Shown: in pieces, positions 1 through 64,000 of the stretch | Position numbering within the stretch: the stretch's first letter is position 1 | Layout of the letters: each line of letters opens with the position of its first letter | Assembly: GCA_963725555.1 (NCBI GenBank) | Contig: CAVRYV010000012.1 | Location: 197,962-261,961 of the forward strand | Source: an uncultured Pseudomonadota bacterium | GTDB taxonomy: Bacteria; Pseudomonadota; Alphaproteobacteria; Rhizobiales; Xanthobacteraceae | Direction: 5' to 3' | DNA length: 64,000 bases | The notes under the pieces: model-generated | Databases searched by the model: none | What the model saw: the letters and a program-made list of their open reading frames with translations, nothing else | What the model was told of the DNA's origin: nothing | Program-made: the position numbers and the translations under genes

Positions 1-149
1 TGCTCGTTGGCTTGATACACTGAGGACGCTCGTGCTGCCAACACGCGCCAATTCGACGGCAGCCCGGTTTTGCGTGGATTGCCGAGATTGGTGCGTGCTT
101 GCTATGCCTAAACATGTAGGTAAAGCCGTACTGTGAATGAGGCCGGCCC

Positions 150-983
150 ATGAATGAAGCACGTTTGTCAGGATCCTTGATCGACCGCGATGCCGCGGCC
201 GCGCTCATGGAGCCGCTGACCGATCTCGTGGTCCTGGCCGGCGCCGCCATTCTGGCCGTCAACCGGCTGGCCATGAAGATCGACGGCAAGATCGATGGAT
301 CGCCGGTGACGGAGGCGGATCTGGCGGCCGACCGGATCATCAGCGAAGGTCTGGCGCGGTTGATCCCACAGGTCCCGATGCTATCGGAGGAATGCGTCCC
401 GCTGGAGCAGCCGCCGGGTGACGGCAGCTTCTTCCTGATCGATCCTTTGGACGGCACCAAGGAATTCGTCGCCGGGCGCAACGAATTTACGGTGAACCTC
501 GCGCTGGTCACCAACGGCACGCCGCTGCTCGGCATCATCGGCGCGCCGGCGCTCGGACTGATATGGCGAGGCCTGCTCGGTCGCGGCGCGGAGCGGCTGA
601 CGATAAGCGATGGCGCCGCGCGGCTGGCTGAACCGATCCGTACCCGTCGCATGCCGCAGCGCGGCGACCCTTGGGTCGTCGCCGTCAGCCGCTCGCACGG
701 CGATAGCCGGACCGAAGCCTTCATCGAAAACAGGCCCGGCGCCGTCCGCCAGATGCTCGGCTCGGCCGTCAAATTCGGCCGTGTCGCGGAAGGCGGCGCC
801 GATATCTATCCGCGGCTCGCCCCCACCAGCGAATGGGACATCGCGGCCGGACATGCGATCGTGACGGCGGCGGGAGGCAAGGTCACGGATGCGCACGGAT
901 CCGACGTGCATTTCGGTCGAGGACGCAAAGACTTTATCGTGCCGGAATTCATCGCCTGGGGCGATCCTGCCGCGGCGCGATGA
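150..983 (+). CDS. cysQ: 3'(2'),5'-bisphosphate nucleotidase CysQ (inositol monophosphatase family)
   Basis: Motifs SPVTEAD, LSEE, LIDPLDGTKEF, SEWDIAAGHAI. Confidence 0.92.
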   Translation: MNEARLSGSLIDRDAAAALMEPLTDLVVLAGAAILAVNRLAMKIDGKIDGSPVTEADLAADRIISEGLARLIPQVPMLSEECVPLEQPPGDGSFFLIDPLDGTKEFVAGRNEFTVNLALVTNGTPLLGIIGAPALGLIWRGLLGRGAERLTISDGAARLAEPIRTRRMPQRGDPWVVAVSRSHGDSRTEAFIENRPGAVRQMLGSAVKFGRVAEGGADIYPRLAPTSEWDIAAGHAIVTAAGGKVTDAHGSDVHFGRGRKDFIVPEFIAWGDPAAAR

Positions 984-996
984 GCGAGACCACCCG

Positions 997-1551
997 CTAT
1001 TGGGCCAGCGTCTCTTCCAGCTCAGGCCAGCGCTGGTCCGCGTTGCGCAAAACCGGCGCGGGATCGGCGGCAAAGGCGTTTCGGGTCTGTTCGCGGCCGA
1101 ACAGATAAAGCCGCTCGCCCGAGACCAGCCAGAACCGCGGATTGCCCGCAACGGTAACGCCGCGCGCGAGGTCGATCGGGTCGTAGCCGCCATATTGCGG
1201 ACCGTAAATATCGGGATGGGCGACAAACGATGCGCGGTCGCCCTCGTTACGGAAACGCCAGATCGCGCCGGCTTGCGAGGCTTCGAAATCCTCCAGACCG
1301 AGCTCGGGACGGGCGTCGGTAAAATAGGCGACCGGGTCGAAACCTTCGATGGCAAGGCCGGTAAACCGATTGACGACCACGCGTTCGGTCGTCGTGGCCC
1401 GCGCCGCGGATGACAGGCAGGCCAGGCCGCCAGCACTGGTCCAAACGAGGGTCGCCCCGACAAGGCTTGCCCAGGAGACGATCAAGGCTATTCCGGGGCG
1501 AAAGACGCCGGTCGAACAACTTCCGTTTCTTTCCTGCCGTTGTGCCGTCAT
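997..1551 (-). CDS. YHS domain-containing exported protein
   Basis: LAIEGFDPVAYF, PQYGGYDP and RLYLF YHS-type motifs; N-terminal hydrophobic segment; ATG 1551 chosen within ORF 997..1617. Confidence 0.75.
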   Translation of the reverse strand: MTAQRQERNGSCSTGVFRPGIALIVSWASLVGATLVWTSAGGLACLSSAARATTTERVVVNRFTGLAIEGFDPVAYFTDARPELGLEDFEASQAGAIWRFRNEGDRASFVAHPDIYGPQYGGYDPIDLARGVTVAGNPRFWLVSGERLYLFGREQTRNAFAADPAPVLRNADQRWPELEETLAQ

Positions 1552-1662
1552 AGTTGCTGCCGATAACATCCGAGTCGGGGGACAATGGACGCAACCTAGG
1601 GCCGTGAAGGTTGGCAACGGGTTAAGGCGGCGTCCATGATTTCGATACCCAGGGGTTCTTTG

Positions 1663-2262
1663 ATGATTTTCGCCTCACGCCTTGCCGCGGTGACGCTCGC
1701 CGCGATGATGTGCTGGACGTTGCCGGCTTTCGCGCAGCAGGACCAGGAGCAGCCGCCACCGCCACGCGTACCTGGTTCGACCACCTATGAACCGGACGAA
1801 TTGACCAACGCCGGACACCGGTTTTTCGGCAACGTTTCGCGTGGCCTCGCCTCGGTGATCGAGCGCGCGGTCAGCCAATGGGGCCTGCCGAACGGCTACG
1901 TGCTCGGCGAAGAAGGCAGCGGCGCTTTCGTCGCCGGCCTGAGATACGGCGAAGGCACGCTCTACACCAAGAATGCCGGCGACCTGCGGGTCTACTGGCA
2001 AGGCCCCTCGGTCGGCTTCGACTGGGGCGGCGATGGCGCCCGCACCATGACGCTGGTTTACAACCTTCCCTCCACCAGCGCGATCTACCAGCGCTTCGCC
2101 GGCATCGATGGCTCTGCCTACATTATCGGCGGCTTCGGGATGACGGCGCTGACGGCCAACAACATCGTGCTGGTGCCGATCCGGTCCGGCATCGGCCTGC
2201 GGCTCGGCGCCAATATCGGCTATCTCAAATACACCCCACGGCCGACCTGGAACCCGTTCTGA
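1663..2262 (+). CDS. eipA: DUF1134 family protein (EipA-like envelope integrity protein)
   Basis: Signal peptide; PNGYVLGEEGSGAFVAGLRYGEG, YWQGPSVGFDWG and C-terminal PTWNPF. Confidence 0.8.
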   Translation: MIFASRLAAVTLAAMMCWTLPAFAQQDQEQPPPPRVPGSTTYEPDELTNAGHRFFGNVSRGLASVIERAVSQWGLPNGYVLGEEGSGAFVAGLRYGEGTLYTKNAGDLRVYWQGPSVGFDWGGDGARTMTLVYNLPSTSAIYQRFAGIDGSAYIIGGFGMTALTANNIVLVPIRSGIGLRLGANIGYLKYTPRPTWNPF

Positions 2263-2447
2263 TCCGTTTCGGAACCCGCTCTGGTAAGGGATTCACGTTA
2301 ACGCGGCATTGGGCTGGCGTTTCCCCCGCCCGCCATGGCATTGTGATTAACGAAACGTTTCTTCGCGCAAACCTGTGTGCACCCGGACCAGGTCCGGGCT
2401 GGCTTTCGCCGGGAAACGCTCTTTAGTTGGAGTTGGGAGTTTCGTTC

Positions 2448-3725
2448 ATGATCGAACCGATCATGTATCTGGCGATCGGTTTTCTGGTCTCGATGCTGTT
2501 CGGGCTGATGATCGTGCCGCTGGTGCATAACCGCGCGGTGCGGTTGACAACGCGACGCATGGAGGCGGCGACGCCGCTGTCGATGGCCGAAATTCAGGCC
2601 GACAAGGATCAGCTGCGCGCGGAATTCGCCATGTCGGCGCGACGGCTGGAGATGAGCGTCGACCAGCTCAAGAGCAAGACCACCAGCCAGCTCGCCGAAC
2701 TCGGCAAGAAATCCGACGCGATCAATCGCATGAAGATTGAACTTGGCGAGAAGAACGCCACGATCTTTTCGCTCGAAGCCCGCGAAAAGGCGGTCAAGGA
2801 GCAGATGCGGGCCACCGAAGAGGAATTCGTCACCAAGACCGACGCGCTGCGATCCGCCGAACTGGCGCTGGCCGACAAGCAAAGCGAGCTTGCCAAGATC
2901 AATGCCGCCTTGGCGGACCGCTCGCTGATGGCCGAGAGCCGCCAGGTCGAATTGGTGGCGGTGCGCGCCCAGATCGATGCGCTGCAGAACCGCGTTGGCG
3001 ACGCCGAAAAGGAATTTGCCGCCACCCAGACCCGGCTTGAGCAGCAGCGCGGCGAATCCGACGTCGCGACGCGCGAACTCACCGCGGCGCGCGGGCGCGT
3101 CGAGAATCTGAGCCAGCGCGTGACCGATCTCGATCGCCAGCTGATCGCCCAGGTCAAGGAAGCCGAAATGCTCGGCAGCCGCGTCAACGATCTGGAAACG
3201 CGTCTGGCCACGCAGGGCAAGCTGCTCGCCGAACGCGACTATGAAAACAACCAGCTGCGCCAGCAATACGAGGCCGCCCAGCGCGCCGCCAAGGAAGCGC
3301 GCGATGAAATCACCGCCACCAGGAGCGGCAAATCGCCGGCGCTGGAAAAGCTGAAGGCCGAGAAAGCGGCGGCTGAGGAGCAGCTCCGCATCGTGCGCGA
3401 CGAACGCGCCAAATTGCAGCGCGACATCAATACGATTCAGCAGCAGACCGAGAGTTCGTGGGCGACCGAGCGCATGGAAAATGCGCTGCTGCGCGAACGC
3501 ATCAACGATATCGCCGCTGAGGTCGCCAAACTTGCGATGCAGCTCGAAGGGCCGAATTCGCCGATCGAGGCGATGCTGGCCGCCGAACCGGTGATTCCGG
3601 CCAAGGCCCCGCGCGCCAACGGCGCCACCGCCAATGCCGGTATCTCCGAAGGCGGCGGCACCCTCGCCGACCGCATCCGCGCCCTGCAATCCCACGCCTC
3701 CCGCGCGCGTTTGCACCAGGGTTGA
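2448..3725 (+). CDS. Membrane-anchored long coiled-coil protein of unknown function
   Basis: N-terminal TM helix followed by about 300 aa of heptad-like A/E/L/Q/R/K sequence; host-like codon usage. Confidence 0.8.
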   Translation: MIEPIMYLAIGFLVSMLFGLMIVPLVHNRAVRLTTRRMEAATPLSMAEIQADKDQLRAEFAMSARRLEMSVDQLKSKTTSQLAELGKKSDAINRMKIELGEKNATIFSLEAREKAVKEQMRATEEEFVTKTDALRSAELALADKQSELAKINAALADRSLMAESRQVELVAVRAQIDALQNRVGDAEKEFAATQTRLEQQRGESDVATRELTAARGRVENLSQRVTDLDRQLIAQVKEAEMLGSRVNDLETRLATQGKLLAERDYENNQLRQQYEAAQRAAKEARDEITATRSGKSPALEKLKAEKAAAEEQLRIVRDERAKLQRDINTIQQQTESSWATERMENALLRERINDIAAEVAKLAMQLEGPNSPIEAMLAAEPVIPAKAPRANGATANAGISEGGGTLADRIRALQSHASRARLHQG

Positions 3726-3736
3726 GCCAGCGTTTC

Positions 3737-3768
3737 GTAGCCCGGATAAGCGAACCGACATCCGGGAT
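3737..3768. repeat. Short palindromic (REP-like) repeat, GTAGCCCGGAT family
   Basis: gtagcccggataagcgaaccgacatccggg; relatives at 23285-23357 and about 45579-45594. Confidence 0.7.
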
Positions 3769-3847
3769 ATGAACGTCGCGTTGCACGGCTGGCGGCATCC
3801 GAACCACACTGCCTTCGAGATTTCAATTTTAAAGCAGCTTACGTTTG

Positions 3848-3978
3848 GTCGTCCCTGCGAAAGCAGGGACCGATACTCTGTGCCGCCGATGTTCTCGGTG
3901 ATGTCGACATCCTTGTTGCACCGCTGCTTACATGCACATGCGCCGGGGCTTATGGGTCCCTGCTTTCGCAGGGACGAC
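3848..3978. repeat. Bipartite palindromic repeat, GTCGTCCCTGCG family
   Basis: gtcgtccctgcgaaagcagggacc ... gggtccctgctttcgcagggacgac; second copy at 13770-13886. Confidence 0.85.
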
Positions 3979-3988
3979 GAAAGCAAGC

Positions 3989-4018
3989 CGTCATTGCGAG
4001 CGTTAGCGAAGCAATCCA
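3989..4018. repeat. Palindromic repeat, GTCATTGCG...GAAGCAATCCAG family (half copy)
   Basis: gtcattgcgagcgttagcgaagcaatccag; fuller relative at 21519-21607. Confidence 0.7.
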
Positions 4019-4029
4019 GCAGTGCTTCT

Positions 4030-4590
4030 GTCATGCACGCCTAAATTCGAGTGTAGCCACAACTTCGCGATCTCGCCGCGCGTTTCGCGCGAGTTTTGCT
4101 CTGACGTTCCGCCCTCCTCGATCAGAAGGCGCCGTGCTACCCCGAGAAGGGGGCAGGGAATGCCGGACGCCCGAAGCGTCCGCGGCCTCGTGTGCAAAGG
4201 TAGAAAGCACACGAGTTAGAAACCACGGTCACACCGGGATCACCCGGCATTCCCCGCGCAATGGTTTTAACGGTTTCCTTCGTGCTCTCTCCGGTGACCG
4301 GGCTTTGTTGTCACCGTCATCGCTGGAGTTGCCTCCAACAACTTGACGCCAGCGTCGGGGCGTCAAGACCACACGACTTCGCCGTCCGCAAAGCCAAGCG
4401 CCTTCGTCAATGCGCTGCTTGCGTCCACCGCATCCCGCACCCACGTCCGTGACGATCGCGAAACGCCCCTTGTGGATGGGACGGGACGGCTGGGGATGTA
4501 GAGGTGATTTGGGTCAGATGGGAACGGGAATATTTCTGGAATTGAGACTGGACGGCCGAAATCACATTGATCCGCTTCAATAAAACAGCG
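4030..4590. repeat. Long (about 550 bp) highly structured intergenic element
   Basis: Stems at 4156-4166/4244-4254, 4187-4195/4207-4215, 4292-4298/4310-4316 and 4342-4350/4359-4367; no credible ORF; resembles dispersed Bradyrhizobium repeats (from recall); boundaries approximate. Confidence 0.6.
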
Positions 4591-4660
4591 TTTTGCGAAA
4601 AACTCCGGTCCGTAGGCCGAGCACTCGTCATCCCATCTGCGTCCGATTGAGCTGGCAACC

Positions 4661-4689
4661 TTGACACCGGTGGCCCGCATTCGTAAATC
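4661..4689 (+). promoter_or_regulatory. Sigma70-type promoter of tRNA-Val
   Basis: TTGACA (4661-4666), N17, TAAATC (4684-4689), about 70 bp upstream of the tRNA. Confidence 0.65.
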
Positions 4690-4760
4690 GCTCGCTCTGA
4701 CGGCGTGTATCGCCCGGCCAAACGCTGATTTGCTGCCTTTGACCGGCGCACGAAAATCCC

Positions 4761-4835
4761 GGACGCATAGCTCAGCGGGAGAGCGTTCCCTTCACACGGG
4801 AGAGGTCCAAGGTTCGATCCCTTGTGCGTCCACCA
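4761..4835 (+). tRNA. tRNA-Val (anticodon CAC)
   Basis: Cloverleaf: acceptor GGACGCA/TGCGTCC, anticodon loop TT-CAC-AC, T loop TTCGATC, encoded CCA. Confidence 0.97.
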
Positions 4836-4993
4836 TTTTTTTAAGGGGATTCCGAGCCCTACCGGCTTTTTCCCACCATAGGGTCCCATAGAGCAAAGCG
4901 CCCATAGTTAGGCTCCGCCGGGGTTCAAGATGTCGCGATCTTTCACGCTAAAATCTCTCGCCCCGCTACATCGTTGCGTGCAATGATTTGCTC

Positions 4994-6197
4994 ATGCCGA
5001 AAGTAAACCACGATATAATGCGATGGGCGCGCGAGACTGCCGGACTTACGGTCGACCAAGCCGTCGACAAGCTCGGCATCAACGACGCTAGAGGTGTTAT
5101 CGCCTCCGATCGCCTGGCCGCGATTGAGCAAGGTGCAGTCGAGCCGAGCCGACCGCTTCTGTTGAAGATGGCTCAGCAGTACCGGCGCCCATTGGTCGCG
5201 TTCTATATGAGCGCCGTGCCTCAAAAAGGGGATCGGGGGCAAGATTTTCGAAATATTCCTGATCGGCAGTCTGGCGCCGAAACGCTCATCGACGCGCTGG
5301 TTCGAGATATTCGTGCGCGGCAAAGTACGGTTCGCGACGTCCTGATGGACGAAGAAGAGACGAGGCCGCTTCCGTTTATCGGCTCAATGACGATGGCGGA
5401 CGGCGTCGAGACTGTTGTGGAACTTGATTCGACGTACGCTAGCGGTCGATCTCGCAGAATTTCGCGCTCAAAAGTCTCCGGAACTAGCATTCGCACTGCT
5501 TCGTTCAAGAGCCGAAGCCGCAGGCGTGTTCGTTCTGTTGATTGGGAATCTTGGAAGTCACCATACAGCGATAGATGTTGAAGCTTTCCGAGGATTCGCG
5601 CTAGCCGATACCATTGCTCCTTTCATCGTGATTAATGATCAGGACCACCGTTCCGCTTGGTCTTTCACGCTGATACACGAACTGGCGCATTTATGGCTCG
5701 GCACAACGGGGGTGAGCGGCGGGTCCGCTGATGTCCAAATTGAGAGATTTTGTAACGACGTTGCCGCGGCTTTCCTCTTGCCTCGTCCCGAAATCGCCTC
5801 CGTCCAGATCGAACGCGGCGCAGATATCCAAGCTATCGCACAAAAGATCGGCGTGTTCGCTCAAGAACGCCATCTCAGCCGATCCATGGTCGCTTATAAC
5901 CTTGCGAGCGCAGGGCTAATTGCCGAAGAAGCATGGTTGGCCCTGGCGGCTCTCTTTCGGGCGCAGTGGCGGCAAGGTCGTGACGCCCAACGAGAAAAGC
6001 AACGAGACGGGAACGGCCCAAACTATTATGTGGTCCGCAGGCACCGCTTAGGTGCAGCGCTTCTTCATTTCGTTTCGCGCAATATGAGCGAAGGCGCGCT
6101 AACCCCCACAAAAGCTGGGAGGGTGCTCGGCGTGAAGCCGCGTAGCGTCGCGCCGCTACTGAGCCCGGTAAAAACGTCCGGTGGTCGAGCTGCGTAG
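4994..6197 (+). pseudogene. XRE HTH + ImmA/IrrE (M78) Zn-metallopeptidase, split by a +1 frameshift near 5423
   Basis: HTH in ORF 4988..5581; HELAH and ERFCNDVAAAFLLP in ORF 5415..6197; frames join as ETVVE-LIRRTL if one base near 5423 is removed. Confidence 0.85.
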
Positions 6198-6200
6198 CCC

Positions 6201-6716
6201 ATGCTGTACTTGTTGGATGCAAACGTCCTTATCACCGCACACCACCTGTACTACCCGCTAGATAGCGTTCCTGAATTCTGGGCGTGGTTGGCGCATAAAG
6301 GCAGGACGTCCGACCTGAAAATGCCAATCGAGAACTATGAAGAGGTCAAAGATGGCAGCACCGACGAAGAACAGGATCTGCTTTTCGCCTGGATCAGTGG
6401 GGAAGAGACCAAATCCGCTATCTTGTTCGATGAAGAAGCAGACGTAGAACTCGTCGCGCGAGTGATCAACGAAGGGTACGCGCCGGACCTTACCGACGAC
6501 GAAATTGTACAAATTGGCCGCGACCCGTTTTTGATCGCATACGCTCTGGCCTCTCCGAACGATCGATGTGTCGTAACAACGGAAGTGTCGGCATCTCGAA
6601 AGATGAGGCAGAACAGACGCATTCCGGATGTCTGTCGTACGATGGGCGTTCAATGTTGCAACACGTTTGAAATGTCGAGAGCGCTTGGATTCAAGACGGG
6701 TTGGTCGCCCGGATAA
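6201..6716 (+). CDS. DUF4411 family (PIN-like) protein
   Basis: YLLDANVLI, FWAWL, DPFLIAYA, VVTTE, RIPDVC; starts 3 bp after the peptidase stop. Confidence 0.85.
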   Translation: MLYLLDANVLITAHHLYYPLDSVPEFWAWLAHKGRTSDLKMPIENYEEVKDGSTDEEQDLLFAWISGEETKSAILFDEEADVELVARVINEGYAPDLTDDEIVQIGRDPFLIAYALASPNDRCVVTTEVSASRKMRQNRRIPDVCRTMGVQCCNTFEMSRALGFKTGWSPG

Positions 6717-6785
6717 CTGTAGCTGCGGGTATCGTTACTGTTCGAACGGCCCCAAAGGCTCAAGCCTTTTTGGTAATTTCTGTAG

Positions 6786-6845
6786 GCTAGGCAACGCATT
6801 AGACCCGCGAGCAAAGATGAAAGGAACCGATATGCCGAGCGCTAA
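6786..6845 (+). pseudogene. C-terminal remnant of a BrnT-type toxin
   Basis: Frame reads RIRPASKDERNRYAER* and overlaps the brnA start as in brnTA operons; in-frame TAG at 6783 and no start codon. Confidence 0.5.
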
Positions 6846-7125
6846 GAAAAGGGCTGGCTACAGCCAAAAGGATCTGCGCGACGTCAGCGACAGTCCCGAG
6901 CTGACGAAAGCGGACTTCGCCAGGGCCAAGCCATTCGTGGAAGTCTTCCCCGATCTCGCCGCCTCGATCCGAAAAGGGCGTGGCCCAAACAAGGCGCCGA
7001 CAAAAAAGCTGGTGTCGCTGCGCCTCAGCCCCGAGGTGATCGAACATTTCAAGGCGACGGGTGACGGCTGGCAATCGCGGATCGATGAGACCTTGCGCAA
7101 GGTGGTAAAGCGGAAGGCATTTTGA
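6832..7125 (+). CDS. brnA: BrnA (DUF4415) antitoxin family protein
   Basis: SPELTKADFARA, RGPNKAPTKKLVSLRLSPEVIEHFKATGDGWQSRIDETLR. Confidence 0.88.
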   Translation: MPSAKKRAGYSQKDLRDVSDSPELTKADFARAKPFVEVFPDLAASIRKGRGPNKAPTKKLVSLRLSPEVIEHFKATGDGWQSRIDETLRKVVKRKAF

Positions 7126-7145
7126 AGTACTGGCCGATTGGGCTC

Positions 7146-7307
7146 ATGAGGATAAACTCGGGTCCACTCGCCGCTTCACTTTCTTCAGCACAAGCTCGCA
7201 GCCCATGGGACCCGCGCGGATGCTATGAGCACCATGCCCATCTAAGTCACCACAATCGTGACGTTCATCACAAAGCGCATCACGTCCACCACTCCCGTCA
7301 AGCGTAG
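7146..7307 (+). CDS. Possible His-rich micro-protein (53 aa)
   Basis: C-terminus YEHHAHLSHHNRDVHHKAHHVHHSRQA; AQA signal-like site; no clear RBS. Confidence 0.3.
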   Translation: MRINSGPLAASLSSAQARSPWDPRGCYEHHAHLSHHNRDVHHKAHHVHHSRQA

Positions 7308-7403
7308 CACTTAGCGGACACGGCAACATGGATCGCGGCCTGACGCGGCGAGTAGTAACGTCCATCCCCGGACGCGCACTCACCTCAGATGAAAGGCAAC
7401 ATC

Positions 7404-7694
7404 ATGGCTAACGTCGAATATAAATCCGCAGTCTACACCATCGGACCGTCTTCGAGCCAGCAGTTCACCTTCTGGTGGGGACCGCGATCCACGGGAGCAG
7501 AATACTTTGACGTGTCAATCGGAGTCGATCCCCAACTCCGTCGCCAGGGGCAAGCCCCTCTGGTCGAAGAGAAGCGCGCCTATCTTTTGGATGAGAGCGA
7601 AGGCGACACACGCAACGTTCTACTTCTGACGCTGCGCAATGATAATCGTTTCGAAGTCTTTTTCACGGCGAACCACATTCGGATTTCCAACTGA
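7404..7694 (+). CDS. Small beta-rich hypothetical protein (96 aa)
   Basis: AAAGG RBS before ATG 7404; non-repetitive globular-looking sequence ending before a hairpin. Confidence 0.7.
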   Translation: MANVEYKSAVYTIGPSSSQQFTFWWGPRSTGAEYFDVSIGVDPQLRRQGQAPLVEEKRAYLLDESEGDTRNVLLLTLRNDNRFEVFFTANHIRISN

Positions 7695-7723
7695 TGAAAT
7701 CGCTATCTTCGCACCAGAATGAA

Positions 7724-7749
7724 AGAGGCCGCCCACCAGGGCGGCCTCT
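7724..7749. terminator. Hairpin terminator between convergent genes
   Basis: agaggccgccc-acca-gggcggcctct, 11-bp stem; short T-run on the minus strand. Confidence 0.7.
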
Positions 7750-7776
7750 CGCAGGAAGAGATCTTTTGTCTGGTCG

Positions 7777-7963
7777 GTTGCGCGACGGCAGTCCGTCGAC
7801 GTTGTCGATCGTGTCGTGATAGGAGCCATTCCCGAACAGCGGGCTGGAGGGATTGCTGCCGGGAGTCCTGTAGGTGGGGTGAAATCCCGGGAGATCCGCG
7901 AGGTTGAGCCTTCCGCCGCTAACCGAGTTCGTTGGTATTCAGTTCGTGAATGTCGTTTTTCAT
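7777..7963 (-). pseudogene. Double-glycine-leader (bacteriocin/RiPP-like) precursor peptide, frameshifted
   Basis: AGGAGA RBS; MKNDIHELNTNEL, then after a frameshift at about 7924 VSGG-RLNLADLPGFHPTYRTPGSNPSSPLFGNGSYHDTIDNVDGLPSRN; 3' end approximate. Confidence 0.6.
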
Positions 7964-8039
7964 GTCCATCTCCTGCGTTGTTTAGGAAGGGGCCATCCCC
8001 TCTCAATTGGTGGTCGCAGGAGTACGCGGCGCGGTGCGC

Positions 8040-8055
8040 TGTGATCTCCGTCACA
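8040..8055. promoter_or_regulatory. CRP-family binding site
   Basis: Exact TGTGA-TCTCCG-TCACA (TGTGA-N6-TCACA), 77 bp upstream of the GG-peptide ATG. Confidence 0.5.
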
Positions 8056-8205
8056 GTTCAAAAACAGGCCGCCCGCGAAACGGACATCGTCAGACCGGCA
8101 CGTAACGATGACCAGCACGCCGCATGCCGACTTACCGTTTGCAGCACGAGGCCGGCTGATATCTGGAGCTCGGCCGACCGCTTCAAGATAACGCGGAATC
8201 CTTGT

Positions 8206-8652
8206 TTACTTCCGAAGGCGTGCGATAGCGCCGGCAACAATCTGCATCAACACGCCCACGGTCCAGCCCAGCAGAATGATTATTGTCCAGAAAATGTGTA
8301 TCTCCTGGCGCAGCACGATGATTCCGACGGATGAAAAAGCCGACAGCGCCGCAAGAAAGGTGCCGACAGCGCTCAGAAATTCCGCGGAATCGACTTTTGA
8401 GATCGTACCTTCTGCATCATCATGCGGGTGAAACGGGGCTTGCGGCGTGTCGATACCAAGATAAAAGCCGATAACGCCGCCCACCATCATCATCAACAGG
8501 AACCCTTGGGACGTCAGCGCCGGGATACTCGATCCGACGTGGACGCCGACAAACAGGCCGCTTGCCGCGCCGGCCATGGCAAGCCCGATGCGCTCAAGAA
8601 CGTGGGCGAACTTTCTGACGCGTGTTCTCATCGTCTGATTCCACACGATCAA
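8206..8652 (-). CDS. Small multi-pass membrane protein of unknown function
   Basis: Four hydrophobic Gly/Ala-rich helices; host-like codon usage. Confidence 0.75.
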   Translation of the reverse strand: MIVWNQTMRTRVRKFAHVLERIGLAMAGAASGLFVGVHVGSSIPALTSQGFLLMMMVGGVIGFYLGIDTPQAPFHPHDDAEGTISKVDSAEFLSAVGTFLAALSAFSSVGIIVLRQEIHIFWTIIILLGWTVGVLMQIVAGAIARLRK

Positions 8653-8807
8653 CCAAGCAGCGCGTTCTCTCTACCGACTGACGCTCCCGTATTTCTTGAG
8701 CAGATCATTAAACGCCTCCCCCGCCAAGGCGTTCAAGGTGGATCGCGCCCCACCGCCAGCATTCCACGCGCGCGGCGATCTTGAGGGCCCACACGATCCC
8801 GTTGAAT

Positions 8808-9485
8808 TCAGCCGCCCGCGCAGTAGGTGCAGCCGCCTTCCTGCGCGCGGTTCACCCCCCATGTTCCGGATGGAATGACGGTGACGCCGGGGACTACATT
8901 TTCGGCCCATTCCTTGGCGGCTTCGTCGGCGCTCACGCCGGCATTGCCGGCAAGCATCTTGCTCTGCACCCGCAGCGCGACGCCGCACGCACCGATCACG
9001 GTGCCGTTCGCGAGCAACCGGTCGAGCGCCATATCGTCGACCAAAAGCACGCCAGGCTTCGGATGCAGGAACGGATTCTTGACCGCCGGCTCCTTGGTTT
9101 CGGGATCGATGATCTTGAGCAACTCCCCGATTTTGTATTTTCGCCACATCTCGTCGCCGAGCGCGATCGGGAACGCACCGTGGCGCAGCACAACGACCGC
9201 CGTCGCGGCAGACGAGCCCGCGCTCGGCGGTTCATGCGTCGCCAGGAACGTGTACGCGAACGCAAGCGGGAAGCCGGCGTTGGCATCGTAGGCGTCCACC
9301 ACCTGGCGATGACGTCCCTTCAGCGCTCCCGGCCAGTCCGGAGTGTCGGATGGCGCTGTCGCAGCCTGCGCGCGCACCGTCGTCATCGCGGACCCCGCGA
9401 GCCCGAGTACCATCGCGCCGGCGAAGCGGCCGAAGAAACCTCGGCGGGGGATCATGTCGGTCATGTCATGGGTAAGATCTGTCAT
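8808..9485 (-). CDS. Tat-exported DsrE-like protein with C-terminal CxxC
   Basis: GGAGGA RBS; RRGFFGRF twin-Arg signal; VVVLRHGA, IGACGVAL, VIPSG, RAQEGGCTYCAGG. Confidence 0.7.
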   Translation of the reverse strand: MTDLTHDMTDMIPRRGFFGRFAGAMVLGLAGSAMTTVRAQAATAPSDTPDWPGALKGRHRQVVDAYDANAGFPLAFAYTFLATHEPPSAGSSAATAVVVLRHGAFPIALGDEMWRKYKIGELLKIIDPETKEPAVKNPFLHPKPGVLLVDDMALDRLLANGTVIGACGVALRVQSKMLAGNAGVSADEAAKEWAENVVPGVTVIPSGTWGVNRAQEGGCTYCAGG

Positions 9486-9715
9486 GGAGTCCTCCATTTT
9501 CTGCATCTGCGCAAACCATCGGATAGCGAGAAGGCGGTCTCAACAGGGACATCGCCGCTGCCAAGCGGCAGCAACCTGAGCGCGGTTCGCTCGATAAGTA
9601 TGTCGGCAAAAGAGACGACGGGTTCACCACGAAAACGGAAGAAAACGCCGCCGGGGCGGGCCGGAAGAACGGCATGCAATTGCCTTTGGAGGAACCCGCT
9701 AAGTCTTAGGACGGC

Positions 9716-9805
9716 GGGGCCAAACAAGGCACCGACAAAAAGCTGGTGTCGCAATCGCGGATCGATGAGACCTTGCGCAAGGTGTTCAAGCGGAAAGCAT
9801 CTTGA
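9716..9805 (+). pseudogene. Degenerate second copy of the brnA 3' half
   Basis: Matches about 6982-7125 with a 54-bp internal deletion (equivalent to 7017-7070) and one A lost from the A-run. Confidence 0.85.
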
Positions 9806-9865
9806 AGGGCGTTAAAAAGCCCGCGGCGTGCAAGCTCCGATCCCTCGTGCGTCCACCATTCAAGA

Positions 9866-10384
9866 TCAGCCCAACCCCGCATCCCTCAGCCGTCGGGACA
9901 GAAAGCCCGATAGCGCCGGGTCGATGGCGCCGCCGAAATACACTTCCGACGCGACGGTTTCTTTCGCCAGCGTCACCAGCACGCCGATCTCATAGGCGAA
10001 CCACAGATGCGGATCGGTCAGGCCGCGCAGCTTGTGCTGGTCGTGTTCCAGCGCCTGATGGTTGGTCGCCTTCCTGACTTCGATCGCGAGCAGGTTTTCC
10101 GGAATGGCCCTGTGGTGCACGACAATATCGGGATAAACCGATCTTCCAGCGCGATCGTCGGTCGAGATAATGGTTGCCCTCGGAAGCCGCAGCGTCCGCT
10201 CTCCGAGACGGGAATAATCGCAGTCGACGTCCCATTCCGGAAAGTATTTTTCGACATGCACCGCCAGCCGATGAGCGAATGTGCGCTCGCCAAGGTCCTT
10301 CTCGAACAACTGGCTCTCGCGCGCATAGAAATCCCTGAGCGCGCTGACGACTTTGTTTAGCTCGGCCTGCATCTCGGATTGCAT
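9866..10384 (-). CDS. Hypothetical protein with PD-(D/E)XK nuclease-like motif
   Basis: ERTFAHRLA ... YPDIVVH ... LLAIEVRK. Confidence 0.65.
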   Translation of the reverse strand: MQSEMQAELNKVVSALRDFYARESQLFEKDLGERTFAHRLAVHVEKYFPEWDVDCDYSRLGERTLRLPRATIISTDDRAGRSVYPDIVVHHRAIPENLLAIEVRKATNHQALEHDQHKLRGLTDPHLWFAYEIGVLVTLAKETVASEVYFGGAIDPALSGFLSRRLRDAGLG

Positions 10385-10504
10385 GACGCCTCCGTCAAAA
10401 GCATCCTAGAGCCTGACCGGAAATGCAACCCATAGAACGGGCGGCGCTTTTTTCATCGCCTGGAACACCGGGCTCGGCGACCATGCCGTGCTTGCCGCTC
10501 ACCC

Positions 10505-12052
10505 TTACATCTGCACTTCGATCAGACGCGGTCCCTTTTCGGCAACGCCTTCCGCCAATGCCTTGTTGAAATCGTCGGCAGTGGTCACCGCGCGGCCCGG
10601 CACACCCATGCCCTTGGCGAGCGCAACGAAGTCAAGCGTCGGGCGATCGATTTTCAGCATATCGAGCGCGCGCTTGCCCGGCTCGCCGGCGCCGACGCCA
10701 TCGAATTCGCCGCGCAGGATCTGATAGATGCGGTTGGCGAACACGATCGTCAGAACGTTGAGGCCTTCGCGGGCCTGGGTCCACAGCGATTGCAGCGTGT
10801 ACATCGCGCTGCCGTCGCCGACCATGCAGATCACTTTGCGATCCGGGCATGCCACCGCGGCGCCGGTCGCGATCGGAGTCGAAAATCCGATCGAGCCGCC
10901 CATGTTCTGCAGCCAGTCATGCGGGGCCGCGGCCGCGGTCGGCGGAAAGAAGCCCCGTCCGGTGGTGATGGACTCATCGACCATGATGGCATTTTCGGGG
11001 ATCGCGCACGCGATCGCCTGCGCGATCGAGGCGTGGTTCAGCGCGCCGGTCGGCTTGGTGAGCTCAGCCAGCTGCTGCGGCTTGACGTCCTGCGGCCTGG
11101 CGCCGAGCGCTTCCGACAATGCCTCCAGCGCGGCAACGGAATTTTCGCCCCACGCCGTCATCCGGTGCACCTCGCATCCGTCAGGCTTGAGCATGCTCGG
11201 CTTGTTCGGATAGGCAAAGAACGCGACGGGATCGTTGGCCTCGACCAGAATGATGTTCTTGAAGCCCTTCAGCAGCGGCAGTGCCAACTCGATCACATAA
11301 GGAATGCGGTCGATCGAGAACCGGCCGCGGCCGCGCGCCATGCGTGGATGATAGGTCTGGCCCATCACCTTGCAGCCGGTCTTGCCGGCGATCTGCTGCG
11401 CCAGCGCCAGCGCCTTCTCGGTCAGCGCGCTGCCGGTGATCAGCAGCAGATTCCGGGAACCGCCGCCATGCAGCAGCTTCGCCGCGGTCTCGACCGCCTC
11501 CGTGGAATAGCCGGCGCGCTGGCTTGGCGCCGGCACCGCGGCAATGCCGCTGGCTTCGTTCCAGGCGGTATCCGCGGGCAGGATCAGGGTCGCGATCTCT
11601 GGCGGCGAACTCTTGGCCGCGGCGATCGCCGCCGCGCCGTCGGCCGCGACCGATTTCGCGTCGGGCGAGGTCCGCACCCAGGCCGACATCGGCCGCGCCA
11701 GGCCTTCGATATCGGAGGTCAGCGGCGCATTGAGCCCGATGTGATAGGTCGCGTGCTGCCCGACGATGTTGACGATGCCGGAATGGGCCTTCTTGGCGTT
11801 GTGCAGGTTGGCGAGGCCATTGGCGAGGCCCGGCCCAAGGTGCAGCAAGGTCGATGCCGGCGTGCCCTTCATGCGGAAATAACCGTCGGCCGCGCCCGTC
11901 ACCACGCCCTCGAACAGGCCAAGCACACAGCGCATGCCCTCGACCCGATCCAGCGCCGCGACAAAATGCATCTCCGAGGTACCGGGATTGGCGAAGCAGA
12001 CATCAACGCCGCCCGCGACCAGGGTCCGCACCAGACTTTCCGCACCGTTCAT
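10505..12052 (-). CDS. Thiamine pyrophosphate enzyme, acetolactate synthase large subunit-like
   Basis: ANPGTSE, LFEGVVTGAADGY, GDGSAMY...N TPP-binding motif. Confidence 0.88.
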   Translation of the reverse strand: MNGAESLVRTLVAGGVDVCFANPGTSEMHFVAALDRVEGMRCVLGLFEGVVTGAADGYFRMKGTPASTLLHLGPGLANGLANLHNAKKAHSGIVNIVGQHATYHIGLNAPLTSDIEGLARPMSAWVRTSPDAKSVAADGAAAIAAAKSSPPEIATLILPADTAWNEASGIAAVPAPSQRAGYSTEAVETAAKLLHGGGSRNLLLITGSALTEKALALAQQIAGKTGCKVMGQTYHPRMARGRGRFSIDRIPYVIELALPLLKGFKNIILVEANDPVAFFAYPNKPSMLKPDGCEVHRMTAWGENSVAALEALSEALGARPQDVKPQQLAELTKPTGALNHASIAQAIACAIPENAIMVDESITTGRGFFPPTAAAAPHDWLQNMGGSIGFSTPIATGAAVACPDRKVICMVGDGSAMYTLQSLWTQAREGLNVLTIVFANRIYQILRGEFDGVGAGEPGKRALDMLKIDRPTLDFVALAKGMGVPGRAVTTADDFNKALAEGVAEKGPRLIEVQM

Positions 12053-12321
12053 CGTTCCACTCCCGTTCGCGACAGCCATTTAATAGTTCGGGCCGCGATC
12101 GGAGGCAAAACCGGACGCGCGCTCGAAACCTTATGCAGATCAATCACTCCCGGCGCTTTTCGTCAAAGGTTCCGGGGGCATTGCTGCCATCGCCGCGCGA
12201 CGGGGTGGTTTTTTAACCGCAGCGCCTGAAAATCAGCGACCCTCACGCGGCCGTGGGTTGCGAAATTGCATGAATTATGGCCTGTCTTGAGTTCAAGTCG
12301 ATTTTTTTCGCGAGGAAGAAA

Positions 12322-12864
12322 ATGTCCCGGGTCTTTGCTTTGCTGTTAGCGGCGATGACGTTGTTGGCCGTCAGCCCTGCCCGAGCCCAGGGCCTGTTTG
12401 GCAATTTCTTCGGTAGCTCAAGCCCAATTCCGCGAGAACTCGTGAGCTTCCCCGGCCGCTATTCGCCCGGCACCATCGTCATCAGCACCACCGAGCGACG
12501 GCTTTATCTGGTTCTCCCCAACGGCCAGGCGCTCAAATACGGCATCGGCGTCGGCCGCGAGGGTTTTGGCTGGCACGGCACCCATCGCATCACTGCCAAG
12601 AAGGAATGGCCAAGCTGGACGCCGCCCGCGGAGATGCTGGCGCGCCGGCCCGACCTGCCGCGTTTCCTCGCCGGCGGGATCGAAAATCCGCTCGGCGCCC
12701 GCGCCCTGTATCTGGGCTCGACGCTGTATCGCATTCACGGCTCGAACGAGCCGGAAACGATCGGCCATGCGGTGTCGTCCGGCTGCATTCGCATGACCAA
12801 CGAGGACGTCACCGATCTCTATAATCGCGTCTCGGTCGGCACCACGGTCGTGGTCGGGAATTAG
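12322..12864 (+). CDS. L,D-transpeptidase (YkuD family)
   Basis: Signal peptide; NPLGARALYL, YRIHGSN, SSGCIRM. Confidence 0.92.
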   Translation: MSRVFALLLAAMTLLAVSPARAQGLFGNFFGSSSPIPRELVSFPGRYSPGTIVISTTERRLYLVLPNGQALKYGIGVGREGFGWHGTHRITAKKEWPSWTPPAEMLARRPDLPRFLAGGIENPLGARALYLGSTLYRIHGSNEPETIGHAVSSGCIRMTNEDVTDLYNRVSVGTTVVVGN

Positions 12865-12941
12865 AATCCGTTCCACGAGGAGCAGACGTCTCGCGGCGCT
12901 CCGCCTTGCGCGAGCATGGCATTTGCGGCAGCGTTGAAACG

Positions 12942-13763
12942 ATGAGCGCACCTCGCCGGCCCTCGCTTCTATTGCGGACGCTCGCGGTCGTCCTCGCCAG
13001 CATCCTATGCAACGCCGTCGCCTCCCCGCCATCCCACTCCGCTGAAATTGCAGCGATCGCGTCGCGGCAGCGCGCCGAGAAAAAGACGTTCACCGACGTC
13101 GAGATCACCGAGGGATTTTTCAAGACCGCGTTCGGCGCCGAATATCATCTCGCCGGCCGGGTCGACCGCATCCGAAAATACGATATGCCGGTGCGGGTTT
13201 TCGCCGAAGGCGGCAGCAACCGCCCGGATCGAAAGGCGCAACTCGCCAAAGTGGTCGCCGACATCGCGCGGCGGGTTGCGCATCTCGACATCGCCATGAC
13301 CGACAACCGCGACGCCGCCAATGTTGTGGTCAATCTGGTGCGCGACCGCGATCTGTCGCGCACCATCACGACATTTTACGGCAGCGAGCGGGCGCGCGAG
13401 ATTCGTTCCTCGCTCGATCCGCAATGCCTGTCCGGCTTTCGCAAGAACGAGCGGTTTGAGATTCAGCATTCCGATGTGATCCTGACCTTCGACAGCAGCG
13501 ATTTCACCTTCCTCGACTGCGCTTATGAGGAACTGCTGCAGGCGCTGGGGCCGATCAACGACACCAGTTCGGTGCCGTGGACCATGTTCAACGACAAGGT
13601 CTCGATGGGATTTTTCGACGTCTACGATCAGTACATCCTGAATGTGCTGTACGACCCCCGGATCAAAGCCGGCATGACCGTCGAAGAGGTTAGGGCCGCG
13701 CTGCCCGACGTGCTCGCGGATGTGCGGGTGTGGGTGAGGAAGGTCAATGGTTTGACGGAGTAG
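12942..13763 (+). CDS. DUF2927 domain-containing exported protein
   Basis: CAYEELLQALGPIND, SMFND-like WTMFND, YDQYILNVLYDPRI. Confidence 0.78.
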   Translation: MSAPRRPSLLLRTLAVVLASILCNAVASPPSHSAEIAAIASRQRAEKKTFTDVEITEGFFKTAFGAEYHLAGRVDRIRKYDMPVRVFAEGGSNRPDRKAQLAKVVADIARRVAHLDIAMTDNRDAANVVVNLVRDRDLSRTITTFYGSERAREIRSSLDPQCLSGFRKNERFEIQHSDVILTFDSSDFTFLDCAYEELLQALGPINDTSSVPWTMFNDKVSMGFFDVYDQYILNVLYDPRIKAGMTVEEVRAALPDVLADVRVWVRKVNGLTE

Positions 13764-13769
13764 TGTTTA

Positions 13770-13886
13770 GTCGTCCCTGCGGAAGCAGGGACCCATACCG
13801 CGTGTGGTCTCGTTTTGGTAAGGACGCGGAAACCTCCTTCAATATTAAGGCCAGGGATGACGGGTCCCTGCTTTCGCAGGGACGAC
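13770..13886. repeat. Bipartite palindromic repeat, GTCGTCCCTGCG family
   Basis: Same termini as 3848-3978; lies between convergent genes. Confidence 0.85.
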
Positions 13887-13891
13887 GCAGG

Positions 13892-15064
13892 CTAAGCCGA
13901 TTTCTCGAACAGCTCGCGCCCGATCAGCATGCGGCGGATTTCGCTGGTGCCGGCGCCGATCTCGTAGAGCTTGGCGTCGCGCAACAGCCGGCCGGTTGGA
14001 TAATCATTGATATAGCCGTTGCCGCCGAGCAGCTGGATCGCGTCGAGCGCGCATTGCGTCGCCTTCTCGGAAGCATAGAGAATGGCGCCCGCCGCATCCT
14101 CGCGCGTGGTCTCGCCGCGATCGCAGGCTTTCGCCACCGCGTAAACATAGGCGCGGGACGCGTTCATGGTGGTGTACATGTCGGCAATCTTGCCTTGCAC
14201 CAGCTGGAAGCTTCCGATCGGCTGCCCGAATTGCTTGCGCTCATGCACATAGGGCATCACCACGTCGAGGCAGGCCTGCATGATCCCGATCGGTCCAGCC
14301 GACAAGACCGCGCGCTCGTAATCGAGACCCGACATCAAAATGTTGACGCCGCGGCCGACCTCGCCGAGCACGTTTTCTTCCGGCACCTCGCAATTCTCGA
14401 ACACCAGTTCGCCGGTGTCGGAGCCACGCATGCCGAGCTTGTCGAGTTTTTGCGCAGTCGAAAATCCCTTCATGCCCTTTTCAATGATGAAGGCCGTGAT
14501 GCCGCGCGGACCGGCGGCCGGATCGGTCTTGGCGTACACCACCAGCGTTTCCGCGATCGGCCCGTTGGTGATCCACATCTTGCTGCCATTGATGACGTAG
14601 CGATCGCCCTTTTTCTCGGCGCGGGTCGACATCGAGACCACGTCGGAGCCGGCGCCCGGCTCGGACATCGCCAGCGAGCCGACATGCTCTCCGGAAATCA
14701 GCTTCGGCAGATATTTCCGCTTCTGGGCCTCGTTGCCGTTGCGCCGAAGCTGATTGACGCAAAGATTGGAGTGCGCGCCGTAGGAAAGACCCACCGACGC
14801 CGACGCGCGCGAAATCTCCTCGACCGCAATGCAGTGCTCGAGATAGCCCAGCCCCGAGCCGCCATATTCCTCCTCGACGGTAATCCCATGCAGGCCGAGC
14901 GCGCCGATTTTCGGCCACAGGTCGCGCGGGAACTGGTTGCTCTTGTCGATCTCCGCGGCGCGCGGCGCGATCTCATGGGCCGAAAAGTTATGAACGGTCT
15001 CGCGAATCGCATCCGCGGTTTCGCCGAGATCGAAATTGAACATCCGATGCGCGTTGGGAATCAT
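13892..15064 (-). CDS. ivd: Isovaleryl-CoA dehydrogenase
   Basis: [40 protein letters not shown]. Confidence 0.9.
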
Positions 15065-15308
15065 GGTTGGGCGGCCTCCGGGCAAATCGTGCGGCTTTTC
15101 GCGCACAGCCTTATGCGTTGGAAATAAGCTTGTCACGGGCCGAAGGGACTGAGAAGAGGGTTCCGCCGAATCGGCCGCCGCCGGCGCCTGCCGTGACGCG
15201 GAATGCCCCAAACTTCCCTTGCCCTGCCGCACGCAACGGGATGTAATTCGTCCAAATCAGTGCCCCCGGAAGCAACCACCGAGGGGGACCATCAGGGAGA
15301 GCCAACCG

Positions 15309-16580
15309 ATGCACGGGACCATCGATCTCGTTCAGAATTCCGATCAGGAAGCGGCGCGGGTGCGAGCTTATTCCCTGCCGATCGAGCAGTTCGATCCCGG
15401 CGATCCCGAGTTGTTTCGCACCGATACGTTCTGGCCCTATTTCGACCGGCTGCGGCAGGAAGCGCCGGTGCACTACTGCAAGGACAGCATCTTCGGACCG
15501 TATTGGTCGATCACCAAATACAACGACATCATGGACATCGAAACCAACCACGCGGTGTTCTCGTCGGCGGCCTCGCTTGGCGGCATCACCATCCGCGACG
15601 TGCCGACCGACCTGCGCCGCGAAAGCTTCATCGCCATGGATCAGCCGCGTCACAGCGCGCAGCGCAAGACCGTGGCGCCGATGTTCACACCGACGCATCT
15701 CGACCAGCTTGCGATCAACATCCGCAAGCGCTCGGCTGAATGCCTCGACAATCTGCCGAAGCACGACGTGTTCGACTGGGTCGATCGGGTGTCGATCGAA
15801 CTGACGACGCAAATGCTCGCGGTGCTGTTCGACTTTCCCTGGGAGGATCGCCGCAAGCTGACGCGCTGGTCCGACATCGCAACGACGCTTCCGGGTTCGG
15901 GCGGCCTGGTCGCGACGGAAGACGAACGGCAGGCCGAACTGATGGAATGCGCAACCTATTTCGCGAAGCTCTGGAAAGAGCGCATCGACCAGCCGCCGAA
16001 GAGCGACCTGTTGTCGATGATGGCGCACGGCGAGGCCACCCGCGACATGGATCCGAAGAATTTCCTTGGCAACCTCATCCTGCTGATCGTCGGCGGCAAC
16101 GATACCACCCGCAACACGCTGTCGGGCAGCATCTATGCGTTGAGCAAAAATCCGGATCAATACAGGAAGCTGCGCGAGAATCCGGCGCTGATCGACAGTT
16201 TTGTGCCGGAGGTGATCCGCTGGCAGACGCCGCTGGCGCATATGCGGCGGACCGCGCTCGAGGACATCGAGTTTCGCGGCAATCAGTTCAAGAAGGGCGA
16301 CAAGGTCGTGATGTGGTACGTTTCGGGCAACCGCGACGAAACGGTGATCGATCGTCCTTATGAGTTTATCATCGACCGGGCGCGACCGCGCACCCACGTC
16401 TCCTTTGGCTTTGGCATTCATCGCTGCGTGGGAATAAGGCTAGCCGAGCTGCAATTGAAGATCATTTGGGAAGAAATCATGAAGCGTTTCGACCACATTG
16501 AGGTGGTCGGGGAGCCGAAGCGGGTGTATTCAAGCTTCGTCAAGGGCTACGAAACCCTGCCGGTGCGGATCGTCGGCTGA
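15309..16580 (+). CDS. Cytochrome P450, CYP153-like
   Basis: FIAMDQPRH, LLIVGGNDTTRN, EVIRWQTPLAHMRR, FGFGIHRCVG. Confidence 0.9.
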   Translation: MHGTIDLVQNSDQEAARVRAYSLPIEQFDPGDPELFRTDTFWPYFDRLRQEAPVHYCKDSIFGPYWSITKYNDIMDIETNHAVFSSAASLGGITIRDVPTDLRRESFIAMDQPRHSAQRKTVAPMFTPTHLDQLAINIRKRSAECLDNLPKHDVFDWVDRVSIELTTQMLAVLFDFPWEDRRKLTRWSDIATTLPGSGGLVATEDERQAELMECATYFAKLWKERIDQPPKSDLLSMMAHGEATRDMDPKNFLGNLILLIVGGNDTTRNTLSGSIYALSKNPDQYRKLRENPALIDSFVPEVIRWQTPLAHMRRTALEDIEFRGNQFKKGDKVVMWYVSGNRDETVIDRPYEFIIDRARPRTHVSFGFGIHRCVGIRLAELQLKIIWEEIMKRFDHIEVVGEPKRVYSSFVKGYETLPVRIVG

Positions 16581-16614
16581 GATACAGCCGACGACCACTA
16601 TTTGGGATCGAACG

Positions 16615-17889
16615 ATGAACATCCGGACCTCCATCAGAGCCGACCACGCCGAGATTCAGCGCGCCGCGCGCGAAGAGGCCTATTCCACGCCGCTGAAGGA
16701 TTTTCATCCCGGAGCACCACGGCTGTTCCAGAACAATACGCTGTGGCCCTGGTTCGAGCGGCTGCGCAAGGAAGAACCGGTGCATTATTGCACCAATGCA
16801 CCGATCGAGCCTTATTGGTCGGTCGTCCGGTACAACGACATCATGCATGTCGACACCAACCATGGCGTGTTTTCCTCGGACGCCACCCTCGGCGGCATCT
16901 CGATCCGCGACGCGCCGCAGGGCTATGACATGCCGAGCTTCATTGCGATGGATCAACCCCGGCACAGCGCCCAGCGCAAGACCGTGTCGCCGATGTTCAC
17001 GCCGACGCATCTGGACCAACTCGCCATCCTGATCCGCGAACGCGCCGGCAAGGTGCTCGATGCGCTTCCGCGCAACGAAACCTTCAACTTCGTCGATCGG
17101 GTGTCGATCGAGTTGACCACGCAAATGCTGGCGACGCTGTTCGACTTTCCGTGGGAGGAACGCCGCAAGCTGACGCGCTGGTCCGATGTCGCGACCGCAT
17201 TGCCCAAGAGCATGATCGTTGAATTGGCCGAACAGCGCCGCGCCGAGATGGACGAGTGCGCGGCCTATTTCGGCAAGCTCTGGAATGAACGCGTCAATGC
17301 CGAACCGCGCAACGACCTGGTCTCGATGATGGCGCATAGCGACGCCACGCGGCACATGGATTTGGAAACCCTGCTGGGCAACATTCTTTTGCTGATCGTC
17401 GGCGGCAACGACACCACCCGCAACACCATGAGTGGTTCGGTGCTGGCATTGAACGAAAATCCCGACCAGTATCAAAAACTGCGCGACAATCCCGCGCTGA
17501 TCGATTCCATGGTGCCGGAAGTCATTCGCTGGCAGACGCCGCTGGCGCATATGCGGCGCACCGCGCTGATGGATACCGAACTCGGCGGCAAGACCATCAA
17601 GAAGGGCGATCGCGTCGTGATGTGGTACGTCTCCGGCAATCGCGACGAAGAAGCCATCGAGAATCCCAACGACTTCATAATCGACCGCGCCCGGCCCCGC
17701 ACGCATCTGTCGTTCGGTTTCGGCATCCACCGCTGCCTCGGCATGCGGCTTGCCGAGCTGCAGCTCAAGATCGTTTGGCAGGAAATGCTCAAACGCTTCG
17801 ACAATATTGAAGTTGTAGGCGAACCCAAGCGTGTGTATTCGAGCTTCATCAAAGGTTACGAAACCCTGCCGGTGCGCATTCCAGCATAA
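16615..17889 (+). CDS. Cytochrome P450, CYP153-like (tandem paralog)
   Basis: Same motifs; heme motif FGFGIHRCLG. Confidence 0.9.
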   Translation: MNIRTSIRADHAEIQRAAREEAYSTPLKDFHPGAPRLFQNNTLWPWFERLRKEEPVHYCTNAPIEPYWSVVRYNDIMHVDTNHGVFSSDATLGGISIRDAPQGYDMPSFIAMDQPRHSAQRKTVSPMFTPTHLDQLAILIRERAGKVLDALPRNETFNFVDRVSIELTTQMLATLFDFPWEERRKLTRWSDVATALPKSMIVELAEQRRAEMDECAAYFGKLWNERVNAEPRNDLVSMMAHSDATRHMDLETLLGNILLLIVGGNDTTRNTMSGSVLALNENPDQYQKLRDNPALIDSMVPEVIRWQTPLAHMRRTALMDTELGGKTIKKGDRVVMWYVSGNRDEEAIENPNDFIIDRARPRTHLSFGFGIHRCLGMRLAELQLKIVWQEMLKRFDNIEVVGEPKRVYSSFIKGYETLPVRIPA

Positions 17890-17913
17890 TAAAAGCGTAA
17901 GCAGAATAGTGTC

Positions 17914-18351
17914 TTGAACAGCAGCCTGAATCCGCCGAGCCTCGCCGCGGCCATTACGGCGAAGGGTTTTACCCATGCCGCCGGTTTTTGCGTTGTCTCG
18001 GCTCAACCCGGGAGCGCCGAACTCTCATTGGCGCGCCGGCCGGACCTGCTGCAGTTCTTTGGTCATTTTCACGGTGGCGTCATTACCGCGCTGGCCGACC
18101 AGGCGGCCGGTATTGCTGTGACCTCGGGATTGCCAAAGGGGCGGATCGGGGTCACCGTCGATATCAACGTCAATTTTCTCAGCCCGGCGGACGGCAAGGA
18201 ACTTGTGGCCCGCGCCAAGATCCTGAAAATGTCGGGATCGATCGGTGTCGCCACCGTCGAAATCTTTACCAAAGACGAAACTTCCGAGCGCCTTTGCGCC
18301 TTCTGCACCGCCACCCTGCGCGCCCTCGATCTGCCAGCCGAGCACCAATGA
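17914..18351 (+). CDS. PaaI family thioesterase
   Basis: FHGGVITALADQAAG hotdog motif; stop overlaps the next start. Confidence 0.85.
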   Translation: MNSSLNPPSLAAAITAKGFTHAAGFCVVSAQPGSAELSLARRPDLLQFFGHFHGGVITALADQAAGIAVTSGLPKGRIGVTVDINVNFLSPADGKELVARAKILKMSGSIGVATVEIFTKDETSERLCAFCTATLRALDLPAEHQ

Positions 18352-19514
18352 CCGCAACAGAACAAGACGATCATTCCGAGATCCGCGAAGCCGTCGCCAA
18401 ATTGTGCGCGCAGTTCCCCGGCGAATACTGGCGCAAGCTCGACCGCGAGATGGCCTACCCCAGTGCGTTCGTCGATGCGCTGACCACAGCCGGATATCTG
18501 TCGGTATTGATCCCCGAGGAATATGGCGGCGCGGGCCTGAAATTATCCGCCGCGGCTGCAATTCTGGAAGAAATCCAGCGCGCCGGATGCAACGGCGGCG
18601 GTTGCCACGCCCAGATGTACACCATGGGCACGCTGCTGCGGCATGGCAGCGATGCGCAGAAATCGAAATGGCTGCCGAAGGTCGCCAGCGGCGAATTGCG
18701 GCTGCAGGCGTTCGGGGTGACCGAGCCGACCAGCGGCACCGACACCTCGTCGCTGAAGACTTTTGCCAAGCGTGACGGCAATGACGGCTACATCGTCAAC
18801 GGTCAGAAAATCTGGACCAGCCGCGCCGAATATTCCGACCTGATGATCCTGTTGGCGCGCACCACGCCGAAGGAGCAATCCAAAAAGCGCACCGATGGCC
18901 TGTCGGTGTTCATCGTCGACATGAAAGCGGCCAAGAATAACGGGCTCTCGATCAGCCCGATCCGCACCATGATGAACCACTCGACCACCGAGGTTTTCTT
19001 TACCGATCTTCGGGTGCCTGCGGAAAATCTGATCGGCGAGGAAGGCAAGGGCTTTCGCTACATCCTTTCCGGCATGAATGCCGAGCGCATCCTGATCGCG
19101 GCGGAATGCATCGGTGACGCCAAATGGTTTATCGCCAAGGCATCCAGTTACGCCAAGGAGCGCGCGGTGTTCGGCCGTCCGATCGGCCAGAATCAAGGCA
19201 TCCAGTTTCCGATCGCCAAAGCCTATGCTGCGATGCGCGCCGCCGAACTGATGGTTCGAGAGGCCACCCGCAAATACGAAGCCGGGCTGGATTGCGGCGC
19301 CGAGGCCAATATGGCCAAGATGATCGCAGCCGACGCCTCCTGGGAAGCCGCCAATGCCTGCGTGCAAACCCATGGCGGTTTCGGCTTCGCCGAAGAATAC
19401 GATGTCGAACGCAAATTCCGCGAGACAAGGCTTTATCAGGTCGCGCCGATCTCGACCAACCTCATCCTGTCATTCCTGGCCGAGCATGTGCTGGGCATGC
19501 CGCGCTCCTACTGA
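18348..19514 (+). CDS. Acyl-CoA dehydrogenase
   Basis: FGVTEPTSGTDT, GQKIWTSR, LYQVAPISTNLIL. Confidence 0.9.
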   Translation: MTATEQDDHSEIREAVAKLCAQFPGEYWRKLDREMAYPSAFVDALTTAGYLSVLIPEEYGGAGLKLSAAAAILEEIQRAGCNGGGCHAQMYTMGTLLRHGSDAQKSKWLPKVASGELRLQAFGVTEPTSGTDTSSLKTFAKRDGNDGYIVNGQKIWTSRAEYSDLMILLARTTPKEQSKKRTDGLSVFIVDMKAAKNNGLSISPIRTMMNHSTTEVFFTDLRVPAENLIGEEGKGFRYILSGMNAERILIAAECIGDAKWFIAKASSYAKERAVFGRPIGQNQGIQFPIAKAYAAMRAAELMVREATRKYEAGLDCGAEANMAKMIAADASWEAANACVQTHGGFGFAEEYDVERKFRETRLYQVAPISTNLILSFLAEHVLGMPRSY

Positions 19515-19523
19515 GAGGATCAG

Positions 19524-20657
19524 ATGCTGCCGCTGGAAGGGATAACCGTCATCGCCGTCGAACAAGCGGTCGCAGCGCCCTTCTGCAGTTCGCGGCTGGC
19601 CGATGCCGGCGCGCATGTCATCAAAGTGGAGCGGCCCGAGGGCGATTTTGCGCGCGGCTACGATGCCGCGGCAAAGGGACAAAGCAGCTACTTCGTCTGG
19701 CTCAACCGCGGCAAGGACTCCGTGGTCATCGACCTTGCGACCAGAGACGGACGCGAAGGCCTCGAACAAATGCTCGCCGGCGCCGACGTGCTGCTCCAGA
19801 ACCTCAAACCGGGCTCGATGGACAAGCTCGGTTTCTCGCTTGAGCGTCTGCGAAAGGATTATCCCGCGCTGATCTGCTGCACCATCTCGGGTTACGGCGA
19901 TGACGGCCCCTATGCGGATCGCAAGGCCTATGATCTCCTGATTCAGGCAGAGAGCGGGTTGGCCTCGATCACCGGCGGCCCGGATGGCCCTTCGCGGGTC
20001 GGCATTTCTGTCGTCGATATCGCCACCGGTGCCACCGCGCAGTCCGCCATTCTGGAGGCGCTGATCGCCCGGACACGTACCGGCAAGGGCGCCGACATCC
20101 GGATCTCGATGTTCGACGTCATGGCTGACTGGCTGTCGGTGCCGCTGCTCAACGCCGAAGCCGGCAATCCGCCCAAGCGCATGGCGCTGGCCCATCCCTC
20201 GATCGCGCCTTACGGCGTTTTTAGCTCAAAGGACGGCAAGGGAATCCTGATCTCGATCCAGAGCGAGCGCGAATGGAAGAAATTGTGCGCCGATGTTCTG
20301 GGACAACCGGCGCTTCCCGGCGATCCGCGATTTTCCAATATGGTCGAGCGCGTGCGCAACCGCCAACTCACCGACAAGATCGTCGGCGACAGCTTTGCGA
20401 CCATGACCCGAGGCGACCTCCTGAAGCGCCTGGCCGATGCCGATATCGCGTTCGCCGAGGTTAACACCATGGTTGATCTCGCGGTGCATCCGCATCTGCG
20501 CCGCATCGAGGTCGATACGCCAAACGGCAAGGTGACCTACGCGGCGCCCGCCACGATCTTTGTCGGTGAGCCGCGCCATTATGGCGCGGTGCCCGCCATC
20601 GGCGAGCGCCCCTCCGAGACCGCCGAGCATTCCCACAAGGCAGCGAGCCAGTCATGA
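19524..20657 (+). CDS. CaiB/BaiF (family III) CoA-transferase
   Basis: EQAVAAPFCS, VIKVERPEGD, LNRGKDS. Confidence 0.9.
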   Translation: MLPLEGITVIAVEQAVAAPFCSSRLADAGAHVIKVERPEGDFARGYDAAAKGQSSYFVWLNRGKDSVVIDLATRDGREGLEQMLAGADVLLQNLKPGSMDKLGFSLERLRKDYPALICCTISGYGDDGPYADRKAYDLLIQAESGLASITGGPDGPSRVGISVVDIATGATAQSAILEALIARTRTGKGADIRISMFDVMADWLSVPLLNAEAGNPPKRMALAHPSIAPYGVFSSKDGKGILISIQSEREWKKLCADVLGQPALPGDPRFSNMVERVRNRQLTDKIVGDSFATMTRGDLLKRLADADIAFAEVNTMVDLAVHPHLRRIEVDTPNGKVTYAAPATIFVGEPRHYGAVPAIGERPSETAEHSHKAASQS

Positions 20658-21511
20658 CAGAAGCCATCGATCTCGATCATCTCAGGCAATGGATCGGCCG
20701 CACCGAAGAGAAAACCGATATCGTGACCGCGTATCTGGTGGCGGGATTGCGTTCTACGTTGTTTCTTGATGTCGGCAAGCCGAAGGAGGGCGACGCGGCG
20801 CCGTTCACCGCGCATTGGTGCCTGACGCTTCCGGTGGTTCCGCTGTCGGAAGTAAGCGCCGATGGCCATCCCAATCGTGGCGGCTTCCTGCCGCCGGTGC
20901 CATTGCCGCGCCGGATGTGGGCCGGCGGTGAGATCAACTTCATCGAGCCGCTGCGCGTCGGCGATGTCGTGACGCGCACATCGACGATCAAGGATCTGTC
21001 GCTGAAGACCGGCAGCACCGGCACGCTGTGTTTCGTCTCGGTCGACCATGTGATCTCTTCGCCCCGCGGCGTCGCGACCCGCGAGCGCCACGACATCGTC
21101 TATCGCGAGATGCCCGCGGACGGACAGAACGCCACACCCGCCAAGCCGCCGGCAGCACCTCCTGCGGCGCGGCATTCCGAACGGCATCTCGCCGATCCGG
21201 TGTTGCTGTTTCGCTATTCGGCGCTGACCTTCAACGGGCACCGTATCCATTACGATCGCGACTACGTCACCAAGGTGGAAGGTTATCCCGGCCTGATCGT
21301 CCACGGCCCGCTGCAGGCGGCGCTGCTGATTGAACTGGCGGCGAAACTCCATGGCGGCAAGGCGCCGGCGGCGTTTGTGTATCGCGGGCTGCAGCCGCTA
21401 TTCGACGGCAGCGAATTCAGCGTCAATGCCGCCGACGTTTCGGAAGGCCTCGACCTGTGGACCGCCAATTCGGCGGGGCAGCCCACGATGCGGGGCACCG
21501 CGACGTGGTGA
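20654..21511 (+). CDS. Double-hotdog MaoC-like hydratase (itaconyl-/mesaconyl-CoA hydratase-like)
   Basis: PRRMWAGG, LFRYSALTFNGHRIHYD, LIVHGPL. Confidence 0.82.
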   Translation: MTEAIDLDHLRQWIGRTEEKTDIVTAYLVAGLRSTLFLDVGKPKEGDAAPFTAHWCLTLPVVPLSEVSADGHPNRGGFLPPVPLPRRMWAGGEINFIEPLRVGDVVTRTSTIKDLSLKTGSTGTLCFVSVDHVISSPRGVATRERHDIVYREMPADGQNATPAKPPAAPPAARHSERHLADPVLLFRYSALTFNGHRIHYDRDYVTKVEGYPGLIVHGPLQAALLIELAAKLHGGKAPAAFVYRGLQPLFDGSEFSVNAADVSEGLDLWTANSAGQPTMRGTATW

Positions 21512-21518
21512 AATTACC

Positions 21519-21607
21519 GTCATTGCGGACGCAGCGAAGCAATCCAGAACTTGAATGACTAGCTGCAATTGCTGGATGGCTTCGTCGCTGCGCTCCTCGC
21601 AACGACG
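21519..21607. repeat. Palindromic repeat, GTCATTGCG family
   Basis: gtcattgcgg...gaagcaatccag ... ctggatggcttcgtcgct...cgcaacgac. Confidence 0.75.
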
Positions 21608-21642
21608 AGCGCCATATTTGAGTCCTTTAGAGGTTACACGTA

Positions 21643-23268
21643 TTGTCTCGTAAACCCGCCAACGCTCTCGGCACTTCGGTCAGCGTCAAGGACGCAACGC
21701 TCGATCTGTTGCGGGCGTTCGGAATCCGAAAGGTGTTCGGCAATCCCGGCTCGACCGAATTGCCGTTCCTGAGCGACTGGCCCGACGATATCGACTACGT
21801 GCTGGGACTACAGGAAGCGTCTGTGATCGGCATGGCCGATGGTTACGCCCAGGCCACCCGCAACGCCGGCTTTGTCAATCTTCATTCCGCGGCCGGCGTC
21901 GGCAATGCGCTTGGCAACATCTATACCGCGCACCGCAATCAGACCCCGCTGGTGATTACCGCGGGCCAGCAGGCACGCAGCATCCTGCCGCTGCAGGCCT
22001 TTCTGTATGCCGAACGCGCTTCGGAATTTCCGCGGCCCTATGTCAAGTTCAGCGTCGAACCTGCGCGGCCCGAAGATGTGCCGGCGGCGATCGCGCGCGC
22101 TTATTACGTGGCGATGCAGCCGCCCTGCGGACCGGCCTTCGTCTCGGTGCCGATCGACGACTGGGCCCATCAGGCCCACCCCGTGGCAGCCCGCAATATC
22201 AGCCGCGAGCTTGGCCCGGACCCTGATGCGATGATGGCCCTCGTCGCTGCCCTTTCGGCAAGCAAGCGCCCGGCCCTGGTCGTCGGTCCCGGCATCGATC
22301 GCGCCAGGGCCGTCGATCTGATGGTGCGCCTGGCGGAGAAAGCCAAAGCCGCGGTATGGGTCAGCCCGTTCTCGGCGCGCTGTGGTTTCCCGGAACGGCA
22401 TCCACAATTCGCGGGCTTCCTGCATGCCTCGCCGGCGCAGCTCTCGGATGCCTTGCGCGATCATGATCTGGTGGTCGTGATCGGCGCACCGGTCTTCACC
22501 TTTCATGTCGAAGGCCACGCCTCGATCTTCGATGGCGCGACCACCATTTTCCAGATCACCGACGATGCGACCGCAGCCTCAGTATCGCCGCTCGGCGCCA
22601 GCATCATCGCAACTTTGAAGCCCGCGCTGGCGATGCTGATCGACTTGTTGCCGGAGACCCAACGCGCGTTGCCGGCGGGCCGGGTCCTGCCATCAGCGCC
22701 GGTCGCGGCCGATCCGATCCCGGTCGAATATCTGCTGCACGCGCTCTCGGTCGCGATGCCGGATGACGCCATGCTGGTAGAGGAAGCCCCATCGCATCGT
22801 CCGGCGATGCAGAAGTTCATGCCGATGCGCGGGCAGGACAGTTTTTATACCATGGCGAGCGGGGGTCTCGGTTACGGCCTGCCGGCGTCGGTCGGCATCG
22901 CACTCGGCTGCCCCGAGCGCCGGACGGTTTGCCTGATCGGCGACGGCTCGGCGATGTATTCGATCCAGGCGCTGTGGACGGCGGCGCAGCGCAAGCTGCC
23001 GCTGACGGTCGTAGTGATCAACAACGGCGGCTACGGCGCGATGCGCTCGTTCAGCCAGGTGATGCAGGTGCGCAACGTGCCCGGCCTCGATCTGCCCGGA
23101 ATCGACTTTGTCCAGATCGCGCAGGGGCTCGGCTGCGATGCGGTGCGCATCAGCAAAGCGGCCGAACTTGTGCCCGCGCTGACACGCGGCCTCGCAGATC
23201 ACGGCGTCAGCCTGATCGAAGTGATGGTCGATTCAGCGGTGCCGCTGCTCTATGCGCAGAAGCGTTAG
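21643..23268 (+). CDS. mdlC: Benzoylformate decarboxylase
   Basis: GNPGSTELPFL, NLHSAAG, GDGSAMYSIQALWTA. Confidence 0.85.
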   Translation: MSRKPANALGTSVSVKDATLDLLRAFGIRKVFGNPGSTELPFLSDWPDDIDYVLGLQEASVIGMADGYAQATRNAGFVNLHSAAGVGNALGNIYTAHRNQTPLVITAGQQARSILPLQAFLYAERASEFPRPYVKFSVEPARPEDVPAAIARAYYVAMQPPCGPAFVSVPIDDWAHQAHPVAARNISRELGPDPDAMMALVAALSASKRPALVVGPGIDRARAVDLMVRLAEKAKAAVWVSPFSARCGFPERHPQFAGFLHASPAQLSDALRDHDLVVVIGAPVFTFHVEGHASIFDGATTIFQITDDATAASVSPLGASIIATLKPALAMLIDLLPETQRALPAGRVLPSAPVAADPIPVEYLLHALSVAMPDDAMLVEEAPSHRPAMQKFMPMRGQDSFYTMASGGLGYGLPASVGIALGCPERRTVCLIGDGSAMYSIQALWTAAQRKLPLTVVVINNGGYGAMRSFSQVMQVRNVPGLDLPGIDFVQIAQGLGCDAVRISKAAELVPALTRGLADHGVSLIEVMVDSAVPLLYAQKR

Positions 23269-23284
23269 CGGAAACGCATCATGT

Positions 23285-23357
23285 GTAGCCCGGATGAGCG
23301 CAGCGACATCCGGGAACGGACGTCAACCCCGGATCTCGCGGAGCTCATCCGGGCTAC
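23285..23357. repeat. Full palindromic GTAGCCCGGAT repeat
   Basis: gtagcccggatgagc ... gagctcatccgggctac, between convergent genes. Confidence 0.85.
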
Positions 23358-23399
23358 AATGCTTAGTCAGACTTTCCCGTAGGCTTCGCGCATCTTGGC

Positions 23400-24167
23400 T
23401 TAAATCTTGGCCATGCCGGCGATCCAGCGATCGTAGTTCTCGGTCTTCTTGCGCATGTAGCCTGCGACCTGCGGATGCGGCAGGATCACGAATGTCTCCT
23501 GCTCCAGCCCAAGCAAGACATCCTTGGCCACCTGCTCCGGCGTCAGATCGCCGTCGCCGGATTGCGGGCCTTTCGGGATCGACCGCAGCATATTGGTATC
23601 GACGCCCTGCGGACACAGAATCGAAACCCGGATGCCATGGGCCTTGTGCGAGATCGCCAAATTCTCCGCGAAGCCGACCGCGGCGTGCTTGGTGGTCGAA
23701 TAGGCCGGGCTTCCGACCTGCGACAGCAGACCGGCGGCGGAAATCGTGTTAAGAAAGTACCCGCCCCCGCGCGACTTCATGCGCGGAATCAAATGCCGCG
23801 CGGCGTAGACATGGGCCATGACATTAACGGCCCAGCTTTTAGCCCAGGGCTCATCGGAACTGCCGCCGGCATTCTCCGACAGCGGATCGAAACCGCCGCC
23901 GATGCCGGCATTGGAGCAGAACAGCGCGATCGGGCCGAACCGCCGCTCGGTTTCCTCGATGACGTGGCGAATGTCTTTTTCCTGGCCGACATCGCATTTG
24001 AACGCTGCGCCATCGACCGCGGCGGCGACGGCTTCCGCGCCCGCCAGATCGATATCCGCCACCACGACCTTGCCGGCACCAGCCCGATGAAAGGCTTCGC
24101 AAAGGGCGCGGCCGATGCCGTTGGCGCCTCCGGTGACAACCACGACCTTGCCGGCGACCTGCATCAT
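23400..24167 (-). CDS. SDR family oxidoreductase (possibly truncated by a premature TAA)
   Basis: TGGANGIG, NAG, YSTTK; frame continues AKMREAYGKV to TGA at 23367. Confidence 0.85.
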   Translation of the reverse strand: MMQVAGKVVVVTGGANGIGRALCEAFHRAGAGKVVVADIDLAGAEAVAAAVDGAAFKCDVGQEKDIRHVIEETERRFGPIALFCSNAGIGGGFDPLSENAGGSSDEPWAKSWAVNVMAHVYAARHLIPRMKSRGGGYFLNTISAAGLLSQVGSPAYSTTKHAAVGFAENLAISHKAHGIRVSILCPQGVDTNMLRSIPKGPQSGDGDLTPEQVAKDVLLGLEQETFVILPHPQVAGYMRKKTENYDRWIAGMAKI

Positions 24168-24181
24168 GACACTCCGTTTGC

Positions 24182-24285
24182 CAGAGCCCTTTCCGTTCCG
24201 ATGGAATCGGAACGGAGGCTCTATTTGTTATTTTAACGCGTTTTCCTTACGCGAACCGGTATCCACTTCGACGGAAAACGCTCTG
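24182..24285. mobile_element. MITE-like element (104 bp) with IS630-like termini
   Basis: TIRs CAGAGCCCTTTCCG / CAGAGCGTTTTCCG (12 of 14 match); internal 10-bp hairpin ccgttccgat/atcggaacgg. Confidence 0.7.
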
Positions 24286-24290
24286 AAATC

Positions 24291-24986
24291 TCAGGCCAGA
24301 ACGAGATCCAGCACGGCGGTATAATGGCAGGCGGCGCCCAGCAGCACAAAGCCATGCCAGATCGCATTCTGAAATCTTAAGCGCCGCCAGGCGTGGAAGA
24401 TAACCCCGAAACTATAGAGCAAACCCCCGGCGACAATGAACCACAGCGCCAGCCGCGGCAGCGACGACAGGCCCGCATCGAAGGCAATCAACCCGCTCCA
24501 ACCCATCGCCAGATAAAGACCCACCGATACCCTGTCAAAGCGTCCCGGGAAAAAAAGCTTCAACACGATTCCGACGACGGCCACGCTCCAAACACCTGTC
24601 AGCAACGACATTGCAAACACGCGGTCCTGCAGTTGGGCAAAGACCGGCGTATAGGTCGCGGCGATCAGAATGTAGATCGCGGAATGATCGAAGCGGCGCA
24701 GCAGCCATTTTCGTCGCGACACCGGCCAGAGATTATAGGCGGCTGAAAATCCAAGCATCGCCAACAGGCCCGCAGCGTAGACCGAGACCGACACAATTTC
24801 ATAGGCGGACGCGAATACGCCAGCCAGCACGATCAGCACGGTGACCGCGACCAAGCCACAGAACACGCCGATCCCATGGACGACGCCGTCGGCGATCAGC
24901 TCGGCACGATCGTAATTCCAGCGCATGGCGCCGGCCGCCGCGTGGGCTGACGTCGAGGCGAGTTGCTTCAGTCTGAAGATGGTCAT
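24291..24986 (-). CDS. Hemolysin III / PAQR family membrane protein
   Basis: SAAYN, RRFDHSAIYILIAATYTP, NAIWHGFVLLGAACHY. Confidence 0.9.
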   Translation of the reverse strand: MTIFRLKQLASTSAHAAAGAMRWNYDRAELIADGVVHGIGVFCGLVAVTVLIVLAGVFASAYEIVSVSVYAAGLLAMLGFSAAYNLWPVSRRKWLLRRFDHSAIYILIAATYTPVFAQLQDRVFAMSLLTGVWSVAVVGIVLKLFFPGRFDRVSVGLYLAMGWSGLIAFDAGLSSLPRLALWFIVAGGLLYSFGVIFHAWRRLRFQNAIWHGFVLLGAACHYTAVLDLVLA

Positions 24987-25173
24987 GTCGGCCCGGCAAA
25001 CTGAATGGCGAAGCAATAAATCATGCCTCGTCGAGGTTAACGAACCCCGGCAGGGGGACTCCTCGGCTCAAATCGCGTCCTAAATATGAAGCTTGATTTC
25101 CGCCGGCCCATCGCCACTTTCCTGATAGTTTTCCGTCCCATAGCCCTCTATCAAACCGAGCTCTCCCGCCCGC

Positions 25174-26643
25174 ATGGCCCTCAGTTTTTCCGATATCGTC
25201 GAGGAAGCGCGGCTGTCGGCACGGGCTATGCTGGACTATGGCGAGCATTTTTTCAATCCGACGGTGCGGCTCGGCGTCACAGGCCTGTCTCGCGCCGGCA
25301 AGACTGTCTTTATTACGGCGTTGATTCACGGCCTCACCCGCGGCGGACGTTTCCCGATCTTTGAGCCGTTTGCCACCGGGCGGATCGCGCAAGCCCGGCT
25401 TGAGCCGCAGCCCGACGATGCGGTGCCGCGCTTCGACTATGAAAACCATGTCCGCACGCTGATCGAGGAACGGCGCTGGCCGAATTCGACCGTCGATATC
25501 AGCGAGCTGCGGCTGGTCATCGACTACCAGCGGCAAAATGGCGCGGACCGCACCTTGACGCTCGACATCGTCGACTATCCCGGCGAATGGCTGCTCGACC
25601 TGCCACTGCTGAACAAAAGTTACGAGCAATGGTCGGGTGAAAGCCTTGCGCTGTCGCGGGAGCGGCTGCGCGCACCGCTCGCGACCGAGTGGCACGCGTA
25701 TCTCGCAACCCTGAACGCCGGGAATCGCGAAAACGAACAGGCCGCCCTGACCGCCGCGCGGCTGTTCACCGATTACTTGCGGGCCTGCCGCGACGAACGC
25801 TTCGCCATGAGCCTGCTACCGCCGGGCCGCTTCCTGATGCCGGGTAACCTTGCAGGTTCGCCGGCGCTGACATTCGCGCCGCTTGAGCTGCCAACCGACG
25901 GCGCGGCGCCCGACGGGTCGTTGTGGGCGATGATGCGCAGGCGTTACGAGGCCTATAAGGACGTGGTGGTTCGGCCGTTCTTTCGCGATCATTTCTCGCG
26001 GCTCGATCGTCAGGTGGTTCTGGTCGATGCGCTGGCGGCGTTCAACGCGGGGCCTGAAGCGCTGCAGGATCTCGAGGCGGCGCTGGCCGGAATCCTGGAT
26101 TGTTTCAGGATCGGGCGCAGCACGCTGTTCAGCAATTTGTTTCGGCCGCGGATCGACCGCATCCTGTTCGCCGCGACCAAGGCGGACCATTTGCACCATT
26201 CGAGCCACGATCGTCTCGAAGCGGTGTTGCGGCGAACCGTGGCGAGGGCCGCGGCCCGCGCCGAATACGCCGGCGCCGAGATCGACGTCGTTGCGCTGGC
26301 CGCCGTGCGCGCCACCCGCGAGGCCCAGGTGCAGCGCGGCCGGGAAAAGCTGCCCTCGATCCTCGGTACGCCCGCCGCCAACGCGACGGCTGGCAATGAG
26401 GCCTTTGACGGCGAAACCGAAGTTGCGACCTTTCCCGGCGATCTGCCATCCGATCCGGAACAGCTTTTCAGGGGTGAAGGCGCGTTTCGCGGCTTGTCGA
26501 GCGCGCCGGCTGAAAAGACCGATTTTCGCTTTCTTCGTTTTCGGCCGCCGCTTCTCGAGAAAGAGGGGGCCGATGGCCCGGTGCTGCCTCATATCCGCCT
26601 CGACCGCGCCCTCCAGTTCCTGATCGGAGACAAGCTGCAATGA
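25174..26643 (+). CDS. ycjX: YcjX family P-loop NTPase
   Basis: GVTGLSRAGKT, DYPGEWLLDLPL, FAATKADH. Confidence 0.9.
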   Translation: MALSFSDIVEEARLSARAMLDYGEHFFNPTVRLGVTGLSRAGKTVFITALIHGLTRGGRFPIFEPFATGRIAQARLEPQPDDAVPRFDYENHVRTLIEERRWPNSTVDISELRLVIDYQRQNGADRTLTLDIVDYPGEWLLDLPLLNKSYEQWSGESLALSRERLRAPLATEWHAYLATLNAGNRENEQAALTAARLFTDYLRACRDERFAMSLLPPGRFLMPGNLAGSPALTFAPLELPTDGAAPDGSLWAMMRRRYEAYKDVVVRPFFRDHFSRLDRQVVLVDALAAFNAGPEALQDLEAALAGILDCFRIGRSTLFSNLFRPRIDRILFAATKADHLHHSSHDRLEAVLRRTVARAAARAEYAGAEIDVVALAAVRATREAQVQRGREKLPSILGTPAANATAGNEAFDGETEVATFPGDLPSDPEQLFRGEGAFRGLSSAPAEKTDFRFLRFRPPLLEKEGADGPVLPHIRLDRALQFLIGDKLQ

Positions 26644-27671
26644 GCGAGCGACCTCATCCTCGACGGCCGGTGACCTTCAAGCTCGACGATCCCAGCGTGA
26701 TCGTGATGGATCCCGACGATTCCAGCCGCCCGTCCCGCGGCACGGTGCACATCACGCCGGAAGCCGACCCTGCGCTGCTGCCGGTCCCGATCGAGGCGCC
26801 GGTCCTTCGCCCTCAGCGCGGTCTGCGCTGGGGCACGCTGTTCTGGACCGCGGTCGGTGGACTCACCCTGCTCGGCGTCGGGCTCGGCGTTACCAGCCTG
26901 ATCGAGGATCTGTTCGCGCGCAGCGAGAGCCTTGGCTTTCTCGGACTGACGTTTGCTCTCGTTGCGGCGCTGGCATTATCGGTTGTCGTCGCGCGCGAAG
27001 CCTTCGGGCTGGCGCGCCTTGCGGTCATCGAAAAGCTGCATCAGCGCGCCGCCGCGGCCTTGCTAAGCGATGATCGCGATGAAAGCAGAAGCATCGTGCG
27101 CGAACTTCTCAGGCTCGCGCACCAGAATCCGCAACTGGCGCGGGCGCGCGCCACGCTGCAAGGCCACACCGACGACATCATCGACGGCGCCGATCTGATC
27201 CGGCTGGCGGAGCGCGAATTGATGAGCCCGCTCGATCAGGAAGCGCGCCGTCTGATCTCCTCGGCGGCACAGCGCGTCTCGATCGTCACCGCCGTCAGCC
27301 CGCGCGCCGTGATCGACGTGCTGTTCGTGTTCGCGGCATCCTTGCGCCTGATCCGGCAACTGGCGCGGCTATACGGGGGACGGCCGGGAGCACTCGGAAT
27401 GATCCGGCTGATGCGCCACGTCATCGCGCATGTCGCCATCACCGGCGGCATGGCGGCAAGCGACAGCCTGATCCAGCAGGTGCTCGGCCATGGCATCGCG
27501 GCGAAATTGTCGCAGCGGCTCGGCGAAGGCATTCTCAACGGATTGCTGACCGCGCGGCTCGGTCTCGCCGCGATCGACGTCACGCGGCCGTTGCCGTTCA
27601 CGGCATTGCCACGGCCCGCGCTCGGCGATTTGGCGACCGACCTGCTCCGCAAGCGTGACAGCGACGAATGA
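26640..27671 (+). CDS. ycjF: YcjF / TIGR01620 family membrane protein
   Basis: Two TM helices, TAVSPRA, RLGEGILNGLLTARLG; 4-bp overlap with ycjX. Confidence 0.88.
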   Translation: MSERPHPRRPVTFKLDDPSVIVMDPDDSSRPSRGTVHITPEADPALLPVPIEAPVLRPQRGLRWGTLFWTAVGGLTLLGVGLGVTSLIEDLFARSESLGFLGLTFALVAALALSVVVAREAFGLARLAVIEKLHQRAAAALLSDDRDESRSIVRELLRLAHQNPQLARARATLQGHTDDIIDGADLIRLAERELMSPLDQEARRLISSAAQRVSIVTAVSPRAVIDVLFVFAASLRLIRQLARLYGGRPGALGMIRLMRHVIAHVAITGGMAASDSLIQQVLGHGIAAKLSQRLGEGILNGLLTARLGLAAIDVTRPLPFTALPRPALGDLATDLLRKRDSDE

Positions 27672-29440
27672 TCATGGAGCCTGGTCTGCCGGGACGGAAC
27701 CGCACGATCGCACTCGGCCGAGCCCGGCTCTCAAGATCGATCCGCGGCATCGGCATCCGGCAAATCCGCCTCGCCTGTGGGCTGGTGTTGTTTGCTTATC
27801 TGGTCAGCCATTTCCTCAATCACGCGCTCGGCAATATTTCGATGGATGCCCTGGCCATCGGCATCCATTACCACACCCTGTTCTGGCAATTTCTCCCCGT
27901 CGCATTGGTGTTTTATGCTGCCGCGCTGGTCCATGCCGGTCTCGGAATCTGGACGCTTTACCAGCGACGGCAATTCCACTGGAAAGCCATCGAGCCGCTG
28001 CAGCTCGTGCTTGGCTTGAGCGTCCCGGCGCTGATCATTTCCCATATCGCCGGCGTGCGGCTCGGCCACGCGCTGTTCGGACATCAGAAACTTTATCCGC
28101 AGGTGTTTTACGCCGACTGGATCGCATCGCCGCACAAGATGTGGCTGATGTACGCCACGCTGACGGTCGCCTGGATTCACGGCTGCATCGGGCTTTATTT
28201 CTGGCTTCGGATGAAGGCGTTCTACAAAACTGCTGCGCCCTTTCTGCTCGCTGGCGCGGTACTGATCCCGACGCTGGCTATGCTCGGTCTCTACCAGGGC
28301 GGACGTGCCGTCACCCGCGACAGCGATAGCGCCACATGGAAAGCTGACAATCTGTCGCAACGCCAGATCGGCACCGCGGCCGAACAGCGCGTGCTCGGAG
28401 ACATCGCGGATTATTTCCTGATCGGCTATCTCGGCCTGCTCGGAGCGGTTTTGCTGGCCAGAGGCGCGCGCGCCTTAAACGAACGTCGCGGCGGCATGAT
28501 TACTCTGTCCTATGGCAATGGCCGGACGCTCCGGGTGCCGAAAGGCCTCAGCGTGCTGGAGGCAAGCCTGCGCTATAATGTCCCGCATGCCAGCGTCTGC
28601 GGCGGTCGCGCCCGCTGCTCCACGTGCCGGATTCGCGTGATCGGAGATAGCGAATCGCTGCCGGCGCCATCCGAGCGCGAAGCGTTCGTGCTCGACCGGG
28701 TCGGAGCCGGCGATCCATCGATCCGTCTCGCCTGCCAGTTGCGCCCCATCGACGACCTGTCTTTCTTCCAGCTGTTTTTGCCACACGCGATGTCGGCCAA
28801 TGCGCACGCTTCGCACCCGCACCGCATCGGCCAGGAGCGCTATCTGGTCAGCATGTTCGTGGATATGCGCGGATCGACCCAGCTTGCGGAAAAGCAATTG
28901 CCGTTCGATACGGTTTTCATCGTCAACCGTTTCCTGACCGCGGTGTCGCAGGCGGTGATCGCCTGCGGCGGTCAACCCAACCAATTCGTCGGCGACGGAC
29001 AATTGGCGCTGTTCGGGCTCGCTACCAGCCCGACGATTGCCTGCCGCCAGGCGCTCAAAGCGGCGACCGCGATCGCGGCCAATATCGACGAACTAAACAA
29101 GTTTCTGGGCCATGATCTGCAAGAGCCCATCCGGTTCGGCATCGGCATTCATGGCGGCGAAGTGATCATCGGCAATATCGGCTACCGCGATCACATGGTG
29201 TTCACGGCACTCGGCGACGCCGTCAATGTCGCGGCACGGCTGCAGGACATGACCAAAAGCCTCGGATGCGAAGCGATCGTTTCGGAAGAGGTTCGCATCA
29301 GCGCTGGCCTGCCATCGGATGGTTTGCCCGAGCAGGAGGTAGCGATCCGCGGCCGCGCCGAATTGATGATGGTTCACCCGGTCGTCGACGCGAGAACCTT
29401 GTCGGCGCTGGTTGACGATGTGAACGTTGCCGCCGCCTAG
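27668..29440 (+). CDS. Membrane-bound class III adenylate/guanylate cyclase with 2Fe-2S domain (CyaC-like)
   Basis: His-bearing TM helices; CGGRARCSTC...RLACQ; FVDMRGST, FVGDG, GDAVNVAARLQ. Confidence 0.88.
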   Translation: MIMEPGLPGRNRTIALGRARLSRSIRGIGIRQIRLACGLVLFAYLVSHFLNHALGNISMDALAIGIHYHTLFWQFLPVALVFYAAALVHAGLGIWTLYQRRQFHWKAIEPLQLVLGLSVPALIISHIAGVRLGHALFGHQKLYPQVFYADWIASPHKMWLMYATLTVAWIHGCIGLYFWLRMKAFYKTAAPFLLAGAVLIPTLAMLGLYQGGRAVTRDSDSATWKADNLSQRQIGTAAEQRVLGDIADYFLIGYLGLLGAVLLARGARALNERRGGMITLSYGNGRTLRVPKGLSVLEASLRYNVPHASVCGGRARCSTCRIRVIGDSESLPAPSEREAFVLDRVGAGDPSIRLACQLRPIDDLSFFQLFLPHAMSANAHASHPHRIGQERYLVSMFVDMRGSTQLAEKQLPFDTVFIVNRFLTAVSQAVIACGGQPNQFVGDGQLALFGLATSPTIACRQALKAATAIAANIDELNKFLGHDLQEPIRFGIGIHGGEVIIGNIGYRDHMVFTALGDAVNVAARLQDMTKSLGCEAIVSEEVRISAGLPSDGLPEQEVAIRGRAELMMVHPVVDARTLSALVDDVNVAAA

Positions 29441-29749
29441 CATTTGCGCTGCGGTCAGACCGCGACAGATTCGATTTTCTTTTTGACTCGCTTCCGACCA
29501 AAGCAGCATCACGGATTCATTTTTCAAAAAAATTGGACAGGTGACAGAATGCGGTGGTTTATCGCGCTAAATGAACGCCAAACGAGCAAAAAGCGCGAAT
29601 GGGTAGCGATAATGTCGTTTTCAGCCGATATCCCGCTGTCGTTTAAGCTATCAAGCTTCGCCTATACCGCGTATCGTGCGCCCGTCGGACATGCCGGTTT
29701 GCGGGGACCGGCAGTTCGTTCTGGATTTTGATCCCGCGGAGACGACGTG

Positions 29750-29950
29750 ATGGCTAAAGGCACTGTGAAGTGGTTCAACGCGACCAAGGGTTTTGGATTT
29801 ATTCAACCTTCTAGTGGCGGAAAGGACGTTTTCGTTCATATTTCGGCGGTCGAGAAAGCTGGTCTTTCCTCGCTCAACGAAGGACAGACGGTTGAATATG
29901 AAGAGGTTGCCAATCGCGGCAAGACCTCGGCCGAGAACCTCAAGGTTTAG
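29750..29950 (+). CDS. cspA: Cold-shock protein
   Basis: [20 protein letters not shown]; long AT-richer 5' region. Confidence 0.95.
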
Positions 29951-30322
29951 CGCCGAAGACGCGGTCCGCAACAGCGCACTCTCGGACCCAATCCGGGAGT
30001 GGGGCTTCCAGAAGATCCCCAAAAGATCTCGAAAAAATAGAGTGCATCAGGCAGGTGTGAGCACCGCTTCTGCACGCTTTCGAAACGGCGCAGAATGCGC
30101 TGGTTCGACGCGCCGGTCTTCCCCTCCTATATGTCCATCGTCATGACGTTGCGGCTTTCGGAAAGCGCGCCGTACCGTTCCGCGATTCTTGCATCGTCGC
30201 ACCCCAAGTCAAAAATCACGCGAAGCTGCCGCCGCGGTTTTGTGGTAGCAATGACGGCTGCATGATGGAGGATGGCGCCCCACGGACCTGCCGCCCCAAT
30301 AGCCTGCACTCCAAGAAACGCC

Positions 30323-33300
30323 ATGACGTCCGAGCCCTCAGCCTTACCCCCTTTCCAGGCGGCCTATGCACCGGACGATAGCGTCATGGCGGCCCGGCTT
30401 CTCGGAACCGCCAACCTGAGCGCTGCACAGGACGAGCGGATCGACCGCAGCGCGACCCGCCTGATCGACGCCATCCGCGCCACCGACGACAGGCTCGGCG
30501 GCGTCGAGGACATGCTTCGCGAGTTTGCGCTTACGACCAAGGAAGGCCTCGCGCTGATGGTGCTCGCGGAGGCCCTGCTGCGGGTCCCGGATGCCCGCAC
30601 CGCCGACCAGTTCATCGAGGACAAGCTCGGCCACGGCGACTTTGTGCACCATGAGACCAAATCCAGCGCGTTTCTGGTCAACGCCTCGGCTTGGGCGCTG
30701 GGGATGTCGGCGCGGGTGATTCAGCCTGGCGAAACCCCGCAGGGAACCATCGGGCGGCTTGCGAAGCGGCTCGGCGTTCCAGCGGTGCGGGCCGCCACAA
30801 GGCAAGCCATGCGGCTGATGGGCAGCCACTTCGTCCTCGGCGAGACCATTAAATCCGCGCTGGCGCGGGCGCGGCCGCATTCGACCGCCGCGTCGCGCTA
30901 TTCGTTCGACATGCTCGGCGAAGGCGCGCGCACCGCCGCCGACGCCGAGCGCTACTTCAACTCCTATGCCGCCGCGATCGAAGCCATCGGCCGCACCGCC
31001 GACGATCGGCCGCTGCCGGATCGTCCCGGCATTTCAGTCAAACTCTCGGCGCTGCATCCGCGTTTCGAGGCGTTGAGCCGGCAGCGGGTGATGACGGAAC
31101 TGGTTCCGCGGCTCGTCGATCTGGCGCGGCGGGCCAAGGCATTCGAGCTGAATTTCACGGTGGACGCAGAAGAAGCGGACCGGCTGGAACTATCGCTCGA
31201 CGTAATCGCAACAGCACTCGCCGACGCCTCGCTTGCGGGCTGGGAGGGCTTCGGTCTTGCGATCCAGGCCTACCAGAAACGCGCCGAGCCCGTGATCGAC
31301 TATGCCAATGAGCTTGCCCAAAGACTGGACCGGCGGCTGATGGTGCGGCTGGTCAAGGGTGCTTATTGGGACACCGAAATCAAACGCGCGCAGGAGCGCG
31401 GCCTCGACGATTATCCGTTATTCACCCGCAAGGCGATGACCGACCTGAACTACCTCGCCTGCGCGCAAAAACTGCTGACGCTCCGGCCGCGCATCTTTCC
31501 GCAATTCGCCACCCACAATGCGCTGACGGTCGCAACCGTTCTCGAGCTCGCGGGCAACGAAACTGGGTTTGAGTTTCAGCGCCTGCACGGCATGGGCGAG
31601 GCGCTCTACGCCCAATTGAACGCGGATCGTCCGAACCTGGCCCATCGGACCTATGCGCCGGTCGGCAGCCATCGCGATCTCCTGGCCTATCTGGTGCGAC
31701 GCCTGCTGGAGAACGGCGCCAATTCGTCCTTCGTGGCGCTCGCCGCCGACGACGCGGTGCCGGTTGCCACGCTGCTGCGACGCCCGGCCGCAATCATCGG
31801 CGCCGTCGCCAATGCGCGACACCCGAACATCCGCTTGCCGCGCGATCTCTATCTGCCGCAGCGGCTGAATTCGCGTGGCATCGAGTTCGGCGACCGCGCG
31901 GCGTTGAGCGATCTGGTTTCGGCTATCGCGGCGAGTAGCCCGGATGCCGGAGACGTCATTCAAGCTGATGCACAAATTGCGAGCGACGCGGTGGCGGCGG
32001 CCGGCGCAGGGTTCAGCTCGTGGAGCCGAATGCGGGCGCAGACCCGCGCGGAAATTCTGGAGAAGGCCGCTACCCTGCTGGAGCAACGCAGCGCGTCTTT
32101 CATCGCGCTGTTGCAACGCGAGGCCGGCAAGACGCTCGACGACGCGCTTTCGGAAGTCCGTGAGGCGGTTGATTTCTGCCGCTATTATGCCGCGTCGGGC
32201 CGCGAACGCTTCGGCGCGGACCAAATCATGCCGGGGCCGACCGGCGAGAGCAACGTGCTTGCGCTGCGCGGTCGCGGCGTGTTTATCGCAATATCGCCGT
32301 GGAATTTCCCGCTGGCGATCTTCCTCGGCCAGGTCACGGCAGCCCTGATGGCCGGCAATGCGGTCGTGGCCAAGCCCGCCGAACAAACCCCGCGAATTGC
32401 GGCGGCGGCCGTTCGCTTGTTGCATGAGGCCGGCGTCCCCGCTTCCGCGTTGCATCTGGTGCAGGGCGACGGAAGTATCGGCGCGGCGCTGGTCGCGCAG
32501 CCCCAAGTTGCCGGTGTCGTCTTCACCGGATCGACCGAGGTCGCCCGGTCGATCAATCGCACGCTGGCCGCCAAGGACGGCCCGATCGTGCCGCTGATCG
32601 CGGAAACCGGCGGCATCAATGCGATGATCGTCGATGCGACCGCGTTGCCCGAGCAGGTCGCCGACGACGTCGTGACATCGGCGTTCCGCTCGGCCGGCCA
32701 GCGCTGCTCGGCGCTGCGCCTGCTGTTCATTCAGGACGACGTCGCCGACCGCATGATCGAGATGATCGCCGGCGCGGCCCGCGAATTGCGGATCGGCGAT
32801 GTCAGCGACCCCGCGGTTCAGATCGGACCGGTGATCGATGCTGAGGCCAAGCAGCGGCTGGACGCGCATATCGCGCGCATGAAGGTGCAATCCCGCGTGC
32901 AATATGCCGGCACGCCGCCCGAAGGCAATTACGTGGCTCCACATATCTTCGAACTGTCGGATGCCGATCAGCTGACCGAGGAAATATTCGGACCCATCCT
33001 GCACGTGGTGCGCTACCCCGCCGACCGGCTTGACCGCGTGCTGCAATCGATTGAACGCTCCGGTTACGGACTGACGCTCGGCATCCAATCGCGGATCGAC
33101 GACACCGTCCAGCATGTGATCGACCGGCTTTCCGTCGGCAACGTCTATGTCAACCGCAACATGATCGGCGCCGTGGTCGGCGTGCAGCCGTTCGGGGGGC
33201 ATGGATTATCGGGCACAGGTCCCAAGGCCGGCGGCCCGAATTACCTGGCCCGCTTTGCGACGGAACAGACCGTAACCGTCAACACATCGGCCGCCGGCGG

Positions 33301-33331
33301 CAACGCGGCGCTGCTGACCGATTTGGAATGA
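30323..33331 (+). CDS. putA: Bifunctional proline dehydrogenase / P5C dehydrogenase (no N-terminal RHH domain)
   Basis: SFDMLGEG, RLVKGAYWD, QFATHN, ETGG, SAGQRCSA. Confidence 0.95.
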   Translation: MTSEPSALPPFQAAYAPDDSVMAARLLGTANLSAAQDERIDRSATRLIDAIRATDDRLGGVEDMLREFALTTKEGLALMVLAEALLRVPDARTADQFIEDKLGHGDFVHHETKSSAFLVNASAWALGMSARVIQPGETPQGTIGRLAKRLGVPAVRAATRQAMRLMGSHFVLGETIKSALARARPHSTAASRYSFDMLGEGARTAADAERYFNSYAAAIEAIGRTADDRPLPDRPGISVKLSALHPRFEALSRQRVMTELVPRLVDLARRAKAFELNFTVDAEEADRLELSLDVIATALADASLAGWEGFGLAIQAYQKRAEPVIDYANELAQRLDRRLMVRLVKGAYWDTEIKRAQERGLDDYPLFTRKAMTDLNYLACAQKLLTLRPRIFPQFATHNALTVATVLELAGNETGFEFQRLHGMGEALYAQLNADRPNLAHRTYAPVGSHRDLLAYLVRRLLENGANSSFVALAADDAVPVATLLRRPAAIIGAVANARHPNIRLPRDLYLPQRLNSRGIEFGDRAALSDLVSAIAASSPDAGDVIQADAQIASDAVAAAGAGFSSWSRMRAQTRAEILEKAATLLEQRSASFIALLQREAGKTLDDALSEVREAVDFCRYYAASGRERFGADQIMPGPTGESNVLALRGRGVFIAISPWNFPLAIFLGQVTAALMAGNAVVAKPAEQTPRIAAAAVRLLHEAGVPASALHLVQGDGSIGAALVAQPQVAGVVFTGSTEVARSINRTLAAKDGPIVPLIAETGGINAMIVDATALPEQVADDVVTSAFRSAGQRCSALRLLFIQDDVADRMIEMIAGAARELRIGDVSDPAVQIGPVIDAEAKQRLDAHIARMKVQSRVQYAGTPPEGNYVAPHIFELSDADQLTEEIFGPILHVVRYPADRLDRVLQSIERSGYGLTLGIQSRIDDTVQHVIDRLSVGNVYVNRNMIGAVVGVQPFGGHGLSGTGPKAGGPNYLARFATEQTVTVNTSAAGGNAALLTDLE

Positions 33332-33467
33332 TGGCGCGTCGCCGTGATGCTCACTTCACCCGTTGCGTCCGCTGCTAACATAGGTCAAATGGCATCGGAG
33401 CTTGATCGTTCGCAGCGATAATTCCGTCATACGCAAAACCAACAATAATCACGGGAGCGACCTCATC

Positions 33468-34673
33468 ATGGAAGATGGCATCTTCGAAGGCCTCAAAGTC
33501 CTGGACTGCGCGAGTTTCATCGCAGCGCCCGCGGCCGCGACCGTGCTGTCGGATTTCGGCGCCCAAGTGATCAAGATCGAACCGCCCGGATCCGGCGATC
33601 CCTATCGCAACCTGCCGAATTTGCCGGGCTATCCCGCCTGTGCGCACAATTTCGCCTGGCTGCTGGAGTCCCGCAACAAGAGGAGTCTCGCGCTCGATCT
33701 CAGCAAGCCGGAAGGCCAGGCGGTATTGCATCGTCTCGCCGCCGAGGCCGACGTCTTTATCACGAATTTTCCGCCGGCCGTGCGTGCCCGGCTCGGGCTG
33801 ACTTACGCCACGCTTGCCCCGCTCAACGAACGCCTGATCTATGCGTCCTTCACCGGCTACGGCGAAAAAGGCGAGGAAGCCAACAAGCCCGGCTTCGACA
33901 GCAATGCCTATTGGGCGCGCTCGGGCCTGATGGATCTGGTGCGCGCCGATACCAACATCGCACCGGCACGCTCGGTCGCCGGCATGGGCGACCATCCCTG
34001 CGCCATGGCGCTGTATGGTGCGATCGTCACCGCGCTCTACAAACGCGAGCGCACCGGCAAAGGCTCTCATGTGAGCTCGAACCTGATGGCCAACGGCATC
34101 TGGGCCAACGGCGTGCTCGCCCAGGCCAAATTATGCGGCGCGAAATTCGGCGAACGGCGTCCCCGCGAGCGCGCGCTGAACGCGGTGACCAATCACTACC
34201 AGTGCCGCGACGGGCGCTGGCTGATCCTCTCGCTGCTCAACGAAGACCGGCAATGGCCGACACTGGCCCGCTGTCTCGGACGGGAAGATCTGATCACCGA
34301 TGCCCGCTTCGCCACCACGCCCGACCGACACGCCCGCTCGTTGGAATTGATCAAGACCTTCGACGAGATTTTTGCCGGCAAGGATCTCGCCGAATGGCGC
34401 AAGATACTCGATGGCAACGGCCTGGTGTTCGGCGTGATCGGAATCCTCGACGACATTCCCCACGACCGGCAGATGATCGAGAACGAGGTGCTGCTGCCCT
34501 TCGAGGGCGACACCATGCTGACCATCAACAGCCCGATCTGGATCGACGGCAGCAAAAAGACCCAGCCGCGACATCCGCCGGGCGTCGGCGAACACAGCGA
34601 TGAGGTGTTGCGCGAGGCAGGATATGACGAGGCAGCGATCCGGCAGTTGCGAACCTCGGGCGCGGTGGCGTGA
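33468..34673 (+). CDS. CaiB/BaiF CoA-transferase
   Basis: FIAAPAAA, VIKIEPPGSGD, SRNKRSLALDL. Confidence 0.9.
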   Translation: MEDGIFEGLKVLDCASFIAAPAAATVLSDFGAQVIKIEPPGSGDPYRNLPNLPGYPACAHNFAWLLESRNKRSLALDLSKPEGQAVLHRLAAEADVFITNFPPAVRARLGLTYATLAPLNERLIYASFTGYGEKGEEANKPGFDSNAYWARSGLMDLVRADTNIAPARSVAGMGDHPCAMALYGAIVTALYKRERTGKGSHVSSNLMANGIWANGVLAQAKLCGAKFGERRPRERALNAVTNHYQCRDGRWLILSLLNEDRQWPTLARCLGREDLITDARFATTPDRHARSLELIKTFDEIFAGKDLAEWRKILDGNGLVFGVIGILDDIPHDRQMIENEVLLPFEGDTMLTINSPIWIDGSKKTQPRHPPGVGEHSDEVLREAGYDEAAIRQLRTSGAVA

Positions 34674-34735
34674 ACGGGTCGCGCAGGGTCCCGATCATGA
34701 TGGCTTTGAATTGAATCGATGTGGATGTTTTAGTT

Positions 34736-34762
34736 CACCTCTCCCCGCAAGCGCGGGCGAGG
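34736..34762. repeat. Short palindrome, CACCTCTCCCCG family
   Basis: cacctctccccgcaagcgcgggcgagg between convergent genes. Confidence 0.55.
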
Positions 34763-34799
34763 CAGTAGCCCGCCTCAACCTCAAATCATCACGCTCTGG

Positions 34800-34964
34800 C
34801 TAATTATTGTGAAGCAAAACCCAGCCGACCGCGGCGAGACCGATGACGACCGCCGCTGCGACCGCCCATGCGCTGACGCGGATATCGCCGATGGTCTGTC
34901 GGGTGCTTTCATTCTCGGCGATCTCGCGGTTTCGCATCTTGTTTTCTTTGTCTGTATCGCCCAC
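34800..34964 (-). CDS. Small single-pass membrane protein (54 aa), absent from the ORF track
   Basis: GGGAGG RBS, GTG start; MGDTDKENKMRNREIAENESTRQTIGDIRVSAWAVAAAVVIGLAAVGWVLLHNN*. Confidence 0.6.
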   Translation of the reverse strand: MGDTDKENKMRNREIAENESTRQTIGDIRVSAWAVAAAVVIGLAAVGWVLLHNN

Positions 34965-35100
34965 CGCCGGCCCTCCCACCCTAGCTGCTCCGACCGGTAA
35001 CCTAGCTCAGGCGACGGCTGCCGTCGATGGATCGTGTCCCGGACGCGCTGCTCCGCCGAGCCGGGCACGATGCAGGTGTGTTGACTCAACGCGAAGCCTG

Positions 35101-36663
35101 CTAGCGGCCCTTGACGAAACACATTCCCATTCGCGAGGCAGTACCGATGACTTGGCACGCGAGCCCCTCGGCGCAGGTCCACGACCGAAAACTCATGTCA
35201 TTGTCGGCGGCACTGGGCTTTTGTCGATAGCAATGTGCGCCCCAACCGTCGTCATATTCGGTTCCCGCGAGTTCGGTGCTGCCACGCAATTGCGGGCGGC
35301 TGGAAAACCCGCGTGAGTAATCCGGCGGCCGGCCATCGCGCAACGAAGTGAGGATATCGCGGCGCCTGATCTGGTCGCCGAAGAAATGCGGCGACGCCGG
35401 CACGGCCGTCGAATTGGAGGGTTTGGCCGCCATCCAGTCGACGCCCGGAAAATGAAAACCGCCAATGCTGCGGGTTTGATGGCAACCGGCGCAGGTGATG
35501 TCGTTAAGCCGGCGCGCAAAGCCTGCCAGCGAACGGATATTTTGCAGCCTGGCGCCGCGCTCAGCCGCCGTCTTCAAGGCCGCGACCACGTCACTTTGCT
35601 TGAATACCGCGTCGGCGCCGGTGTCGTCGCCCTCTATTAGGCCGAAGGCCGGTTGCAGTCCCGACGGCGTGAATCCCGCCGGTGTCGCGGCAATCGCGCC
35701 CGTGGCGAGAAACTTCTCAGGAATCAAAATCGTGCCGCGGTCCAGCTCACCGATATGTTGCGGAGCGAGCAGCCAGGCCCGGAAGTCGCGCTTGAGATTT
35801 TCATCCGCCATAATCCGATCGCGATCGATCTGGTTCTCAAGCGGCACCTGCACGAACGCCAGCATCGGCGCATCGTAGCGAAAGACCTTCAAGAGATAGT
35901 CGGTGCGAAAATCCCGGGTCGCCGATTTCGGCGTGTGCGCGACCTGAAGGTTGGTTTCGATCAGATCGATATTCTCAGACCCTATCAAATCGAGCGGGCC
36001 ATCCTTCGACAGCAATTGTTCTGCCAGCGCCGCGCCGGCGAGCGGCGAATCGCCAGCGGCGAGCCAGCGACGCGCGATCTCCGAACATGTGATCGTCACC
36101 CCGTTGCTGTCGATCGCCTGATCGCCTTTGGCCTTCAGCACGATGTTGAGCGTCATCGGCAGCCGCGGCGACGTCGCGCCATCGGCGGCTTCGGGCGCAT
36201 CAGTCTGCGTCAGGCGATAGATCAGCCTGATCTCACCGCAATTCGCTTCAGAAAGATAGGCGCGGTCCATCCGGTTGACGATGCCGGCCAGCACAAAGCG
36301 TAAATCGCGGGAATGAAGCAGCGCAGGGTCGAACAATTGAATGTCGTAAGAACTTCCAACGCCGATGGTTTTGCCGGGTTGATCCGCCTTGTGCCTTGCG
36401 ATGTACCGCTCGAACTCGTCGTCGAGCGCCTTGCGAATGGGAATCATCGACGGCAGTGCAAACAGCTGAGCATTGGTGATCGGCCCGTCAACCGATCTGG
36501 TCGGCAAGAGAACGCGGCCGAGGCCAAACCTTCCGCGATCGAGCTCGCGCAAGGCGAGCGGGTCGGTAATCGCGGTGCCGCGCTCCAGCGTCGCAGCGCT
36601 TCGCGCCTGGCAAAGCGGCACAACGCTGCAGAACAAAACAAGGATGGTGACCAGAAATCGCAC
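35101..36663 (-). CDS. Secreted 520-aa protein with one CxxCH heme-c motif
   Basis: Signal peptide; ITCAGCHQ; six further Cys in the mature part. Confidence 0.75.
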   Translation of the reverse strand: MRFLVTILVLFCSVVPLCQARSAATLERGTAITDPLALRELDRGRFGLGRVLLPTRSVDGPITNAQLFALPSMIPIRKALDDEFERYIARHKADQPGKTIGVGSSYDIQLFDPALLHSRDLRFVLAGIVNRMDRAYLSEANCGEIRLIYRLTQTDAPEAADGATSPRLPMTLNIVLKAKGDQAIDSNGVTITCSEIARRWLAAGDSPLAGAALAEQLLSKDGPLDLIGSENIDLIETNLQVAHTPKSATRDFRTDYLLKVFRYDAPMLAFVQVPLENQIDRDRIMADENLKRDFRAWLLAPQHIGELDRGTILIPEKFLATGAIAATPAGFTPSGLQPAFGLIEGDDTGADAVFKQSDVVAALKTAAERGARLQNIRSLAGFARRLNDITCAGCHQTRSIGGFHFPGVDWMAAKPSNSTAVPASPHFFGDQIRRRDILTSLRDGRPPDYSRGFSSRPQLRGSTELAGTEYDDGWGAHCYRQKPSAADNDMSFRSWTCAEGLACQVIGTASRMGMCFVKGR

Positions 36664-36830
36664 GCGCGGCTAATGTCCCGACCGATGCCGCGCGCGGAAA
36701 ACACCCTTCAAGGCATCCCGCGGTCCGCGACTTTCGGACTGGAAAGTAGCCGAAAAGCGGATCGACTGTCTCGCCGCAATCGGACGACAGTCGAACCGCT
36801 GCTTCACGTCGCAGTGAAGTTAGCCCACCC

Positions 36831-37839
36831 TCAGCGCGAGACGATCAGACCCTTGCTGGTCACGACCACCCAGCGGCCGTCCTGGCGCCTGATCGCATCG
36901 ATCCGACCGAGACCCGGCACCGGATCGCCGGCATAGACCTCGAACATGCCCTGGCGCCCTTCGATCAAGGCGCCACCATTGGCAACATCGCGCAGCGACC
37001 AACCTTCTACCGTCGGGAGCCTCGCCACTTCGACCTTGGGTGCAGCTGCCTGCGCTGAGGCCGGGGGCGAAATCGAGCCGGTGACTTCCTTCGTGGCGGC
37101 GGCCGGAGCTGCTGAAGCAGCCGGCGGCGCGGCGTGGAGCTTTTCCACGGCCTCGCTGAGCTTGGCAAGTTTGGCGGCGGGCTCGGCTTGCGCCTTCTCG
37201 ACCTTGTCGAGGCGTTCGCTGGTCTTGTTGAACTGGGCCATGCCGAGCTTGGTGGCGTGCTCGGCGCCGGTCTTCAGAGCCTGGATGTCGGCATCGAGCC
37301 GCGCCACCGACGCTTCGAGCGCGTGGTTGGCGATATCAGCCGTGTCGTCGCCGCCAGAATGCCCGAAGCTCGCGGTCGCCGCGGCGCCGCCAAGCGCGCC
37401 GGCCAACGCTGCCAGCGCGACCACTGCGGCAAGTGCGCCGAGCCGGCGCTTGCCGAACATTGCAGAATTCGGTTCGGATTGCGGCGCCGGGCCGGCGTCG
37501 TTGTCGAGCCAGGGCCGTTCGCCGGACATAATCATGATCCTGCCTGGCACGCGCGGCGCGTCCGCTTCCGGAGACCTTGGGACCGTCAGCCTTGTCGGCA
37601 TCAGCCTTGCGAGAATCGGCTTTCGCAAGTTCCGTCTTGGGCATTTCACCGTAACCGGCCTGCTCGGGCGCCAGCTTGGGAGAAACGACCTCGGCCGGTT
37701 CGGCCGTCGGTTCATGCATCGGTTCCTGCGTCGAAGCGGTTATGACTTCGCCCGGCGCATCGGATGAATTTGGAGCGGCCGGCCCGACGACGACGGAACC
37801 GGGTTCACCGCTGGTCTGCTCGGCGTTTTGTTCGCTCAC
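36831..37839 (-). pseudogene. Membrane-anchored P/A/E-rich and coiled-coil protein, +1 frameshift near 37575
   Basis: N-part in ORF 37336..37881 (GTG 37839 with RBS) joins ORF 36831..37715 at DGPK(V)S/PEADAPRVP. Confidence 0.7.
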
Positions 37840-38089
37840 GTTAAATTCTCCACTAAAGGTTGACCATTTGGTAACTTTCATTGCTTGCGAAATCGTTACC
37901 GGCCGCGGGCTTACGAAAATTTTAGGAAGTCATCGGGCCCGCGTTCAGCCCGTCACCCGTACCGCGACGGCGGTTCTGACCCGGGCCATGCTGCCCTGCG
38001 GTAGGGCTGACGTCCCCGATGTGTCGTTTGCGTTGCGGGATTTCCCGACTAACATGGCAACGCGGACCGGCCAGAAGGCAGGGGGTTCC

Positions 38090-38461
38090 ATGGCCATCGA
38101 AAAATGCATCAACGAATTTGATGTCGGCGACGTCATTTTCGAGGAAGGCTCGACCGGACGCGAGCTGTTCGTGGTGCTGGAAGGCAAGATCGACATCGCC
38201 AAGATCAACGGCGCCAGCAAGACCGTGATCGTCACGCTGGGCAAGGGGGAGTTCTTCGGCGAGATGGCGGTGATCGACGGCTCGTCCCGCTCCGCAACCG
38301 CGATCGCCGCCGCGCCGAACACCCGCGTAATGCGGATCAATCATGCCCGCTTCGTCTATCTGGTCAGTCAGCAGCCGGCATTCGCACTGATGATCATGGA
38401 TGCATTGAGCAAGCGGCTACGGGCATCCAATGCGGTCACCTTCAGGGCGCCCGCCCCATGA
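38090..38461 (+). CDS. Stand-alone cyclic-nucleotide-binding domain protein
   Basis: FFGEMAVIDGSSRSATA phosphate-binding cassette; no HTH; overlaps the next gene (ATGA). Confidence 0.88.
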   Translation: MAIEKCINEFDVGDVIFEEGSTGRELFVVLEGKIDIAKINGASKTVIVTLGKGEFFGEMAVIDGSSRSATAIAAAPNTRVMRINHARFVYLVSQQPAFALMIMDALSKRLRASNAVTFRAPAP

Positions 38462-39270
38462 GCGACCGCAAATCGAGTCCGTTTCCGATCCTCCTGAACA
38501 ATGACGTCTGCTCGCTGATCCAGGCGGCCGAGGACGTCTACCAGATCCGCTTCAAGAACCGCGCCGCCAATGCCTATCTGGTGCGCGGAAAATCCCGAAC
38601 CATCATGATCGACGTCGGGCTGTCTTCCAACTTTCCGCATTTGTTGGAATGCCTCGAACACCTCGGCTGCCCGCCCGACAAGATCGACATGGTAATCCTC
38701 AGTCACGAGCATCTCGACCACATTGGCGCGGCCTATCATTTCGGCGGCCGCACCATCACCGCCGCTCATCGCCTCGCCGCCAACAAGATCATGCTGCGCG
38801 ACGACTTCTCGATGCTGCGCAAGATGTTCAACGAGCCGGACGTGCCGATCAATGTCGATATCTGGCTGGAAGAAGGCAATCTGATCGACCTCGGCAATTT
38901 TCGCCTCAACGTGATGCACACACCGGGCCACACCTCGGCGTGCATCAGCCTGTTCGATCAAGACAAGGGATTGCTGTTCGCCGCCGACACCTTGATGCCC
39001 GGCGGGGTAATGGGCGGCGTGTTCGGATCGGGCAGCATCAGCGATTACATTCAGTCGCTGGAGCGCCTGAAGGGCCTCGATTCCAAGATATTGCTGTCCG
39101 GACATGGTCGCTTGTCCGACACGCCACAGGAAGATGTCCGGATCGCGATTGCGCGATCGCACGGGCTGTTGTCGGATACGGCCCAGCTGTTCGACGCGCT
39201 TGATGCCCGATCGAACTTCGAGCCGATCATGCAATCGGTGCGCGACCTCAACAAGCTCGACGATGCCTGA
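38458..39270 (+). CDS. MBL-fold metallo-hydrolase
   Basis: SHEHLDHIG, HTPGHT, AADTL, SGHG. Confidence 0.9.
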   Translation: MSDRKSSPFPILLNNDVCSLIQAAEDVYQIRFKNRAANAYLVRGKSRTIMIDVGLSSNFPHLLECLEHLGCPPDKIDMVILSHEHLDHIGAAYHFGGRTITAAHRLAANKIMLRDDFSMLRKMFNEPDVPINVDIWLEEGNLIDLGNFRLNVMHTPGHTSACISLFDQDKGLLFAADTLMPGGVMGGVFGSGSISDYIQSLERLKGLDSKILLSGHGRLSDTPQEDVRIAIARSHGLLSDTAQLFDALDARSNFEPIMQSVRDLNKLDDA

Positions 39271-39359
39271 GCTTCTCTCGCCGGTTTGACAGATCGACCC
39301 GGGGCCTATTCAAAGGTTCCAAGAACGAGATCGAAATAAAAAAGGGAAGAGAACCAGCG

Positions 39360-39971
39360 ATGAAACTCTACAACTCGGTCGGGCCCAATCCGCGCATCGT
39401 CCGCATGTTCATGTCGGAAAAAGACATCTCGATTCCCACGCAGACCGTCGACCTGCGCGGCGGCGAAAATCGGCAGGCCGAGCATTTGAAGCGTAATCCG
39501 CATGGTCAGATGCCGACGCTCGAATTGGATGACGGCAGCTATTTGTCGGAGATCACCGCGATCTGCGAATACCTCGAAGAGAAAACTCCGAATCCGCCGA
39601 TGATCGGATCGACGCCGGAGCAGCGGGCGGAGTGCCGGATGTGGACCCGCCGCGTCGACCTCAACATCTGCGAGCCGCTGGCGAACGGGTATCGCTTCGG
39701 CGAAGCCCTGAAATTCTTCCAGAAGCGGATCGCCTGCGCGCCGGAAGCTTCTCCGGGCCTCAAAATGATCGCGGCGAATCGTCTGCAATGGCTCGACGGG
39801 CAGATGGCGGGCAAGGAATATTTGTGCGGAAAGCGCTTCACGCTCGCCGATATGCTGCTGTATTGCTGGATCGATTTCGGCGGCCAGGTCGGGCAGCCGC
39901 TGGACCCGGCCAACACCACCATCGCCGCCTGGTTCGCCCGCGTCGGCGAGCGGCCATCGGTGCAGGCGTAA
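39360..39971 (+). CDS. Glutathione S-transferase family protein
   Basis: GPNPRIVR, NPHGQMPTL, SEITAICEYL. Confidence 0.9.
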   Translation: MKLYNSVGPNPRIVRMFMSEKDISIPTQTVDLRGGENRQAEHLKRNPHGQMPTLELDDGSYLSEITAICEYLEEKTPNPPMIGSTPEQRAECRMWTRRVDLNICEPLANGYRFGEALKFFQKRIACAPEASPGLKMIAANRLQWLDGQMAGKEYLCGKRFTLADMLLYCWIDFGGQVGQPLDPANTTIAAWFARVGERPSVQA

Positions 39972-39977
39972 ATTGAC

Positions 39978-40082
39978 CTCGTGTCCCGGACGCGGTGCAC
40001 CGCGGAGCCCACTCGGCGCGAACGAGTTAAGTTAGACCCCGAACCAGCACCGCACCGTGCTGCGCTGCATCCGGGGAACGAG
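39978..40082. repeat. Palindromic repeat, CTCGTGTCCCGGA family
   Basis: ctcgtgtcccggacgcggtgca ... tgcgctgcatccggggaacgag, between convergent genes. Confidence 0.65.
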
Positions 40083-40095
40083 AGCCGGCGCGTAA

Positions 40096-40593
40096 TTAAA
40101 TCACCACCGGCGCATCCGGCAGCTCATTCGGCCCGGCGACATCAGCGGGAAAATATCGGGCCAGTTGTCGCGAGACCGCCGCGATTCCACCGATCACGCC
40201 GCCTTCGAAATTCGAGCGTTTGAATTCGGCTTCCATGTCGGCGCAGATTTTTTCCCAGCCGGCGGAACCGACCTTGGCGTCGATACCGCGATCGGCGACG
40301 ATCTCGACATTGTGGTCGACGAACAACAGATAGATCAGCACGCCGTTATTGTGGGCGGTGTCCCAAATGCGCAGCTGCGAAAAAATATCCAGCGCGCGCT
40401 GACGCGCCGATTGATCGCGGAACAACGGCGCGCCGTCCAGCGCGCCTTCGACCACGAAGCGGACCTGTCCGGAATGGGTGGCCTCGCCGGCCTTGATCGC
40501 CCGTTCGATCGCGGCCAGCACGGCGGGCGTGAAAATGCGCCGCACCCGCCAGCGATGCTCGAGAAGATGCTTGCCGATGCGCTTGATGCCCAT
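40096..40593 (-). CDS. TPM domain-containing protein
   Basis: EATHSGQVRFVVE, NNGVLIYL, ADRGI, PNELPD. Confidence 0.85.
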   Translation of the reverse strand: MGIKRIGKHLLEHRWRVRRIFTPAVLAAIERAIKAGEATHSGQVRFVVEGALDGAPLFRDQSARQRALDIFSQLRIWDTAHNNGVLIYLLFVDHNVEIVADRGIDAKVGSAGWEKICADMEAEFKRSNFEGGVIGGIAAVSRQLARYFPADVAGPNELPDAPVVI

Positions 40594-40598
40594 AGATC

Positions 40599-41483
40599 CT
40601 ACCAGCTTCCCGAGGCGCCGCCGCCGCCAAAACTGCCGCCGCCACCGCTAAACCCGCCGCTGTCGCTCGAACTGCCCCCGGAGGATCCGCCCCAGGACGA
40701 ACCACCGCCGGACCAACCGCCGCTTCGACCGTTCGATGACGCGGTGCTCTCGGCAAACATCGTGAAGGCGAAGGCAACGAGCGCCGAGATCACGGAGAAT
40801 ACCAGGGATCCCATCAGGAACCAGGCCAACACGCCGACCGCGCCGCCGGCAGCAACCGAGCCGATCAGCCTGCCAAGCACCGTCCGCAGGATCGCGCCGC
40901 CGACAAAGATGCCGAAGATGATCAGGGGATTGAACATCAAATCGAAGCGGTCTGAACCGCCGAAACTCTGCTGCGGCTCCGGCGCAGGCAGCGGCTCGCC
41001 ATCGACAACGCCGATGATCCGATCGACGCCCGCGGAAATCCCGCCGGCAAAATCCCCGCTCTTGAATTTCGGCGTGATGATCTCGTCGATGATGCGCCGG
41101 GCAGTGACATCGGTGAGCGCCCCTTCAAGACCGTAGCCGACCTCGATGCGAAGCTTGCGGTCGTTCTTGGCGACGACGAGAAGCGCGCCGTCGTCGACCT
41201 TTTTGCGCCCGATCTTCCAGGCCTCCGCAACCCGGATCGAATATTGCTCGATGGTTTCGGGCTCGGTCGTCGGCACGATCAGCACCGCGATCTGGCTGCC
41301 CTTCCTGAGTTCGAGACCCCGGAGGGTTTGCGTCAGGGTGGCGATATCATCCGCGCTGAGCGTCCCGGTCTGATCGACCACCCGCCCGGTCAGCGGCGGC
41401 ACCGCGACGTCTGCCCAGGCCGAAAAAGCCCAGCACAAAAGCAGCGCGAGAAGCGAAGCCCTGGCAGCCTTCATCGGGGCCAA
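40599..41483 (-). CDS. TPM domain (YgcG-like) membrane protein
   Basis: GRVVDQTG, RIEVGYGLEG, Gly/Ser tail GGGGSFGGGGASGSW. Confidence 0.88.
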   Translation of the reverse strand: MAPMKAARASLLALLLCWAFSAWADVAVPPLTGRVVDQTGTLSADDIATLTQTLRGLELRKGSQIAVLIVPTTEPETIEQYSIRVAEAWKIGRKKVDDGALLVVAKNDRKLRIEVGYGLEGALTDVTARRIIDEIITPKFKSGDFAGGISAGVDRIIGVVDGEPLPAPEPQQSFGGSDRFDLMFNPLIIFGIFVGGAILRTVLGRLIGSVAAGGAVGVLAWFLMGSLVFSVISALVAFAFTMFAESTASSNGRSGGWSGGGSSWGGSSGGSSSDSGGFSGGGGSFGGGGASGSW

Positions 41484-41548
41484 ACCAGCGCCGCGGTTCC
41501 GAAGCTCGCAGACATTATCGGCACCTCTGATGCGATCCGGCCGTCGAG

Positions 41549-42160
41549 CTACTTTGCGGGGGCGGCCGGAGTCGGAGTGAAATCCACCTTCGGCGCGGTG
41601 GAGATTTCCTTTTCGTTCTCGACCGAGAAGTTCGCCTTCTGCTTGTACCCGAACGCCATCGCCGTCAGGTTGGTCGGGAACGAACGTATCGTCACATTGT
41701 AGTCCTGCACCGTTTTGATATAGCGGTTGCGTGCCACCGTGATGCGATTTTCAGTGCCCTCCAGTTGCGACATCAGATCGCGAAACAGCGCGTCGGATTT
41801 GAGCTGCGGATAGTTCTCGGTCACCACCAGCAGTTTGGACAGCGCGCTGGTGAGTTCGCCTTGCGCGGCCTGGAATTTCGCGAATGCCCCGGGATCGTTA
41901 ACGAGTTCCGGCGTCGCCTGGATGCTGCCGACCTTGGCGCGGGCGTTGGTCACACCCAGTAGCACATCCTTTTCCTGCTGCGCGAAGCCCTTCACCGAAT
42001 TGACGAGGTTGGGCACGAGATCGGCGCGGCGCTGATATTGGTTCAAGACCTCGGACCAGCTCGACTTGACCTGCTCGTCGTTGGTCTGGATCGTGTTGTA
42101 GCCGCAATTGGTCAGGCTCAGGGTCGCCAGCGCCGCCAGCACGGTCCATAGTCTGCGCAT
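41549..42160 (-). CDS. lemA: LemA family lipoprotein
   Basis: LTNCGYN lipobox; YQRRADLVPNL, ENYPQLKS, TENRITVAR. Confidence 0.92.
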   Translation of the reverse strand: MRRLWTVLAALATLSLTNCGYNTIQTNDEQVKSSWSEVLNQYQRRADLVPNLVNSVKGFAQQEKDVLLGVTNARAKVGSIQATPELVNDPGAFAKFQAAQGELTSALSKLLVVTENYPQLKSDALFRDLMSQLEGTENRITVARNRYIKTVQDYNVTIRSFPTNLTAMAFGYKQKANFSVENEKEISTAPKVDFTPTPAAPAK

Positions 42161-42325
42161 CGAAATCTCCCGTTACGACTTTCAGCAAGGTGTCGGCAAG
42201 GTATCAGAACGATCCCGCCCGGTAAGCAGGCGAAACGTCGCTTGGGCGGTTATTTTGCCACCGATTGGTCTTGCCTATCTTTCGCTGAAATAGTCAACAT
42301 GACCACCCCGATCATGCGAGGACCA

Positions 42326-43177
42326 ATGACCGCATTTGAAACCATCGTCGTGGAACGGCCGGACCCGCGCATCGCGCGGATCGTGATGAACCGGCCCGAG
42401 GCGCGAAACGCGCAGAACCTGCAGATGACCTACGACCTCAACGCAGCGTTCGACGACGCGGTGCAGGACGACGCCGTCAAGGTCATCATCCTTGCGGGCA
42501 ATGGTCCGCACTTCTCGGCCGGGCACGATCTGCGACCGGCCGGCAAAAATGCTGCCGGCGTCGATTTTCCCCCGATTGGAAACTGGGGCGGCTTCGCGGA
42601 GGCCAACGCCCATGGCCGCTTTGCGCGCGAGCAGGAGATTTATCTGCAGATCACCCGGCGCTGGCGCAATCTTGCCAAACCGACCATCGCTGAAATCCAT
42701 GGCAAATGCATCGCCGGCGGCTTGATGCTGGCCTGGGCCTGCGATTTGATCGTCGCCAGCAGCGACGCTGAATTCTGCGATCCCGTGGTCACCATGGGCG
42801 TCTGCGGCGTCGAATGGTTCGTGCATCCCTGGGAAGTCGGCCCGCGCAAAGCCAAGGAATTCCTGTTCACCGCGGACGTCTGGAGTGCCGACGAAGCGCA
42901 TCGGCTCGGCATGGTCAATCATGTCGTCCCGCGAGCCGAGCTCTCTTCCTTCGTGATGGCGCTGGCGCAAAAGATCGCGGCAAAACCATCCTTCGCGTTG
43001 AAGATGAGCAAGGAGGCCGTCAACCGGTCGGTCGATATCATGGGCCAGCCGGCGGCGATCGATCAGGCGTTCGGACTGCATCAACTATGTCACGCGCATA
43101 ACCTGCAGGAATTCGGCATGATCGTCGATCCTGCCGGTCTTCATCCCTCCGTCAAAAAAACAGCCGTAGTGAAATAA
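42326..43177 (+). CDS. Enoyl-CoA hydratase/isomerase family protein
   Basis: GAGGA RBS; FSAGHDL, CIAGGLMLAWACD. Confidence 0.88.
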   Translation: MTAFETIVVERPDPRIARIVMNRPEARNAQNLQMTYDLNAAFDDAVQDDAVKVIILAGNGPHFSAGHDLRPAGKNAAGVDFPPIGNWGGFAEANAHGRFAREQEIYLQITRRWRNLAKPTIAEIHGKCIAGGLMLAWACDLIVASSDAEFCDPVVTMGVCGVEWFVHPWEVGPRKAKEFLFTADVWSADEAHRLGMVNHVVPRAELSSFVMALAQKIAAKPSFALKMSKEAVNRSVDIMGQPAAIDQAFGLHQLCHAHNLQEFGMIVDPAGLHPSVKKTAVVK

Positions 43178-43180
43178 TCG

Positions 43181-44329
43181 ATGGACCTCAACCTGAACGA
43201 CGAGCAGCGCTTGCTGCGCGAAAGCGTCGACCGCTTCATTGCCGAGACCTATGACGCCGATCATCGCCGCCGCACGGCGGCCGATCCGCTCGGCTTCAGT
43301 CCCGAGATCTGGAAAAAATTCGCCGATCTAGGCTGGCTGGCGCTGCCGATCGATGAAGCCTATGGCGGGTTAGGCGCAGGCGCGATCGAGACCGGCATCC
43401 TGATGGAAGCATTCGGGCGCGGGCTGGTCAGCGAGCCATATCTGTCGACCGTCGTGATCGGCGCCGGACTGATATCGGAATGCGCAAACAACGCGCAGAA
43501 GGCGGCGATCCTTCCCAAAATCGCCGACGGCTCGTTGCATCTGGCGTTTGCGCATTCGGAACGCGCCGCGCGTTTCGATCTTTCCAAGGTCGACACCACG
43601 GCAACGCGAACGCCCGGCGGCTGGCGCATCGATGGCCACAAAACCGCGGTGCTTGACGGCAACGCCGCCAACCAGACCATTGTTTCGGCCCGCATCGCCG
43701 CCGGCGACGGCTCGCCGGGTCAACTGCGTCTGTTTCTGGTCCCGGCAGGCATCGCCGGTCTCAGTCTGCGCGATTACGCCCGGCTCGGCGGCGGCCGCGC
43801 CTGTAACCTCGATCTTGCCGGCGTTCAGCTTGCCGCCGACGCTGTGCTCGGCGACGGTGGCGACGCGTTACCGAACATCGAAAGCGTGGTCGACCGGGCG
43901 CTGGCAGCGCTCGGGGCCGAAGCCGTCGGCATCATGCAGATCATGTTTGATATGACCCTCGAATATACCAAGATCCGCAAGCAATTCGGCCGGCCGCTGG
44001 CCGCCAACCAGGTCATTCGCCATCGGCTCGCGGACATGGCGTCGCAATGCGACGAGGCGCGCTCGATGGCGCTGCGCGCGGCATTGATGGCCGACGCCGA
44101 ACCGGTCGAGCGCGGGCGCGCCGCCTCCGGCGCCAAGGCCAAGATCGGCAAATGCGCGCGTTTCGTCGCCGAGCAATCGGTCCAGCTTCATGGCGCCATG
44201 GGCGTCACCGAGGAACTCGACGTCGGCTCCTACTTCAAACGGCTGCTGGCCTTCGATACTTTATTCGGCGGCAGCGCCCATCATTATCGCCGTCACGCCA
44301 CGCTGGGCGGCCGGCCAGTTCAAACCTGA
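43181..44329 (+). CDS. Acyl-CoA dehydrogenase family protein (beta-type partner)
   Basis: RKQFGRPL, QLHGAMG; lacks a typical catalytic Glu context. Confidence 0.85.
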   Translation: MDLNLNDEQRLLRESVDRFIAETYDADHRRRTAADPLGFSPEIWKKFADLGWLALPIDEAYGGLGAGAIETGILMEAFGRGLVSEPYLSTVVIGAGLISECANNAQKAAILPKIADGSLHLAFAHSERAARFDLSKVDTTATRTPGGWRIDGHKTAVLDGNAANQTIVSARIAAGDGSPGQLRLFLVPAGIAGLSLRDYARLGGGRACNLDLAGVQLAADAVLGDGGDALPNIESVVDRALAALGAEAVGIMQIMFDMTLEYTKIRKQFGRPLAANQVIRHRLADMASQCDEARSMALRAALMADAEPVERGRAASGAKAKIGKCARFVAEQSVQLHGAMGVTEELDVGSYFKRLLAFDTLFGGSAHHYRRHATLGGRPVQT

Positions 44330-44341
44330 GCGGAGCGCAAC

Positions 44342-45538
44342 ATGGACCTTACCTTCAATGCCGAAGAGCGCGCTTTCGAGAAAGAAGTCCGCGACTTCAT
44401 CGCCACAAACCTGTCGGCGAAGATGAAGCACGCGCAGTCGTTGACGCCTTCGGTGTTTTCCGACCCGGACATCGGCATCGCCTGGCAGAAATCGCTGCAT
44501 AAAAAAGGCTGGGGCGCGCCGGGGTGGCCGGTGGAATATGGCGGACCCGACTGGACATCGGCGCAGCGCTGGATTTTCGAGGCCGAATGCGCCCGCGGCG
44601 GCGTGCCGAACGTCAACGTCATGGGCGTCAAGATGGTCGGCCCCGTCATCATCGGCTTTGGTTCGCCGGAGCAGAAGAATTTCTATCTGCCACGGATTCT
44701 TTCCGGCGACGATTATTGGTGCCAGGGCTATTCCGAGCCGGGTTCGGGCTCCGACCTCGCCTCGCTGAAGACCCGCGCGGTCCGCGACGGCGACGACTAC
44801 ATCATCAACGGCACCAAGATCTGGACCACGCATGCCCACCACGCCAACCGGATGTTCGCGCTGGTGCGCACCAACGACACCGAGCGCCAACAGGACGGCA
44901 TCAGCTTCATCCTGATCGACATGAAGAGCCCCGGCATCACGACAAGGCCGATCCTGACCATCGGCGGCGACCACGAAGTCAATCAGGTGTTCTTCGACGA
45001 TGTGCGGGTGCCCGTCGCCAACCGCGTCGGCGAGGAAGGCAAGGGCTGGACCTACGGCAAATACCTGCTTGAGTTTGAGCGCGGCTCCGGCATCGCGTCA
45101 GCCAAATTGCGCGACGCGCTCAAGACAGTTTCAGATCTCGCCGAATCCGACGCCACCGGCCGCGCCATCGACGATCCCGATATCTCGTTGCGGATGTCCG
45201 AGATCGAGGTCGACATCGATACTCTGGAGATGACCGAACTGCGGGTATTGTCGGCGCTGCAGACCGGACAGAATCCCGGCGCGGTGTCATCGCTTTTGAA
45301 GTTACGCGTCAGCGAGATCCGTCAGGCCGTGACCCGGCTCGGCGTCGAGGTGATCGGCAATGACGGCCTGTATGTCGAGCCGATACGACCGCTCTACAAG
45401 CTGAACGAGGCGCCGGGGATACCGGAACAGATGTTGCCGGTGGTGCCGGAATTTCTCAACAGCCGCGCCTATACGATCTTCGGCGGCTCGTCGGAGATCC
45501 AGCGCGACATCGTCGCCAAGATGGTGCTCGGGCTCTGA
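44342..45538 (+). CDS. Acyl-CoA dehydrogenase family protein
   Basis: WCQGYSEPGSGSDLASL, GTKIWTT, TIFGGSSEIQR. Confidence 0.9.
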   Translation: MDLTFNAEERAFEKEVRDFIATNLSAKMKHAQSLTPSVFSDPDIGIAWQKSLHKKGWGAPGWPVEYGGPDWTSAQRWIFEAECARGGVPNVNVMGVKMVGPVIIGFGSPEQKNFYLPRILSGDDYWCQGYSEPGSGSDLASLKTRAVRDGDDYIINGTKIWTTHAHHANRMFALVRTNDTERQQDGISFILIDMKSPGITTRPILTIGGDHEVNQVFFDDVRVPVANRVGEEGKGWTYGKYLLEFERGSGIASAKLRDALKTVSDLAESDATGRAIDDPDISLRMSEIEVDIDTLEMTELRVLSALQTGQNPGAVSSLLKLRVSEIRQAVTRLGVEVIGNDGLYVEPIRPLYKLNEAPGIPEQMLPVVPEFLNSRAYTIFGGSSEIQRDIVAKMVLGL

Positions 45539-45539
45539 A

Positions 45540-45600
45540 GTCATTCCGGGGCGTGCGAAGCGAGCGAGCCAGATTACCGTAGCCTGGATGAGCCAACGCG
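45540..45600. repeat. Partial composite palindromic repeats (GTCATTCCGGG and GTAGCC types)
   Basis: gtcattccggggcg... and gtagcctggatgagc; GTCATTCCGGG also at 48011. Confidence 0.5.
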
Positions 45601-45602
45601 TT

Positions 45603-47930
45603 TTACACCCGCGCCGCTTTCGCTTCCCGAATCGCCTGCCAGACCTTCAATGGCGACAGCGGCGTGTTGAGTGACTTGATGCCGAGCTCGCTGAGCGCAT
45701 CCATCACGCCATTGGCGATGCAGGGCGGACCGCCGATCGCGCCGGATTCGCCGCAGCCCTTGGCGCCCAGCGGATTGGTGCGACAGGGCGCGGAATCGTC
45801 CAGCGTGACTTCGATCGGCGGAATATCGTCGGCGCGCGGAACGCAGTAATCCTGATAGCTCGCGGTCAGCAATTGGCCTTCGGCGTCATAGGACACGCCT
45901 TCATACAACGCCTGGCCGATGCCTTGCGCGACGCCGCCGTGGACCTGCCCCGTCACCAGCATCGGATTGACGGCAACGCCAACGTCATCGACTGTAGTGT
46001 AGCGCACCACCTTGCACACACCGGTCTCCGGATCGATTTCGACCTCACAGATATGGGTGCCGTTGGGCCAGCTCGGCCCGTCGACTTCACCCTGGCTGTC
46101 CACGCTCAGCCGCGCGCCGCTCTCTTTCCTTGCGATATCGAACAGGCCGATCCGCTTGTCGGTACCGACTACCGTGAGCCAGCCGTCGCGATATTCGATA
46201 TCCTCGATCGCGGCCTCGAGCACGTTCGACGCCTTCTCACGCGCTTTCGTGATCAGGTCGTTGGTGGAAACCGCGACCGCGGTGCCCCCGACAAACAGCG
46301 AGCGCGAACCAACGCTGCCGAATCCGGTGGCGAGATCAGTGTCGCCCTGGACCACATCGATCTTGTCGATGCCAAGCCCGAGCGACGCTGCCACCATCTG
46401 CGAATAGGTGGTTTGCAACCCCTGCCCCATCGCCTGGGTGCCCGAATGCAGGATGACGCGCCCCTCCGCGGTCGCATGCAGACTAACTTTTTCGGTATGC
46501 GCCCGGCCGCCGGTCCATTCGATGTAGCTGGTCAGGCCGCGACCGTAGAGCAGGCCTTTTTTCCCGGCCGCCTTTTTCCGCGCGGCAAAGCCATCCCAAT
46601 CGGCCAGTTTGGAGGCGCGCTCCAGCATGTGCTCAAACGCGCCGCTGTCGTAAACCTGACCTACCGCGTTGGTGTAAGGCAATTGCGCGGGCTTGATGTA
46701 ATTTACTTTTCGGATCGCGCGCGGATCCATCCCGATCTGGCGCGCCGCGGCGTCCATCAACCGCTCGACAATGAAGACGCCTTCCGGCCGGCCCGCGCCA
46801 CGATAGGCGCCGACCGGCGCGGTGTTGGTCATCACAGCCTTGATCTCGTAATGAACCAGCGGAAGGTCATAGACGCCGGACTGGACGAAGGGACCGAGCA
46901 CGAGGGGAATGATGGCGCCGGTGCCGGTGAGATAGGCGCCGGTGCCGCCGAGCGAGCGCACCCGATAGGCCAGCACCCGGCCTTTCGCGTCGAGCGCGAA
47001 TTCGCCGGTCGATGTCAGGTCGCGGCCATGGGTGCCGCCGAGGAATTCGTCGGTGCGGTCGCCACGCCAGCGCACCTTGCGCCCGAGCTTCACGGCGGCA
47101 TAGGCCACGATGCCGTCTTCCGGATAGAGGCTGGTCTTCTGGCCGAAGCCGCCGCCGATATCGCCGACCAGCACCCGAACGCTTTCCTTTGGCCGCTTCA
47201 GCACGGCTTCGGCGAGCAAATCGCGGGTCGAGCCCGGCGTCTGCGACTGCACATACAGCATCAGGCGACCGGATTTCTGGTCGACCTCGGCGATGGTGCT
47301 GCGCGGCTCCATTGCCGAGGGGATCAGCCGCTGGCTGACGAGATCGAGCGAGACCACATGGGCAGCCCCAGCGAAAGCCGCTTCGACCGCAGCGGCGTCG
47401 CCATAGCTCATGACGGCCGCAATGTTGTCGGGTGCCCCCGCCCACACCACGGGGGCGCCGGGTTTGATCGCCAGCGCCGGATCGACCACCGACGGCAGCA
47501 CGTCATAGTCAATCGAGATCGCCTCGGCCGCGGCCTGCGCCGCGTCCCGCGAGGTCGCCACAACAGCGGCTACCGGTTCGCCAGCGAAACGCACGAGTTC
47601 ATGCGCCAATAGCCGGCGCGGCGGCGCCGTCATCGGCGAGCCGTCGGGGCGCGGAAACACCAACAATGTCGGCAGCGTGCCGATGTCGTCAGCGATCAGA
47701 TCCGCACCGGTATAGACGGCCTCGACGCCCGGCATGCCGGCCGCGGCGCTGGTGTCGATCGACGCAATCTTCGCATGAGCGTGCGGTGAGCGCAGCACAT
47801 GCAACCACAAAGCGCCATCTTCGGGTTTGTCGTCGATGAATTGCCCCTTGCCGGTGAGCAATCGCTGGTCTTCAAGACGCTTGACCGGCTGACCGGCACC
47901 GAAACGCATGTTGCCGGGAAGAATATTCAT
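45603..47930 (-). CDS. Xanthine dehydrogenase family molybdopterin-binding subunit (CoxL/CutL-like)
   Basis: RLEDQRLLTGKGQF, GGGFGQK, AYRGAGRPE, GAKGCGE. Confidence 0.9.
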   Translation of the reverse strand: MNILPGNMRFGAGQPVKRLEDQRLLTGKGQFIDDKPEDGALWLHVLRSPHAHAKIASIDTSAAAGMPGVEAVYTGADLIADDIGTLPTLLVFPRPDGSPMTAPPRRLLAHELVRFAGEPVAAVVATSRDAAQAAAEAISIDYDVLPSVVDPALAIKPGAPVVWAGAPDNIAAVMSYGDAAAVEAAFAGAAHVVSLDLVSQRLIPSAMEPRSTIAEVDQKSGRLMLYVQSQTPGSTRDLLAEAVLKRPKESVRVLVGDIGGGFGQKTSLYPEDGIVAYAAVKLGRKVRWRGDRTDEFLGGTHGRDLTSTGEFALDAKGRVLAYRVRSLGGTGAYLTGTGAIIPLVLGPFVQSGVYDLPLVHYEIKAVMTNTAPVGAYRGAGRPEGVFIVERLMDAAARQIGMDPRAIRKVNYIKPAQLPYTNAVGQVYDSGAFEHMLERASKLADWDGFAARKKAAGKKGLLYGRGLTSYIEWTGGRAHTEKVSLHATAEGRVILHSGTQAMGQGLQTTYSQMVAASLGLGIDKIDVVQGDTDLATGFGSVGSRSLFVGGTAVAVSTNDLITKAREKASNVLEAAIEDIEYRDGWLTVVGTDKRIGLFDIARKESGARLSVDSQGEVDGPSWPNGTHICEVEIDPETGVCKVVRYTTVDDVGVAVNPMLVTGQVHGGVAQGIGQALYEGVSYDAEGQLLTASYQDYCVPRADDIPPIEVTLDDSAPCRTNPLGAKGCGESGAIGGPPCIANGVMDALSELGIKSLNTPLSPLKVWQAIREAKAARV

Positions 47931-48176
47931 CGATTTGTCCTTCAAGTCGCTGATTGGATGGGACTGGTTCTAGCGGATGAGCAAGGAGCAGGCCAACCCT
48001 TATCAATCCTGTCATTCCGGGGTGCAAGGATGATGCGAACCAGGGATTCCGGGTTCATGGAGGCCGCGACAGCGTGCGCGCGCCCGCGACCATGCGGCCA
48101 TAGCTCAGCCGGCCGGCGTACTCGTCACTCTATTCGGTAACGCGAAACACCCGAGCTGATGATATCGGCGTTCGCT

Positions 48177-49835
48177 TCAAGCCGCGACATTGCTCAGGAA
48201 ATGATCGATCGACGAGCGCAGGACCGCAGCCTGACTCGATAGTCCCTGCGCCGTGGTGAGCACCAGATCTGCCGAGCGGTTGGTATTTTCGGTCGATGCG
48301 GCTGTTCCTGCAATGCGCTCCGCGACACTTGCTGTTCCATTTGCAGCCCGACGAATATTTTCCGATATTTCGATCGCCGCCATGTTCTGCTGCCTCATGG
48401 CCTGCGCGATCGTCGCGGTAAAGCTGTCGATATCCGCCATCACGACGGTGATCGCGCCGACATTGTCCACAGCCCGTTTTGTCGCCACCTGCACTTCGGC
48501 GATCTGGGACGAGATTTCCTCGGTGGCCTTCGCGGTCTGGGTCGCGAGCGCCTTCACTTCTGATGCGACCACCGCGAAGCCGCGGCCGGCTTCTCCGGCA
48601 CGGGCCGCTTCGATGGTGGCATTGAGGGCCAGCAGGTTGGTCTGACCGGCGATGTTTCGGATAAATCCAACAACCTCGTCAATACGCTGGGCGGCACTGG
48701 CGAGGACTCCGATCGTCTCGTTTGCTTCACTGGCCATGACCGAGGCGCGCTGGACAACGCCGGTGGCGTCGTTGAGTTGCGCCGTGATGGTCTGCACCAA
48801 TTCTCCAAGCTGGTCGGCGGCAGCCGCGACGGTCCGTACGTTGGTGGATGTCTCGCCGGCGGTAGATGCCATCTCGGTCGACTGTTGACCGGCGGCGTAG
48901 GCGATCGATGACAGGGTTTGCGCCGTCTCGGTCAATTTGGCCGTCATGGCATCGGTATTGGTGAGCGCGGACGCGATGGCGGAACGGAAGACCTCGACTT
49001 CGGCTTCGATGCTCTGCCGTCGAGTGATCTGTTCCAGGTTCATCCGGTCCTTCGAGGACATCAGCGCGATGTCCTCGTCCGCGCGAACCTTCAGATTGTC
49101 CTGCATGACGGCAAGCGATTTCAGAAGCCGGCCGAGTTCATCGCGCCGGCGAACCACGATCTGGTCGGTGAAGATACCCGCAGCCACGCGCTCGGCGATC
49201 CGCATCGCGGCGAAGATCGGCTTGCTCATCGAATAAGCAAAAGCGACAGCAAGTATCAGACCAACCAATGCCGTCCCGATCGCCAGCACGAGCATAGTGC
49301 TACGCGCCTCTGCGACGGCAGCCTCCGCTTCCGTTCGGTAGTTGAAGCCATAAGCGGCAACCATCTCCACAAGATCATCAAGCGCGGCGACAGCCTCATC
49401 GCCGGCTTTTACCAGCGAGAAGGCCGCGGGAAGTTCAGTCAGTCCGCCGGCCCGCGGCTTGAGAAACTTCAATTCGGCTTCCGACCACTGGCGAAGACGG
49501 CCTTCCGCACGATCCAGCGCGGCAGCGACATCCTGGCTGACGACACGCTCACGCACGATTTTCAAATCGTCCGCGGCGCCCGCGATCAGCTTTTCGAATT
49601 TGACGGCGGTTTCCTTCGACCCATCCTCACCTTGGCTGCCTTGCACCAGGAGGCGGGCCTCGTTCAGGGCGGCATGCGCTGAACGTGCGAAGTTGATGCC
49701 CATCAACGGACCATCGTAAAGTCGCACAACGAGGTCGCCCGACGTGGAGATACCGCGAATGCCGAAAAATGCGAGCGCGCAGGCCAGGCTGATGACAATG
49801 CAGACAATCCCGAAAAGCTTGTAGCGAATCGACAT
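48177..49835 (-). CDS. Methyl-accepting chemotaxis protein
   Basis: TM - four-helix sensor - TM - HAMP; [34 protein letters not shown]. Confidence 0.93.
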
Positions 49836-49862
49836 CAACAATCTCCGGCAGGCACCCAAAAA

Positions 49863-50183
49863 TTATTCGGTAACTTTCACCATGATCTTCATCCGCGGAT
49901 GGATGGCGCAAATGACCAGTACATCGCCCGCCTCCTTGAAGGTCACGTCCGTCGATGCTCCGGGTGGCTGTGACCCCAGGTTGAACTCATTGCCTTTGCT
50001 GGTCGACAGGATGTTGTGGGGAACACTGTCGTCGTTCAGAAAAGTCAGCGTGTCGCCCTTCTTGATGGCGACGCTCTCGGATGAGAACATGCGACCCTTC
50101 TGGCTGATCGTCATGTTGGCCGCCAAAGCGCCAACCGACAGACCGACGAGAACGACCGGAATGAGTGGAACCAGCTTGCGCAT
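49863..50183 (-). CDS. Cupredoxin (plastocyanin/amicyanin-like blue copper protein)
   Basis: Signal peptide; PHN ... CAIHPRM type-1 Cu ligands H/C/H/M; AAGGA RBS. Confidence 0.85.
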   Translation of the reverse strand: MRKLVPLIPVVLVGLSVGALAANMTISQKGRMFSSESVAIKKGDTLTFLNDDSVPHNILSTSKGNEFNLGSQPPGASTDVTFKEAGDVLVICAIHPRMKIMVKVTE

Positions 50184-50212
50184 CGGATATTCCTTGGGCT
50201 TGTGCTGAGGGT

Positions 50213-51292
50213 TCAACGAGGCAAAACCGGTACGGCGGTCGGATCGAGATTGCTTGTCAGTGTCTTCAGAAAGGCAACCAGGTCGGATTTATCCTGGGAG
50301 GAGAGACCGAGCGGCTTCATCAGGTCGGAGCGGCTTTGCCGCTCAACGCCGCCTTCGTCATAATGTTCGACCACCTGCTCGAGCGTGGCGATGGACCCGT
50401 CGTGCATGTAGGGACTTCGCCGGGTGATTTCGCGCAGGCCCGGCGTCTTGAACGCGTGCTGCATTTTGAGAACCTCAGGCAGAAACTTGCCGCGCCCGAC
50501 ATCGTTGCTCGGCAGCCCGATGTCCTGAAAGCCGTCATTGGTGAAGTTCCAGCCTTCATGACATGCTGAGCATTGGCCCTTGGTGTTGAAGACGACAAAG
50601 CCGCGTTTGGCTTCCTCCGAGATCGCCTGCTCGTTGCCGTCGATCCAGTCGTCGAAAGGCGCGCGCGCGGAAACCACTGTGCGCTCAAAGGTCGCGATGG
50701 CCTTCGCGAGGGTCTTGGGGCTGATGCTTTCGTCGGGAAAGGCCGTTGCGAACAGCGGCTTGTATTCGGCAATGGTTGCGAGCCGGCCCATGAGTTGCTC
50801 GATTGGCATGTTCATTTCCCCGGGGGACTGGATCGGACCGAGCGCCTGGTCCTCGAGGGTGGCAAGCCGGCCGTCCCACATGAAAACCGCGCCCCATGCG
50901 GCATTGATGATGGTCGGCGAGTGGCGGCCGAGCTTGGCCATGCCGTGACCGACGCCGACCGACAATCCATCGGCCCAGCCAAAACCCGGATTATGGCAGC
51001 TTGCGCAGGATTGCGCCGAGGTTACCGAGACACGCGTGTCAAAATAGAGCTTCTTGCCCAGCGCCATTTTTTGCGGCGTGTAGGGGTTATCCGCAGGAAA
51101 AGGAATCGATGCGGGTCGCCGGTATTGCGCCTTCATCGCATCGACGCTGGATGGCGCCTTCTGGTCGAGGGCGATACGCCGCGTTGCTCCGACAACGACC
51201 GAGCCAAGGCTTGTGCTTGCAAGGCCGAACATGCCGAGAGTGGTCGCTGCGACGGCCGTTCCAAGTAGAAGCGTTCGACCAAAGTGACGCAT
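50213..51292 (-). CDS. Di-heme cytochrome c peroxidase / MauG superfamily protein
   Basis: LGKKLYFD, CASCH, FMWDGR, CSACH, FKTPGLR, PYMHDGS. Confidence 0.9.
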   Translation of the reverse strand: MRHFGRTLLLGTAVAATTLGMFGLASTSLGSVVVGATRRIALDQKAPSSVDAMKAQYRRPASIPFPADNPYTPQKMALGKKLYFDTRVSVTSAQSCASCHNPGFGWADGLSVGVGHGMAKLGRHSPTIINAAWGAVFMWDGRLATLEDQALGPIQSPGEMNMPIEQLMGRLATIAEYKPLFATAFPDESISPKTLAKAIATFERTVVSARAPFDDWIDGNEQAISEEAKRGFVVFNTKGQCSACHEGWNFTNDGFQDIGLPSNDVGRGKFLPEVLKMQHAFKTPGLREITRRSPYMHDGSIATLEQVVEHYDEGGVERQSRSDLMKPLGLSSQDKSDLVAFLKTLTSNLDPTAVPVLPR

Positions 51293-51321
51293 GTTCGTCC
51301 TTTGCTGCCCGATTTTGTCGT

Positions 51322-51564
51322 TCAAGCGCGCGACCCGGTGTGGTGAGCGGCGGGAGCCGCGCCAATGCGATATCGCGCGATTTCCCAGTGCTGACGGGGT
51401 TCCTTGCGCCGGTCGATCAGCCCGGCGTTCGCCAGCCGAGCGAGCGCAGTCCTTGTTGAAATGAAGGCGCCCTCATCGATGATCGCGAAGATCTCGCGCG
51501 CAGTACGCCATTCGCCGTTGACCGCGGCCAGTGCCTTGTCTTCGATCGAGGGTAATTTCGTCAT
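51322..51564 (-). CDS. Small hypothetical protein (winged-helix-like)
   Basis: WRTAREIF...STRTALARLANAGLIDRR; co-oriented just upstream of the peroxidase. Confidence 0.5.
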   Translation of the reverse strand: MTKLPSIEDKALAAVNGEWRTAREIFAIIDEGAFISTRTALARLANAGLIDRRKEPRQHWEIARYRIGAAPAAHHTGSRA

Positions 51565-52054
51565 CCCACTGAACTCTTGCTAACGGAAGCGCACTCGTAT
51601 CTGAGGAACGTTTTATCCGGCCAGCCGCGTTCGTCTCAGCGGCGTCTGATTGAGGCCGACAAGTTGGACGACAGCGGTTGAGTACTATTGGCGCCTTAGC
51701 CGGGCTGCACGAGATCACGCGAGACGCATTTGTCACTGCGTCGTATTCTTCTTCCGCGCCGGCGCCGTTAGAAATCAGCTCCGCAGTCACCCGATAAAGA
51801 CCAACTCGCGAATCTTGCAATCATGCTCCATCGATGTGAACTTTGGTAGAGGCACGAAGTAAATATTAGTTATACGAAGTGCGTCGTAAATTCGGGATGC
51901 GTCGAGCCCGGTGTCATGCTCGACTTCTGTTTCAATACTCAAAACATGCTTCTGTAGTTTCATAATAAGGATGCGGGATCCCGCGCCGGTTGGCCTCGAA
52001 GCGCGGCGAAGGGCACGCCGCTGGCAAAAAAATAATTTCATATAGTAAATTCGA

Positions 52055-52930
52055 CTAGCCGATATCCCGCAGCAACGCCTCGATCGTCTTGCGCTCCTCC
52101 GCCGTCAAGGGCGCCTGAGGCGCAACGGGATCGCCAACCTCATAACCCCTAATTGCAAGCCCGGCCTTGATGCAGGCCGCCAGATTGTAGCGTGCGAACG
52201 CTTCGTTCAGGCGCCACAGCCGGCGCTGCAGGACCAGCGCCTCGTCCCAGCGCGCCGCCTTGCAAAGGTTATAAAGTTCGACACTCTGGCGCGGGATCAG
52301 GCAGGCCGGCCCCGCCATCCATCCCACCCCGCCGATCAGCATCACCGCGGCGGGGATGTGAGCGGATGCCGAGAACACTTTGATGCCGTCGCCGCAGCGG
52401 TTCATGATCGACAACAACCGCCCGGTATTGGTCGAGGCATCCTTGATGTATCCGATGCGCGGATGCGCGGCGAGCCGCGCGATGACATCGAGTGTCAGGT
52501 CCGAACGCTGGAATTGCGGATTGGTGTAGATCACCACGGGAATGTCGACCGAATCCGCAATGGCGCGAAAGTAAGATTCGATCTGGGCATCGGACAGCGG
52601 GAAATACGCTTCCAGAATGGCGAGGATGCCGTCGGCGCCGAGCTGCTGACAGGCTTTCGCCTGCGCCACCGCATCCGACGTCGAGGTCGAGGCGACGCCG
52701 GCGACGACCGGCACGCGTCCGTTCGCGGCCTCGATCGTGGTCCGCACCACCGCCGCGCGCTGCGTGTTGTCGAGATAGGCGAACTCGCCGGTCGAGCCGA
52801 GCGGCGTCAGCCCATGCACGCCGGATGCGATGAGATCCTCGCAGAGCCGGCCGAGCACATCGCTGCGGATTTGCCCGGAGGCGTCGACGGGAGAAACCAG
52901 ATAGGGAAAGACGCCGTGGAAATCAGCCAT
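52055..52930 (-). CDS. Dihydrodipicolinate synthase (DapA) family protein
   Basis: GSTGEF, IYTNP, YIKDAS. Confidence 0.9.
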
Positions 52931-53187
52931 GATAGGGATCGGGCCTCAAAATACGATCTTTGAAGCCACAGTCTCGGCGTTTAGTACGGCAAGCGCAATC
53001 GATCCGGCGCACAGAAGGTTGCCGCCGACGGCATCTGATACTGAAGATGACGTAACGCCCGGCTTCGACGAATAGCTGGGTCCGACTTGCCCTCAAACCG
53101 ATTTGGCGGCCCGCAGAAACAGATGATGCCGAACATTTCACGTTTGGCTCTTCGCAAAGCCAAGCTGCCATTCATTGCCGTGCAATC

Positions 53188-53262
53188 TGGCGCTCCCTAG
53201 GGGAATCGAACCCCTGTTTTCGCCGTGAGAGGGCGACGTCCTAACCGCTAGACGAAGGGAGC
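53188..53262 (-). tRNA. tRNA-Glu (anticodon CTC)
   Basis: Reverse complement GCTCCCT...TCGCC-CTCTCAC-GGCGA...GTTCGATTCC...AGGGAGCGCCA. Confidence 0.97.
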
Positions 53263-53313
53263 GGACGCCTCAGGGAATAGCCTTGAAATCCGCCGGCCGC
53301 AAGATGGGCTGGG

Positions 53314-53646
53314 TCAGGGTTCGCTGACGAATTTCAGCCTGCCGGTGGGCTTCAGCGTGCGCGCGTCGAAGGTGCGGATTTCGGTCACACCGCCAATATC
53401 CAGCGTCACCATCAGCCGGTCGCGGGCGACGCCGGTTGCGACGATGCGGGCGCCTTTCGGCAAGGTTGCGGTGGTATCGGTGGCCACCACACTTCCCTCG
53501 GTGCGGAAAAGACGATAGCCGATGGCGATCAGGACGGCCGCTACCGCCAGCGCCGTGGTAAGGCCGGCAACCAGCATCAGCCGTCGCACCCGCGCAAACA
53601 GCGCGGCCTGCTCCGGTGTCGGCTCGGGTGCAACGATTTCGGTCAT
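53314..53646 (-). CDS. Small membrane-anchored hypothetical protein
   Basis: One TM helix plus beta-rich C-domain; divergent from rluD. Confidence 0.75.
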   Translation of the reverse strand: MTEIVAPEPTPEQAALFARVRRLMLVAGLTTALAVAAVLIAIGYRLFRTEGSVVATDTTATLPKGARIVATGVARDRLMVTLDIGGVTEIRTFDARTLKPTGRLKFVSEP

Positions 53647-53664
53647 GCAACGCTCTGCTTTAAT

Positions 53665-54765
53665 TTGCGGGTATTCTATTCACAAAACCAGTATTCACTT
53701 TTTCTCGGAACGGGTTTTGCGGAATACCCGTTGGAACAAGGCTCATTCTTGGAACAGCTTTCATCGTCAAATAGTGGTCAAAGGCTTGTCGTCACCGTGG
53801 CCGGCGACGAGGCATCACCCCGGCTCGACCGCGTGCTCGCGGTGCGCCGCCCGGAGCTGTCGCGATCACGGCTCAAGGCGCTGATCCTCGCCGGCCAGGT
53901 CACGATTGAGAGCACCCCGATCCGCGATCCCGCTTATCATGTCGCTGCCGGCGATACGATCACAATCGACGTGCCGGAGGCGGTCGCGGCCGAGCCGTTG
54001 GCTGAGGATATCGCGCTCGATATCGTCTATGAGGATGACGACATCATCGTCATCGACAAGCCCAAGGGACTTGTCGTGCATCCCGCCGCCGGGCATGAAA
54101 CCGGCACGCTGGTCAATGCGCTGATCGCCCATTGCGGCGCGAGCCTTTCCGGGATCGGCGGCGTCAAGCGACCGGGCATCGTGCATCGGCTCGACAAGGA
54201 CACCACCGGGCTGATGGTGGCGGCGAAGAACGACCGGGCGCACAAATCGCTGACCGAGCAATTCGCCGATCACGGCCGCACCGGCGCGATGCGGCGCGGC
54301 TACATGGCGTTCGCCTGGGACGTGCCCCATCGCCAGCGCGGCACCGTGGATGCGCCGATCGATCGGCATCCGCATGCGCGGGAGAAAATGGCGGTGCGCG
54401 AAAGCGGCCGCGAGGCCATCACCCATTGGGAAACCCAGGAATTTTTCCACGGGCGCGACGGCAAGCCGATCGCCGCGCTGCTGGCCTGTCAGCTCGAGAC
54501 CGGCCGCACCCATCAGATCCGGGTCCATCTGGCCCATATCGGTCATCCGCTATTGGGCGACGCTGTCTATGGTCCGCACTTCAAGACCAAGGCCAGCCAT
54601 CTCGGCCCCGAAAGCCGGGCCGCCCTGGCCGACCTCGGACGCCAAGCGCTACACGCATACCTTCTGGCGCTGGAACACCCCCGAACCGGGGCTATTTTGG
54701 AGTGGATTTCGGATTTACCCGGCGATCTCGCCCGGCTGAGGGATCGGCTGCGAGCGACGCAATGA
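53665..54765 (+). CDS. rluD: RluA/RluD family 23S rRNA pseudouridine synthase (true start probably TTG 53731 or 53749)
   Basis: S4 domain, IVHRLDKDTTG, GRTHQIRVH, RQALHA. Confidence 0.92.
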   Translation: MRVFYSQNQYSLFLGTGFAEYPLEQGSFLEQLSSSNSGQRLVVTVAGDEASPRLDRVLAVRRPELSRSRLKALILAGQVTIESTPIRDPAYHVAAGDTITIDVPEAVAAEPLAEDIALDIVYEDDDIIVIDKPKGLVVHPAAGHETGTLVNALIAHCGASLSGIGGVKRPGIVHRLDKDTTGLMVAAKNDRAHKSLTEQFADHGRTGAMRRGYMAFAWDVPHRQRGTVDAPIDRHPHAREKMAVRESGREAITHWETQEFFHGRDGKPIAALLACQLETGRTHQIRVHLAHIGHPLLGDAVYGPHFKTKASHLGPESRAALADLGRQALHAYLLALEHPRTGAILEWISDLPGDLARLRDRLRATQ

Positions 54766-54982
54766 CGCAGGGTTCGAAGAAAAGTCTCGCTATGCCAACA
54801 GGTTATGGCAGCCACACGGGGACGTGACCCCCGATCTCCTTCCAAAAGCCATTCGATTTGGTGTATGTTGCACCTGCGTTGAATATCCAACGCGGAACAT
54901 CGCAGCGCGACTGGCTTTAACACAAGCGGCCGTCTGCCTGGCCCGCCGCTATCGGGGGCCTGAACCACTGGAGGGCGCTAAA

Positions 54983-55882
54983 ATGGCCCGTACAGCTACC
55001 TTGCCGATTCTCAATGGAGAATCCGGCCTTTCAAGATACCTCGCCGAGATCCGCAAATTTCCGATGCTGGAACCCCAGCAGGAATACATGCTCGCCAAAC
55101 GCTGGCGTGAGCATGACGATCGCGACGCGGCACATCACCTTGTCACCAGCCATCTCCGGCTCGTGGCCAAGATCGCCATGGGCTATCGCGGCTACGGCTT
55201 GCCAATCTCCGAGGTCGTCTCGGAAGGCAATGTCGGCCTGATGCAGGCGGTGAAGCGGTTCGAACCCGAGAAGGGGTTCCGACTCGCTACCTACGCCATG
55301 TGGTGGATCAAGGCGTCGATTCAAGAGTACATTCTGCGTTCGTGGTCGCTCGTGAAGATGGGCACCACCGCGAATCAGAAGAAGCTGTTCTTCAACCTGC
55401 GCAAGGCGAAGAGCAAGATCTCCGCGCTGGACGAGGGTGATCTTCACCCCGACCAGGTGAAGCTGATTGCCAAGCGCCTCGGCGTCACGGACCAGGACGT
55501 GGTCGACATGAACCGCCGTCTCGGCGGCGATGCGTCGCTCAACGCGCCGATCCGCGACGACGGCGAAGCCGGCGAATGGCAGGACTGGCTGGTCGATAAT
55601 TCGCCCAACCAGGAAGCCATCATGGCCGAGCACGAGGAGTTCGATCATCGCCGCGAGGCGCTGAACGGCGCCATCGGCGTGCTCAACCCCCGGGAACGCC
55701 GCATCTTCGAGGCGCGGCGTCTGGCGGAAGATCCGATGACCCTGGAGGATCTCGCAAGCGAGTTCGGCGTGTCGCGCGAACGCGTGCGGCAGATCGAGGT
55801 CCGCGCCTTCGAGAAGGTGCAGTCCGCGGTCAAGGGCACCATCGCCCGGCAGGAAGAAGCCACGCTCCACGCCGCGCATTAA
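54983..55882 (+). CDS. rpoH: RNA polymerase heat-shock sigma factor sigma32
   Basis: GGAGG RBS; RpoH box QKKLFFNLRK; RFEPEKGFRLATYAMWWI. Confidence 0.95.
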   Translation: MARTATLPILNGESGLSRYLAEIRKFPMLEPQQEYMLAKRWREHDDRDAAHHLVTSHLRLVAKIAMGYRGYGLPISEVVSEGNVGLMQAVKRFEPEKGFRLATYAMWWIKASIQEYILRSWSLVKMGTTANQKKLFFNLRKAKSKISALDEGDLHPDQVKLIAKRLGVTDQDVVDMNRRLGGDASLNAPIRDDGEAGEWQDWLVDNSPNQEAIMAEHEEFDHRREALNGAIGVLNPRERRIFEARRLAEDPMTLEDLASEFGVSRERVRQIEVRAFEKVQSAVKGTIARQEEATLHAAH

Positions 55883-55908
55883 GTTACGCGGCATCTGCGC
55901 AAGAGACG

Positions 55909-55935
55909 AAAGCCGGCGGCGACGCCGGCTTTTTT
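55909..55935 (+). terminator. Rho-independent terminator after rpoH
   Basis: agccggcg-GCGA-cgccggct followed by a T-run. Confidence 0.85.
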
Positions 55936-56031
55936 GTTGGCGCATCGTCTGGCCCATTCAGTCACGGGCATTCTTGAACCTGCCGGCCCTGCCGCCCGAC
56001 CAAACGAGCGAGGCTTATGTTTGGGTGATCG

Positions 56032-56391
56032 ATGGCCATCACATTGCAATCGACCGTGGGCGGTTTCTCCCCCGAATTCATGCGTCAGCTTCCTGACCTT
56101 GAGCAGGCCATGGTCGCGCATGGGCTGGAGCCATCGCAATTCGTGATCTCAAAGGACTGGGCCACCCAGGCCGCGGTGCCGTTGCCTTTCCTCCGGCCGT
56201 TTTTCTACGACTACACGGTGTTCATCGGCGAAGAGAACTTCACCGTCACCGAGCCGAACGACATCAGGTTCCTGGATTATTTCTACCAGCGCTGCATCGC
56301 GGAGGACGAATTCGCACCGGCCGAGCAACGCATCGCGCGGCGCCCGGGCCTGATTAGCCGCGTCTTCCGCTGGATGGCAGAGCCGATTTGA
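56032..56391 (+). CDS. Hypothetical protein (119 aa)
   Basis: Globular, aromatic-rich sequence; converges on the amidase gene. Confidence 0.65.
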   Translation: MAITLQSTVGGFSPEFMRQLPDLEQAMVAHGLEPSQFVISKDWATQAAVPLPFLRPFFYDYTVFIGEENFTVTEPNDIRFLDYFYQRCIAEDEFAPAEQRIARRPGLISRVFRWMAEPI

Positions 56392-56405
56392 AGTTCTGCA
56401 AGTTT

Positions 56406-57029
56406 TTATTCGCCCCACTGCCGCGCCAGCGTCGCCAGCGCGCAGCCTTCGCAATAACGCGCGTCCTTATAGTCGATCCAATTATGCGCGTAGACGCGCT
56501 CCAGCGGAATGCCGTAGCGCGCCCGCAGCACGCGCACCAGAATCCGCCAGGCCGCGATTTGCGCCTCGGTGGCGCCACGGGTCACGTCCGGATAATTGCC
56601 GGCGAATTCCACCCCGATCGAGGTATTGGCGTTGACCTGATGAAAGGTCGGACCGTTGTCGATGTATTTGTTGTCGTTGCGATCGGCGCCGTCGGTATGG
56701 GTCGGAACCAGGTTTTCCGGCACCGCCCAATAGACCGTGCCGTCGGTTTCCACCCAAACGGTGACACCGCGTCGCGTCGGATTTTTCGCTTGCTCCTGCG
56801 CCCCGCCGCGAGCCGAGCCGGCAGGACCTTCGGTCTGATGTACGATGATATTGCGCCAGGGATGAGCCTTTGACACCTCGCCCCACGGCGCCAGCCAAAC
56901 CATTTTGAGGCCGGGAATTTCGGGCGTGCCCGACATCAGCGCCAGCGTCGCAAGATCGGGGGTTTGCGCGGATGCCGGAGCAAATATCGCAACGATGCCA
57001 AGCACCATCGCAAACAGGCGGAAGCTCAT
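56406..57029 (-). CDS. N-acetylmuramoyl-L-alanine amidase (Amidase_2/PGRP-like), exported
   Basis: Signal peptide; IIVHQT, SIGVEFAG, VYAHN..C. Confidence 0.75.
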   Translation of the reverse strand: MSFRLFAMVLGIVAIFAPASAQTPDLATLALMSGTPEIPGLKMVWLAPWGEVSKAHPWRNIIVHQTEGPAGSARGGAQEQAKNPTRRGVTVWVETDGTVYWAVPENLVPTHTDGADRNDNKYIDNGPTFHQVNANTSIGVEFAGNYPDVTRGATEAQIAAWRILVRVLRARYGIPLERVYAHNWIDYKDARYCEGCALATLARQWGE

Positions 57030-57064
57030 GGTCGGGATCCCGTGAACCTAAATTACTAGCACGC

Positions 57065-58288
57065 TCACGCCTGCTTGCGCAGGGGCCGGTCCGGCATCGC
57101 CATGGCGTCGATCGCGGGCGCCAGCGGCGGCGAAGGGTCGTAAACCGCATGCCGGTTCTTGCCCTCATTCTTGGCGACATAGAGCGCGTGGTCGGCGGCG
57201 GCGATCAGCCGGTCCGGAAATGCGCCCATGTCCCGGGTCCATTGCGCGACCCCGATCGAAACCGCGATCGGGATATCGGTGCCCACGCATCCTTCGGCGT
57301 CCTTGCGACAGATCTCGATGATCCGGCGCGCGATCATCGCGCCTTCGCGCAGCGTGCTGGCCGGCAGCACGACGCAGAACTCGTCGCCACCGGTGCGCGC
57401 CAGCATGTCGCCGGCCCGCAAACGCGTCTGCGTCATCAAGGTGAAATGCTGCAAGCAGGCGTCGCCAGCGGCGTGGCCGTGGGTGTCGTTGATCGCCTTG
57501 AAGCCATCGAGATCAATCACCAATAGCGCAAATGGCTCGCCGCAGCGTTCCGATATGGCACATTCCTCGGTCAGGCGCTGCAACAGACGTCGACGGTTGC
57601 CGACGCCGGTAAGATCGTCCAGCAGCGCCAGATCGGCGACTTCGTTGCGCAGCCGGTCGATCGCCATCAGCAGGAAGCCGAAATTCAACGACATCGACAG
57701 GAAGATCAGCATCAACACCAGCACCCACTGCACCGGATTGGACTGGAAGATCGAGAAATCGCCGCCAGGATGCAGCAGGGTCGCCGCGGTCCGGGCGGCA
57801 TAGAGGCTGATAATGAAAATGGCGACAATGCCCGCGAGCCGGGCGCCAGGGTTTTCGCGACCGTCCTGTCGCGACAGCAGCAGCTTCAGCGTCAGCGCCA
57901 GCGGCGCCGACTGACCCACCGAATAGACCAGGATCCGCATCGGCAGGCTGTCATAGCCGACGAGGAAGAACGCCATGCCGGCGAAACTCAATCCGGTGAT
58001 CACTGCGGAACTACGCCACAATACCGGCTGGCCGTAAAACCGCCTGATGCCCATCGCGGCGAGACAGGCGGCGAAAATCAGCACAGTGCCACCGAACAGC
58101 AGCGGCACCAGTGAATCCACAGCGAAGCGCAGCATTGCCAGCGCAGCACCACCGGCGCCCATGAACGCCGAAGCCGTCCAGAACCGCGCGGCCTCGAAGG
58201 CGGGGTAGCTGCGCAGGACGTAGGCCCAGATCAGGCCAACCGCGAGAAAATTGACGACGAACACTGTCCACAGTGTGGGAACGCTCAT
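57065..58288 (-). CDS. Membrane-bound diguanylate cyclase
   Basis: About 7 TM helices; DDLTGVGNRR, DLDGFKAIND, RTGGDEF. Confidence 0.92.
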   Translation of the reverse strand: MSVPTLWTVFVVNFLAVGLIWAYVLRSYPAFEAARFWTASAFMGAGGAALAMLRFAVDSLVPLLFGGTVLIFAACLAAMGIRRFYGQPVLWRSSAVITGLSFAGMAFFLVGYDSLPMRILVYSVGQSAPLALTLKLLLSRQDGRENPGARLAGIVAIFIISLYAARTAATLLHPGGDFSIFQSNPVQWVLVLMLIFLSMSLNFGFLLMAIDRLRNEVADLALLDDLTGVGNRRRLLQRLTEECAISERCGEPFALLVIDLDGFKAINDTHGHAAGDACLQHFTLMTQTRLRAGDMLARTGGDEFCVVLPASTLREGAMIARRIIEICRKDAEGCVGTDIPIAVSIGVAQWTRDMGAFPDRLIAAADHALYVAKNEGKNRHAVYDPSPPLAPAIDAMAMPDRPLRKQA

Positions 58289-58694
58289 CGTCGTAAGCCC
58301 CGTGAACGCATCGCCCTGCCCTCTTGTTCTTGAACTGGCCGCCCAGATGCCAATTCTTGCAGGCAGGATGCAGCCCCGCCGCTTAACGGAATCTCACCGC
58401 GACAGTCGCAATCTGCGCTTTGGTTTTGATTTAATGAACGTCTGCGCGCGACCGGCCGAAAGCGGCCTCCGACCCGGCTGCGCGCGCCGCCTGTCAGGGT
58501 TAACGATACGCCAACACGCCTCCCGCATGCCAAAACCGCATAACAACTGTGGATAACGCGATGACACCGCTGTGACGACGCGGGGCAGCGCCCCGCGAAT
58601 TTGTTGGGATCGTGTTCGAGGATGTTGCGAGGCTGGCCCTCCGCCGAGCATGCCTCGTGTCGCGTTTCCACCCATTAACCCAAATGAGGATGCT

Positions 58695-58763
58695 ATGGCT
58701 AAGAAAGCGAAGAAGGCTAAAAAGGCGAAGAAGGCAAAGAAGGCCAAGAAGTCCAAGAAGTGA
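58695..58763 (+). CDS. 22-aa Lys/Ala-repeat micro-protein MAKKAKKAKKAKKAKKAKKSKK
   Basis: GAGGA RBS 4 nt upstream; Ala codons vary (GCT/GCG/GCA/GCC); followed by hairpins and a terminator. Confidence 0.7.
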   Translation: MAKKAKKAKKAKKAKKAKKSKK

Positions 58764-58864
58764 CTTCAAGCCCGGGTGGAGCCTCGCTCCGCCCGGGCAC
58801 CCGGCGCCGGGCGCAACGAACTTAAGTGCAACGAGCTCGCAAGCGCAACGGCTTCATCGAAACG

Positions 58865-58886
58865 GCGGGCCTCAGGCCCGCTTTTT
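58865..58886 (+). terminator. Rho-independent terminator (preceded by a 13-bp hairpin at 58770-58798)
   Basis: gcgggcc-tca-ggcccgc-ttttt. Confidence 0.75.
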
Positions 58887-58971
58887 GATTCCGGCACGGT
58901 CAGCGCGGATGATCCATTTCGCCGCGATGCTGTATGATCTGTTCTTCTTCCCGAAATGGAGCCGATACCCG

Positions 58972-59814
58972 ATGACCGTAATTGCTGGAGCCGCCGCAGC
59001 CGTAACCGGAGCGGCCAGTGGCATCGGCCGGGCGCTGGCGCTCGAGCTTGCCGCGCGCGGCTGCGACCTGGCGCTGGCGGATCGCGACGACGCGGGGCTG
59101 GCGGCGCTGGCCACCGAGATCAGCCGTAACTCTTCGCAAAAGGTCACGATTTATCGGGTCGACGTCGGCGAACCCAAACAGATCGAAGACTTCGCGCAAG
59201 CCGTGATCGCAGGCCATCCCGGGCTCAACATCGTCGTCAACAATGCCGGCGTTGCGCTGATGGGCACGTTCGATGAAATCGACCAGGCCCAGATGGACTG
59301 GCTCATGAACATCAATTTTTGGGGTGTGGTGCACGGGACGCGTGCGTTCCTGCCGCATCTCGCCACCCGGCGCGAGGCCCACATCGTCAACGTCTCGAGC
59401 ATCTTCGGCATCGTCGCGCCGCCGGGGCAAACGGCCTATGCCGCGGCGAAATTCGCGGTACGCGGCTTCTCGGAAGCCTTGCGGCACGAGCTGCAGATGG
59501 CGGGCAGCCCGGTTCGGCTCTCCGTGGTGCATCCCGGCGGGATCGCCACCAACATCGCGCGCAATTCCCGCACCGGCACCGGGATGACCGACAACGCGCG
59601 CCGCGCCCAATCGATCGAACGTTTCGACACGGTGGCCAAGACCACACCAAAGGACGCCGCGTTGCGCATCATCCGCGGCATCGAGAAAAACCAGCCGCGC
59701 ATCCTGATTGGCGGCGACGCCCGCATGATGGATCTGCTGCAGCGTTTTCGGCCCGCAACCTATTGGTCGGTGCTGGCGCGCCGGATCGAGAAGATGACGA
59801 AGGCGGGGAAGTAG
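58972..59814 (+). CDS. SDR family oxidoreductase
   Basis: TGAASGIG, NNAG, YAAAKF. Confidence 0.9.
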   Translation: MTVIAGAAAAVTGAASGIGRALALELAARGCDLALADRDDAGLAALATEISRNSSQKVTIYRVDVGEPKQIEDFAQAVIAGHPGLNIVVNNAGVALMGTFDEIDQAQMDWLMNINFWGVVHGTRAFLPHLATRREAHIVNVSSIFGIVAPPGQTAYAAAKFAVRGFSEALRHELQMAGSPVRLSVVHPGGIATNIARNSRTGTGMTDNARRAQSIERFDTVAKTTPKDAALRIIRGIEKNQPRILIGGDARMMDLLQRFRPATYWSVLARRIEKMTKAGK

Positions 59815-59949
59815 GCGAATAATTAGCCGCCACTTCCCGACATCGAGGCCGCGTTGCCTCCCCGCTCCAGGAAGCGGGGTAGCCGCAGCGGCGGCGCTAT
59901 GTGGCTGCCCCCTCTCCAACTTCCCGATTCGCAAGTCGGGCCTGCGCGG

Positions 59950-60511
59950 TGCTGGCGATCGTGGCAGGCCAGCCTGGATCCGCAACGCCTGGTCTTCATC
60001 GACGAGACCTGGATCAAGACCAATATGGCACCGTTGCGGGGATGGGCGCCAAAAGGCGAGCGTCTGCGCGGCTTGGCGCTGCACGGCCGCTGGCGCACGA
60101 TGACGTTCCTCGGCGCGCTGCGATGCGACAACTTCACGGCACCTTGCGTGTTCGACGGACCGATCAATGGCGAGTGCTTCCGCGCCTATGTTGCGCAAGT
60201 GCTTTTGCCATCGCTGAAGCCGGGAGACATCGTCATCATGGACAATCTCGGCAGTCATAAGTCCGCCGAGGTGCGGCGCATGATCAAGACCGTCGGCGCA
60301 AGGCTCTGGTATCTGCCGCCTTACTCACCCGACCTCAATCCGATCGAGCAGGCCTTCGCCAAAATCAAACACTGGATGCGAGCAGCCCAAAAACGCACCG
60401 TCGAAGACCTCTGGCGCCACATCGGAAGCCTTATTAGCACAATCGAAGCCCATGAATGCAGCAACGACTTCGCAAAGAGGATACGCTTCAATCAAACCGT
60501 GAAACGCTCTA
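59950..60511 (+). mobile_element. Truncated IS630-family element (DDE half plus right end)
   Basis: [28 protein letters not shown]; HTH half absent; frameshift near 60475 before GYASIKP*; end GAAACGCTC-TA; left limit approximate. Confidence 0.88.
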
Positions 60512-60991
60512 GCCGGCGCCGCTCTCTACTTCCACGGGCGTGTCCGCTTCTCCGCCAACCACATTGCCGAAAGATGCAAAGAATTCGCCGGCGAGTTTCC
60601 TGGCCGTGGAATTTATCAACCGCTGCCCAAGCTGCGCCAGCTTGCCGCCGATCTGTGCGTCGACTTCGTAACGCAGGATCGTGACATCAGGGCTTTCCGA
60701 TTCCAAACGAACGGCGGCGCCACCTTTCGCAAATCCTGCGACGCCGCCGGACCCCTCGCCTGAGATGCGATAGCTGTTCGGTGGATCGAGATCCGACAGC
60801 GTGACCTTTCCGCTGAATGTTGCCTTCACTGGCCCGACCCGGAACACCACCGTCGCGGTCATCTCGGTCGGTGAGGACATCTCGAGATTCTGACATCCGG
60901 GGATGCATTGCTTCAGCACCTGCGGATCGTTGAGCGCGGCCCACACCTTGTCTTTGGGCGCGGGAATGCGCTGGCTGTCGTTCATCTGCAT
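60509..60991 (-). CDS. coxG: CO dehydrogenase accessory protein CoxG (SRPBCC)
   Basis: [37 protein letters not shown]. Confidence 0.88.
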
Positions 60992-61002
60992 GATTGAATT
61001 CC

Positions 61003-61866
61003 TTAAGGGGTTTGCGACGTAAGTGGGATGCGCTGCCCTCGCCGGCGCAGGGTGGTGATCTCCGCCAATATCGACATCGCGATTTCTTCGGGCGTGATAG
61101 CGCCGAGGTCGAGACCTGCCGGCGCCTTGATGTGATCGAGTGCCGAGGCGACGATGCCTTCGCCGATTAGCTTGTCGCGAAGTGCCGTCATCTTGCGGCG
61201 GCTGCCGACGAAGGCGTGATAGGCCGCATCGACCGAAACCGCGGCCCGCAGCGCCGCCTCATCGCCCTTGCCTTGCGTCGAGACCACGACGAAACGCCGC
61301 GCCTCGTGCAGCCGGCCGAGCGCAAAGCCGTCGATCAGCACATCCGCGTCGGGCATTTCCGACCGGTCAGCGGCGGGTGCTGCCACCGTGACGTGATAGC
61401 CAAGCTGCCGGGCCTGGCCGGCGAGCGACAGCGCCACCGGACTGACGCCGAGAATAACCAGCGAGGGATGCGGCAATACCGGTTCGACGAAGATATCCAT
61501 GGTGCCCTTGCTCGGGCACATGTTCTGCGCAAAGCGAACGCCGTCACGGTTCTCGCCGGGCTTGACGCCGAGTTCGGAGAGCAAATTTTCCGGCTGCACC
61601 GAAACCATGCGCGGCTCACCGTCGGCGAGTGCCTCGCGCGCGGCCTTCAGCACGGCGCCGCGGGCGCAGCCGCCACCGATCCACCCTGCCACGATAGTCC
61701 CGTCGGGACGGATAACGGCCTTAGCGCCGGCCTTGGCTGCGGTCACCGACACCGTGCGCACCACGGTGGCCAGAACAAAGGCCTGCTCGGCGGCCTTCAG
61801 TTGAGCCACTAGCTCCATCACTTCGACATGCCTGGTCATCGACGTCTCCTTGGGCGCCTCGCTCAC
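61003..61866 (-). CDS. coxF: XdhC/CoxF family Mo-cofactor chaperone
   Basis: GWIGGGCARG, NMCPSKG, GLDLGAITPEEIA. Confidence 0.88.
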   Translation of the reverse strand: MSEAPKETSMTRHVEVMELVAQLKAAEQAFVLATVVRTVSVTAAKAGAKAVIRPDGTIVAGWIGGGCARGAVLKAAREALADGEPRMVSVQPENLLSELGVKPGENRDGVRFAQNMCPSKGTMDIFVEPVLPHPSLVILGVSPVALSLAGQARQLGYHVTVAAPAADRSEMPDADVLIDGFALGRLHEARRFVVVSTQGKGDEAALRAAVSVDAAYHAFVGSRRKMTALRDKLIGEGIVASALDHIKAPAGLDLGAITPEEIAMSILAEITTLRRRGQRIPLTSQTP

Positions 61867-63071
61867 AGCTTAGCCAGATAGGGCTCAAGCTCGGCCAGGC
61901 TTTGGAGCGTATTGGCGGGCGCGTAGAGATCGACATGCGGCAACGCGGCCTTGATGCCCGCGGCCTCCGGCGCATACCCCTTCCACGCCATCATCGGGTT
62001 GAGCCAGACGATGCGGCGGCAGCGCCTGGCCAGCGCCGCCATTTCGCGGCCAAGCAGCGCCGCATCGCCGGTCTCGTAACCGTCGGACACGATCATCACG
62101 CAACTGCGCGAATGAATCACCCGTGCAGCGTGCCAGCGGTTGAAGGTCTGCAGGCTTTCACCGATGCGGGTACCGCCGCCGGCGCCTTGCGCCATGATCG
62201 ACAGGCGATCGAGCGCGCGCGCCGGATCTTTTTCCTTCATCGCGTCGGACACGTAGGCAAGACGGGTGTGAAACAGGAACGCCTCGGCCTGTCGAAACTC
62301 ATCCAGCACGCCATGGATGAAGCGCAGGAACACGCCAGTGTACATGCTCATGGAGCCCGAGGCGTCGAGCAGCATGATCAGCCGTAACGGCTTCTCCTTG
62401 CGCCGGCGCTTGACAAGGGTGATCGGCACGCCGCCATGGCTGATGTTGCTGTGGATTGTCCTTCGCAGGTCGAGCCGGTAACCGCGTCGCCGCGCCAGAT
62501 CACGGCGGGTCAGCCTGGTACGCATGATCTTCGCCAGCCGCGCCGCGGCGATGTGGGCTTGTTCGATCTGGTCGGGGTCGGCCAGCTTACGGAAATCGAC
62601 ATCGGCCAGATTGTCAGCGCGCGACGCGCCTTCCATGCGCCCCTCGCCGGTGTGATCCCCAGCCGCCTCGTCGACCGACGGAACCTGGTCCGTCGCCGTT
62701 TCGCTTCCTGCGCGTTCGGATTGAGGATCCCGCAGATTCTTCAGCGATGGGTTATTGATCGGTTTCGCCGACCCCTTGGTGATCGATCGCGATTTAACGC
62801 GGCGGCCGAGCCAGAATGCGTCGAACAGCCCGTCAAAGCGGTCCCAGTCGGATTTCCGTGCCGAGAACAGATGCTTGAACGCGACGCGTAACAGGCCGGG
62901 CTTTTCGGCATAGCCGGCCGCCATCAGGGCGGCGGCGTCGCGACCTTCATGCAGGCCGACCACGAAGGCATTGTCGCGCAGCGTCTTGAGGAAGGCAGCG
63001 AGTTTTCCCGAGACAAGGCGCGAGACCTCATCGATCTCCTCAAAGTCCGGACTGGCGCCGCAGCAGCTCAT
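61863..63071 (-). CDS. coxE: vWA domain protein CoxE
   Basis: LLDASGSM MIDAS, GGGTRIG, VSDG, WLNP. Confidence 0.88.
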   Translation of the reverse strand: MSCCGASPDFEEIDEVSRLVSGKLAAFLKTLRDNAFVVGLHEGRDAAALMAAGYAEKPGLLRVAFKHLFSARKSDWDRFDGLFDAFWLGRRVKSRSITKGSAKPINNPSLKNLRDPQSERAGSETATDQVPSVDEAAGDHTGEGRMEGASRADNLADVDFRKLADPDQIEQAHIAAARLAKIMRTRLTRRDLARRRGYRLDLRRTIHSNISHGGVPITLVKRRRKEKPLRLIMLLDASGSMSMYTGVFLRFIHGVLDEFRQAEAFLFHTRLAYVSDAMKEKDPARALDRLSIMAQGAGGGTRIGESLQTFNRWHAARVIHSRSCVMIVSDGYETGDAALLGREMAALARRCRRIVWLNPMMAWKGYAPEAAGIKAALPHVDLYAPANTLQSLAELEPYLAKL

Positions 63072-63939
63072 GCCACCTTCCCCAGCAATCGTTCGGTCAC
63101 CTCGCGCGTGACGCGCGACTTGTCCTCATGCGTCTTGAGCAGGCACATCAGGGTCTCGTGAACGATCTCAGGGGACTCGTGCAGATCGCGCACATTAAGC
63201 CCGACCAACGCCGCCGCCCAATCCAGCGTCTCGGCGACGCCAGGGACCTTGCGAAGTTCTTCCTTCCGGATGCTTTCGACCAGCCGCGCGATCTGCAGCG
63301 ACAGCGACGCGCCAGTACCTGCAATCCGCGCCATGATGATGCGCGCCTCGCGATCGACATCGGGATAATCGACGTAATGATAGAGACAGCGGCGGCGCAG
63401 CGCGTCAGACAGCTCGCGCGTGCCGTTCGATGTCAGGATCACATGCGGGATCGTGGTGGCGGAAATCGTGCCCCATTCGGGGATCGAAACCTGAAAGTCG
63501 GACAGCAGTTCGAGCAGGAACGCCTCAAACTCATCGTCGGCGCGATCAATCTCGTCGATCAGCAGCACCGGCGACTTGTCGCGGCGGATGGCTGATAGCA
63601 ACGGCCGTTCCAACAGGTATTTTTCCGAGAAGATTTGATCCTCGATGCTATCGTCCTTATCGCCACGATGGGCCTGGATCGCCAGCAATTGTCGTTGGTA
63701 GTTCCATTCATAGAGAGCCGCCGATTGATCGAGGCCCTCGTAGCATTGCAACCGTATCAGTTCGGTCGCGTGCACGGCGGCGAGCGCCTTTGCGACCTCG
63801 GTCTTGCCGACGCCCGCCTCGCCTTCGAGCAGCAGCGGGCGCTTGAGCAATTCCATCAGCGAGATCGCAGTCGCAAGCTCGCCATCGGCGATGTAGCCGC
63901 TGGATGCAGCGCTTGCGCGATCTCTTCACGATTTTGCAT
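63068..63939 (-). pseudogene. coxD: MoxR-type AAA+ ATPase CoxD with a -1 frameshift near 63907
   Basis: GEAGVGKT, LLIDEIDR, ALRRRC; ATG 63939 gives MQNREEIAQAL, which joins (A)SSGYIADGELATAISLMELLKRP only if one base is added. Confidence 0.85.
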
Positions 63940-63941
63940 CG

Positions 63942-64000
63942 TTACGCGAACACTCCCAGATTCTTGGCCGCCCGCCAGTTGCGCCAGTAGTCGTGCGGCA
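63942..64000 (-). CDS. coxL: 3' end of aerobic CO dehydrogenase large subunit (partial)
   Basis: PHDYWRNWRAAKNLGVFA* directly upstream of coxD; fragment only. Confidence 0.6.
   Translation of the reverse strand, partial: PHDYWRNWRAAKNLGVFA

Follow-up and report, generated by a model that had tools for sequence, protein, structure and literature searches.

The closest described relative of the gene pair analyzed here is VapBC52 of Mycobacterium tuberculosis (Rv2515c/Rv2514c). Toxicity and rescue by the antitoxin were shown for this module in 2019 (PMC6504116), and structures (PDB 9VZY and 9VZZ) and cleavage of tRNA by the toxin were reported in 2026 (PMC13273310). VapB52 and VapC52 form a complex with a 1:2 stoichiometry, and single-stranded DNA (ssDNA) triggers self-cleavage of VapB52 at an "FR" motif in its linker, with F75/R76 as the proposed site; the structural neighbors of VapB52 include IrrE (3DTI), CapP (7T5T), and C-protein controllers (PMC13273310). 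Phage protection by VapC52 was observed only when the toxin was overexpressed alone and was lost on coexpression of the antitoxin (PMC13273310). Similar architectures had been predicted before these studies, with Xre-COG2856 plus PIN described in 2009 by Makarova et al. (PMC2701414) and DUF4411.1 downstream of a fused HTH-DUF955 gene in 2017 by Matelska et al. (PMC5499597). The statement of an earlier note on this DNA that DUF4411 has no characterized function was therefore outdated, the architecture having been predicted in 2009 and 2017 and characterized in 2019 and 2026.

The window, which is the whole 64,000-nucleotide stretch of DNA that was analyzed, carries this gene pair directly downstream of a tRNA-Val(CAC) gene detected by ARAGORN at positions 4761 to 4835 of the plus strand, the gene targeted for integration by the islet in which the module lies. 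The peptidase-antitoxin gene occupies, with both of its frames, positions 4994 to 6197 of the plus strand (ATG at 4994 and TAG stop at 6195 to 6197) and is followed after a spacer of 3 bp by the DUF4411 PIN gene at positions 6201 to 6716 of the same strand (ATG at 6201; 171 amino acids; Pfam PF14367). The positions given in the earlier note, the placement of both genes right after a tRNA, and the 3-bp gap were thus all correct. A degenerate (88%) copy of the 3' end of the tRNA-Val gene (source, 4805 to 4837) was detected by a repeat search at positions 9828 to 9860 of the plus strand, and this copy is likely to be the far attachment site of an islet of ∼5 kb (4838 to 9860). No integrase or excisionase gene was detected between the two repeats (4838 to 9860) by analysis of open reading frames (ORFs) and Pfam matches, and the islet also holds an orphan BrnA gene and a second BrnA remnant. 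The GC content was 55 to 57% in windows from ∼4500 to 8500, compared to 61 to 67% upstream of 4500 and 59 to 67% downstream of 8500.

The region upstream of the antitoxin gene (4950 to 4993, plus strand) contains a conserved motif consisting of (T)CTCGC(C) at 4956 to 4962 and GCGTGCAATGA at 4976 to 4986, with the GCGTGCAATGA element ending 8 nt 5' of the ATG. Comparison of upstream regions detected GCTCGC-N17-20-GTGCGAAnGA just 5' of the ATG in ∼15 alphaproteobacterial loci, and the motif may be a promoter or operator. A scan of the region upstream of the operon for the sigma-70 consensus gave no match, and a search of this region for inverted repeats found none. Initiation on a leaderless mRNA was considered and dropped, as a metatranscriptome contig reaches ∼107 nt 5' of the ATG.

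The ORF at 6201 to 6716 matched DUF4411 with an E value of 1e-32 over profile positions 1 to 158 of 159. Four acidic residues on the plus strand are predicted to be catalytic: D6 (6216 to 6218), E48 (6342 to 6344), D108 (6522 to 6524), and E128 (6582 to 6584). In an alignment of 66 representatives with 32 to 56% identity, D6, D108 (in GRDPFLIA), and E128 (in VTTE) were invariant and E48 was nearly so, such that the acidic residues named in the earlier note were found to be both real and conserved; every invariant residue was retained by the window toxin. The toxin consists of a single domain, and a structural model of it had a PIN fold and matched the HARP RNase P, VapC toxins, and PAE2754. 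The toxin family comprised 1,749 representatives at 50% clustering. By analogy to VapC52, the toxin is most likely a nuclease acting on the anticodon loop or variable loop of tRNA.

The antitoxin combines an HTH with an HExxH peptidase of the M78 type, as the earlier note had recognized. The HTH was detected by Pfam as HTH_31 with an E value of 2.4e-4, which is below the curated cutoff, and was evident in an AF2 model, in which the N-terminal domain matched the XRE proteins C.BclI, DdrO, and ImmR with a probability of 1.0. This model had helices at residues 6 to 71 (the XRE HTH spanning ∼6 to 71) and a low-confidence linker at residues 76 to 94 (pLDDT, <50). The peptidase matched Peptidase_M78 (PF06114; E value, 1.3e-11), and the middle domain of the model matched ssDNA-bound PprI (8sln), IrrE (3dte and 3dti), and CapP (7t5t), all with a probability of 1.0. 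The zinc-binding and catalytic motif H228-E-L-A-H232 (5676 to 5690, plus strand) was identified in the sequence and aligns with H216/H220 of VapB52, and the third zinc ligand, E250 (5742 to 5744, plus strand), aligns with E245. H228, E229, H232, E250, and R86 were invariant in the antitoxin alignment and F85 was nearly invariant. The last two residues belong to a D84-F85-R86 motif (5243 to 5251, plus strand) in the linker that joins the N-terminal domain to the middle domain; this motif aligns with the DFR of VapB52 and is a candidate self-cleavage site. An FR motif was present in 72 of 78 clade antitoxins. The only NCBIfam match was a subthreshold one to "spr1629 antitoxin."

Searches of PDB with single sequences placed 9VZY (VapB52/VapC52) as the top match for both proteins, and this complex was the only significant solved relative of either. 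The antitoxin matched 9VZY_A with an E value of 1.3e-7 as a single sequence and of 9.9e-24 as a profile (profile positions 4 to 362 against chain positions 2 to 357), the latter match having been obtained with a read-through protein and its 100%- and 88%-identical relatives. The toxin profile matched 9VZY_D (VapC52) with an E value of 2.6e-14 (positions 2 to 157 against 11 to 157); a diverse profile (A5) was needed for this result, as the E value for VapC52 was stuck at 0.0019 with a profile of close homologues only (A1). Identity was ∼26% to VapB52 over the aligned peptidase and C-terminal part and ∼39% to VapC52 over 56 aligned residues. The structural matches of the antitoxin model largely overlapped the neighbors reported for VapB52. 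The PDB library used for Foldseek extended to April 2026 and was devoid of 9VZY and 9VZZ; the fold searches hence confirmed the PIN and IrrE/CapP folds but could not rank VapBC52. This near-full-length homology to both VapB52 and VapC52 upheld the central proposal of the earlier note, namely, that a PIN RNase is under the control of an HTH and zinc peptidase protein in a toxin-antitoxin module that is a candidate for abortive infection. The locus is very probably a VapBC52-type type II toxin-antitoxin module and candidate abortive-infection module.

On the basis of VapBC52, the XRE HTH domain of the antitoxin would anchor a toxin dimer and would probably autoregulate the operon, while the helical C-terminal domain would plug the active site of the toxin. 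A stress signal, which in VapB52 is ssDNA from DNA damage or phage replication, would activate the peptidase, and the activated peptidase would then cleave the linker of its own polypeptide at the conserved D-F-R motif. Loss of the N-terminal anchor would free the toxin, leading to cleavage of tRNAs and an arrest of translation. In this scheme, the peptidase would act in cis by self-cleavage of the antitoxin, as in the VapB52 homologue, and not as a separate sensor. Homology to VapB52-VapC52, conservation of key residues, synteny of antitoxin and toxin, and mobility were computed here; from homology only, we infer the toxicity, neutralization, tRNase activity, trigger, and phage defense of the window pair.

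One difference from VapB52 was detected at the position of its "cysteine switch," C229, which in a HMMER alignment to 9VZY_A corresponds to S241 of the window antitoxin (5715 to 5717, plus strand). A serine was present at HExxH+9 in all 78 clade members, none of which had an aligned switch cysteine, and the loop at this position was an invariant Thr-Gly-x-Ser-Gly. Because the cysteine switch of VapB52 and CapP is absent, an ssDNA trigger is not assured in this clade, and its autoinhibition as well as its activation may differ. It is conceivable, but rather doubtful, that the clade from Proteobacteria and Acidobacteriota is a mechanistic variant in which the peptidase is held inactive and triggered otherwise than in VapB52 and CapP; the trigger may be a signal other than ssDNA or may be ssDNA acting without a cysteine switch. 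If so, peptidase antitoxins that cleave themselves would have two modes of activation.

The fusion of HTH and peptidase described in the earlier note held for intact relatives, which encode a single protein of ∼400 amino acids, but not for the window, in which a single inserted nucleotide, the A at 5421, divides the gene into two frames at codon 143; the only hint of this in that note was the wording "repaired peptidase." The N-terminal part (frame A; 4994 to 5422, plus strand; codons 1 to 143) encodes the XRE HTH, the flexible linker, and the beginning of the middle domain. In the given sequence, frame A extends from 4994 to 5581 (stop at 5579 to 5581) and is native to codon 142/143, after which there are 53 out-of-frame codons. 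The C-terminal part (frame B; 5421 to 6197, plus strand; residues 143 to 400) encodes the M78/IrrE-type peptidase, an internal HTH-like subdomain, and the helical C-terminal domain. The frameshift site (5421 to 5425, plus strand) reads GGAACTTGATTC in the window and GG-ACTCGATTC, with two adjacent GANTC motifs, in intact copies. Alignment to a 99.3%-identical metagenome contig (L001), which encodes an intact antitoxin of 400 amino acids, revealed the inserted A as well as a T in place of C at 5425; the module was otherwise identical to this intact copy up to the end of the contig at 6520. In intact form, the site is a double GANTC with the sequence GACTCGATTC, and the forms without and with the extra A are GGACTCGATTC and GGAACTTGATTC, respectively. 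Programmed frameshifting was rejected: no change of frame occurs in the relatives, and a shift at this site is not conserved.

The origin of this frameshift was examined in further copies. Logan contigs from two public runs (X2 and X11) had no extra base and a C at 5425, while a contig from a third run (X3) ended at 5421 and continued as CTCGATTCGACGT. The contigs of the best-matching public runs were thus either intact at the frameshift site or broken there; all of the near-identical environmental copies were free of the frameshift, and the insertion was unique to the window. A search of public runs for the frameshifted version found none, with the best runs holding 0.43 to 0.57 of the sampled words. 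Simple frameshifts of the antitoxin were detected in 4 of 20 "MFD" loci and in no other loci of the set, and the "MFD" genomes are, we presume, long-read assemblies or metagenome-assembled genomes (MAGs). The candidate pairs of overlapping high-GC3 ORFs that were tested in the window yielded no further frameshift; the LemA/TPM, YcjX/DUF697, RluA-type, and cNMP-binding pairs were rejected as frameshifts, each consisting of separate full-length genes. A generally error-rich assembly was argued against by this absence of other frameshifts among the tested pairs.

If the frameshift is real, then the window copy is unable to work as proposed. It would be a decaying copy on an eroding islet, producing a truncated HTH-only protein and no full antitoxin, and the module would be nonfunctional or the toxin silenced by lost translational coupling or polarity. 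This explanation is quite possible, though short of probable. The break is present in the sequence as given, no further frameshift was seen among the ORF pairs tested, the islet has a degraded appearance (no integrase, an 88% att repeat, an orphan BrnA, and a BrnA remnant), and interrupted or truncated antitoxins occur elsewhere, with an insertion of ∼1 kb in one locus (L020) and only a C-terminal fragment in another (L024). However, the module is identical to an intact copy over the region compared except at 5421 and 5425, with the insertion and substitution clustered within a double GANTC site, and every other near-identical copy is intact. The toxin is, moreover, intact at all invariant positions, a state that would be hard to tolerate without an antitoxin, and split antitoxins occur mainly among the "MFD" genomes, the presumed long-read MAGs. 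Overall, an error of assembly or basecalling is a slightly more likely source of the extra A than a real mutation that arose recently. A real frameshift would provide a natural "anchorless" antitoxin mutant beside an intact toxin.

The distribution of the module was examined in 80 genome loci from Alpha-, Beta-, and Gammaproteobacteria, Acidobacteriota, Iamiaceae, and Binataceae. Antitoxin sequence was present directly upstream of the toxin on the same strand in 80/80 loci; 73 of these had one near-full-length ORF, 5 had a split one, and 2 had only a C-terminal fragment. The pair was found on 35 plasmids, 14 of which are conjugative, and in Rhizobium etli pRetNIM1c it lies inside the tra region; the annotation of this plasmid antitoxin as naturally truncated was rejected, as the DNA encodes an uninterrupted ORF. 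Matches to PHROG families were also detected, and the tRNA neighbors of the pair across genomes were tRNA-Gln, -Lys, -Leu, and -Val. In an uncontrolled comparison, neighbors in other genomes matched MADS, PARIS AriA, Gabija GajB, Lamassu LmuB, Dodola, and restriction-modification methylases. Overall, the window pair is an unexceptional representative of a two-gene module that is widespread and already published.

The occurrence on 35 plasmids, including a tra region, and on tRNA-linked islets would suit a main role in addiction or stabilization of islands and plasmids. A role in stress or growth regulation would be in keeping with the effects on copper tolerance and on growth in host cells and animals reported for the M. 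tuberculosis homologue (PMC13273310), for which phage protection required toxin overexpression. That such roles prevail over phage defense is possible but on the unlikely side, given the defense system matches among the neighbors (uncontrolled, as stated above) and an ssDNA-sensing peptidase in common with CapP, a regulator of CBASS; addiction and defense can also coexist. Regulation of mobile elements was a further consideration, as pairs of an HTH and an M78 peptidase regulate ICEBs1 and prophages (PMC2701414) and the locus adjoins a tRNA with an attachment-site-like repeat. An ImmA/ImmR-type regulator of induction or excision, with DUF4411 as unrelated cargo, is nevertheless extremely improbable: unlike in those regulators, the HTH and peptidase are fused, the islet (4838 to 9860) is devoid of an integrase or excisionase, and the partnership with DUF4411, at a spacing of 0 to 4 nt, was maintained across phyla and unrelated contexts.

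Pairs of an XRE regulator/ImmA-IrrE peptidase and DUF4411 are common among soil Proteobacteria and Acidobacteriota as well as on plasmids of rhizobia. The name of VapBC52-type toxin-antitoxin modules, with a testable mechanism, can now be given to them, and the value of this is in annotation. The clade-wide replacement of Cys by Ser raises a concrete question for extending the M. tuberculosis work. The frameshift is a caution, in that a one-base insertion in a double GANTC, perhaps a basecalling artifact, may make an intact antitoxin look like a pseudogene.

Among known systems, RosmerTA (RmrT/RmrA) similarly has an HTH and M78 peptidase antitoxin-like component and an anti-phage context but differs in its toxin, RmrT, which is replaced here by a PIN domain. 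A peptidase that cuts a separate partner or is itself the effector, as in RosmerTA or CapP/CapH, with DUF4411 as an accessory, would account for the matches to the PADLOC RmrA (E value, 1.8e-8 at best) and CapP (E value, 3.9e-6) models and for the resemblance of the structural model to CapP (7t5t). These matches were weak and confined to the peptidase core, no PADLOC model matched DUF4411 and there was no RmrT match, and no CBASS, CapH, or DdrO partner gene was found among the neighboring ORFs. Furthermore, the best full-length relative, VapB52, cleaves itself, and DUF4411 was the partner in 80/80 loci. This explanation is hence very improbable, and the RosmerTA analogy drawn in the earlier note was a weak one; the PADLOC check that it proposed recovered the RmrA and CapP matches for the peptidase and no known PADLOC system. 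The IrrE-type zinc peptidase fold with an HTH-like subdomain is shared with CapP/CapH and with IrrE(PprI)/DdrO of Deinococcus, and activation of the protease is tied to DNA damage or ssDNA in CapP and IrrE. Those proteases cut a separate repressor (CapH or DdrO) and switch transcription on, whereas the mechanism proposed here would involve cutting of the protein's own linker and release of a toxin.

Canonical VapBC modules are similar in that the antitoxin gene comes first and the toxin is a PIN protein, a probable tRNase, whose catalytic acidic residues are the same; the 1:2 complex of the VapBC52 homologue is a point of difference. Their VapB proteins are of ∼10 kDa (8 to 13 kDa) and of the AbrB, RHH, PhD, or MerR type, whereas the antitoxin described here is a multidomain HTH-peptidase of ∼44 kDa and 400 amino acids. 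The three-component HTH/DUF955 (COG2856)/PIN systems predicted computationally have exactly the same architecture as the window pair; in those predictions the protease cuts a separate Xre repressor (PMC2701414 and PMC5499597), while the solved homologue, VapB52, unites antitoxin, repressor-like HTH, and protease in a single self-cleaving polypeptide. The greatest similarity was to VapBC52 itself, which has the same gene order with tight coupling and the antitoxin first, a DUF4411 PIN toxin with D6 and other acidic residues, and an antitoxin (of ∼400 amino acids in intact copies) in which an N-terminal XRE HTH and a DFR linker precede a peptidase of the IrrE type, with HExxH...E, and a C-terminal domain that is helical. 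The differences are an invariant serine in place of the zinc-capping Cys229 "switch," a clade of Proteobacteria and Acidobacteriota as opposed to Actinobacteria, and the frameshifted copy of the antitoxin in the window. Membership in the VapBC52 type stands because the cysteine switch is a mechanistic detail of the M. tuberculosis system and not part of the architecture, and activation may differ between the two clades.

Immediately downstream of a tRNA-Val(CAC) gene (4761-4835), a pair of genes was detected in the window. The antitoxin ORF starts with an ATG at 4994, 158 nt past tRNA-Val, and encodes an XRE-type helix-turn-helix in its first ~70 residues. The match of this N-terminus to Pfam HTH_31 fell under the curated cut-off (E 2.4e-4), and C.BclI, DdrO and ImmR superposed on the predicted N-terminal domain with a probability of 1.0. 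A Peptidase_M78/IrrE domain (E 1.3e-11) was found in a second frame of the gene, with a HELAH motif at 5676-5690 and a TAG stop at 6195-6197. The toxin ORF starts with an ATG at 6201, three bases past this stop, has 171 codons and matched DUF4411 (PF14367; E 1e-32) over 158 of 159 profile positions. The earlier note had described an HTH-M78 fusion followed 3 bp later by a PIN-like gene; the genes, their spacing and the acidic residues that it named were confirmed, whereas the fusion is frameshifted in the window as written, with the HTH in frame A (4994..5581) and the peptidase in frame B (the remainder). A GCTCGC-N17-20-GTGCGAAnGA motif (4950-4993) ends 8-12 nt ahead of the antitoxin ATG, is conserved upstream in about 15 alphaproteobacterial reference loci (e.g. 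L002, L003, L004, L006, L013, L036 and L038) and is a possible promoter or operator; no obvious Shine-Dalgarno sequence precedes this ATG. Two contigs of a permafrost metatranscriptome matched the antitoxin gene with full identity in its 5' part, which is weak evidence of its transcription.

The 400-aa read-through of the antitoxin was 100% identical, after rounding, to an intact JGI metagenome protein, P0001. The contig encoding this protein, L001, aligned with the window over 3.16 kb at 99.3% identity, and inside the module, up to the end of L001 coverage at 6520, the sole differences were an extra A at 5421 and a T for C at 5425 (window GGAACTTGATTC; intact copy GG-ACTCGATTC). As written, the frameshifted gene has a predicted product of 142 native and 53 aberrant residues. 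A second JGI contig carried an intact 400-aa antitoxin followed by the exact toxin, Logan contigs from two further runs were without the extra base and had C at 5425, and a third run's Logan contig broke exactly at the frameshift site and then went on with the intact sequence. The frameshifted version was found in none of the public sequencing runs searched. The intact site consists of two adjacent GANTC motifs, the CcrM methylation motif of Alphaproteobacteria. Among the 80 reference genomes, simple antitoxin frameshifts were confined to the loci labelled 'MFD', which we take to be long-read MAGs, where 4 of 20 had one; two of these four breaks resembled, ambiguously, the insertion of 1 nt into what would otherwise be a GANTC. 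A single-base insertion inside GANTC that breaks the antitoxin was directly shown in the window (5415-5430), and a GANTC was probably broken by insertion at about 5300 in L002 (GAGTTC) and about 5700 in L004 (GATTTC). Within the reference set, such insertions are concentrated in the MFD genomes, and they may stem from basecalling that goes systematically wrong where the DNA is methylated, with false pseudogenes as the result. The exact toxin protein is on record on one 0.2-1 Mb contig, which is by inference compatible with a long-read MAG source. On balance, we lean towards the extra A at 5421 being an artefact. The opposing explanation, a genuinely broken antitoxin copy carrying a real recent mutation, has a serious if smaller chance of being correct, and is favoured by the finding of no second frameshift among the window candidates tested, which counts against an artefact.

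In a set of 80 genome loci, with one genome per species, antitoxin sequence was present immediately upstream of the toxin on the same strand in every case. The antitoxin was a single near-full-length ORF at 73 loci, was split at five (L002, L003, L004, L015 and L020) and was represented by a C-terminal fragment only at two (L024, and L081 at a contig end). In the gene table of R. etli pRetNIM1c (L084), a 215-aa 'ImmA/IrrE' CDS and an opposite-strand hypothetical protein are the only entries for 2744-3988. In the DNA, the antitoxin ORF is intact over its full length (profile positions 1-390), and hence the short CDS is an annotation problem and not a truncation. The 80 loci cover Alpha-, Beta- and Gammaproteobacteria, Acidobacteriota (Bryobacterales), an Iamiaceae actinobacterium and Binataceae, and a 50%-clustered library held 1,749 toxin representatives at E <= 1e-3. 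The toxin was also detected on 35 plasmids (14 conjugative), in settings that included the tra region of pRetNIM1c and a position beside an integrase on Caballeronia p2, and both genes matched PHROG families. The pair lay directly after tRNA-Gln or tRNA-Lys in L015, L022 and L075, and in L054, a Bryobacteraceae MAG, between two tRNA-Leu(TAG) genes (3916-4002 and 6600-6688) 2.6 kb apart. The two genes alone seem to make up a minimal mobile islet that targets tRNAs. Neighbouring genes in 38 genomes included matches to MADS, PARIS AriA, Gabija GajB, Lamassu LmuB, Dodola and restriction-modification methylases, as well as integrases and transposases, an uncontrolled observation that suggests defence-island or mobile contexts.

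In the window, the 3' end of tRNA-Val (4805-4837) is repeated 5 kb downstream (9828-9860; 88% identity), and GC content is 55-57% in windows from ~4500 to 8500 versus 61-67% before 4500 and 59-67% beyond 8500. No integrase was found between the repeats. These features make the module, described earlier as the first cargo after a tRNA, the leading gene pair of an islet of ~5 kb that has no integrase and looks like an old, eroded, tRNA-integrated element. A BrnA-type antitoxin gene (6829-7125; PF14384, E 1e-23) stands alone, with no gene for a BrnT toxin in the 112 nt ahead of it. Just before the repeat, at about 9600-9815, lies what remains of a second BrnA, in degenerate form: 57 nt at 93% identity, together with a 'GPNKAPTK' fragment in a different frame. 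This arrangement suggests either that the islet has two ends related to each other or that an insertion occurred in tandem. Three islet ORFs had no Pfam, PADLOC or PHROG match: 7389-7694 (+; 101 aa), 8206-8652 (-; 148 aa, membrane-protein-like by sequence) and 8808-9506 (-; 232 aa, with a twin-arginine-like signal, RRGFFGRFAG...). Just outside the repeat, a 172-aa protein (9866-10384, -) matched PADLOC PD-Lambda-3_A (E 1e-22); no PD-Lambda-3_B partner was found, and the next gene (10505-12079) encodes a thiamine-pyrophosphate enzyme. Further downstream, a tandem pair of paralogues, each about 1.3 kb long (15153-17889, +), shares 75-80% DNA identity and corresponds to repeat families D1-D4, spaced about 1310 nt apart. 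Upstream of tRNA-Val, a segment of ~100 nt (4587-4690) shows 14 substitutions and 4 single-base gaps between the window and L001, 18 differing positions in all, against only 2 in the preceding ~1.2 kb. This segment is either locally hypervariable or recombined.

Among the acidic residues of the toxin, D6, D108 and E128 never vary within the family and E48 almost never does; the window copy keeps all four. The toxin model (pLDDT 81.5) has a PIN fold, with protein-only RNase P (HARP), VapC toxins and PAE2754 as its nearest folds. Across the antitoxin family there is no variation at H228, E229, H232, E250 and R86, and next to none at F85; in the AlphaFold model (pLDDT 77), a DFR tripeptide falls within a low-confidence linker (76-94) that joins the HTH domain to the peptidase. 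The closest solved folds of the peptidase domain were PprI with ssDNA (8sln), IrrE (3dte/3dti) and CapP (7t5t). We regard a Rosmer- or CapP-like sensor with a separate partner as its target as very improbable, and the Rosmer link proposed earlier is weak; an ImmA/ImmR-type element regulator is more improbable still.

The best solved relative of antitoxin and toxin alike was PDB 9VZY, with chains labelled 'HTH cro/C1-type domain-containing protein' and 'DUF4411 family protein'. As single sequences, the peptidase part matched 9VZY_A (E 1.3e-7; 33-219 against 167-354) and the toxin 9VZY_D (E 0.0019; 95-154 against 95-150). Profiles of 26 antitoxin sequences and of 66 diverse toxin representatives matched the same chains with E 9.9e-24 (4-362 against 2-357) and E 2.6e-14 (2-157 against 11-157), respectively, and no other PDB family was significant in these antitoxin and toxin searches. 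9VZY is the M. tuberculosis VapB52-VapC52 (Rv2515c-Rv2514c) complex (PMC13273310), and the pair is a member of this known, recently characterised kind. A three-component TA system was predicted in 2009 for PIN-linked Xre-COG2856 fusions, naming Rv2515c (PMC2701414); HTH-DUF955 fusions with DUF4411.1 downstream were described in 2017 (PMC5499597); Rv2514c was found in 2019 to be toxic in M. smegmatis, with rescue by Rv2515c (PMC6504116); and in 2026 VapC52 was identified as a PIN tRNase that cuts anticodon or variable loops (PMC13273310). The earlier note was right about the kind of system, a peptidase with a PIN toxin; its claim of novelty, that of a DUF4411 effector with no characterised function, is outdated.

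One VapB52 binds a toxin dimer (1:2), its N-terminal domain on the outer surface and its C-terminal domain plugging the active site, and ssDNA switches on the IrrE-type peptidase, which then cleaves the antitoxin's own linker close to a conserved FR motif (PMC13273310). The architecture and key residues of such a module were demonstrated here by computation, for the antitoxin on its read-through protein and relatives. Stress release of the VapBC52 type is the best-supported reading, with steps taken from the homologue: under stress, the self-cleaving peptidase antitoxin would free the PIN tRNase. VapC52 overexpression shields M. smegmatis from phage D29 (PMC13273310); a main role in addiction or stress control and not in phage defence, which is compatible with the other readings, is possible but rather unlikely. 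Only two points are worth following up, namely, whether the frameshift is an artefact and the clade-wide loss of the cysteine switch.

The antitoxin DFR aligns with the DFR of VapB52, and the reported structural neighbours of VapB52 largely overlap those of the window peptidase domain. In contrast, the zinc-capping 'cysteine switch' of VapB52, C229, aligns with Ser241 of the window antitoxin, and the equivalent position is Ser in 78 of 78 parsed antitoxins of the clade. Auto-inhibition and activation in this clade may therefore differ from the M. tuberculosis and CapP model.

What the first reader, a model, noticed from the sequence alone, without database searches (positions are those of the whole stretch)
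7777..7974. Hidden double-glycine-leader peptide gene (bacteriocin/RiPP-like), missed by the ORF track
Seen on the minus strand: AGGAGA RBS, then MKNDIHELNTNEL, one leftover G, then in the next frame VSGG. A small deletion in a canonical ELxxxELxxVSGG leader explains this. The core after GG is RLNLADLPGFHPTYRTPGSNPSSPLFGNGSYHDTIDNVDGLPSRN, rich in P/G/S/N/D, and a CGA there may be a mutated TGA just before the terminator. Established: GG leaders are cleaved and exported by C39-peptidase ABC transporters (PCAT). No transporter or modifying enzyme is adjacent, so it would be served in trans. Inference: a member of an undescribed family of dispersed secreted peptides.
Basis: partly seen in the sequence, partly recalled or inferred. 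Interest (0 to 1): 0.7.

Follow-up and report, generated by a model that had tools for sequence, protein, structure and literature searches.

The report
Broken double-glycine leader peptide gene

Summary
On the minus strand, AGGAGA and ATG (7963) give MKNDIHELNTNELG-stop, and VSGG plus a 42-codon core follow in the +1 frame. Intact homologues exist, 58-65 aa long, from soil, peat and litter metagenomes (e.g. MDMKNDIHELNTNELSAVSGG|RLNLADLPGFHPTYRTPGSNPSSPLFGNGSYHDTIDNVDGLP). Against them the window allele lacks 5 nt in the leader and has the TAG stop changed to TCG at 7783-7785. The same frameshifted allele occurs in contigs of four differently labelled organisms, so it is a fixed pseudogene and not an assembly error. 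The family is rare: 11 clusters among 5.8 billion proteins and 1 of 185,579 species genomes. Its core is under strong purifying selection (dN/dS 0.02-0.31), and it fits the PCAT leader consensus and TIGR01847. Each gene is a self-contained cassette: a CRP-type TGTGA-N6-TCACA box about 90 nt upstream, a 5'-UTR hairpin, RBS, leader, core and terminator. It often sits in tandem arrays with unrelated GG-leader peptides. One distant member lies next to an NHLM-type bacteriocin export ABC subunit (TIGR03797). The peptide's function is unknown. The kind is ordinary, the family is uncurated, and this copy is dead.

The parts
8040..8055 (-). CRP/CAP-type palindrome TGTGACGGAGATCACA (TGTGA-N6-TCACA), presumed operator of the peptide gene
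   Evidence: Only perfect match in the 64-kb window. GTGA-N6-TCAC is invariant and centred about 80-94 nt upstream of the peptide ATG in nearly all related loci, and is the only match in each 20-kb locus L001, L002, L010. Consensus per PMC10187061.
8034..8035 (-). Site where the window lacks 6 nt (AAACGA) present in the window-type and L001 intact alleles between the box and the -10-like hexamer (L002 and L010 have AAATGA/AAACGA at that place)
   Evidence: reads of intact alleles show TTCGTT put in behind 8034. Effect on the promoter is inferred only; small intergenic indels also occur elsewhere nearby.
8021..8026 (-). -10-like hexamer CGTACT (CATACT / AATATT in other cassettes); it implies a start site near 8014
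   Evidence: Cassette alignment A5. Not mapped experimentally, and the identity of the hexamer is ambiguous.
7986..8002 (-). 5'-UTR hairpin GAGGGG-AUGGC-CCCUUC; the window's extra C (7992) lies in the loop
   Evidence: Conserved in 10 cassettes carrying different cores; 6 pairs, one with a compensatory change. Modest structural evidence.
7969..7974 (-). Ribosome-binding site AGGAGA
   Evidence: CAGGAGA/CAGGGGA conserved in all cassettes.
7919..7963 (-). Remnant leader ORF MKNDIHELNTNELG-stop (ATG 7963, TAG 7921-7919)
7923..7924 (-). Frameshift lesion: net 5-nt gap. Intact alleles read CTC AGC GCC GTT; the window reads CTC G GTT
   Evidence: alignment. Intact metagenome contigs show GG+GCT put in at 7923/7924. 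The gap is present in contigs of X1, X9, X5, X25, X26. It is the only indel inside a coding sequence in about 2.7 kb compared with L004.
7912..7923 (-). VSGG codons (end of leader, cleavage site after GG), now in the +1 frame
   Evidence: GG invariant in 18 family members.
7786..7911 (-). 42-codon core RLNLADLPGFHPTYRTPGSNPSSPLFGNGSYHDTIDNVDGLP, still identical in amino acids to the core of intact P0001
   Evidence: (4 synonymous, 0 nonsynonymous differences to L003).
7783..7785 (-). Former stop codon: TAG in the window-type and L001 intact alleles (TGA at that place in L002), TCG here
   Evidence: RNA and DNA contigs of intact alleles show G>T at 7784 on the + strand. X1 contig carries the window state.
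7718..7750 (-). Intrinsic-terminator-like hairpin (12-bp stem 7750-7723) followed by UUUCAUU
   Evidence: dG -36.8 kcal/mol, z -3.1. Conserved with G-U-compatible changes in the window-type loci L003-L009, and the same type of terminator follows the L012 family gene. One metatranscriptome read starts exactly at 7722.

Best explanation
Window 7718-8055 (minus strand) is a recently inactivated allele, a pseudogene, of a small conserved gene family that encodes 58-65-aa precursor peptides with a canonical double-glycine (GG) leader. What is shown: in intact relatives the gene is a self-contained cassette. It has a CRP/CAP-type box TGTGA-N6-TCACA, a -10-like hexamer, a 5'-UTR hairpin, an AGGAGA RBS, a ~19-23-aa leader with L(-12), E(-8), L(-7), V(-4), G(-2), G(-1), a 42-aa core and a terminator hairpin. 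What is inferred: a CRP/FNR-family activator bound at a class II-like position switches the gene on. The leader's helix (-10 to -4) then docks on the C39 peptidase domain of a peptidase-containing ABC exporter encoded elsewhere. The most likely exporter is the NHLM-type three-gene system (TIGR03796 with peptidase, TIGR03797 without, TIGR03794 HlyD-like). The leader is cut after GG, and an acidic, Pro/Gly/Asn/Ser/Asp-rich, unstructured 4.5-kDa peptide is released outside the cell. There it probably acts together with the amphipathic or hydrophobic GG-leader peptides it is often arrayed with, as a bacteriocin-like or signalling peptide set. In the window's lineage a net 5-nt deletion in the leader shifts the frame, and even a read-through would put L(-7) and L(-12) two residues out of register. 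The TAG stop has become TCG. A 6-nt loss between box and promoter may also have disabled transcription. The core has no amino-acid change yet, so the inactivation is recent.
For: Intact homologues and their sequences. Exact lesions by DNA alignment to nine intact alleles. The same frameshifted allele in independent public runs: organism A X1 identical 7767-8100; organism B X9 7807-8046; X5 7896-7990; organism C X25 7893-8058, then divergent; organism D X26 7896-8046. Intact alleles in soil metagenomes and four metatranscriptomes. Purifying selection on the core, dN/dS 0.02-0.31; window core 4 syn / 0 nonsyn against L003. Leader: TIGR01847 17.4 bits against cut-off 15.7 for P0001; consensus and helix -10..-4 from PMC6959990; AlphaFold's only helix is residues 12-18, which equals -10..-4. 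Box conserved about 80-94 nt upstream of the ATG in more than 20 loci, and before other peptide genes of the arrays. Arrays of GG-leader peptides. Exporter link: the L032 family member lies ~210 nt from an ABC exporter scoring 727 bits on TIGR03797 (cut-off 709.4); system described in PMC2887384. Flanking genes (101, 148, 232 aa) are intact in the window at 96-99% aa identity.
Against: No PCAT or any ABC ATPase signature in the 64-kb window, and none within +/-10 kb of the family gene in L001, L002 or L010. The single transporter link concerns a 48%-identical member and an ORF cut by the contig end, so no C39 domain was seen. The transcription start is not mapped, and one metatranscriptome read (7925-8063) runs upstream through the box, which does not fit a start near 8014 unless it is read-through or contaminating DNA. 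The core is hydrophilic and anionic (GRAVY -0.66, charge -2), unlike typical membrane-active class II bacteriocins, and no conserved immunity gene accompanies it. Logan contig depths are low (2-3.4), and X1 may be the very data the window was assembled from. The 6-nt and 1-nt upstream differences may be neutral polymorphisms.
Confidence: 0.82

Rival explanations
1. The gene is intact in the organism, and the 5-nt gap and the TCG codon are sequencing or assembly errors of this one genome.
For: Small indels are a common assembly error. Logan contig depth over the locus is low (2-3.4).
Against: Two independent lesions plus two upstream indels. The identical gapped allele is found in contigs from four differently labelled organisms and studies (X1, X9, X25, X26) and in X5. 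Organism C is truncated further at 7893.
Confidence: 0.03
2. The frameshifted allele is still functional through programmed +1 ribosomal frameshifting at CTC GGT TAG.
For: An in-frame stop directly after the shift site, with the downstream frame at +1, superficially recalls prfB-type +1 frameshift sites (own knowledge). The core is still free of amino-acid changes.
Against: About 30 intact relatives need no frameshift. GGU to GUU re-pairing is poor. The product would read ...NELGSGG, with L(-7) and L(-12) displaced by two residues, positions shown to be essential for PCAT binding (PMC6959990). The stop codon is also lost, adding more than 40 residues through the terminator. Organism C has lost most of the core.
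Confidence: 0.02
3. Function of the intact family: the mature peptide is itself an antibacterial class II microcin-like toxin, or one component of a multi-peptide bacteriocin.
For: GG leader. Tandem arrays with hydrophobic, Gly-rich or amphipathic GG-leader peptides typical of class II bacteriocins and microcins. A partner peptide gene lies 30 nt downstream in L001, L011, L016, L024. Small membrane-protein genes lie upstream in three contexts (window 148 aa, L012 62 aa, L020 64/86 aa). An NHLM 'bacteriocin export' ABC subunit is adjacent in L032.
Against: The core is hydrophilic, acidic and predicted unstructured. There is no conserved immunity gene. The core is far more conserved than is usual for toxins in an arms race. 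The gene often stands alone.
Confidence: 0.35
4. Function of the intact family: the peptide is an extracellular signal (pheromone or inducer) or a matrix component rather than a toxin, as with the GG-leader inducer peptides of Gram-positive bacteriocin loci or the EbfG peptides of Synechococcus.
For: Very strong conservation of the C-terminal 20 residues (SPLxGxxS[FY]xDTIDNxxxLP) fits recognition by a receptor. The core is hydrophilic. There is a shared regulatory box on all peptide genes. Precedent: tandem GG-motif peptides exported by an unlinked PCAT with a non-antibiotic role (PMC4997328). Histidine kinases adjoin the gene in L011, L016/17 and L035.
Against: The adjacent kinases are only generically related (23-26% identity over the kinase core), so linkage is probably chance. 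No receptor was identified. Pheromones usually diversify into pherotypes, whereas this core is nearly invariant.
Confidence: 0.25
5. Function of the intact family: the peptide is a RiPP precursor modified by enzymes encoded elsewhere. This includes the specific idea of a tyrosine-sulfated RaxX/PSY-like plant-hormone mimic.
For: NHLM-type exporters serve RiPP precursors, which can lie far from their enzymes (PMC2887384). The window core T-Y-R-T-P-G-S-N-P shares Y-x-x-P-G-x-N-P with RaxX D-Y-P-P-P-G-A-N-P-K-H-D-P (PMC4646787). RaxX is a GG-leader peptide exported by a PCAT in a plant-associated bacterium (PMC6637879).
Against: No modifying enzyme appears in any of about 12 contexts. There are no Cys residues. 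RiPP precursor models score below their cut-offs. For RaxX/PSY: there is no Asp before the Tyr and no KHDP. The stretch is the least conserved part of the core, and the Tyr is Phe, Ile or Trp in L010, P0014 and P0017.
Confidence: 0.12

Closest known systems
Class II microcins and unmodified class II bacteriocins with double-glycine leaders (e.g. microcin V / CvaC with the CvaAB exporter)
   Same: Short precursor; leader with L(-12)xxxE(-8)L(-7)xxxxGG; small Cys-free Gly/Ser-rich core; Gram-negative host; tandem peptide genes in some loci.
   Different: No linked exporter or immunity genes. The core is hydrophilic, acidic and Pro/Asn/Asp-rich, not hydrophobic. There is no sequence similarity of the core to any curated bacteriocin family. 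Activity is untested.
NHLP / Nif11-type precursors and their three-gene NHLM export system (TIGR03794/03796/03797; Haft et al. 2010, PMC2887384)
   Same: GG-type cleavage site. Precursor genes occur as paralogous families, often far from the transporter. One family member (L032) lies beside a TIGR03797 equivalog.
   Different: The leader here is the short classical ~20-aa type, not the long nitrile-hydratase-like or Nif11-like domain. No cyclodehydratase or lanthionine synthetase is nearby. The core lacks Cys.
Synechococcus elongatus EbfG1-4 small GG-motif proteins exported by the unlinked PCAT PteB (PMC4997328)
   Same: Tandem array of small GG-motif peptide genes in a Gram-negative bacterium; exporter encoded elsewhere; function not antibiotic.
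   Different: No sequence relationship. A role in biofilm or matrix is not indicated by anything found here.
RaxX sulfated peptide of Xanthomonas with the RaxB PCAT (PMC4646787, PMC6637879)
   Same: ~60-aa precursor with a GG leader, Pro-rich hydrophilic mature peptide, local resemblance Y-x-x-P-G-x-N-P.
   Different: Lacks the D-Y sulfation context and the KHDP motif. The Tyr is not invariant in the family. No raxST, raxA or raxB neighbours. The conserved part of this family is the C-terminus, not the PSY-like stretch.
Class II CAP/CRP-dependent promoters (TGTGA-N6-TCACA overlapping the -35 region); the alphaproteobacterial precedent is CgrA of Rhodospirillum centenum (PMC10187061)
   Same: Perfect or near-perfect CAP-type palindrome at a fixed distance upstream of every peptide gene. 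The spacing to the -10-like hexamer is compatible with a class II position.
   Different: The regulator is unidentified, its ligand is unknown and the start site is not mapped. S. meliloti Clr recognises a different motif.

Membership tests
Double-glycine (GG) leader peptides, substrates of C39 peptidase-containing ABC transporters | Leader consensus L(-12)xxxE(-8)L(-7)xxxxG(-2)G(-1) (PMC6959990) | tested here: met
   Intact relatives such as P0001 ...HELNTNELSAVSGG have L-12, E-8, L-7, V-4, G-2, G-1. The window allele itself does not: the frame is broken and the spacing is shortened by two residues.
Double-glycine (GG) leader peptides, substrates of C39 peptidase-containing ABC transporters | Score at or above the curated cut-off of TIGR01847 (bacteriocin_sig) | tested here: met
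   P0001 scores 17.4 bits against cut-off 15.7. P0010 (15.5) and P0011 (14.7) fall just below; P0006 and P0008 have no hit.
Double-glycine (GG) leader peptides, substrates of C39 peptidase-containing ABC transporters | Two-turn helix at positions -10 to -4 that docks on the peptidase domain | tested here: inconclusive
   AlphaFold's only helix is residues 12-18 of P0001, which equals -10 to -4, but the model is low-confidence (mean pLDDT 54.8).
Double-glycine (GG) leader peptides, substrates of C39 peptidase-containing ABC transporters | A cognate C39-peptidase ABC transporter in the same genome | not testable with these tools
   No ABC ATPase in the window, and none within +/-10 kb in L001, L002, L010. 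Indirect support: L032 has a TIGR03797 ABC subunit beside a distant member.
Double-glycine (GG) leader peptides, substrates of C39 peptidase-containing ABC transporters | Cleavage after GG coupled to export | not testable with these tools
   Needs expression and mass spectrometry.
Class II microcin / class II bacteriocin gene cluster | Precursor linked to immunity gene and exporter genes (PCAT plus membrane-fusion protein) | tested here: not met
   Neighbours differ between the window-type, L001/L011, L002, L010, L012, L016 and L020 contexts. Only the peptide cassette is shared.
Class II microcin / class II bacteriocin gene cluster | Hydrophobic, amphipathic or Gly-rich membrane-active core | tested here: not met
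   Family core has GRAVY -0.66, net charge -2, 55% P/G/N/S/D and is predicted disordered. Its array partners do fit (GRAVY +0.16 to +0.71).
Class II microcin / class II bacteriocin gene cluster | Antibacterial activity | not testable with these tools
   Needs a bioassay.
RaxX / PSY sulfated-tyrosine peptides | Asp-Tyr sulfation site followed by xxPxxNPKHDP; linked sulfotransferase raxST | tested here: not met
   The core has T-Y-R-T-P-G-S-N-P-S-S-P: no Asp and no KHDP. The Tyr is replaced in L010, P0014 and P0017. No sulfotransferase appears in any context (Pfam lists).
RiPP precursor families with curated models (CCRG-2, ATP-grasp target, CTB bacteriocin, lactobin/cerein 7B) | Score above the curated cut-off and an adjacent modifying enzyme | tested here: not met
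   All hits are below their cut-offs and confined to the leader. No modifying enzymes are nearby.
CAP/CRP-type operator (class II activation) | Palindrome TGTGA-N6-TCACA conserved at a fixed position overlapping the -35 region | tested here: met
   Perfect site at window 8040-8055. GTGA-N6-TCAC lies about 80-94 nt upstream of the ATG in more than 20 loci and is the sole match in three 20-kb loci. The position relative to the start site is inferred from a -10-like hexamer only.
CAP/CRP-type operator (class II activation) | Binding by, and dependence on, a CRP/FNR-family regulator | not testable with these tools
   No such regulator was found among the window ORFs scanned. L010 has a cNMP-binding-domain neighbour without a detectable HTH.

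The most novel reading that the evidence does not exclude
The family and its array partners form a previously unrecognised regulon of PCAT-exported peptides in soil Bradyrhizobium-like alphaproteobacteria. Every peptide gene would carry the same portable cassette (CAP-type box, UTR hairpin, GG leader), all switched on together by one cyclic-nucleotide-type regulator. Within it, the hydrophilic peptide with the nearly invariant C-terminus (...SPLFGNGSYHDTIDNVDGLP) would not be a toxin. It would be a conserved extracellular signal or targeting/uptake component, conceivably directed at a host or partner organism. Its repeated loss in cultured strains would reflect relaxed need outside the native community.
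Probability: 0.12. Interest if true: 0.7.

Novelty: new member of a known kind. Interest (0 to 1): 0.36.

Why it matters
Peptide genes this small are routinely missed, and a frameshifted one is invisible to gene callers, so this case shows that sequence reading can recover them. The copy in this window is dead and has no physiological role. The family it points to may be worth a modest follow-up. It is a rare, strongly constrained, uncurated GG-leader peptide with an atypical hydrophilic core. It is expressed in soils, packaged in a recognisable regulatory cassette, and arrayed with bacteriocin-like peptides. That gives a simple handle (box + hairpin + GG leader) for finding the complete secreted-peptide repertoire of these soil and plant-associated alphaproteobacteria, and for testing whether they use peptide bacteriocins or peptide signals. 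Very little has been described on this for that group.

Tried and rejected
- **Rfam** on 7000-8800 gave only chance-level hits, so this is not a known RNA.
- **Pfam** on the read-through peptide gave nothing.
- **Plasmid collection** DNA search found no match for the locus. A 24-kb piece of the window only hit metabolic genes at 72-80% identity in Bosea, Terrarubrum and Azospirillum plasmids. The genus guess 'Bradyrhizobium' therefore could not be verified.
- **Suspected broken ABC transporter** at window 3600-4500, suggested by tblastn cross-hits to an L002 ABC gene: rejected. There is no ABC domain, only coiled-coil or compositional matches.
- **Other GG-leader micro-ORFs or ABC signatures** in the window: none.
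- **Conserved neighbour genes** (immunity or modification): none are shared between contexts.
- **RaxX/PSY mimicry:** the resemblance is limited to YxxPGxNP in the least conserved stretch.
- **Histidine-kinase linkage:** the kinases are only generically related.
- **Structure:** AlphaFold confidence was too low (pLDDT 54.8) to justify a fold search.
- **First pattern search of the loci** used the wrong spacer (N8) and found nothing; corrected.
- **Literature:** searches for the core motifs found nothing, and searches for GG peptides in Bradyrhizobium found nothing specific to this family.
Full report
**Observation**

On the minus strand, AGGAGA (7974-7969) is followed by ATG at 7963. This frame reads MKNDIHELNTNELG and stops at TAG 7921-7919. 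One base further on, GTT AGC GGC GGA (VSGG, 7923-7912) opens a frame that encodes RLNLADLPGFHPTYRTPGSNPSSPLFGNGSYHDTIDNVDGLP (7911-7786). That frame then continues as SRNRPDKRS... through a strong hairpin. The core frame has GC3 of 0.80, like the longer, GC-rich coding genes of this 62%-GC window (0.79-0.83) and above its immediate low-GC neighbours (0.60-0.68). The hairpin has a 12-bp stem at 7750-7723 followed by UUUCAUU, with dG -36.8 kcal/mol and z -3.1.

**Intact relatives**

A search with the read-through peptide found 11 protein clusters of 58-65 aa, with E-values from 4e-30 to 2e-15. Almost all come from metagenomes, and some are auto-named "bacteriocin-like protein". All read M...ELxxV(S/T/V)GG, then the core, and all end at ...DGLP.

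DNA alignment of the window with nine intact alleles shows two disabling differences:

- **Frameshift in the leader.** Intact alleles have CTC AGC GCC GTT where the window has CTC G GTT.
- **Lost stop codon.** The stop directly after GLP is TAG in the closely related intact alleles and TCG in the window (7785-7783).

Two further differences lie upstream. Six nucleotides are missing at 8034/8035, and there is an extra C at 7992.

**The lesions are not an artefact**

Logan contigs match the window exactly, gap included, in five runs:

| Run | Label | Exact match to window | Note |
|---|---|---|---|
| X1 | organism A | 7767-8100 | covers both lesions |
| X9 | organism B | 7807-8046 | covers the 5-nt gap |
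| X25 | organism C | 7893-8058 | then diverges inside the core, a further truncation |
| X26 | organism D | 7896-8046 | covers the 5-nt gap |
| X5 | unlabelled | 7896-7990 | covers the 5-nt gap |

Soil metagenomes (X3, X27) and four soil or litter metatranscriptomes (X21-X24) carry the intact states at the sites their contigs cover.

Over about 2.7 kb shared with L004 at 95.7% identity, the 5-nt gap is the only indel inside a coding sequence. The flanking 101-, 148- and 232-aa genes remain full length at 96-99% amino-acid identity.

The window core still encodes exactly the P0001 core, with 4 synonymous and 0 nonsynonymous differences to L003. I conclude that this is a recent pseudogene, fixed in a clade of strains.

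**The family is real, constrained and rare**

- Nei-Gojobori dN/dS for the 42-codon core is 0.02-0.31 between divergent alleles. L003 against L001, for example, has 12 synonymous changes and 1 nonsynonymous.
- An exhaustive profile search of 1.84 billion cluster representatives found only 14 hits. About ten are true members, three are repeat proteins that match only the leader, and two share only the leader and the start of the core.
- Only one of 185,579 species-representative genomes carries the family, an uncultured alphaproteobacterial MAG (L010).
- A metagenome scan added 14 loci.
- The hallmark across 18 sequences is the GG leader plus a C-terminus SPLxGxxS[FY]xDTIDNxxxLP.
- No Pfam or NCBIfam model covers the core, and no paper in the searched library contains its motifs.

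**Leader**

P0001 passes the curated cut-off of TIGR01847 (17.4 bits against 15.7). It also fits the published PCAT-substrate consensus L(-12)xxxE(-8)L(-7)xxxxG(-2)G(-1). Positions -7 and -12 of that consensus are needed for binding to the peptidase domain, and -10 to -4 form a docking helix (PMC6959990). AlphaFold's only predicted helix, residues 12-18, is exactly -10 to -4. The core is predicted unstructured, and the model confidence is low (mean pLDDT 54.8). In the window, even a hypothetical +1 read-through would place both leucines two residues out of register.

Upstream of the gene lies TGTGACGGAGATCACA (8055-8040). It is the only perfect CAP-type TGTGA-N6-TCACA in the window. GTGA-N6-TCAC is invariant in the aligned upstream regions. 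It is the sole match in each of the 20-kb loci L001, L002 and L010. Its centre lies about 80-94 nt upstream of the ATG in more than 20 loci.

The same box, spacer, -10-like hexamer (CGTACT, CATACT or AATATT), GAGGGG..CCCUUC hairpin and CAGGAGA RBS precede other, unrelated GG-leader peptide genes in the arrays. The hairpin has 6 pairs and only one compensatory change, so the structural evidence is modest.

The spacing fits a class II CRP-type activator site (PMC10187061), but the transcription start is not mapped. One RNA read runs upstream through the box. The window's 6-nt gap shortens the spacing between box and promoter and may have silenced the gene. That is inference only, because small intergenic indels are common here. 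The extra C lies in the hairpin loop.

**Genomic context**

In close relatives of the window (L003-L009, L022, L023) the gene is solo. It sits between a 141/148-aa membrane protein gene and a convergent 101-aa gene.

Elsewhere it is part of peptide arrays:

- L001, L011, L016 and L024 have a second GG-leader gene 30 nt downstream, with core WDLFSMAKAAASLADKVA(R/H)V(I/L)TGTN.
- L012 and L020 have other amphipathic partner peptides.
- L016-L019 carry five GG-leader genes in a row, with similar leaders and unrelated cores.
- L027 has a second, related peptide with its own box.

No neighbouring protein gene is shared between contexts.

**Exporter**

No ABC ATPase is encoded in the window or within 10 kb of the gene in L001, L002 and L010. 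In L032, however, a 48%-identical member lies about 210 nt from a convergent TMD+NBD ABC exporter. That ORF scores 727 bits on TIGR03797 (NHLP bacteriocin export ABC subunit), against an equivalog cut-off of 709.4, even though the contig end cuts off its N-terminus. TIGR03797 works with TIGR03796, the C39-peptidase subunit, and TIGR03794, an HlyD-like protein, to export GG-cleaved precursors that are often encoded far away (PMC2887384). This is the best candidate for the exporter acting in trans. It rests on one locus.

**Function of the mature peptide**

The mature peptide is 42 aa and 4.5 kDa, with pI 5.2, net charge -2 and GRAVY -0.66. P, G, N, S and D make up 55% of its residues, and it has no Cys. 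It does not look like a membrane-active bacteriocin, whereas its array partners do.

My ranking of possible functions:

| Possible function | Confidence |
|---|---|
| Component of a bacteriocin-like multi-peptide set | about 0.35 |
| Extracellular signal or matrix peptide | about 0.25 |
| RiPP precursor modified in trans | about 0.12 |

The local resemblance to RaxX/PSY (YxxPGxNP) fails the defining features and falls in the least conserved stretch. Histidine kinases next to the gene in three contexts are only generically related.

**Verdict**

The locus in this window is a dead copy. The family is a new, uncurated member of a well-known kind. Its added points of interest are the portable CAP-box cassette, the arrays, the unusual hydrophilic and nearly invariant core, and expression in soils. 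Interest is moderate to low for this window and moderate for the family.

Noticed in passing
window 7257-7272 (+), upstream of ORF 7389-7694 (+): A second CRP-type box (CGTGACGTTCATCACA; GTGA-N6-TCAC exact) lies about 125 nt upstream of the convergent 101-aa gene, which has no Pfam or NCBIfam match. These are the only two such boxes in 64 kb, and they flank the peptide locus, which suggests co-regulation. The box is conserved in L003-5, L007 and L008, but those are close relatives.
   Followed up: partly
window 4988-6716 (+): An HTH_31 ORF (4988-5581) and an IrrE/Peptidase_M78 ORF (5415-6197) overlap in different frames, so they probably form one frameshifted XRE-IrrE gene. A DUF4411 (PIN-like) gene follows at 6201-6716, then a BrnA-antitoxin-domain ORF at 6628-7125. 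This looks like an island of defence or toxin-antitoxin-type genes, some possibly decayed.
   Followed up: no
L016 690-1858 (also L017-L019): Five consecutive GG-leader peptide genes with similar leaders (…NELDA[VI]SGG) and unrelated cores. Two CAP-type boxes are present: one before the first gene and one before the fifth.
   Followed up: partly
L032 717-2342 (-): An ABC exporter matching TIGR03797 (NHLM bacteriocin export subunit) above its equivalog cut-off lies beside a divergent family member that carries a 35-aa C-terminal extension after ...NLP. The contig ends before any C39 partner could be seen.
   Followed up: partly
L010 10257-10895 (-): A 212-aa protein with a cyclic-nucleotide-binding domain (no detectable HTH) lies convergent to and adjacent to the family gene. 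It is a weak hint towards the ligand class of the regulator that binds the box.
   Followed up: partly
window 7893 (run X25, organism C): Organism C shares the frameshifted allele, but its contig diverges into unrelated sequence at 7893, inside the core. This is a further deletion or rearrangement of the pseudogene.
   Followed up: no
window 7719-7749 and 7988-8005 (run X1, a 1012-nt contig): A separate contig of organism A matches only the terminator hairpin and the 5'-UTR hairpin, about 232 nt apart. Its loose end resembles the L012-type cassette. This is probably a paralogous peptide cassette elsewhere in the same genome. X26, X27 and X28 show similar extra cassettes.
   Followed up: partly
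L011 1723-3696, L016 2015-2602, L035 69-1319: Histidine-kinase genes adjoin the family gene in three independent contexts, but they share only 23-26% identity over the kinase core. The adjacency is probably coincidental.
   Followed up: yes
window 8070-8086 (-): A terminator-like hairpin plus T-run lies directly upstream of the CAP-type box. It probably ends the transcription unit of the 148-aa membrane-protein gene, so the peptide gene would be an independent unit.
   Followed up: no

Follow-up and report, generated by a model that had tools for sequence, protein, structure and literature searches.

Three co-oriented genes lie on the minus strand of the window, which is the whole stretch of 64,000 nucleotides analysed. 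From 5′ to 3′ on that strand, they encode a MauG-like di-haem enzyme of 359 amino acids with a Sec signal peptide (50213..51292; ATG at 51292, stop at 50213), a MauL-like type-1 (blue) cupredoxin of 106 amino acids, also with a signal peptide (49863..50183; ATG at 50183, stop at 49863), and a chemoreceptor (MCP) of 552 amino acids (48177..49835; ATG at 49835, stop at 48177). An ORF of 80 amino acids (51322..51564, minus strand) is located 5′ of the trio. The gaps are 29 nt between this ORF and the enzyme gene, 29 nt between the enzyme and cupredoxin genes, and 27 nt between the cupredoxin and MCP genes. The RBS-like motifs AAAGGA, AAGGAA, and GGAGA precede the three starts, each gene of the trio having its own RBS. 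These ORF coordinates and upstream motifs agree with the first-pass annotation, in which co-oriented genes with gaps of 27–29 bp and their own RBSs had been described. An alternative start of the enzyme gene, TTG at 51325, would give a protein of 370 amino acids. No terminator is found between the trio genes on the coding strand, and an Rfam scan of the locus region gave zero matches. No upstream regulatory box is common to the Bradyrhizobium loci, in which palindromes are lineage-specific only. Judging from the sequence, the enzyme, cupredoxin, and MCP genes are probably co-transcribed as a single conserved periplasmic unit.

The 80-residue ORF had been regarded as a wHTH-like member of this unit, but Pfam and NCBIfam searches gave no match for it, 40 related genomes contain no homologue, and it is absent beside the trio at all the other loci. 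For these reasons, the ORF is placed outside the conserved unit as an orphan, and a role as an operon member or regulator is ruled out, since both a family match and homologues are missing.

The di-haem enzyme matches Pfam CCP_MauG (179.5 bits) and also Cytochrom_C, and it is the sole PF03150 (CCP_MauG) gene genome-wide. Two CxxCH haem motifs, C96–H100 (50993-51007) and C241–H245 (50558-50572), are present, and Trp139 in the MWDGR motif is the inter-haem Trp. Among proteins of solved structure, bCcPs are the closest in sequence (MacA, 191 bits). However, Tyr311, encoded at 50360-50362 on the minus strand, occupies the position of the CcP Met haem ligand. In the alignment, Tyr311 is opposite the Met residue of MacA (vkiMg), and a Tyr residue is found at this position in all 85 homologues in which this motif could be located. 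The alignment thus indicates that Tyr replaces the CcP-type Met as the axial ligand of the six-coordinate haem. A canonical bacterial CcP has a His/Met-ligated high-potential haem, whereas this enzyme has Tyr instead. His116 is at the CcP distal-His position, which is occupied by Asn, Val, Thr, or Ala in close and distant orthologues.

The relationship with MauG is clear from both similarity and phylogeny. The enzyme is 53% identical to the MauG in locus L105, which passes TIGR03791 (530.6 bits) and is inside a verified mauB-D-A-G-x-M-N cluster. The enzyme itself scores 363 bits against NCBIfam TTQ_mauG (TIGR03791), under the cut-off of 443.85, and 220 bits against the MbnH model (TIGR04039), under the cut-off of 362.85. 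In the tree, MADH-linked MauG is one lineage within a clade with 100/100 support that includes this enzyme, and the remaining lineages of the clade are mostly cupredoxin-linked, sensor-linked, or both. A sister relation between the MADH-linked and sensor-linked lineages, given by a quick tree, was discarded since the backbone is not resolved in a careful tree, while the common clade membership stays. By sequence, the enzyme is distinct from an ordinary CcP, having the Tyr residue in place of Met and clustering with genuine MauG.

The cupredoxin exceeds the cut-off of Pfam Copper-bind (PF00127; 34.4 bits against 21.2), but does not reach that of the amicyanin equivalog TIGR02657 (28.8 against 110.2). 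The copper ligands His56, Cys92, His95, and Met98 are invariant in the alignment of 14 homologues, and the ligand loop is the short C-x2-H-x2-M of the amicyanin type. The AF2 model has eight strands (pLDDT 87) and is superimposed on amicyanin by Foldseek with a TM score of 0.72 and an rmsd of 1.6–1.7 Å. Within a true mau cluster, the cupredoxin is most similar to the L105 gene at 8538-8870 (40% over 68 amino acids, E 1e-11), located between the MauG and MauM/MauN genes. Thus, the cupredoxin is, by sequence, a homologue of the MauL-position gene just 3′ of mauG, the assignment to MauL being made by position and pairwise similarity. The first-pass annotation had missed this correspondence of the pair to mauG-mauL, as well as the unrelatedness of the small upstream ORF. 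In the literature searched, nothing usable was found on MauL being a cupredoxin.

The cupredoxin gene adjoins the enzyme gene in 46 of 46 Bradyrhizobium-like loci, and one subclade has no cupredoxin. In several lineages (L115, L121, P0259, P0268, and P0272), cupredoxin homologues are joined to one end or the other of the enzyme, which fits a role as an electron-transfer partner. The possibility that the cupredoxin is itself the target of Trp modification had also been raised. The mature protein of approximately 84 amino acids, however, contains neither Trp nor Tyr; with its four copper ligands kept, its homology to MauL, and the enzyme fusions, this possibility is rejected.

The MCP gives matches to Pfam MCPsignal (92 bits) and HAMP (32 bits), whereas the score for 4HB_MCP_1 (PF12729; 19.2 bits) is below the cut-off of 27. 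The protein consists of TM1 (residues 7–26), a periplasmic four-helix-bundle sensor, TM2 (179–204), HAMP, and the signalling domain in this order. The sensor domain (residues 27–180; 49296..49757, minus strand) carries the motifs YDxPLxxINFxRxA (including Tyr40 and Asn48), DLxVxxER (including Arg97), and YGF. Tyr40 is invariant and Trp117 is often conserved. Its AF2 model consists of four helices (pLDDT 84, pTM 0.79), and the nearest folds are 4HB sensors of chemoreceptors and kinases (Vc1313, Adeh_2942, and Tar), with TM scores of 0.66–0.69 and weak E-values. Pfam matches, key residues, and AlphaFold models thus support the original identification of the trio as a di-haem CcP/MauG protein, a type-1 copper cupredoxin, and an MCP with a periplasmic helical sensor. 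The sensor is present as a single copy in this genome, and members of its family also adjoin MauG-like genes as parts of a histidine kinase and of GGDEF-EAL proteins. The family motifs are equally conserved in homologues from genomes that have no enzyme. Consequently, no enzyme-specific signature residue is seen in the alignment of linked and unlinked sensor homologues, and Tyr40 and the other motifs look structural.

Known substrates of MauG-type enzymes are missing from the genome. Profile searches of this 99%-complete genome found neither mauA (PF02975) nor an MbnP-like gene (TIGR04052), and a hidden MADH or MbnP encoded elsewhere in the genome was searched for with zero found. The genome also has no mauB, mauD, mauE, mauM, or mauN. 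The lack of mauABDE and mbnP-type substrate genes, noticed before at the locus, therefore extends genome-wide. PF02975 is not found in the seven Bradyrhizobium genomes of the order-level sample either.

The trio is seen in approximately 45 Bradyrhizobium loci, where the flanking genes differ and only the trio is constant. Cultured carriers include B. jicamae PAC68 and B. lablabi CCBAU 23086. The MCP gene is located 3′ of the cupredoxin gene in all the Bradyrhizobium loci that extend far enough, except L047, which has no MCP gene, and L048, which has a partial MCP match only. Among 100 sampled genomes of the genus, the cupredoxin and sensor orthologues are both present in 20 and both absent in 80, and they are always adjacent in the 20 positive genomes. 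In a class-wide sample, a periplasmic-sensing transducer (an MCP, a histidine kinase, or a GGDEF-EAL protein) is located within approximately 2.5 kb of the enzyme gene in 12 of the 21 non-self alphaproteobacterial loci, and the other nine have no nearby transducer. The linked sensors are mostly 4HB, with sCache_2 in L117 and dCache_1 in L049. Metagenomic relatives are accompanied by a divergently transcribed 4HB MCP or by a histidine kinase and an HD-GYP regulator. The neighbourhood check suggested by the first-pass annotation thus gave a strongly conserved MCP linkage, through the Bradyrhizobium loci, the co-presence in 100 genomes, other families, and metagenomes. This is contrary to the refuting condition set there, an MCP linkage that is not conserved, and by sequence the enzyme is of the Tyr type and clusters with MauG. 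The suggestion of an undescribed periplasmic redox unit feeding chemotaxis holds as far as the genomic association is concerned, whereas the feeding of chemotaxis itself belongs to the proposal made below. No paper describing a unit of a MauG/MauL-like pair and a receptor was found in the literature.

Comparison with known systems gives partial likeness in each case. The cluster mauFBEDACJGLMN is of the type of Methylobacterium extorquens AM1, and mauG and mauL mutants were both reportedly described by Chistoserdov et al. (J Bacteriol, 1994) as yielding MADH protein without a functional cofactor. The pair at the present locus resembles MauG-MauL in the Tyr ligand, the inter-haem Trp, and the 53% identity of the enzyme, in the cupredoxin gene directly 3′, and in the common 100/100 clade. 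It differs in that the dehydrogenase genes are missing, the TIGR03791 score is 363 against 444, the C-x2-H-x2-M loop of the cupredoxin is shorter, and the place of the dehydrogenase as constant neighbour is taken by a chemoreceptor or another sensor. MbnH modifies a Trp residue of its copper-binding partner MbnP; the solved MbnH structure (6e1c) matches the enzyme with 149 bits, and in both systems a MauG-like di-haem enzyme is encoded beside a periplasmic partner in a setting other than methylamine metabolism. However, the TIGR04039 score is 220 against the cut-off of 363, and the genome encodes no MbnP-like protein. With bacterial CcPs such as Geobacter MacA, the enzyme shares the fold, both haem motifs, and the top similarity among solved structures, while it has Tyr for Met at the high-potential haem and a distal His that varies among orthologues. 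Pseudoazurin is an electron donor of Paracoccus CcP, and the blue-copper protein here is likewise a plausible electron donor to the enzyme. We know of no link to a receptor for the di-haem CcPs with cupredoxin donors.

Two kinds of signalling systems are also comparable. In TorT-TorS, the helical sensor in the periplasm responds to a second, independent protein of that compartment, and in Desulfovibrio DcrA and Geobacter GSU0582/GSU0935, a c-type haem lets an MCP sense redox state or gas in the periplasm. The present trio would be similar in concept, with a partner protein or a c-type haem as the periplasmic input to a helical sensor or MCP, but here the haems belong to an enzyme in its own right, which has a copper partner of its own. 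In Campylobacter jejuni, docA, a gene for a CcP homologue, is directly 5′ of the MCP gene docB (Tlp10), and DocA makes no contribution to H2O2 resistance yet matters in chick colonisation (PMC3156733). The likeness, a periplasmic CcP-family gene upstream of an MCP gene, lies in the described gene order; Campylobacter belongs to another phylum, and no cupredoxin is reported for C. jejuni.

Since the genome has no MADH or MbnP and a membrane transducer with a periplasmic helical sensor is all that constantly joins the pair, we propose that the MauG/MauL-like pair is a peroxide- or redox-sensing accessory module feeding the chemoreceptor. The proposal is tentative; it is the likeliest of the readings considered here, at somewhat under even odds. 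In MauG chemistry, two oxidising equivalents from H2O2 are held as a bis-Fe(IV)-type state, and enzymes of this type discharge the stored equivalents to a protein partner by long-range electron transfer. In the present enzyme, one haem would be open to peroxide and the other would be His/Tyr-ligated with the Trp residue between them, and the cupredoxin would be its dedicated electron-transfer partner as the counterpart of MauL. The state of the enzyme may change in response to peroxide or to the redox balance of the periplasm as set by the cupredoxin. By docking or by being transiently oxidised, the four-helix-bundle sensor could then read this state and bias CheA signalling, so that swimming would be steered along oxidant or redox gradients. 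We infer that peroxide is the stimulus, that the sensor is contacted, and which way electrons flow. The conserved association suggests that bacterial signalling has a so far undescribed input by which oxidants or redox state are sensed. The several folds of the linked sensors (4HB, sCache_2, and dCache_1) are awkward for a model with specific docking or oxidation, the nine class-sample loci with no transducer close by also count against the proposal, and the enzyme, as the sole CcP-family gene in the genome, may simply be a periplasmic peroxidase.

The MCP may alternatively be a protein substrate of the MauG-type enzyme, not a free-ligand sensor, although we consider this rather unlikely. Peroxide-derived equivalents would be passed into the four-helix-bundle sensor, with the cupredoxin resetting or assisting, and the transfer would be either reversible, as a redox relay, or one-off, as a cofactor-forming modification. 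Receptor maturation, in which the enzyme and the MauL-like cupredoxin permanently modify the periplasmic sensor as MauG does with preMADH and MbnH with MbnP, would create the site at which the receptor binds its ligand or senses redox state; an aromatic residue that is hydroxylated or cross-linked, a quinone-like site, or one that binds metal could be the product. Maturation is consistent with the two characterised relatives that encode their substrates beside the enzyme, the constant neighbour with a periplasmic domain here being the transducer only. It is also in line with genuine MauG and MauL in the same 100/100 clade, with the known substrates missing from the genome, and with a sensor that has the invariant Tyr40 and the frequently conserved Trp117. 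However, sensor homologues from genomes without the enzyme keep Tyr40 and the other motifs just as well, and the sensor has no conserved Trp or Cys pair as TTQ and CTQ require. Considering further that the linked sensors include unrelated Cache folds and that one subclade has no cupredoxin, permanent maturation seems unlikely.

Ordinary removal of periplasmic peroxide is also unlikely in our judgement. In that case, the cupredoxin would donate electrons to a di-haem peroxidase and the MCP would be merely co-expressed with no direct signalling link, either because cells that swim into a given niche have to be protected from peroxide or because joint regulation is economical. The enzyme as the only CCP_MauG gene of the genome, the CcPs as the top solved-structure matches by sequence, and the fusions of the enzyme to a cupredoxin or cytochrome c, which resemble the donor domains of tri-haem peroxidases, all point in this direction. 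The Met-to-Tyr ligand change, on the other hand, is universal across the clade, co-inheritance with one single-copy sensor is strict, and the enzyme is found repeatedly and independently beside transducers of varied outputs and orientations. The lack of a role of DocA, encoded 5′ of docB, in H2O2 resistance of C. jejuni (PMC3156733) also argues against simple peroxide removal. A shared small ligand would most easily explain 4HB, sCache_2, and dCache_1 beside one enzyme family: the enzyme and cupredoxin would oxidise a diffusible periplasmic compound, such as a phenolic, an amine derivative, or a reduced metal ion, and the receptor would bind the substrate or product, sensing and turnover being encoded together. 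The 4HB and Cache domains usually bind small ligands, and ligand-bound 4HB relatives are among the fold matches of the sensor. However, the trio has no conserved companion gene for transport or catabolism, the MauG branch has no known member acting on small molecules, and the data yield no candidate compound, which makes this explanation quite improbable.

MauG is a textbook example of long-range protein oxidation, and to our knowledge it is known only as the maturase of one dehydrogenase, while we know of no function assigned to MauL since the 1990s. In the larger clade to which the MADH-linked pair belongs, most of the other lineages have no dehydrogenase and are found next to periplasmic-sensing transducers, namely chemoreceptors, a histidine kinase, and GGDEF-EAL proteins. 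What is new is a Tyr-type enzyme with 53% identity to MauG together with a MauL-position cupredoxin in a genome that has neither MADH nor MbnP. If the MCP were indeed the protein substrate, the trio would represent a redox relay based on a haem peroxidase into chemotaxis, two-component, and c-di-GMP signalling, and would provide the first assigned function for MauL. If the coupling is functional, it would be a new kind of periplasmic oxidant or redox input into bacterial behaviour that could explain the old docA-docB puzzle in Campylobacter and may be relevant to soil- and root-associated Bradyrhizobium under peroxide bursts of plants.

Four ORFs lie in one orientation on the minus strand at 48177–51564 of the window, separated by gaps of 29, 29, and 27 nt. 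Judging from the likely starts read from the sequence, three of them encode a di-heme protein of 359 aa (ATG 51292, stop 50213), a cupredoxin of 106 aa (ATG 50183, stop 49863), and a chemoreceptor (MCP) of 552 aa (ATG 49835, stop 48177), each start being preceded by an RBS-like purine-rich motif. Pfam assigns CCP_MauG and Cytochrom_C to the di-heme protein, Copper-bind to the cupredoxin, and HAMP and MCPsignal, with a weak 4HB_MCP_1 match, to the MCP. The ORF reading and Pfam thus agree with the first-pass annotation on three co-oriented genes with 27–29-nt gaps and ribosome-binding sites. No terminator-like site was found between the genes on the coding strand, and an Rfam scan of the region gave no match. 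The 80-aa upstream ORF, earlier taken for a small wHTH-like member of the operon, was removed from the unit as an orphan, since it has no family match in Pfam or NCBIfam and no homologue at any related locus or in 40 related genomes. Between this ORF and a dihydrodipicolinate-synthase-like gene is a gene-poor stretch of 490 bp (51565–52054) with a G+C content of ~0.57, against 0.62–0.65 around it. This stretch, the differing flanks elsewhere, and the presence in only ~20% of the genus suggest that the trio moves as a cassette.

The top NCBIfam model for the enzyme is MauG (TIGR03791; 363 bits, below the cut-off of 443.85), followed by MbnH (220 bits against a cut-off of 362.85). Among proteins of solved structure, canonical peroxidases come closest by plain sequence (Geobacter MacA, 191 bits), ahead of MbnH (149 bits) and Paracoccus MauG (~60 bits). 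In the alignment with MacA, Tyr311 of 'VEHYD' is opposite the Met of 'vkiMg', which by our own counting with a chain offset would be the high-potential-heme ligand. Tyr at that ligand site is the hallmark that sets MauG, BthA, and their relatives apart from peroxidases (PMC6405878), and it is found in all 85 homologues in which the motif could be located. W139, the Trp between the hemes, and W248, three residues past the second heme His, are conserved. At the position of the peroxidase distal His (His116 in the window enzyme), orthologues carry Asn, Val, Thr, or Ala. The enzyme is the sole CCP_MauG gene product of the 5.48-Mb, 99%-complete genome. This genome encodes neither a methylamine dehydrogenase (MADH) light chain nor an MbnP-like protein, so that the absence of mau and mbnP-type substrate genes reported earlier holds genome-wide. 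Among cluster representatives, a MauG-like domain is fused to a mono-heme cytochrome c (P0256) or to a ChuX/HutX heme-utilization domain (P0277), and the 1192-aa P0244 contains two such domains together with a carbon-nitrogen hydrolase.

Of the 401 genomes searched within the order, 22 have the MADH light chain; the seven among them that belong to the window's genus all lack it. One mau cluster (L105), checked gene by gene, encodes MauB (637 bits), MauD, MauA (395 bits), and MauG (530.6 bits, above the cut-off), after which come a 110-aa protein and then MauM and MauN. This order, mauFBEDACJGLMN as in Methylobacterium extorquens AM1, puts the 110-aa gene in the place of mauL. The window enzyme shares 53% identity with L105 MauG, and the cupredoxin has its best cupredoxin match from a true mau cluster in the 110-aa protein (40% over 68 aa, E 1e-11), whose copper site reads AHN...CWIHPIIRM. 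The same MauG-MauL pair is present in two further clusters (L128 and L129). In a careful maximum-likelihood tree with a planctomycete outgroup, the MADH-linked MauGs (support 100/99) are nested in a 39-row clade (100/100), in which ~10 lineages, the majority of them linked to a cupredoxin, a sensor, or both, radiate from an unresolved backbone. As judged from this nesting and backbone, the two window proteins are homologues of MauG and MauL without being orthologous to the TTQ maturase system. Two Rhizobiales genomes carry, ~3 kb downstream of mauA, a di-heme gene (L143, G402 C1:300484–301338; L135, G531 C1:561781–562632) of the canonical Met type ('VRIMAK', GHG distal His) instead of the Tyr type. 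At E ≤ 1e-20, TIGR03791 matched nothing in a dozen further genomes with MADH, so their MauG either has diverged strongly or has been replaced.

His56, Cys92, His95, and Met98 of the cupredoxin are invariant in 14 homologues, and the C-x2-H-x2-M loop is of the short amicyanin type. Its AlphaFold model (pLDDT 87) superimposes on amicyanin with a TM score of 0.72 and an rmsd of 1.6–1.7 Å. At each of the 46 Bradyrhizobium-like loci, the cupredoxin adjoins the enzyme. Elsewhere it is fused to the enzyme's C terminus (L115, L121, P0268, and P0272) or N terminus (P0259), and other relatives have a mono-heme cytochrome c in its stead. This pattern is as expected for a dedicated electron-transfer partner. 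Large Bradyrhizobium genomes have a second cupredoxin (43–49% identical). In G856 (C1:1436803–1438005) it adjoins a divergently oriented ORF of 990 aa that carries the same sensor family and probably represents the GGDEF-EAL variant of the module; in G805 (C1:7639044–7646532) it is ~7 kb from an ORF of 1027 aa with that sensor family. A longer, plastocyanin/pseudoazurin-like second cupredoxin (166–199 aa, 'YxYHCxPHxxxxM') adjoins the pair at the Kordiimonadaceae (L050:1977–2576) and Sphingomonadales (L049:4403–4903) loci and at L109.

In the 46 Bradyrhizobium-like loci, the trio alone is conserved and the flanks vary. The MCP gene comes next after the cupredoxin wherever the contig is long enough; L047 has no MCP and L048 only a partial match. 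Orthologues of the cupredoxin (at least 57% identity) and of the sensor, a single-copy domain in the window's genome, occur in the identical 20 of 100 sampled genomes of the genus, always a few hundred bases apart, and both are missing from the other 80. The trio recurs outside the genus in a Kordiimonadaceae MAG (L050); in the Sphingomonadales MAG L049, the enzyme-cupredoxin pair neighbors an MCP of another kind, the dCache type. Neighborhood conservation, one of the checks proposed by the first-pass annotation, thus bears out the MCP linkage. Besides the window's own genome, 20 genomes of an evenly drawn set of 401 from the Alphaproteobacteria have a homologue, at 21 loci, 12 of which carry a periplasmic-sensing transducer within ~2.5 kb: nine chemoreceptors, a 4HB-HAMP histidine kinase (L116), and two 4HB-HAMP-PAS-GGDEF-EAL proteins (L114 and L123). 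Metagenomic cluster representatives show two further arrangements: a divergently transcribed 4HB MCP, and an HD-GYP response regulator together with a HAMP histidine kinase whose sensor belongs to the same family. Since the juxtaposition is kept while orientation, order, and output domain vary, it is the signature of functional coupling, not of a frozen operon. In one subclade, a conserved 325–344-aa membrane protein with no Pfam match (L114:8470–9504, L116:1713–2738, and L123:11–988) is encoded together with a MauG-like enzyme, a cupredoxin, and either a 4HB-GGDEF-EAL protein or a histidine kinase. This membrane protein may be an additional partner, and the His that opens its predicted mature N terminus, 'HVKWF', hints at metal binding.

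The AlphaFold model of the MCP sensor is a four-helix bundle (pLDDT 84, pTM 0.79), whose nearest folds are the 4HB sensor domains of chemoreceptors and kinases. Linked sensors have the motifs YDxPLxSINFxRxA, DLxVAxER, and DG(Y/F) in common. Their profile also matches members in genomes without the enzyme, which keep the same motifs, so that comparison of the two groups marks no residue as a modification or docking site. This result and the Cache folds of two linked receptors limit the specificity of any enzyme-sensor contact model. Permanent maturation of the sensor by the Tyr-type enzyme appears unlikely. The cupredoxin is not a MauG-style substrate, as the mature protein contains no Trp or Tyr. 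Of the redox unit proposed earlier, the receptor linkage stands, while the cupredoxin as modification target and the small ORF as member do not.

An ordinary cupredoxin-dependent peroxidase, merely co-expressed with the receptor, is about as unlikely as permanent maturation of the sensor; canonical peroxidases as the nearest structures speak for it, and the recurrence of the transducer linkage across changes of orientation and output speaks against it. A small-molecule substrate or ligand common to the enzyme pair and the receptor is more improbable still. The BthA study, which maps the CCP_MauG superfamily, mentions no cupredoxin or chemoreceptor contexts (PMC6405878), and full-text searches found no description of a peroxidase-cupredoxin-chemoreceptor combination. 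In the literature searched, the trio is thus a context without published description for a known kind of enzyme. The nearest precedent is in Campylobacter jejuni, where docA, a CcP homologue, is directly upstream of an MCP gene, docB; docA has no part in peroxide resistance, yet matters for colonization (PMC3156733). The best supported reading, if a tentative one, is that the enzyme and the cupredoxin together serve the transducer as an accessory input module. The pair would sense peroxide or the periplasmic redox state via MauG-type high-valent heme chemistry and would relay the sensed state to the transducer's sensor, where we infer the steps from conserved neighbors to a physical relay.

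Follow-up and report, generated by a model that had tools for sequence, protein, structure and literature searches.

A conserved unannotated micro-gene of Bradyrhizobium and related genera that probably encodes a lysine- and alanine-rich micro-protein

Does an open reading frame of 22 codons, 14 of which specify lysine, mark a gene for a free polycationic peptide, a regulatory RNA in which the frame is incidental, or a DNA microsatellite? This question is raised by a locus in a stretch of 64,000 nucleotides from a Bradyrhizobium genome, referred to here as the window. The original prediction described a self-contained transcription unit beginning at 58560, with a Lys-rich ORF of 22 amino acids behind a GAGGA ribosome-binding site and with a 13-bp hairpin and a terminator downstream. 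All these elements are present, the former two as judged from the sequence and the ORF list and the latter two from the sequence and a scan (Table 1), with the correction that the ORF itself starts at 58695; its product, read from the sequence, is MAKKAKKAKKAKKAKKAKKSKK. If this peptide is made, there are one to three unannotated genes for extremely basic peptides in Bradyrhizobium and its relatives, a group that includes major soil organisms, legume symbionts, nitrite oxidisers and phototrophs; genes of this kind escape tryptic proteomics, gene callers and profile searches alike.

Table 1. Features of the micro-gene, its neighbours and its paralog (positions in the window unless a contig is named).
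Feature	Position	Strand	Sequence, evidence or remarks
Membrane GGDEF diguanylate cyclase, divergent neighbour	57065-58288	-	PF00990, E=3e-40
DnaA-box-like site	58548-58556	+	TGTGGATAA, reverse complement of the perfect DnaA-box 9-mer TTATCCACA
GC inverted repeat, 8 bp	58579-58597	+	CGCGGGGC AGC GCCCCGCG; scan
Local form of the conserved motif CGAATCTGYTSGGAT	58597-58611	+	GAATTTGTTGGGATC; candidate extended -10 (TGnTGGGAT) or regulator site
Conserved 5' leader core	58618-58694	+	GAGG, GAGG, CCCTCC, GCCTC, GTCGCGTT, CCATTAAC, then Shine-Dalgarno sequence
Leader elements	GAGG 58618-21, GAGG 58629-32, CCCTCC 58637-42, GCCTC 58652-56	+	
Shine-Dalgarno sequence GAGGA	58686-58690	+	5-nt spacer to ATG 58695
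Micro-ORF	58695-58763	+	ATG 58695, stop TGA 58761-58763; sequence and ORF list
GC-rich hairpin, 13 bp	58770-58798	+	arms GCCCGGGTGGAGC/GCTCCGCCCGGGC, loop CTC
Short palindrome	58800-58811	+	
Intrinsic terminator	58864-58890	+	GGCGGGCC TCA GGCCCGC (hairpin 58864-58882), then TTTTTGATT; scan
Short-chain dehydrogenase (SDR), downstream neighbour	58972-59814	+	
Type-2 micro-gene, 30 aa	contig C9:105344-105436 of the same genome (L031 1501-1593)		MAKKAKKAKKAKSAVKKTAKKTRKVAKKKK behind GGAGGGCAAC

The distribution of the unit was established in two samples. A DNA search with positions 58560-58900 as the query, conducted in 24 other Bradyrhizobium species genomes and in 16 genomes of the same order but of different families, recovered the unit together with its leader in 21 of the former, three Bradyrhizobium genomes lacking it, and in none of the latter. 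In a family-wide sample of 201 genomes from 62 genera, DNA search combined with a covariance model of the leader identified the unit in 20 genomes and 8 genera, of which those other than Bradyrhizobium are denoted here by the genus codes of the sample (g34, g35, g51, g53, g56, g58 and g67). The covariance model yields exactly one match per genome, each followed by a K-rich ORF of 16-62 aa, and contributed two additional orthologs with ORFs of 62 and 16 aa; the unit is single-copy. The named genome records that contain the leader core belong to Bradyrhizobium or to unclassified alphaproteobacterial MAGs.

Comparison of the gene neighborhoods supports the view that the unit stands on its own. 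The divergently oriented GGDEF gene, whose start lies about 400 nt from the unit across a spacer of variable length, is a common neighbour in three genera (g1, g51 and g53), and the unit persists without it in g34, g35 and g58. In the genera that lack the GGDEF gene, its place is occupied by the gene that is next upstream in the order of the window, which indicates that the context reflects ancestral synteny and that the unit is self-contained. The same follows from the downstream side, since the SDR gene is present in just 5 of the 38 orthologous loci, with other or convergent genes elsewhere, and since in Bradyrhizobium the unit ends with a conserved terminator; the predicted self-contained character of the unit is therefore upheld. 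Just behind the dehydrogenase gene lies an ORF (59854-60684, plus strand) that resembles the catalytic part of a DDE transposase of the IS630-like type (DNLGSHK) and that may be behind the differing downstream context of the micro-gene between species. In the part of the spacer that is nearer to the GGDEF gene, most Bradyrhizobium orthologs retain the block GCTTAACGGA...TTTGGTTTTGA(W)TT(S)ATGAA, followed after about 70 nt by an inverted partner, CGTTAAGC (together 58379-58440 and 58498-58511), with several GANTC sites within; this region probably controls the diguanylate cyclase gene.

The coding signatures were analysed in 38 orthologs, the alignments including 39 sequences from 6 genera. The encoded peptides are 20-26 aa long within Bradyrhizobium and 16-62 aa across genera, all begin with MAKKAKK, and the register of the K/A repeat shifts among them even between close species. 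GAGG and ATG are invariant across the 38 orthologs, with a spacer of 5 nt in 32 of them, and an in-frame TGA three codons before the ATG in 20 fixes the start and excludes a longer protein; on these grounds, an in-frame upstream extension of the ORF (GTG 58572, 63 aa) was rejected. Another candidate, an antisense ORF with a hydrophobic FFA repeat (58394-58756, minus strand), was also discarded, as it has no conserved start or Shine-Dalgarno sequence and its frame is broken by 1-2-nt indels in the leader. The reading frame is terminated by different stop codons (TAA in 19 orthologs, TAG in 12 and TGA in 7), which are always in frame 0.

After the initial Met, the 38 orthologs contain 537 K, 248 A, 20 T, 11 S, 8 V, 1 Q and 1 P, that is, 65% Lys and 30% Ala, which is the Lys/Ala-rich repeat composition (AKK, KKA, PAKK) of H1-like proteins. 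Against 785 Lys and Ala codons, the only replacements are to T, S, V, Q and P; none of the residues of the 38 orthologs is Asp, Glu, Gly, Arg, Asn, Ile or an internal Met and no internal stops occur, although a single substitution in GCN or AAR would suffice for each of them. Where orthologs encode identical peptides, they differ at third codon positions only. This replacement spectrum matches selection for a non-acidic polycation and would not be produced by repeat slippage.

Slippage has to be considered because of the repetitive nature of the coding part. The original prediction held that the coding repeat is not a DNA microsatellite; indeed, four different Ala codons are used, making the array imperfect, but Tandem Repeats Finder does pick it up, with a 9-nt unit, 7.1 copies and 81% matches, so that this claim stands only in part. 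In a 9-nt tandem array, slippage alone keeps indels in frame, and in-frame length changes by themselves are accordingly no proof of coding. The case for selection on the peptide, which had been proposed from the varying codons, is carried instead by the in-frame varying stops, the restricted replacements and the fixed geometry of Shine-Dalgarno sequence and ATG. On this comparative evidence, the peptide, and not the DNA alone, is judged to be under selection, and the unit is a conserved unannotated micro-gene that is very probably translated.

The nucleotide sequence around the start of the gene is itself strongly conserved. Within Bradyrhizobium, the leader has a mean pairwise identity of 0.83; in the neighbouring gene, second codon positions reach 0.829 and third positions 0.645, and the body of the ORF, with indels counted, reaches 0.72. 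Even at synonymous sites, the first 23 nt of the ORF do not vary within the genus. Conservation at the nucleotide rather than the protein level had been named at the outset as the pattern that would speak against a peptide gene, and it is found in part, in that the leader and the first 23 nt exceed the remainder of the ORF in conservation, so that the RNA may have a function alongside the peptide. The leader core contains, besides the Shine-Dalgarno sequence, two GAGG and two CCUC elements (Table 1), and it is tempting to speculate that these pair alternatively and form a switch. One GAGG/CCUC stem is predicted, with no covariation and with a fold energy that is not better than that of shuffled sequences; the CCCUCC element is found at the tip of the sole recurrent hairpin predicted in the leader. 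The leader has no second copy and no similarity to anything else in the genome, and the idea that it mimics rRNA was dropped because similarity to rRNA was likewise not detected.

Upstream of the leader, conservation starts abruptly about 10 nt before TGTGGATAA. This 9-mer is invariant in all 27 Bradyrhizobium orthologs and in g51, g34, g35 and g56 (five genera), is degenerate in g53 and g67, and is present in 9 perfect copies in the 5.48-Mb genome, compared to about 17 expected. The gap between TGTGGATAA and the next conserved motif, CGAATCTGYTSGGAT (GAATC), measures 39-41 nt, and 18 nt in g35, a difference of about two helical turns. The invariance in five genera, the two gap lengths and the degeneration in two genera suggest that TGTGGATAA may be a regulator site, for which its DnaA-box-like sequence makes it a candidate, or a promoter element, for example, a -10-like one. 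The motif CGAATCTGYTSGGAT is nearly invariant across the 39 sequences from 6 genera and, like its local form GAATTTGTTGGGATC, is a candidate extended -10 region or regulator site. The GANTC site (CcrM-type methylation) GAATC at 58597-58601 is found in 37 of the 38 orthologs and is mutated to GAATT in the window genome. A related sequence, GAATGTGTTGG, precedes the paralogous type-2 gene described below, and a search for a regulon with the pattern GAATnTGTTSG returned unrelated matches at about chance level.

Several positions are candidates for the promoter. A scan of the upstream region of the unit found no consensus sigma-70 site, and the Bradyrhizobium RpoD consensus, TTG-N16-18-TATA (PMC4842269), is unmatched upstream of the micro-ORF. 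Inspection of this region by eye found no conserved copy of the alphaproteobacterial LexA box (GTTC-N7-GTTC) or of an EcfG-type promoter (GGAAC-N16-CGTT). The placements that were weighed, each of which may apply, are the DnaA-box-like site as the -10 element, GGGGCA-N17-TGGGAT with an extended TG, and GCGAAT-N17-GAGGAT. The 7-bp leader hairpin that had been predicted at 58579-58597 corresponds to an inverted repeat that does exist in the window genome, where it comprises 8 rather than 7 bp, but its structure is not conserved: across the 38 orthologs, this stretch folds no better than shuffled sequences in most cases, with z-scores near 0. The repeat seems to overlap a possible -35 and spacer region and may be located in promoter DNA rather than in the transcript.

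At the other end of the unit, structure is preserved. The 3' hairpin is located 5-27 nt past the stop codon across the orthologs, and 12 pairs are predicted from the 39 sequences. Compensatory double changes are seen in 5 of these pairs, and almost none is broken. In the window genome, no good U-tract follows this hairpin; in one g53 ortholog (L046), a U-rich tract does, and the hairpin looks like the terminator there. The intrinsic terminator further downstream has counterparts in loci L001-L021, where a hairpin and a T-run occupy the corresponding position, with differing stem sequences. A long-range pairing between CUCCGCC of the leader and the 5' arm of the 3' hairpin was considered and found to be unsupported by covariation in L018-L021.

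The unit belongs to a wider family of genes that begin in the same way. The start MAKKAKKAK is encoded in 70 of the 201 genomes and 26 of the 62 genera of the family sample, compared to zero matches in the 201 genomes for a reversed-pattern control, and the start MAKKAKKAKK was not found in any of 393 non-Bradyrhizobium genomes of the order representing 60 other families. Among 42 sampled matches to MAKKAKKAK, 39 belong to ORFs of 13-44 aa that are preceded by GGAGG or GAGGA, and the other three are H1-like proteins of 77-118 aa, one of which (L103) begins with exactly the 22-mer of the window. Altogether, H1-like proteins with the MAKKAKK N-terminus span 77-135 aa in the family; judging by these sequences, there is a continuum of lengths from micro-proteins to H1-like proteins. 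The genome of the window encodes a longer H1-like protein, too (C6:364951), as well as a 98-aa protein (C21:140099; L033 1501-1797) with a MAKKAKKAKK start and a Cys-containing C-terminal domain (CYREYPDGSAQVCKLLPDGSYGDCESYF) that has no match in Pfam or NCBIfam. On contig C24 of this genome, at about 95.9-96.4 kb, all three plus-strand frames read as long Lys runs, indicating that the assembly contains a poly(A) tract of some 90 nt or more, perhaps as an artefact.

The search for paralogs and length variants that the original prediction had called for was productive on both counts, with lengths of 16-62 aa among the orthologs and a paralogous gene, denoted type 2, elsewhere in the genome (Table 1). 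In 30 of 34 loci from many genera, the type-2 gene follows gatB at a distance of about 550 nt; it encodes 18-77 aa. Seven species share exactly the same 30-aa form, their genes differing at third positions only, and the nucleotide sequence of the ORF, with an identity of about 98% between species, is nearly invariant within Bradyrhizobium. This near-invariance, together with the conservation of the leader and the ORF start of the gene in the window, suggests that constraints at the RNA level are also involved. Downstream of the type-2 gene (L031, about 1700-1760; also L027, L029, L030 and L024), different species share the block GACGAAAGAGGGTGTCGGCGAGACATCAGGTCAA(A)CGG, which has no Rfam match and could be a structured RNA or the start of a gene.

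Genes of this kind leave few traces in existing catalogues. The peptides of 22, 30, 40 and 44 aa match no family of Pfam or NCBIfam, DUF1127 included, the latter database being searched at E<=10, and a 135-aa relative compared with the H1-like family NF038053 reached 12.9 bits (E=0.096), far from the cut-off of 80. Exact look-up of 10 peptide variants in a collection of 15 billion proteins found none of them, a word-seeded protein homology search produced 1552 candidates, none of which scored at E<=10, and a literature search for AKKAKKAKK found no searchable paper that contains it. The available portions of the supplements that accompany published work on Bradyrhizobium TSSs and sORFs contain no match to the box sequence or to the peptide. 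At the RNA level, nothing in positions 57800-59400 came near the gathering score of any Rfam 15 family at E<=10, ROSE, BjrC and the AbcR-type RNAs included, the paralogous and orthologous loci have no Rfam match either, and probes for BjsR1-10, the validated Bradyrhizobium sRNAs, match none of the loci.

Given these observations, the reading that we prefer, and to which we would give an even chance, is that of a translated and independently transcribed micro-gene, probably overlooked so far, whose product binds polyanions by virtue of its charge in the manner of a histone H1 tail. Removal of Met, which is likely, would leave a peptide of about 21 residues with a net charge of about +14, acting most likely by bulk charge rather than through a defined fold, and this peptide would correspond to the Lys/Ala tail of a bacterial H1-like protein, but as a free molecule. 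The polyanions that it would bind and neutralise are most probably nucleic acids, be it the DNA of the nucleoid or RNA and ribosomes. This function is suggested by composition, and the variable length and register of the orthologs and the continuum towards H1-like proteins speak for action by charge; a peptide that is so short and disordered may be unstable in the cell. Expression would be set by the conserved promoter and leader, with the DnaA-box-like site upstream, the GAGG/CCUC elements could modulate access to the Shine-Dalgarno sequence, and the transcript would end at the conserved 3' hairpin and terminator. A bolder extension, which we consider quite unlikely, is that the gene represents a widespread hidden class of gene-encoded, polyamine-like Lys/Ala micro-proteins with leaders of their own that arose in unrelated phyla, and that the copy in the window (type 1) is switched by DnaA through the perfect box, coupling charge neutralisation in the nucleoid or the ribosome to the replication cycle.

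The conservation of the leader can also be read in the opposite way, namely, that the unit is a dual-function or mainly regulatory sRNA in which a leader of about 80-130 nt and the 3' hairpin are the active parts and the ORF is incidental or serves to stabilise or time the RNA. We regard this as unlikely, even though it would readily account for a leader that is as conserved as second codon positions and more so than the body of the ORF, for the invariant synonymous sites at the start of the ORF, for the near-identity of the type-2 paralogs at the nucleotide level, for a 3' hairpin that is kept both in sequence and by covariation, and for the exposed CCCUCC, a sequence that is anti-Shine-Dalgarno-like and resembles the seeds of alphaproteobacterial AbcR-type sRNAs. 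This explanation is hard to reconcile with the strong coding signatures, with a leader structure that shows neither covariation nor unusual stability, and with the lack of an Rfam match, of identity to BjsR1-10 and of a second copy or related leader in the genome. Far less credible still is a role in cis, whereby the frame would be a Lys-codon leader peptide or attenuator for the downstream gene, or the divergent unit would regulate the GGDEF diguanylate cyclase. Fourteen Lys codons followed by two hairpins are what an attenuator might look like, and the divergent arrangement with the same GGDEF gene recurs in three genera; but the SDR gene is rarely the downstream neighbour and is separated from the unit by a strong terminator, and the GGDEF gene is remote, variably spaced and dispensable for the retention of the unit. 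The 'Lys-sensing peptide' that had been suggested initially is disfavoured for the same reason, as no conserved downstream gene exists and the ORF is followed by a conserved terminator.

Another explanation that retains the peptide assigns it to the ribosome, as a lineage-specific structural micro-protein that, by analogy to bS22, eL41, mS38 or bL37, would fill a pocket in rRNA, with the leader as an autoregulatory site. In mycobacteria, Bacteroidota and Borrelia, peptides of 24-33 aa and about 60% K/R that had gone unannotated proved to be ribosomal, and the pocket of bS22 is structurally conserved (PMC10618245). A six-frame search of 7 Bradyrhizobium genomes with PF08213 (COX24_C, bS22) found no recognisable homolog, while three control genomes, including Corynebacterium glutamicum, matched, one of them above the cut-off, and the absence of a recognisable bS22 from Bradyrhizobium keeps the ribosomal idea alive. 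The strong Shine-Dalgarno sequence, the A-rich invariant initiation region and the location of the type-2 paralog downstream of gatB would also suit a ribosomal protein. We nevertheless hold this assignment to be very unlikely: lengths of 16-62 aa and register shifts between close species are a poor fit to a defined pocket, the peptide has neither the Arg residues nor the hydrophobic anchors that are typical of bS22, eL41 and bL37, some Bradyrhizobium genomes and most genera of the family lack the unit, and the leader does not resemble rRNA.

The locus offers a well-defined and easily tested system: it is single-copy, its start codon is fixed, its leader is highly conserved and its box is rare. 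It could reveal what a free Lys/Ala tail does, whether in nucleoid compaction, in the stabilisation of ribosomes or RNA, or in the binding of polyphosphate, and it is a further indication, after bS22 and bL37, that bacterial genomes are systematically under-annotated for very small polycationic proteins.

Among known systems, the DUF1127 proteins and the AbcR-type sRNAs share with the micro-gene, respectively, the status of a small basic alphaproteobacterial protein and that of a short sRNA-like unit with CCUCC in the leader; DUF1127 proteins, however, are Arg-rich, and the micro-gene has no Pfam or Rfam match to either group. The ribosomal proteins bS22, bL37, eL41 and mS38, of 24-33 aa and with K/R of at least 60%, are encoded by stand-alone genes that escape annotation (PMC10618245), as is the micro-protein, but they are characterised by conserved Arg-rich sequences, hydrophobic anchors and fixed length, whereas the micro-protein is based on Lys and Ala and varies in length and register. 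The closest likeness is to the H1-like proteins, including Hc1 and Hc2 of Chlamydia, AlgP of Pseudomonas, the tail of mycobacterial HupB and the Burkholderia-type NF038053 proteins, with which the micro-protein has in common the AKK/KKA low complexity and, by analogy, the expected charge-driven binding of polyanions. In contrast to these proteins, the repeat makes up the entire micro-protein of 16-62 aa, with no other domain and no profile match, and the micro-gene has a highly conserved leader of its own.
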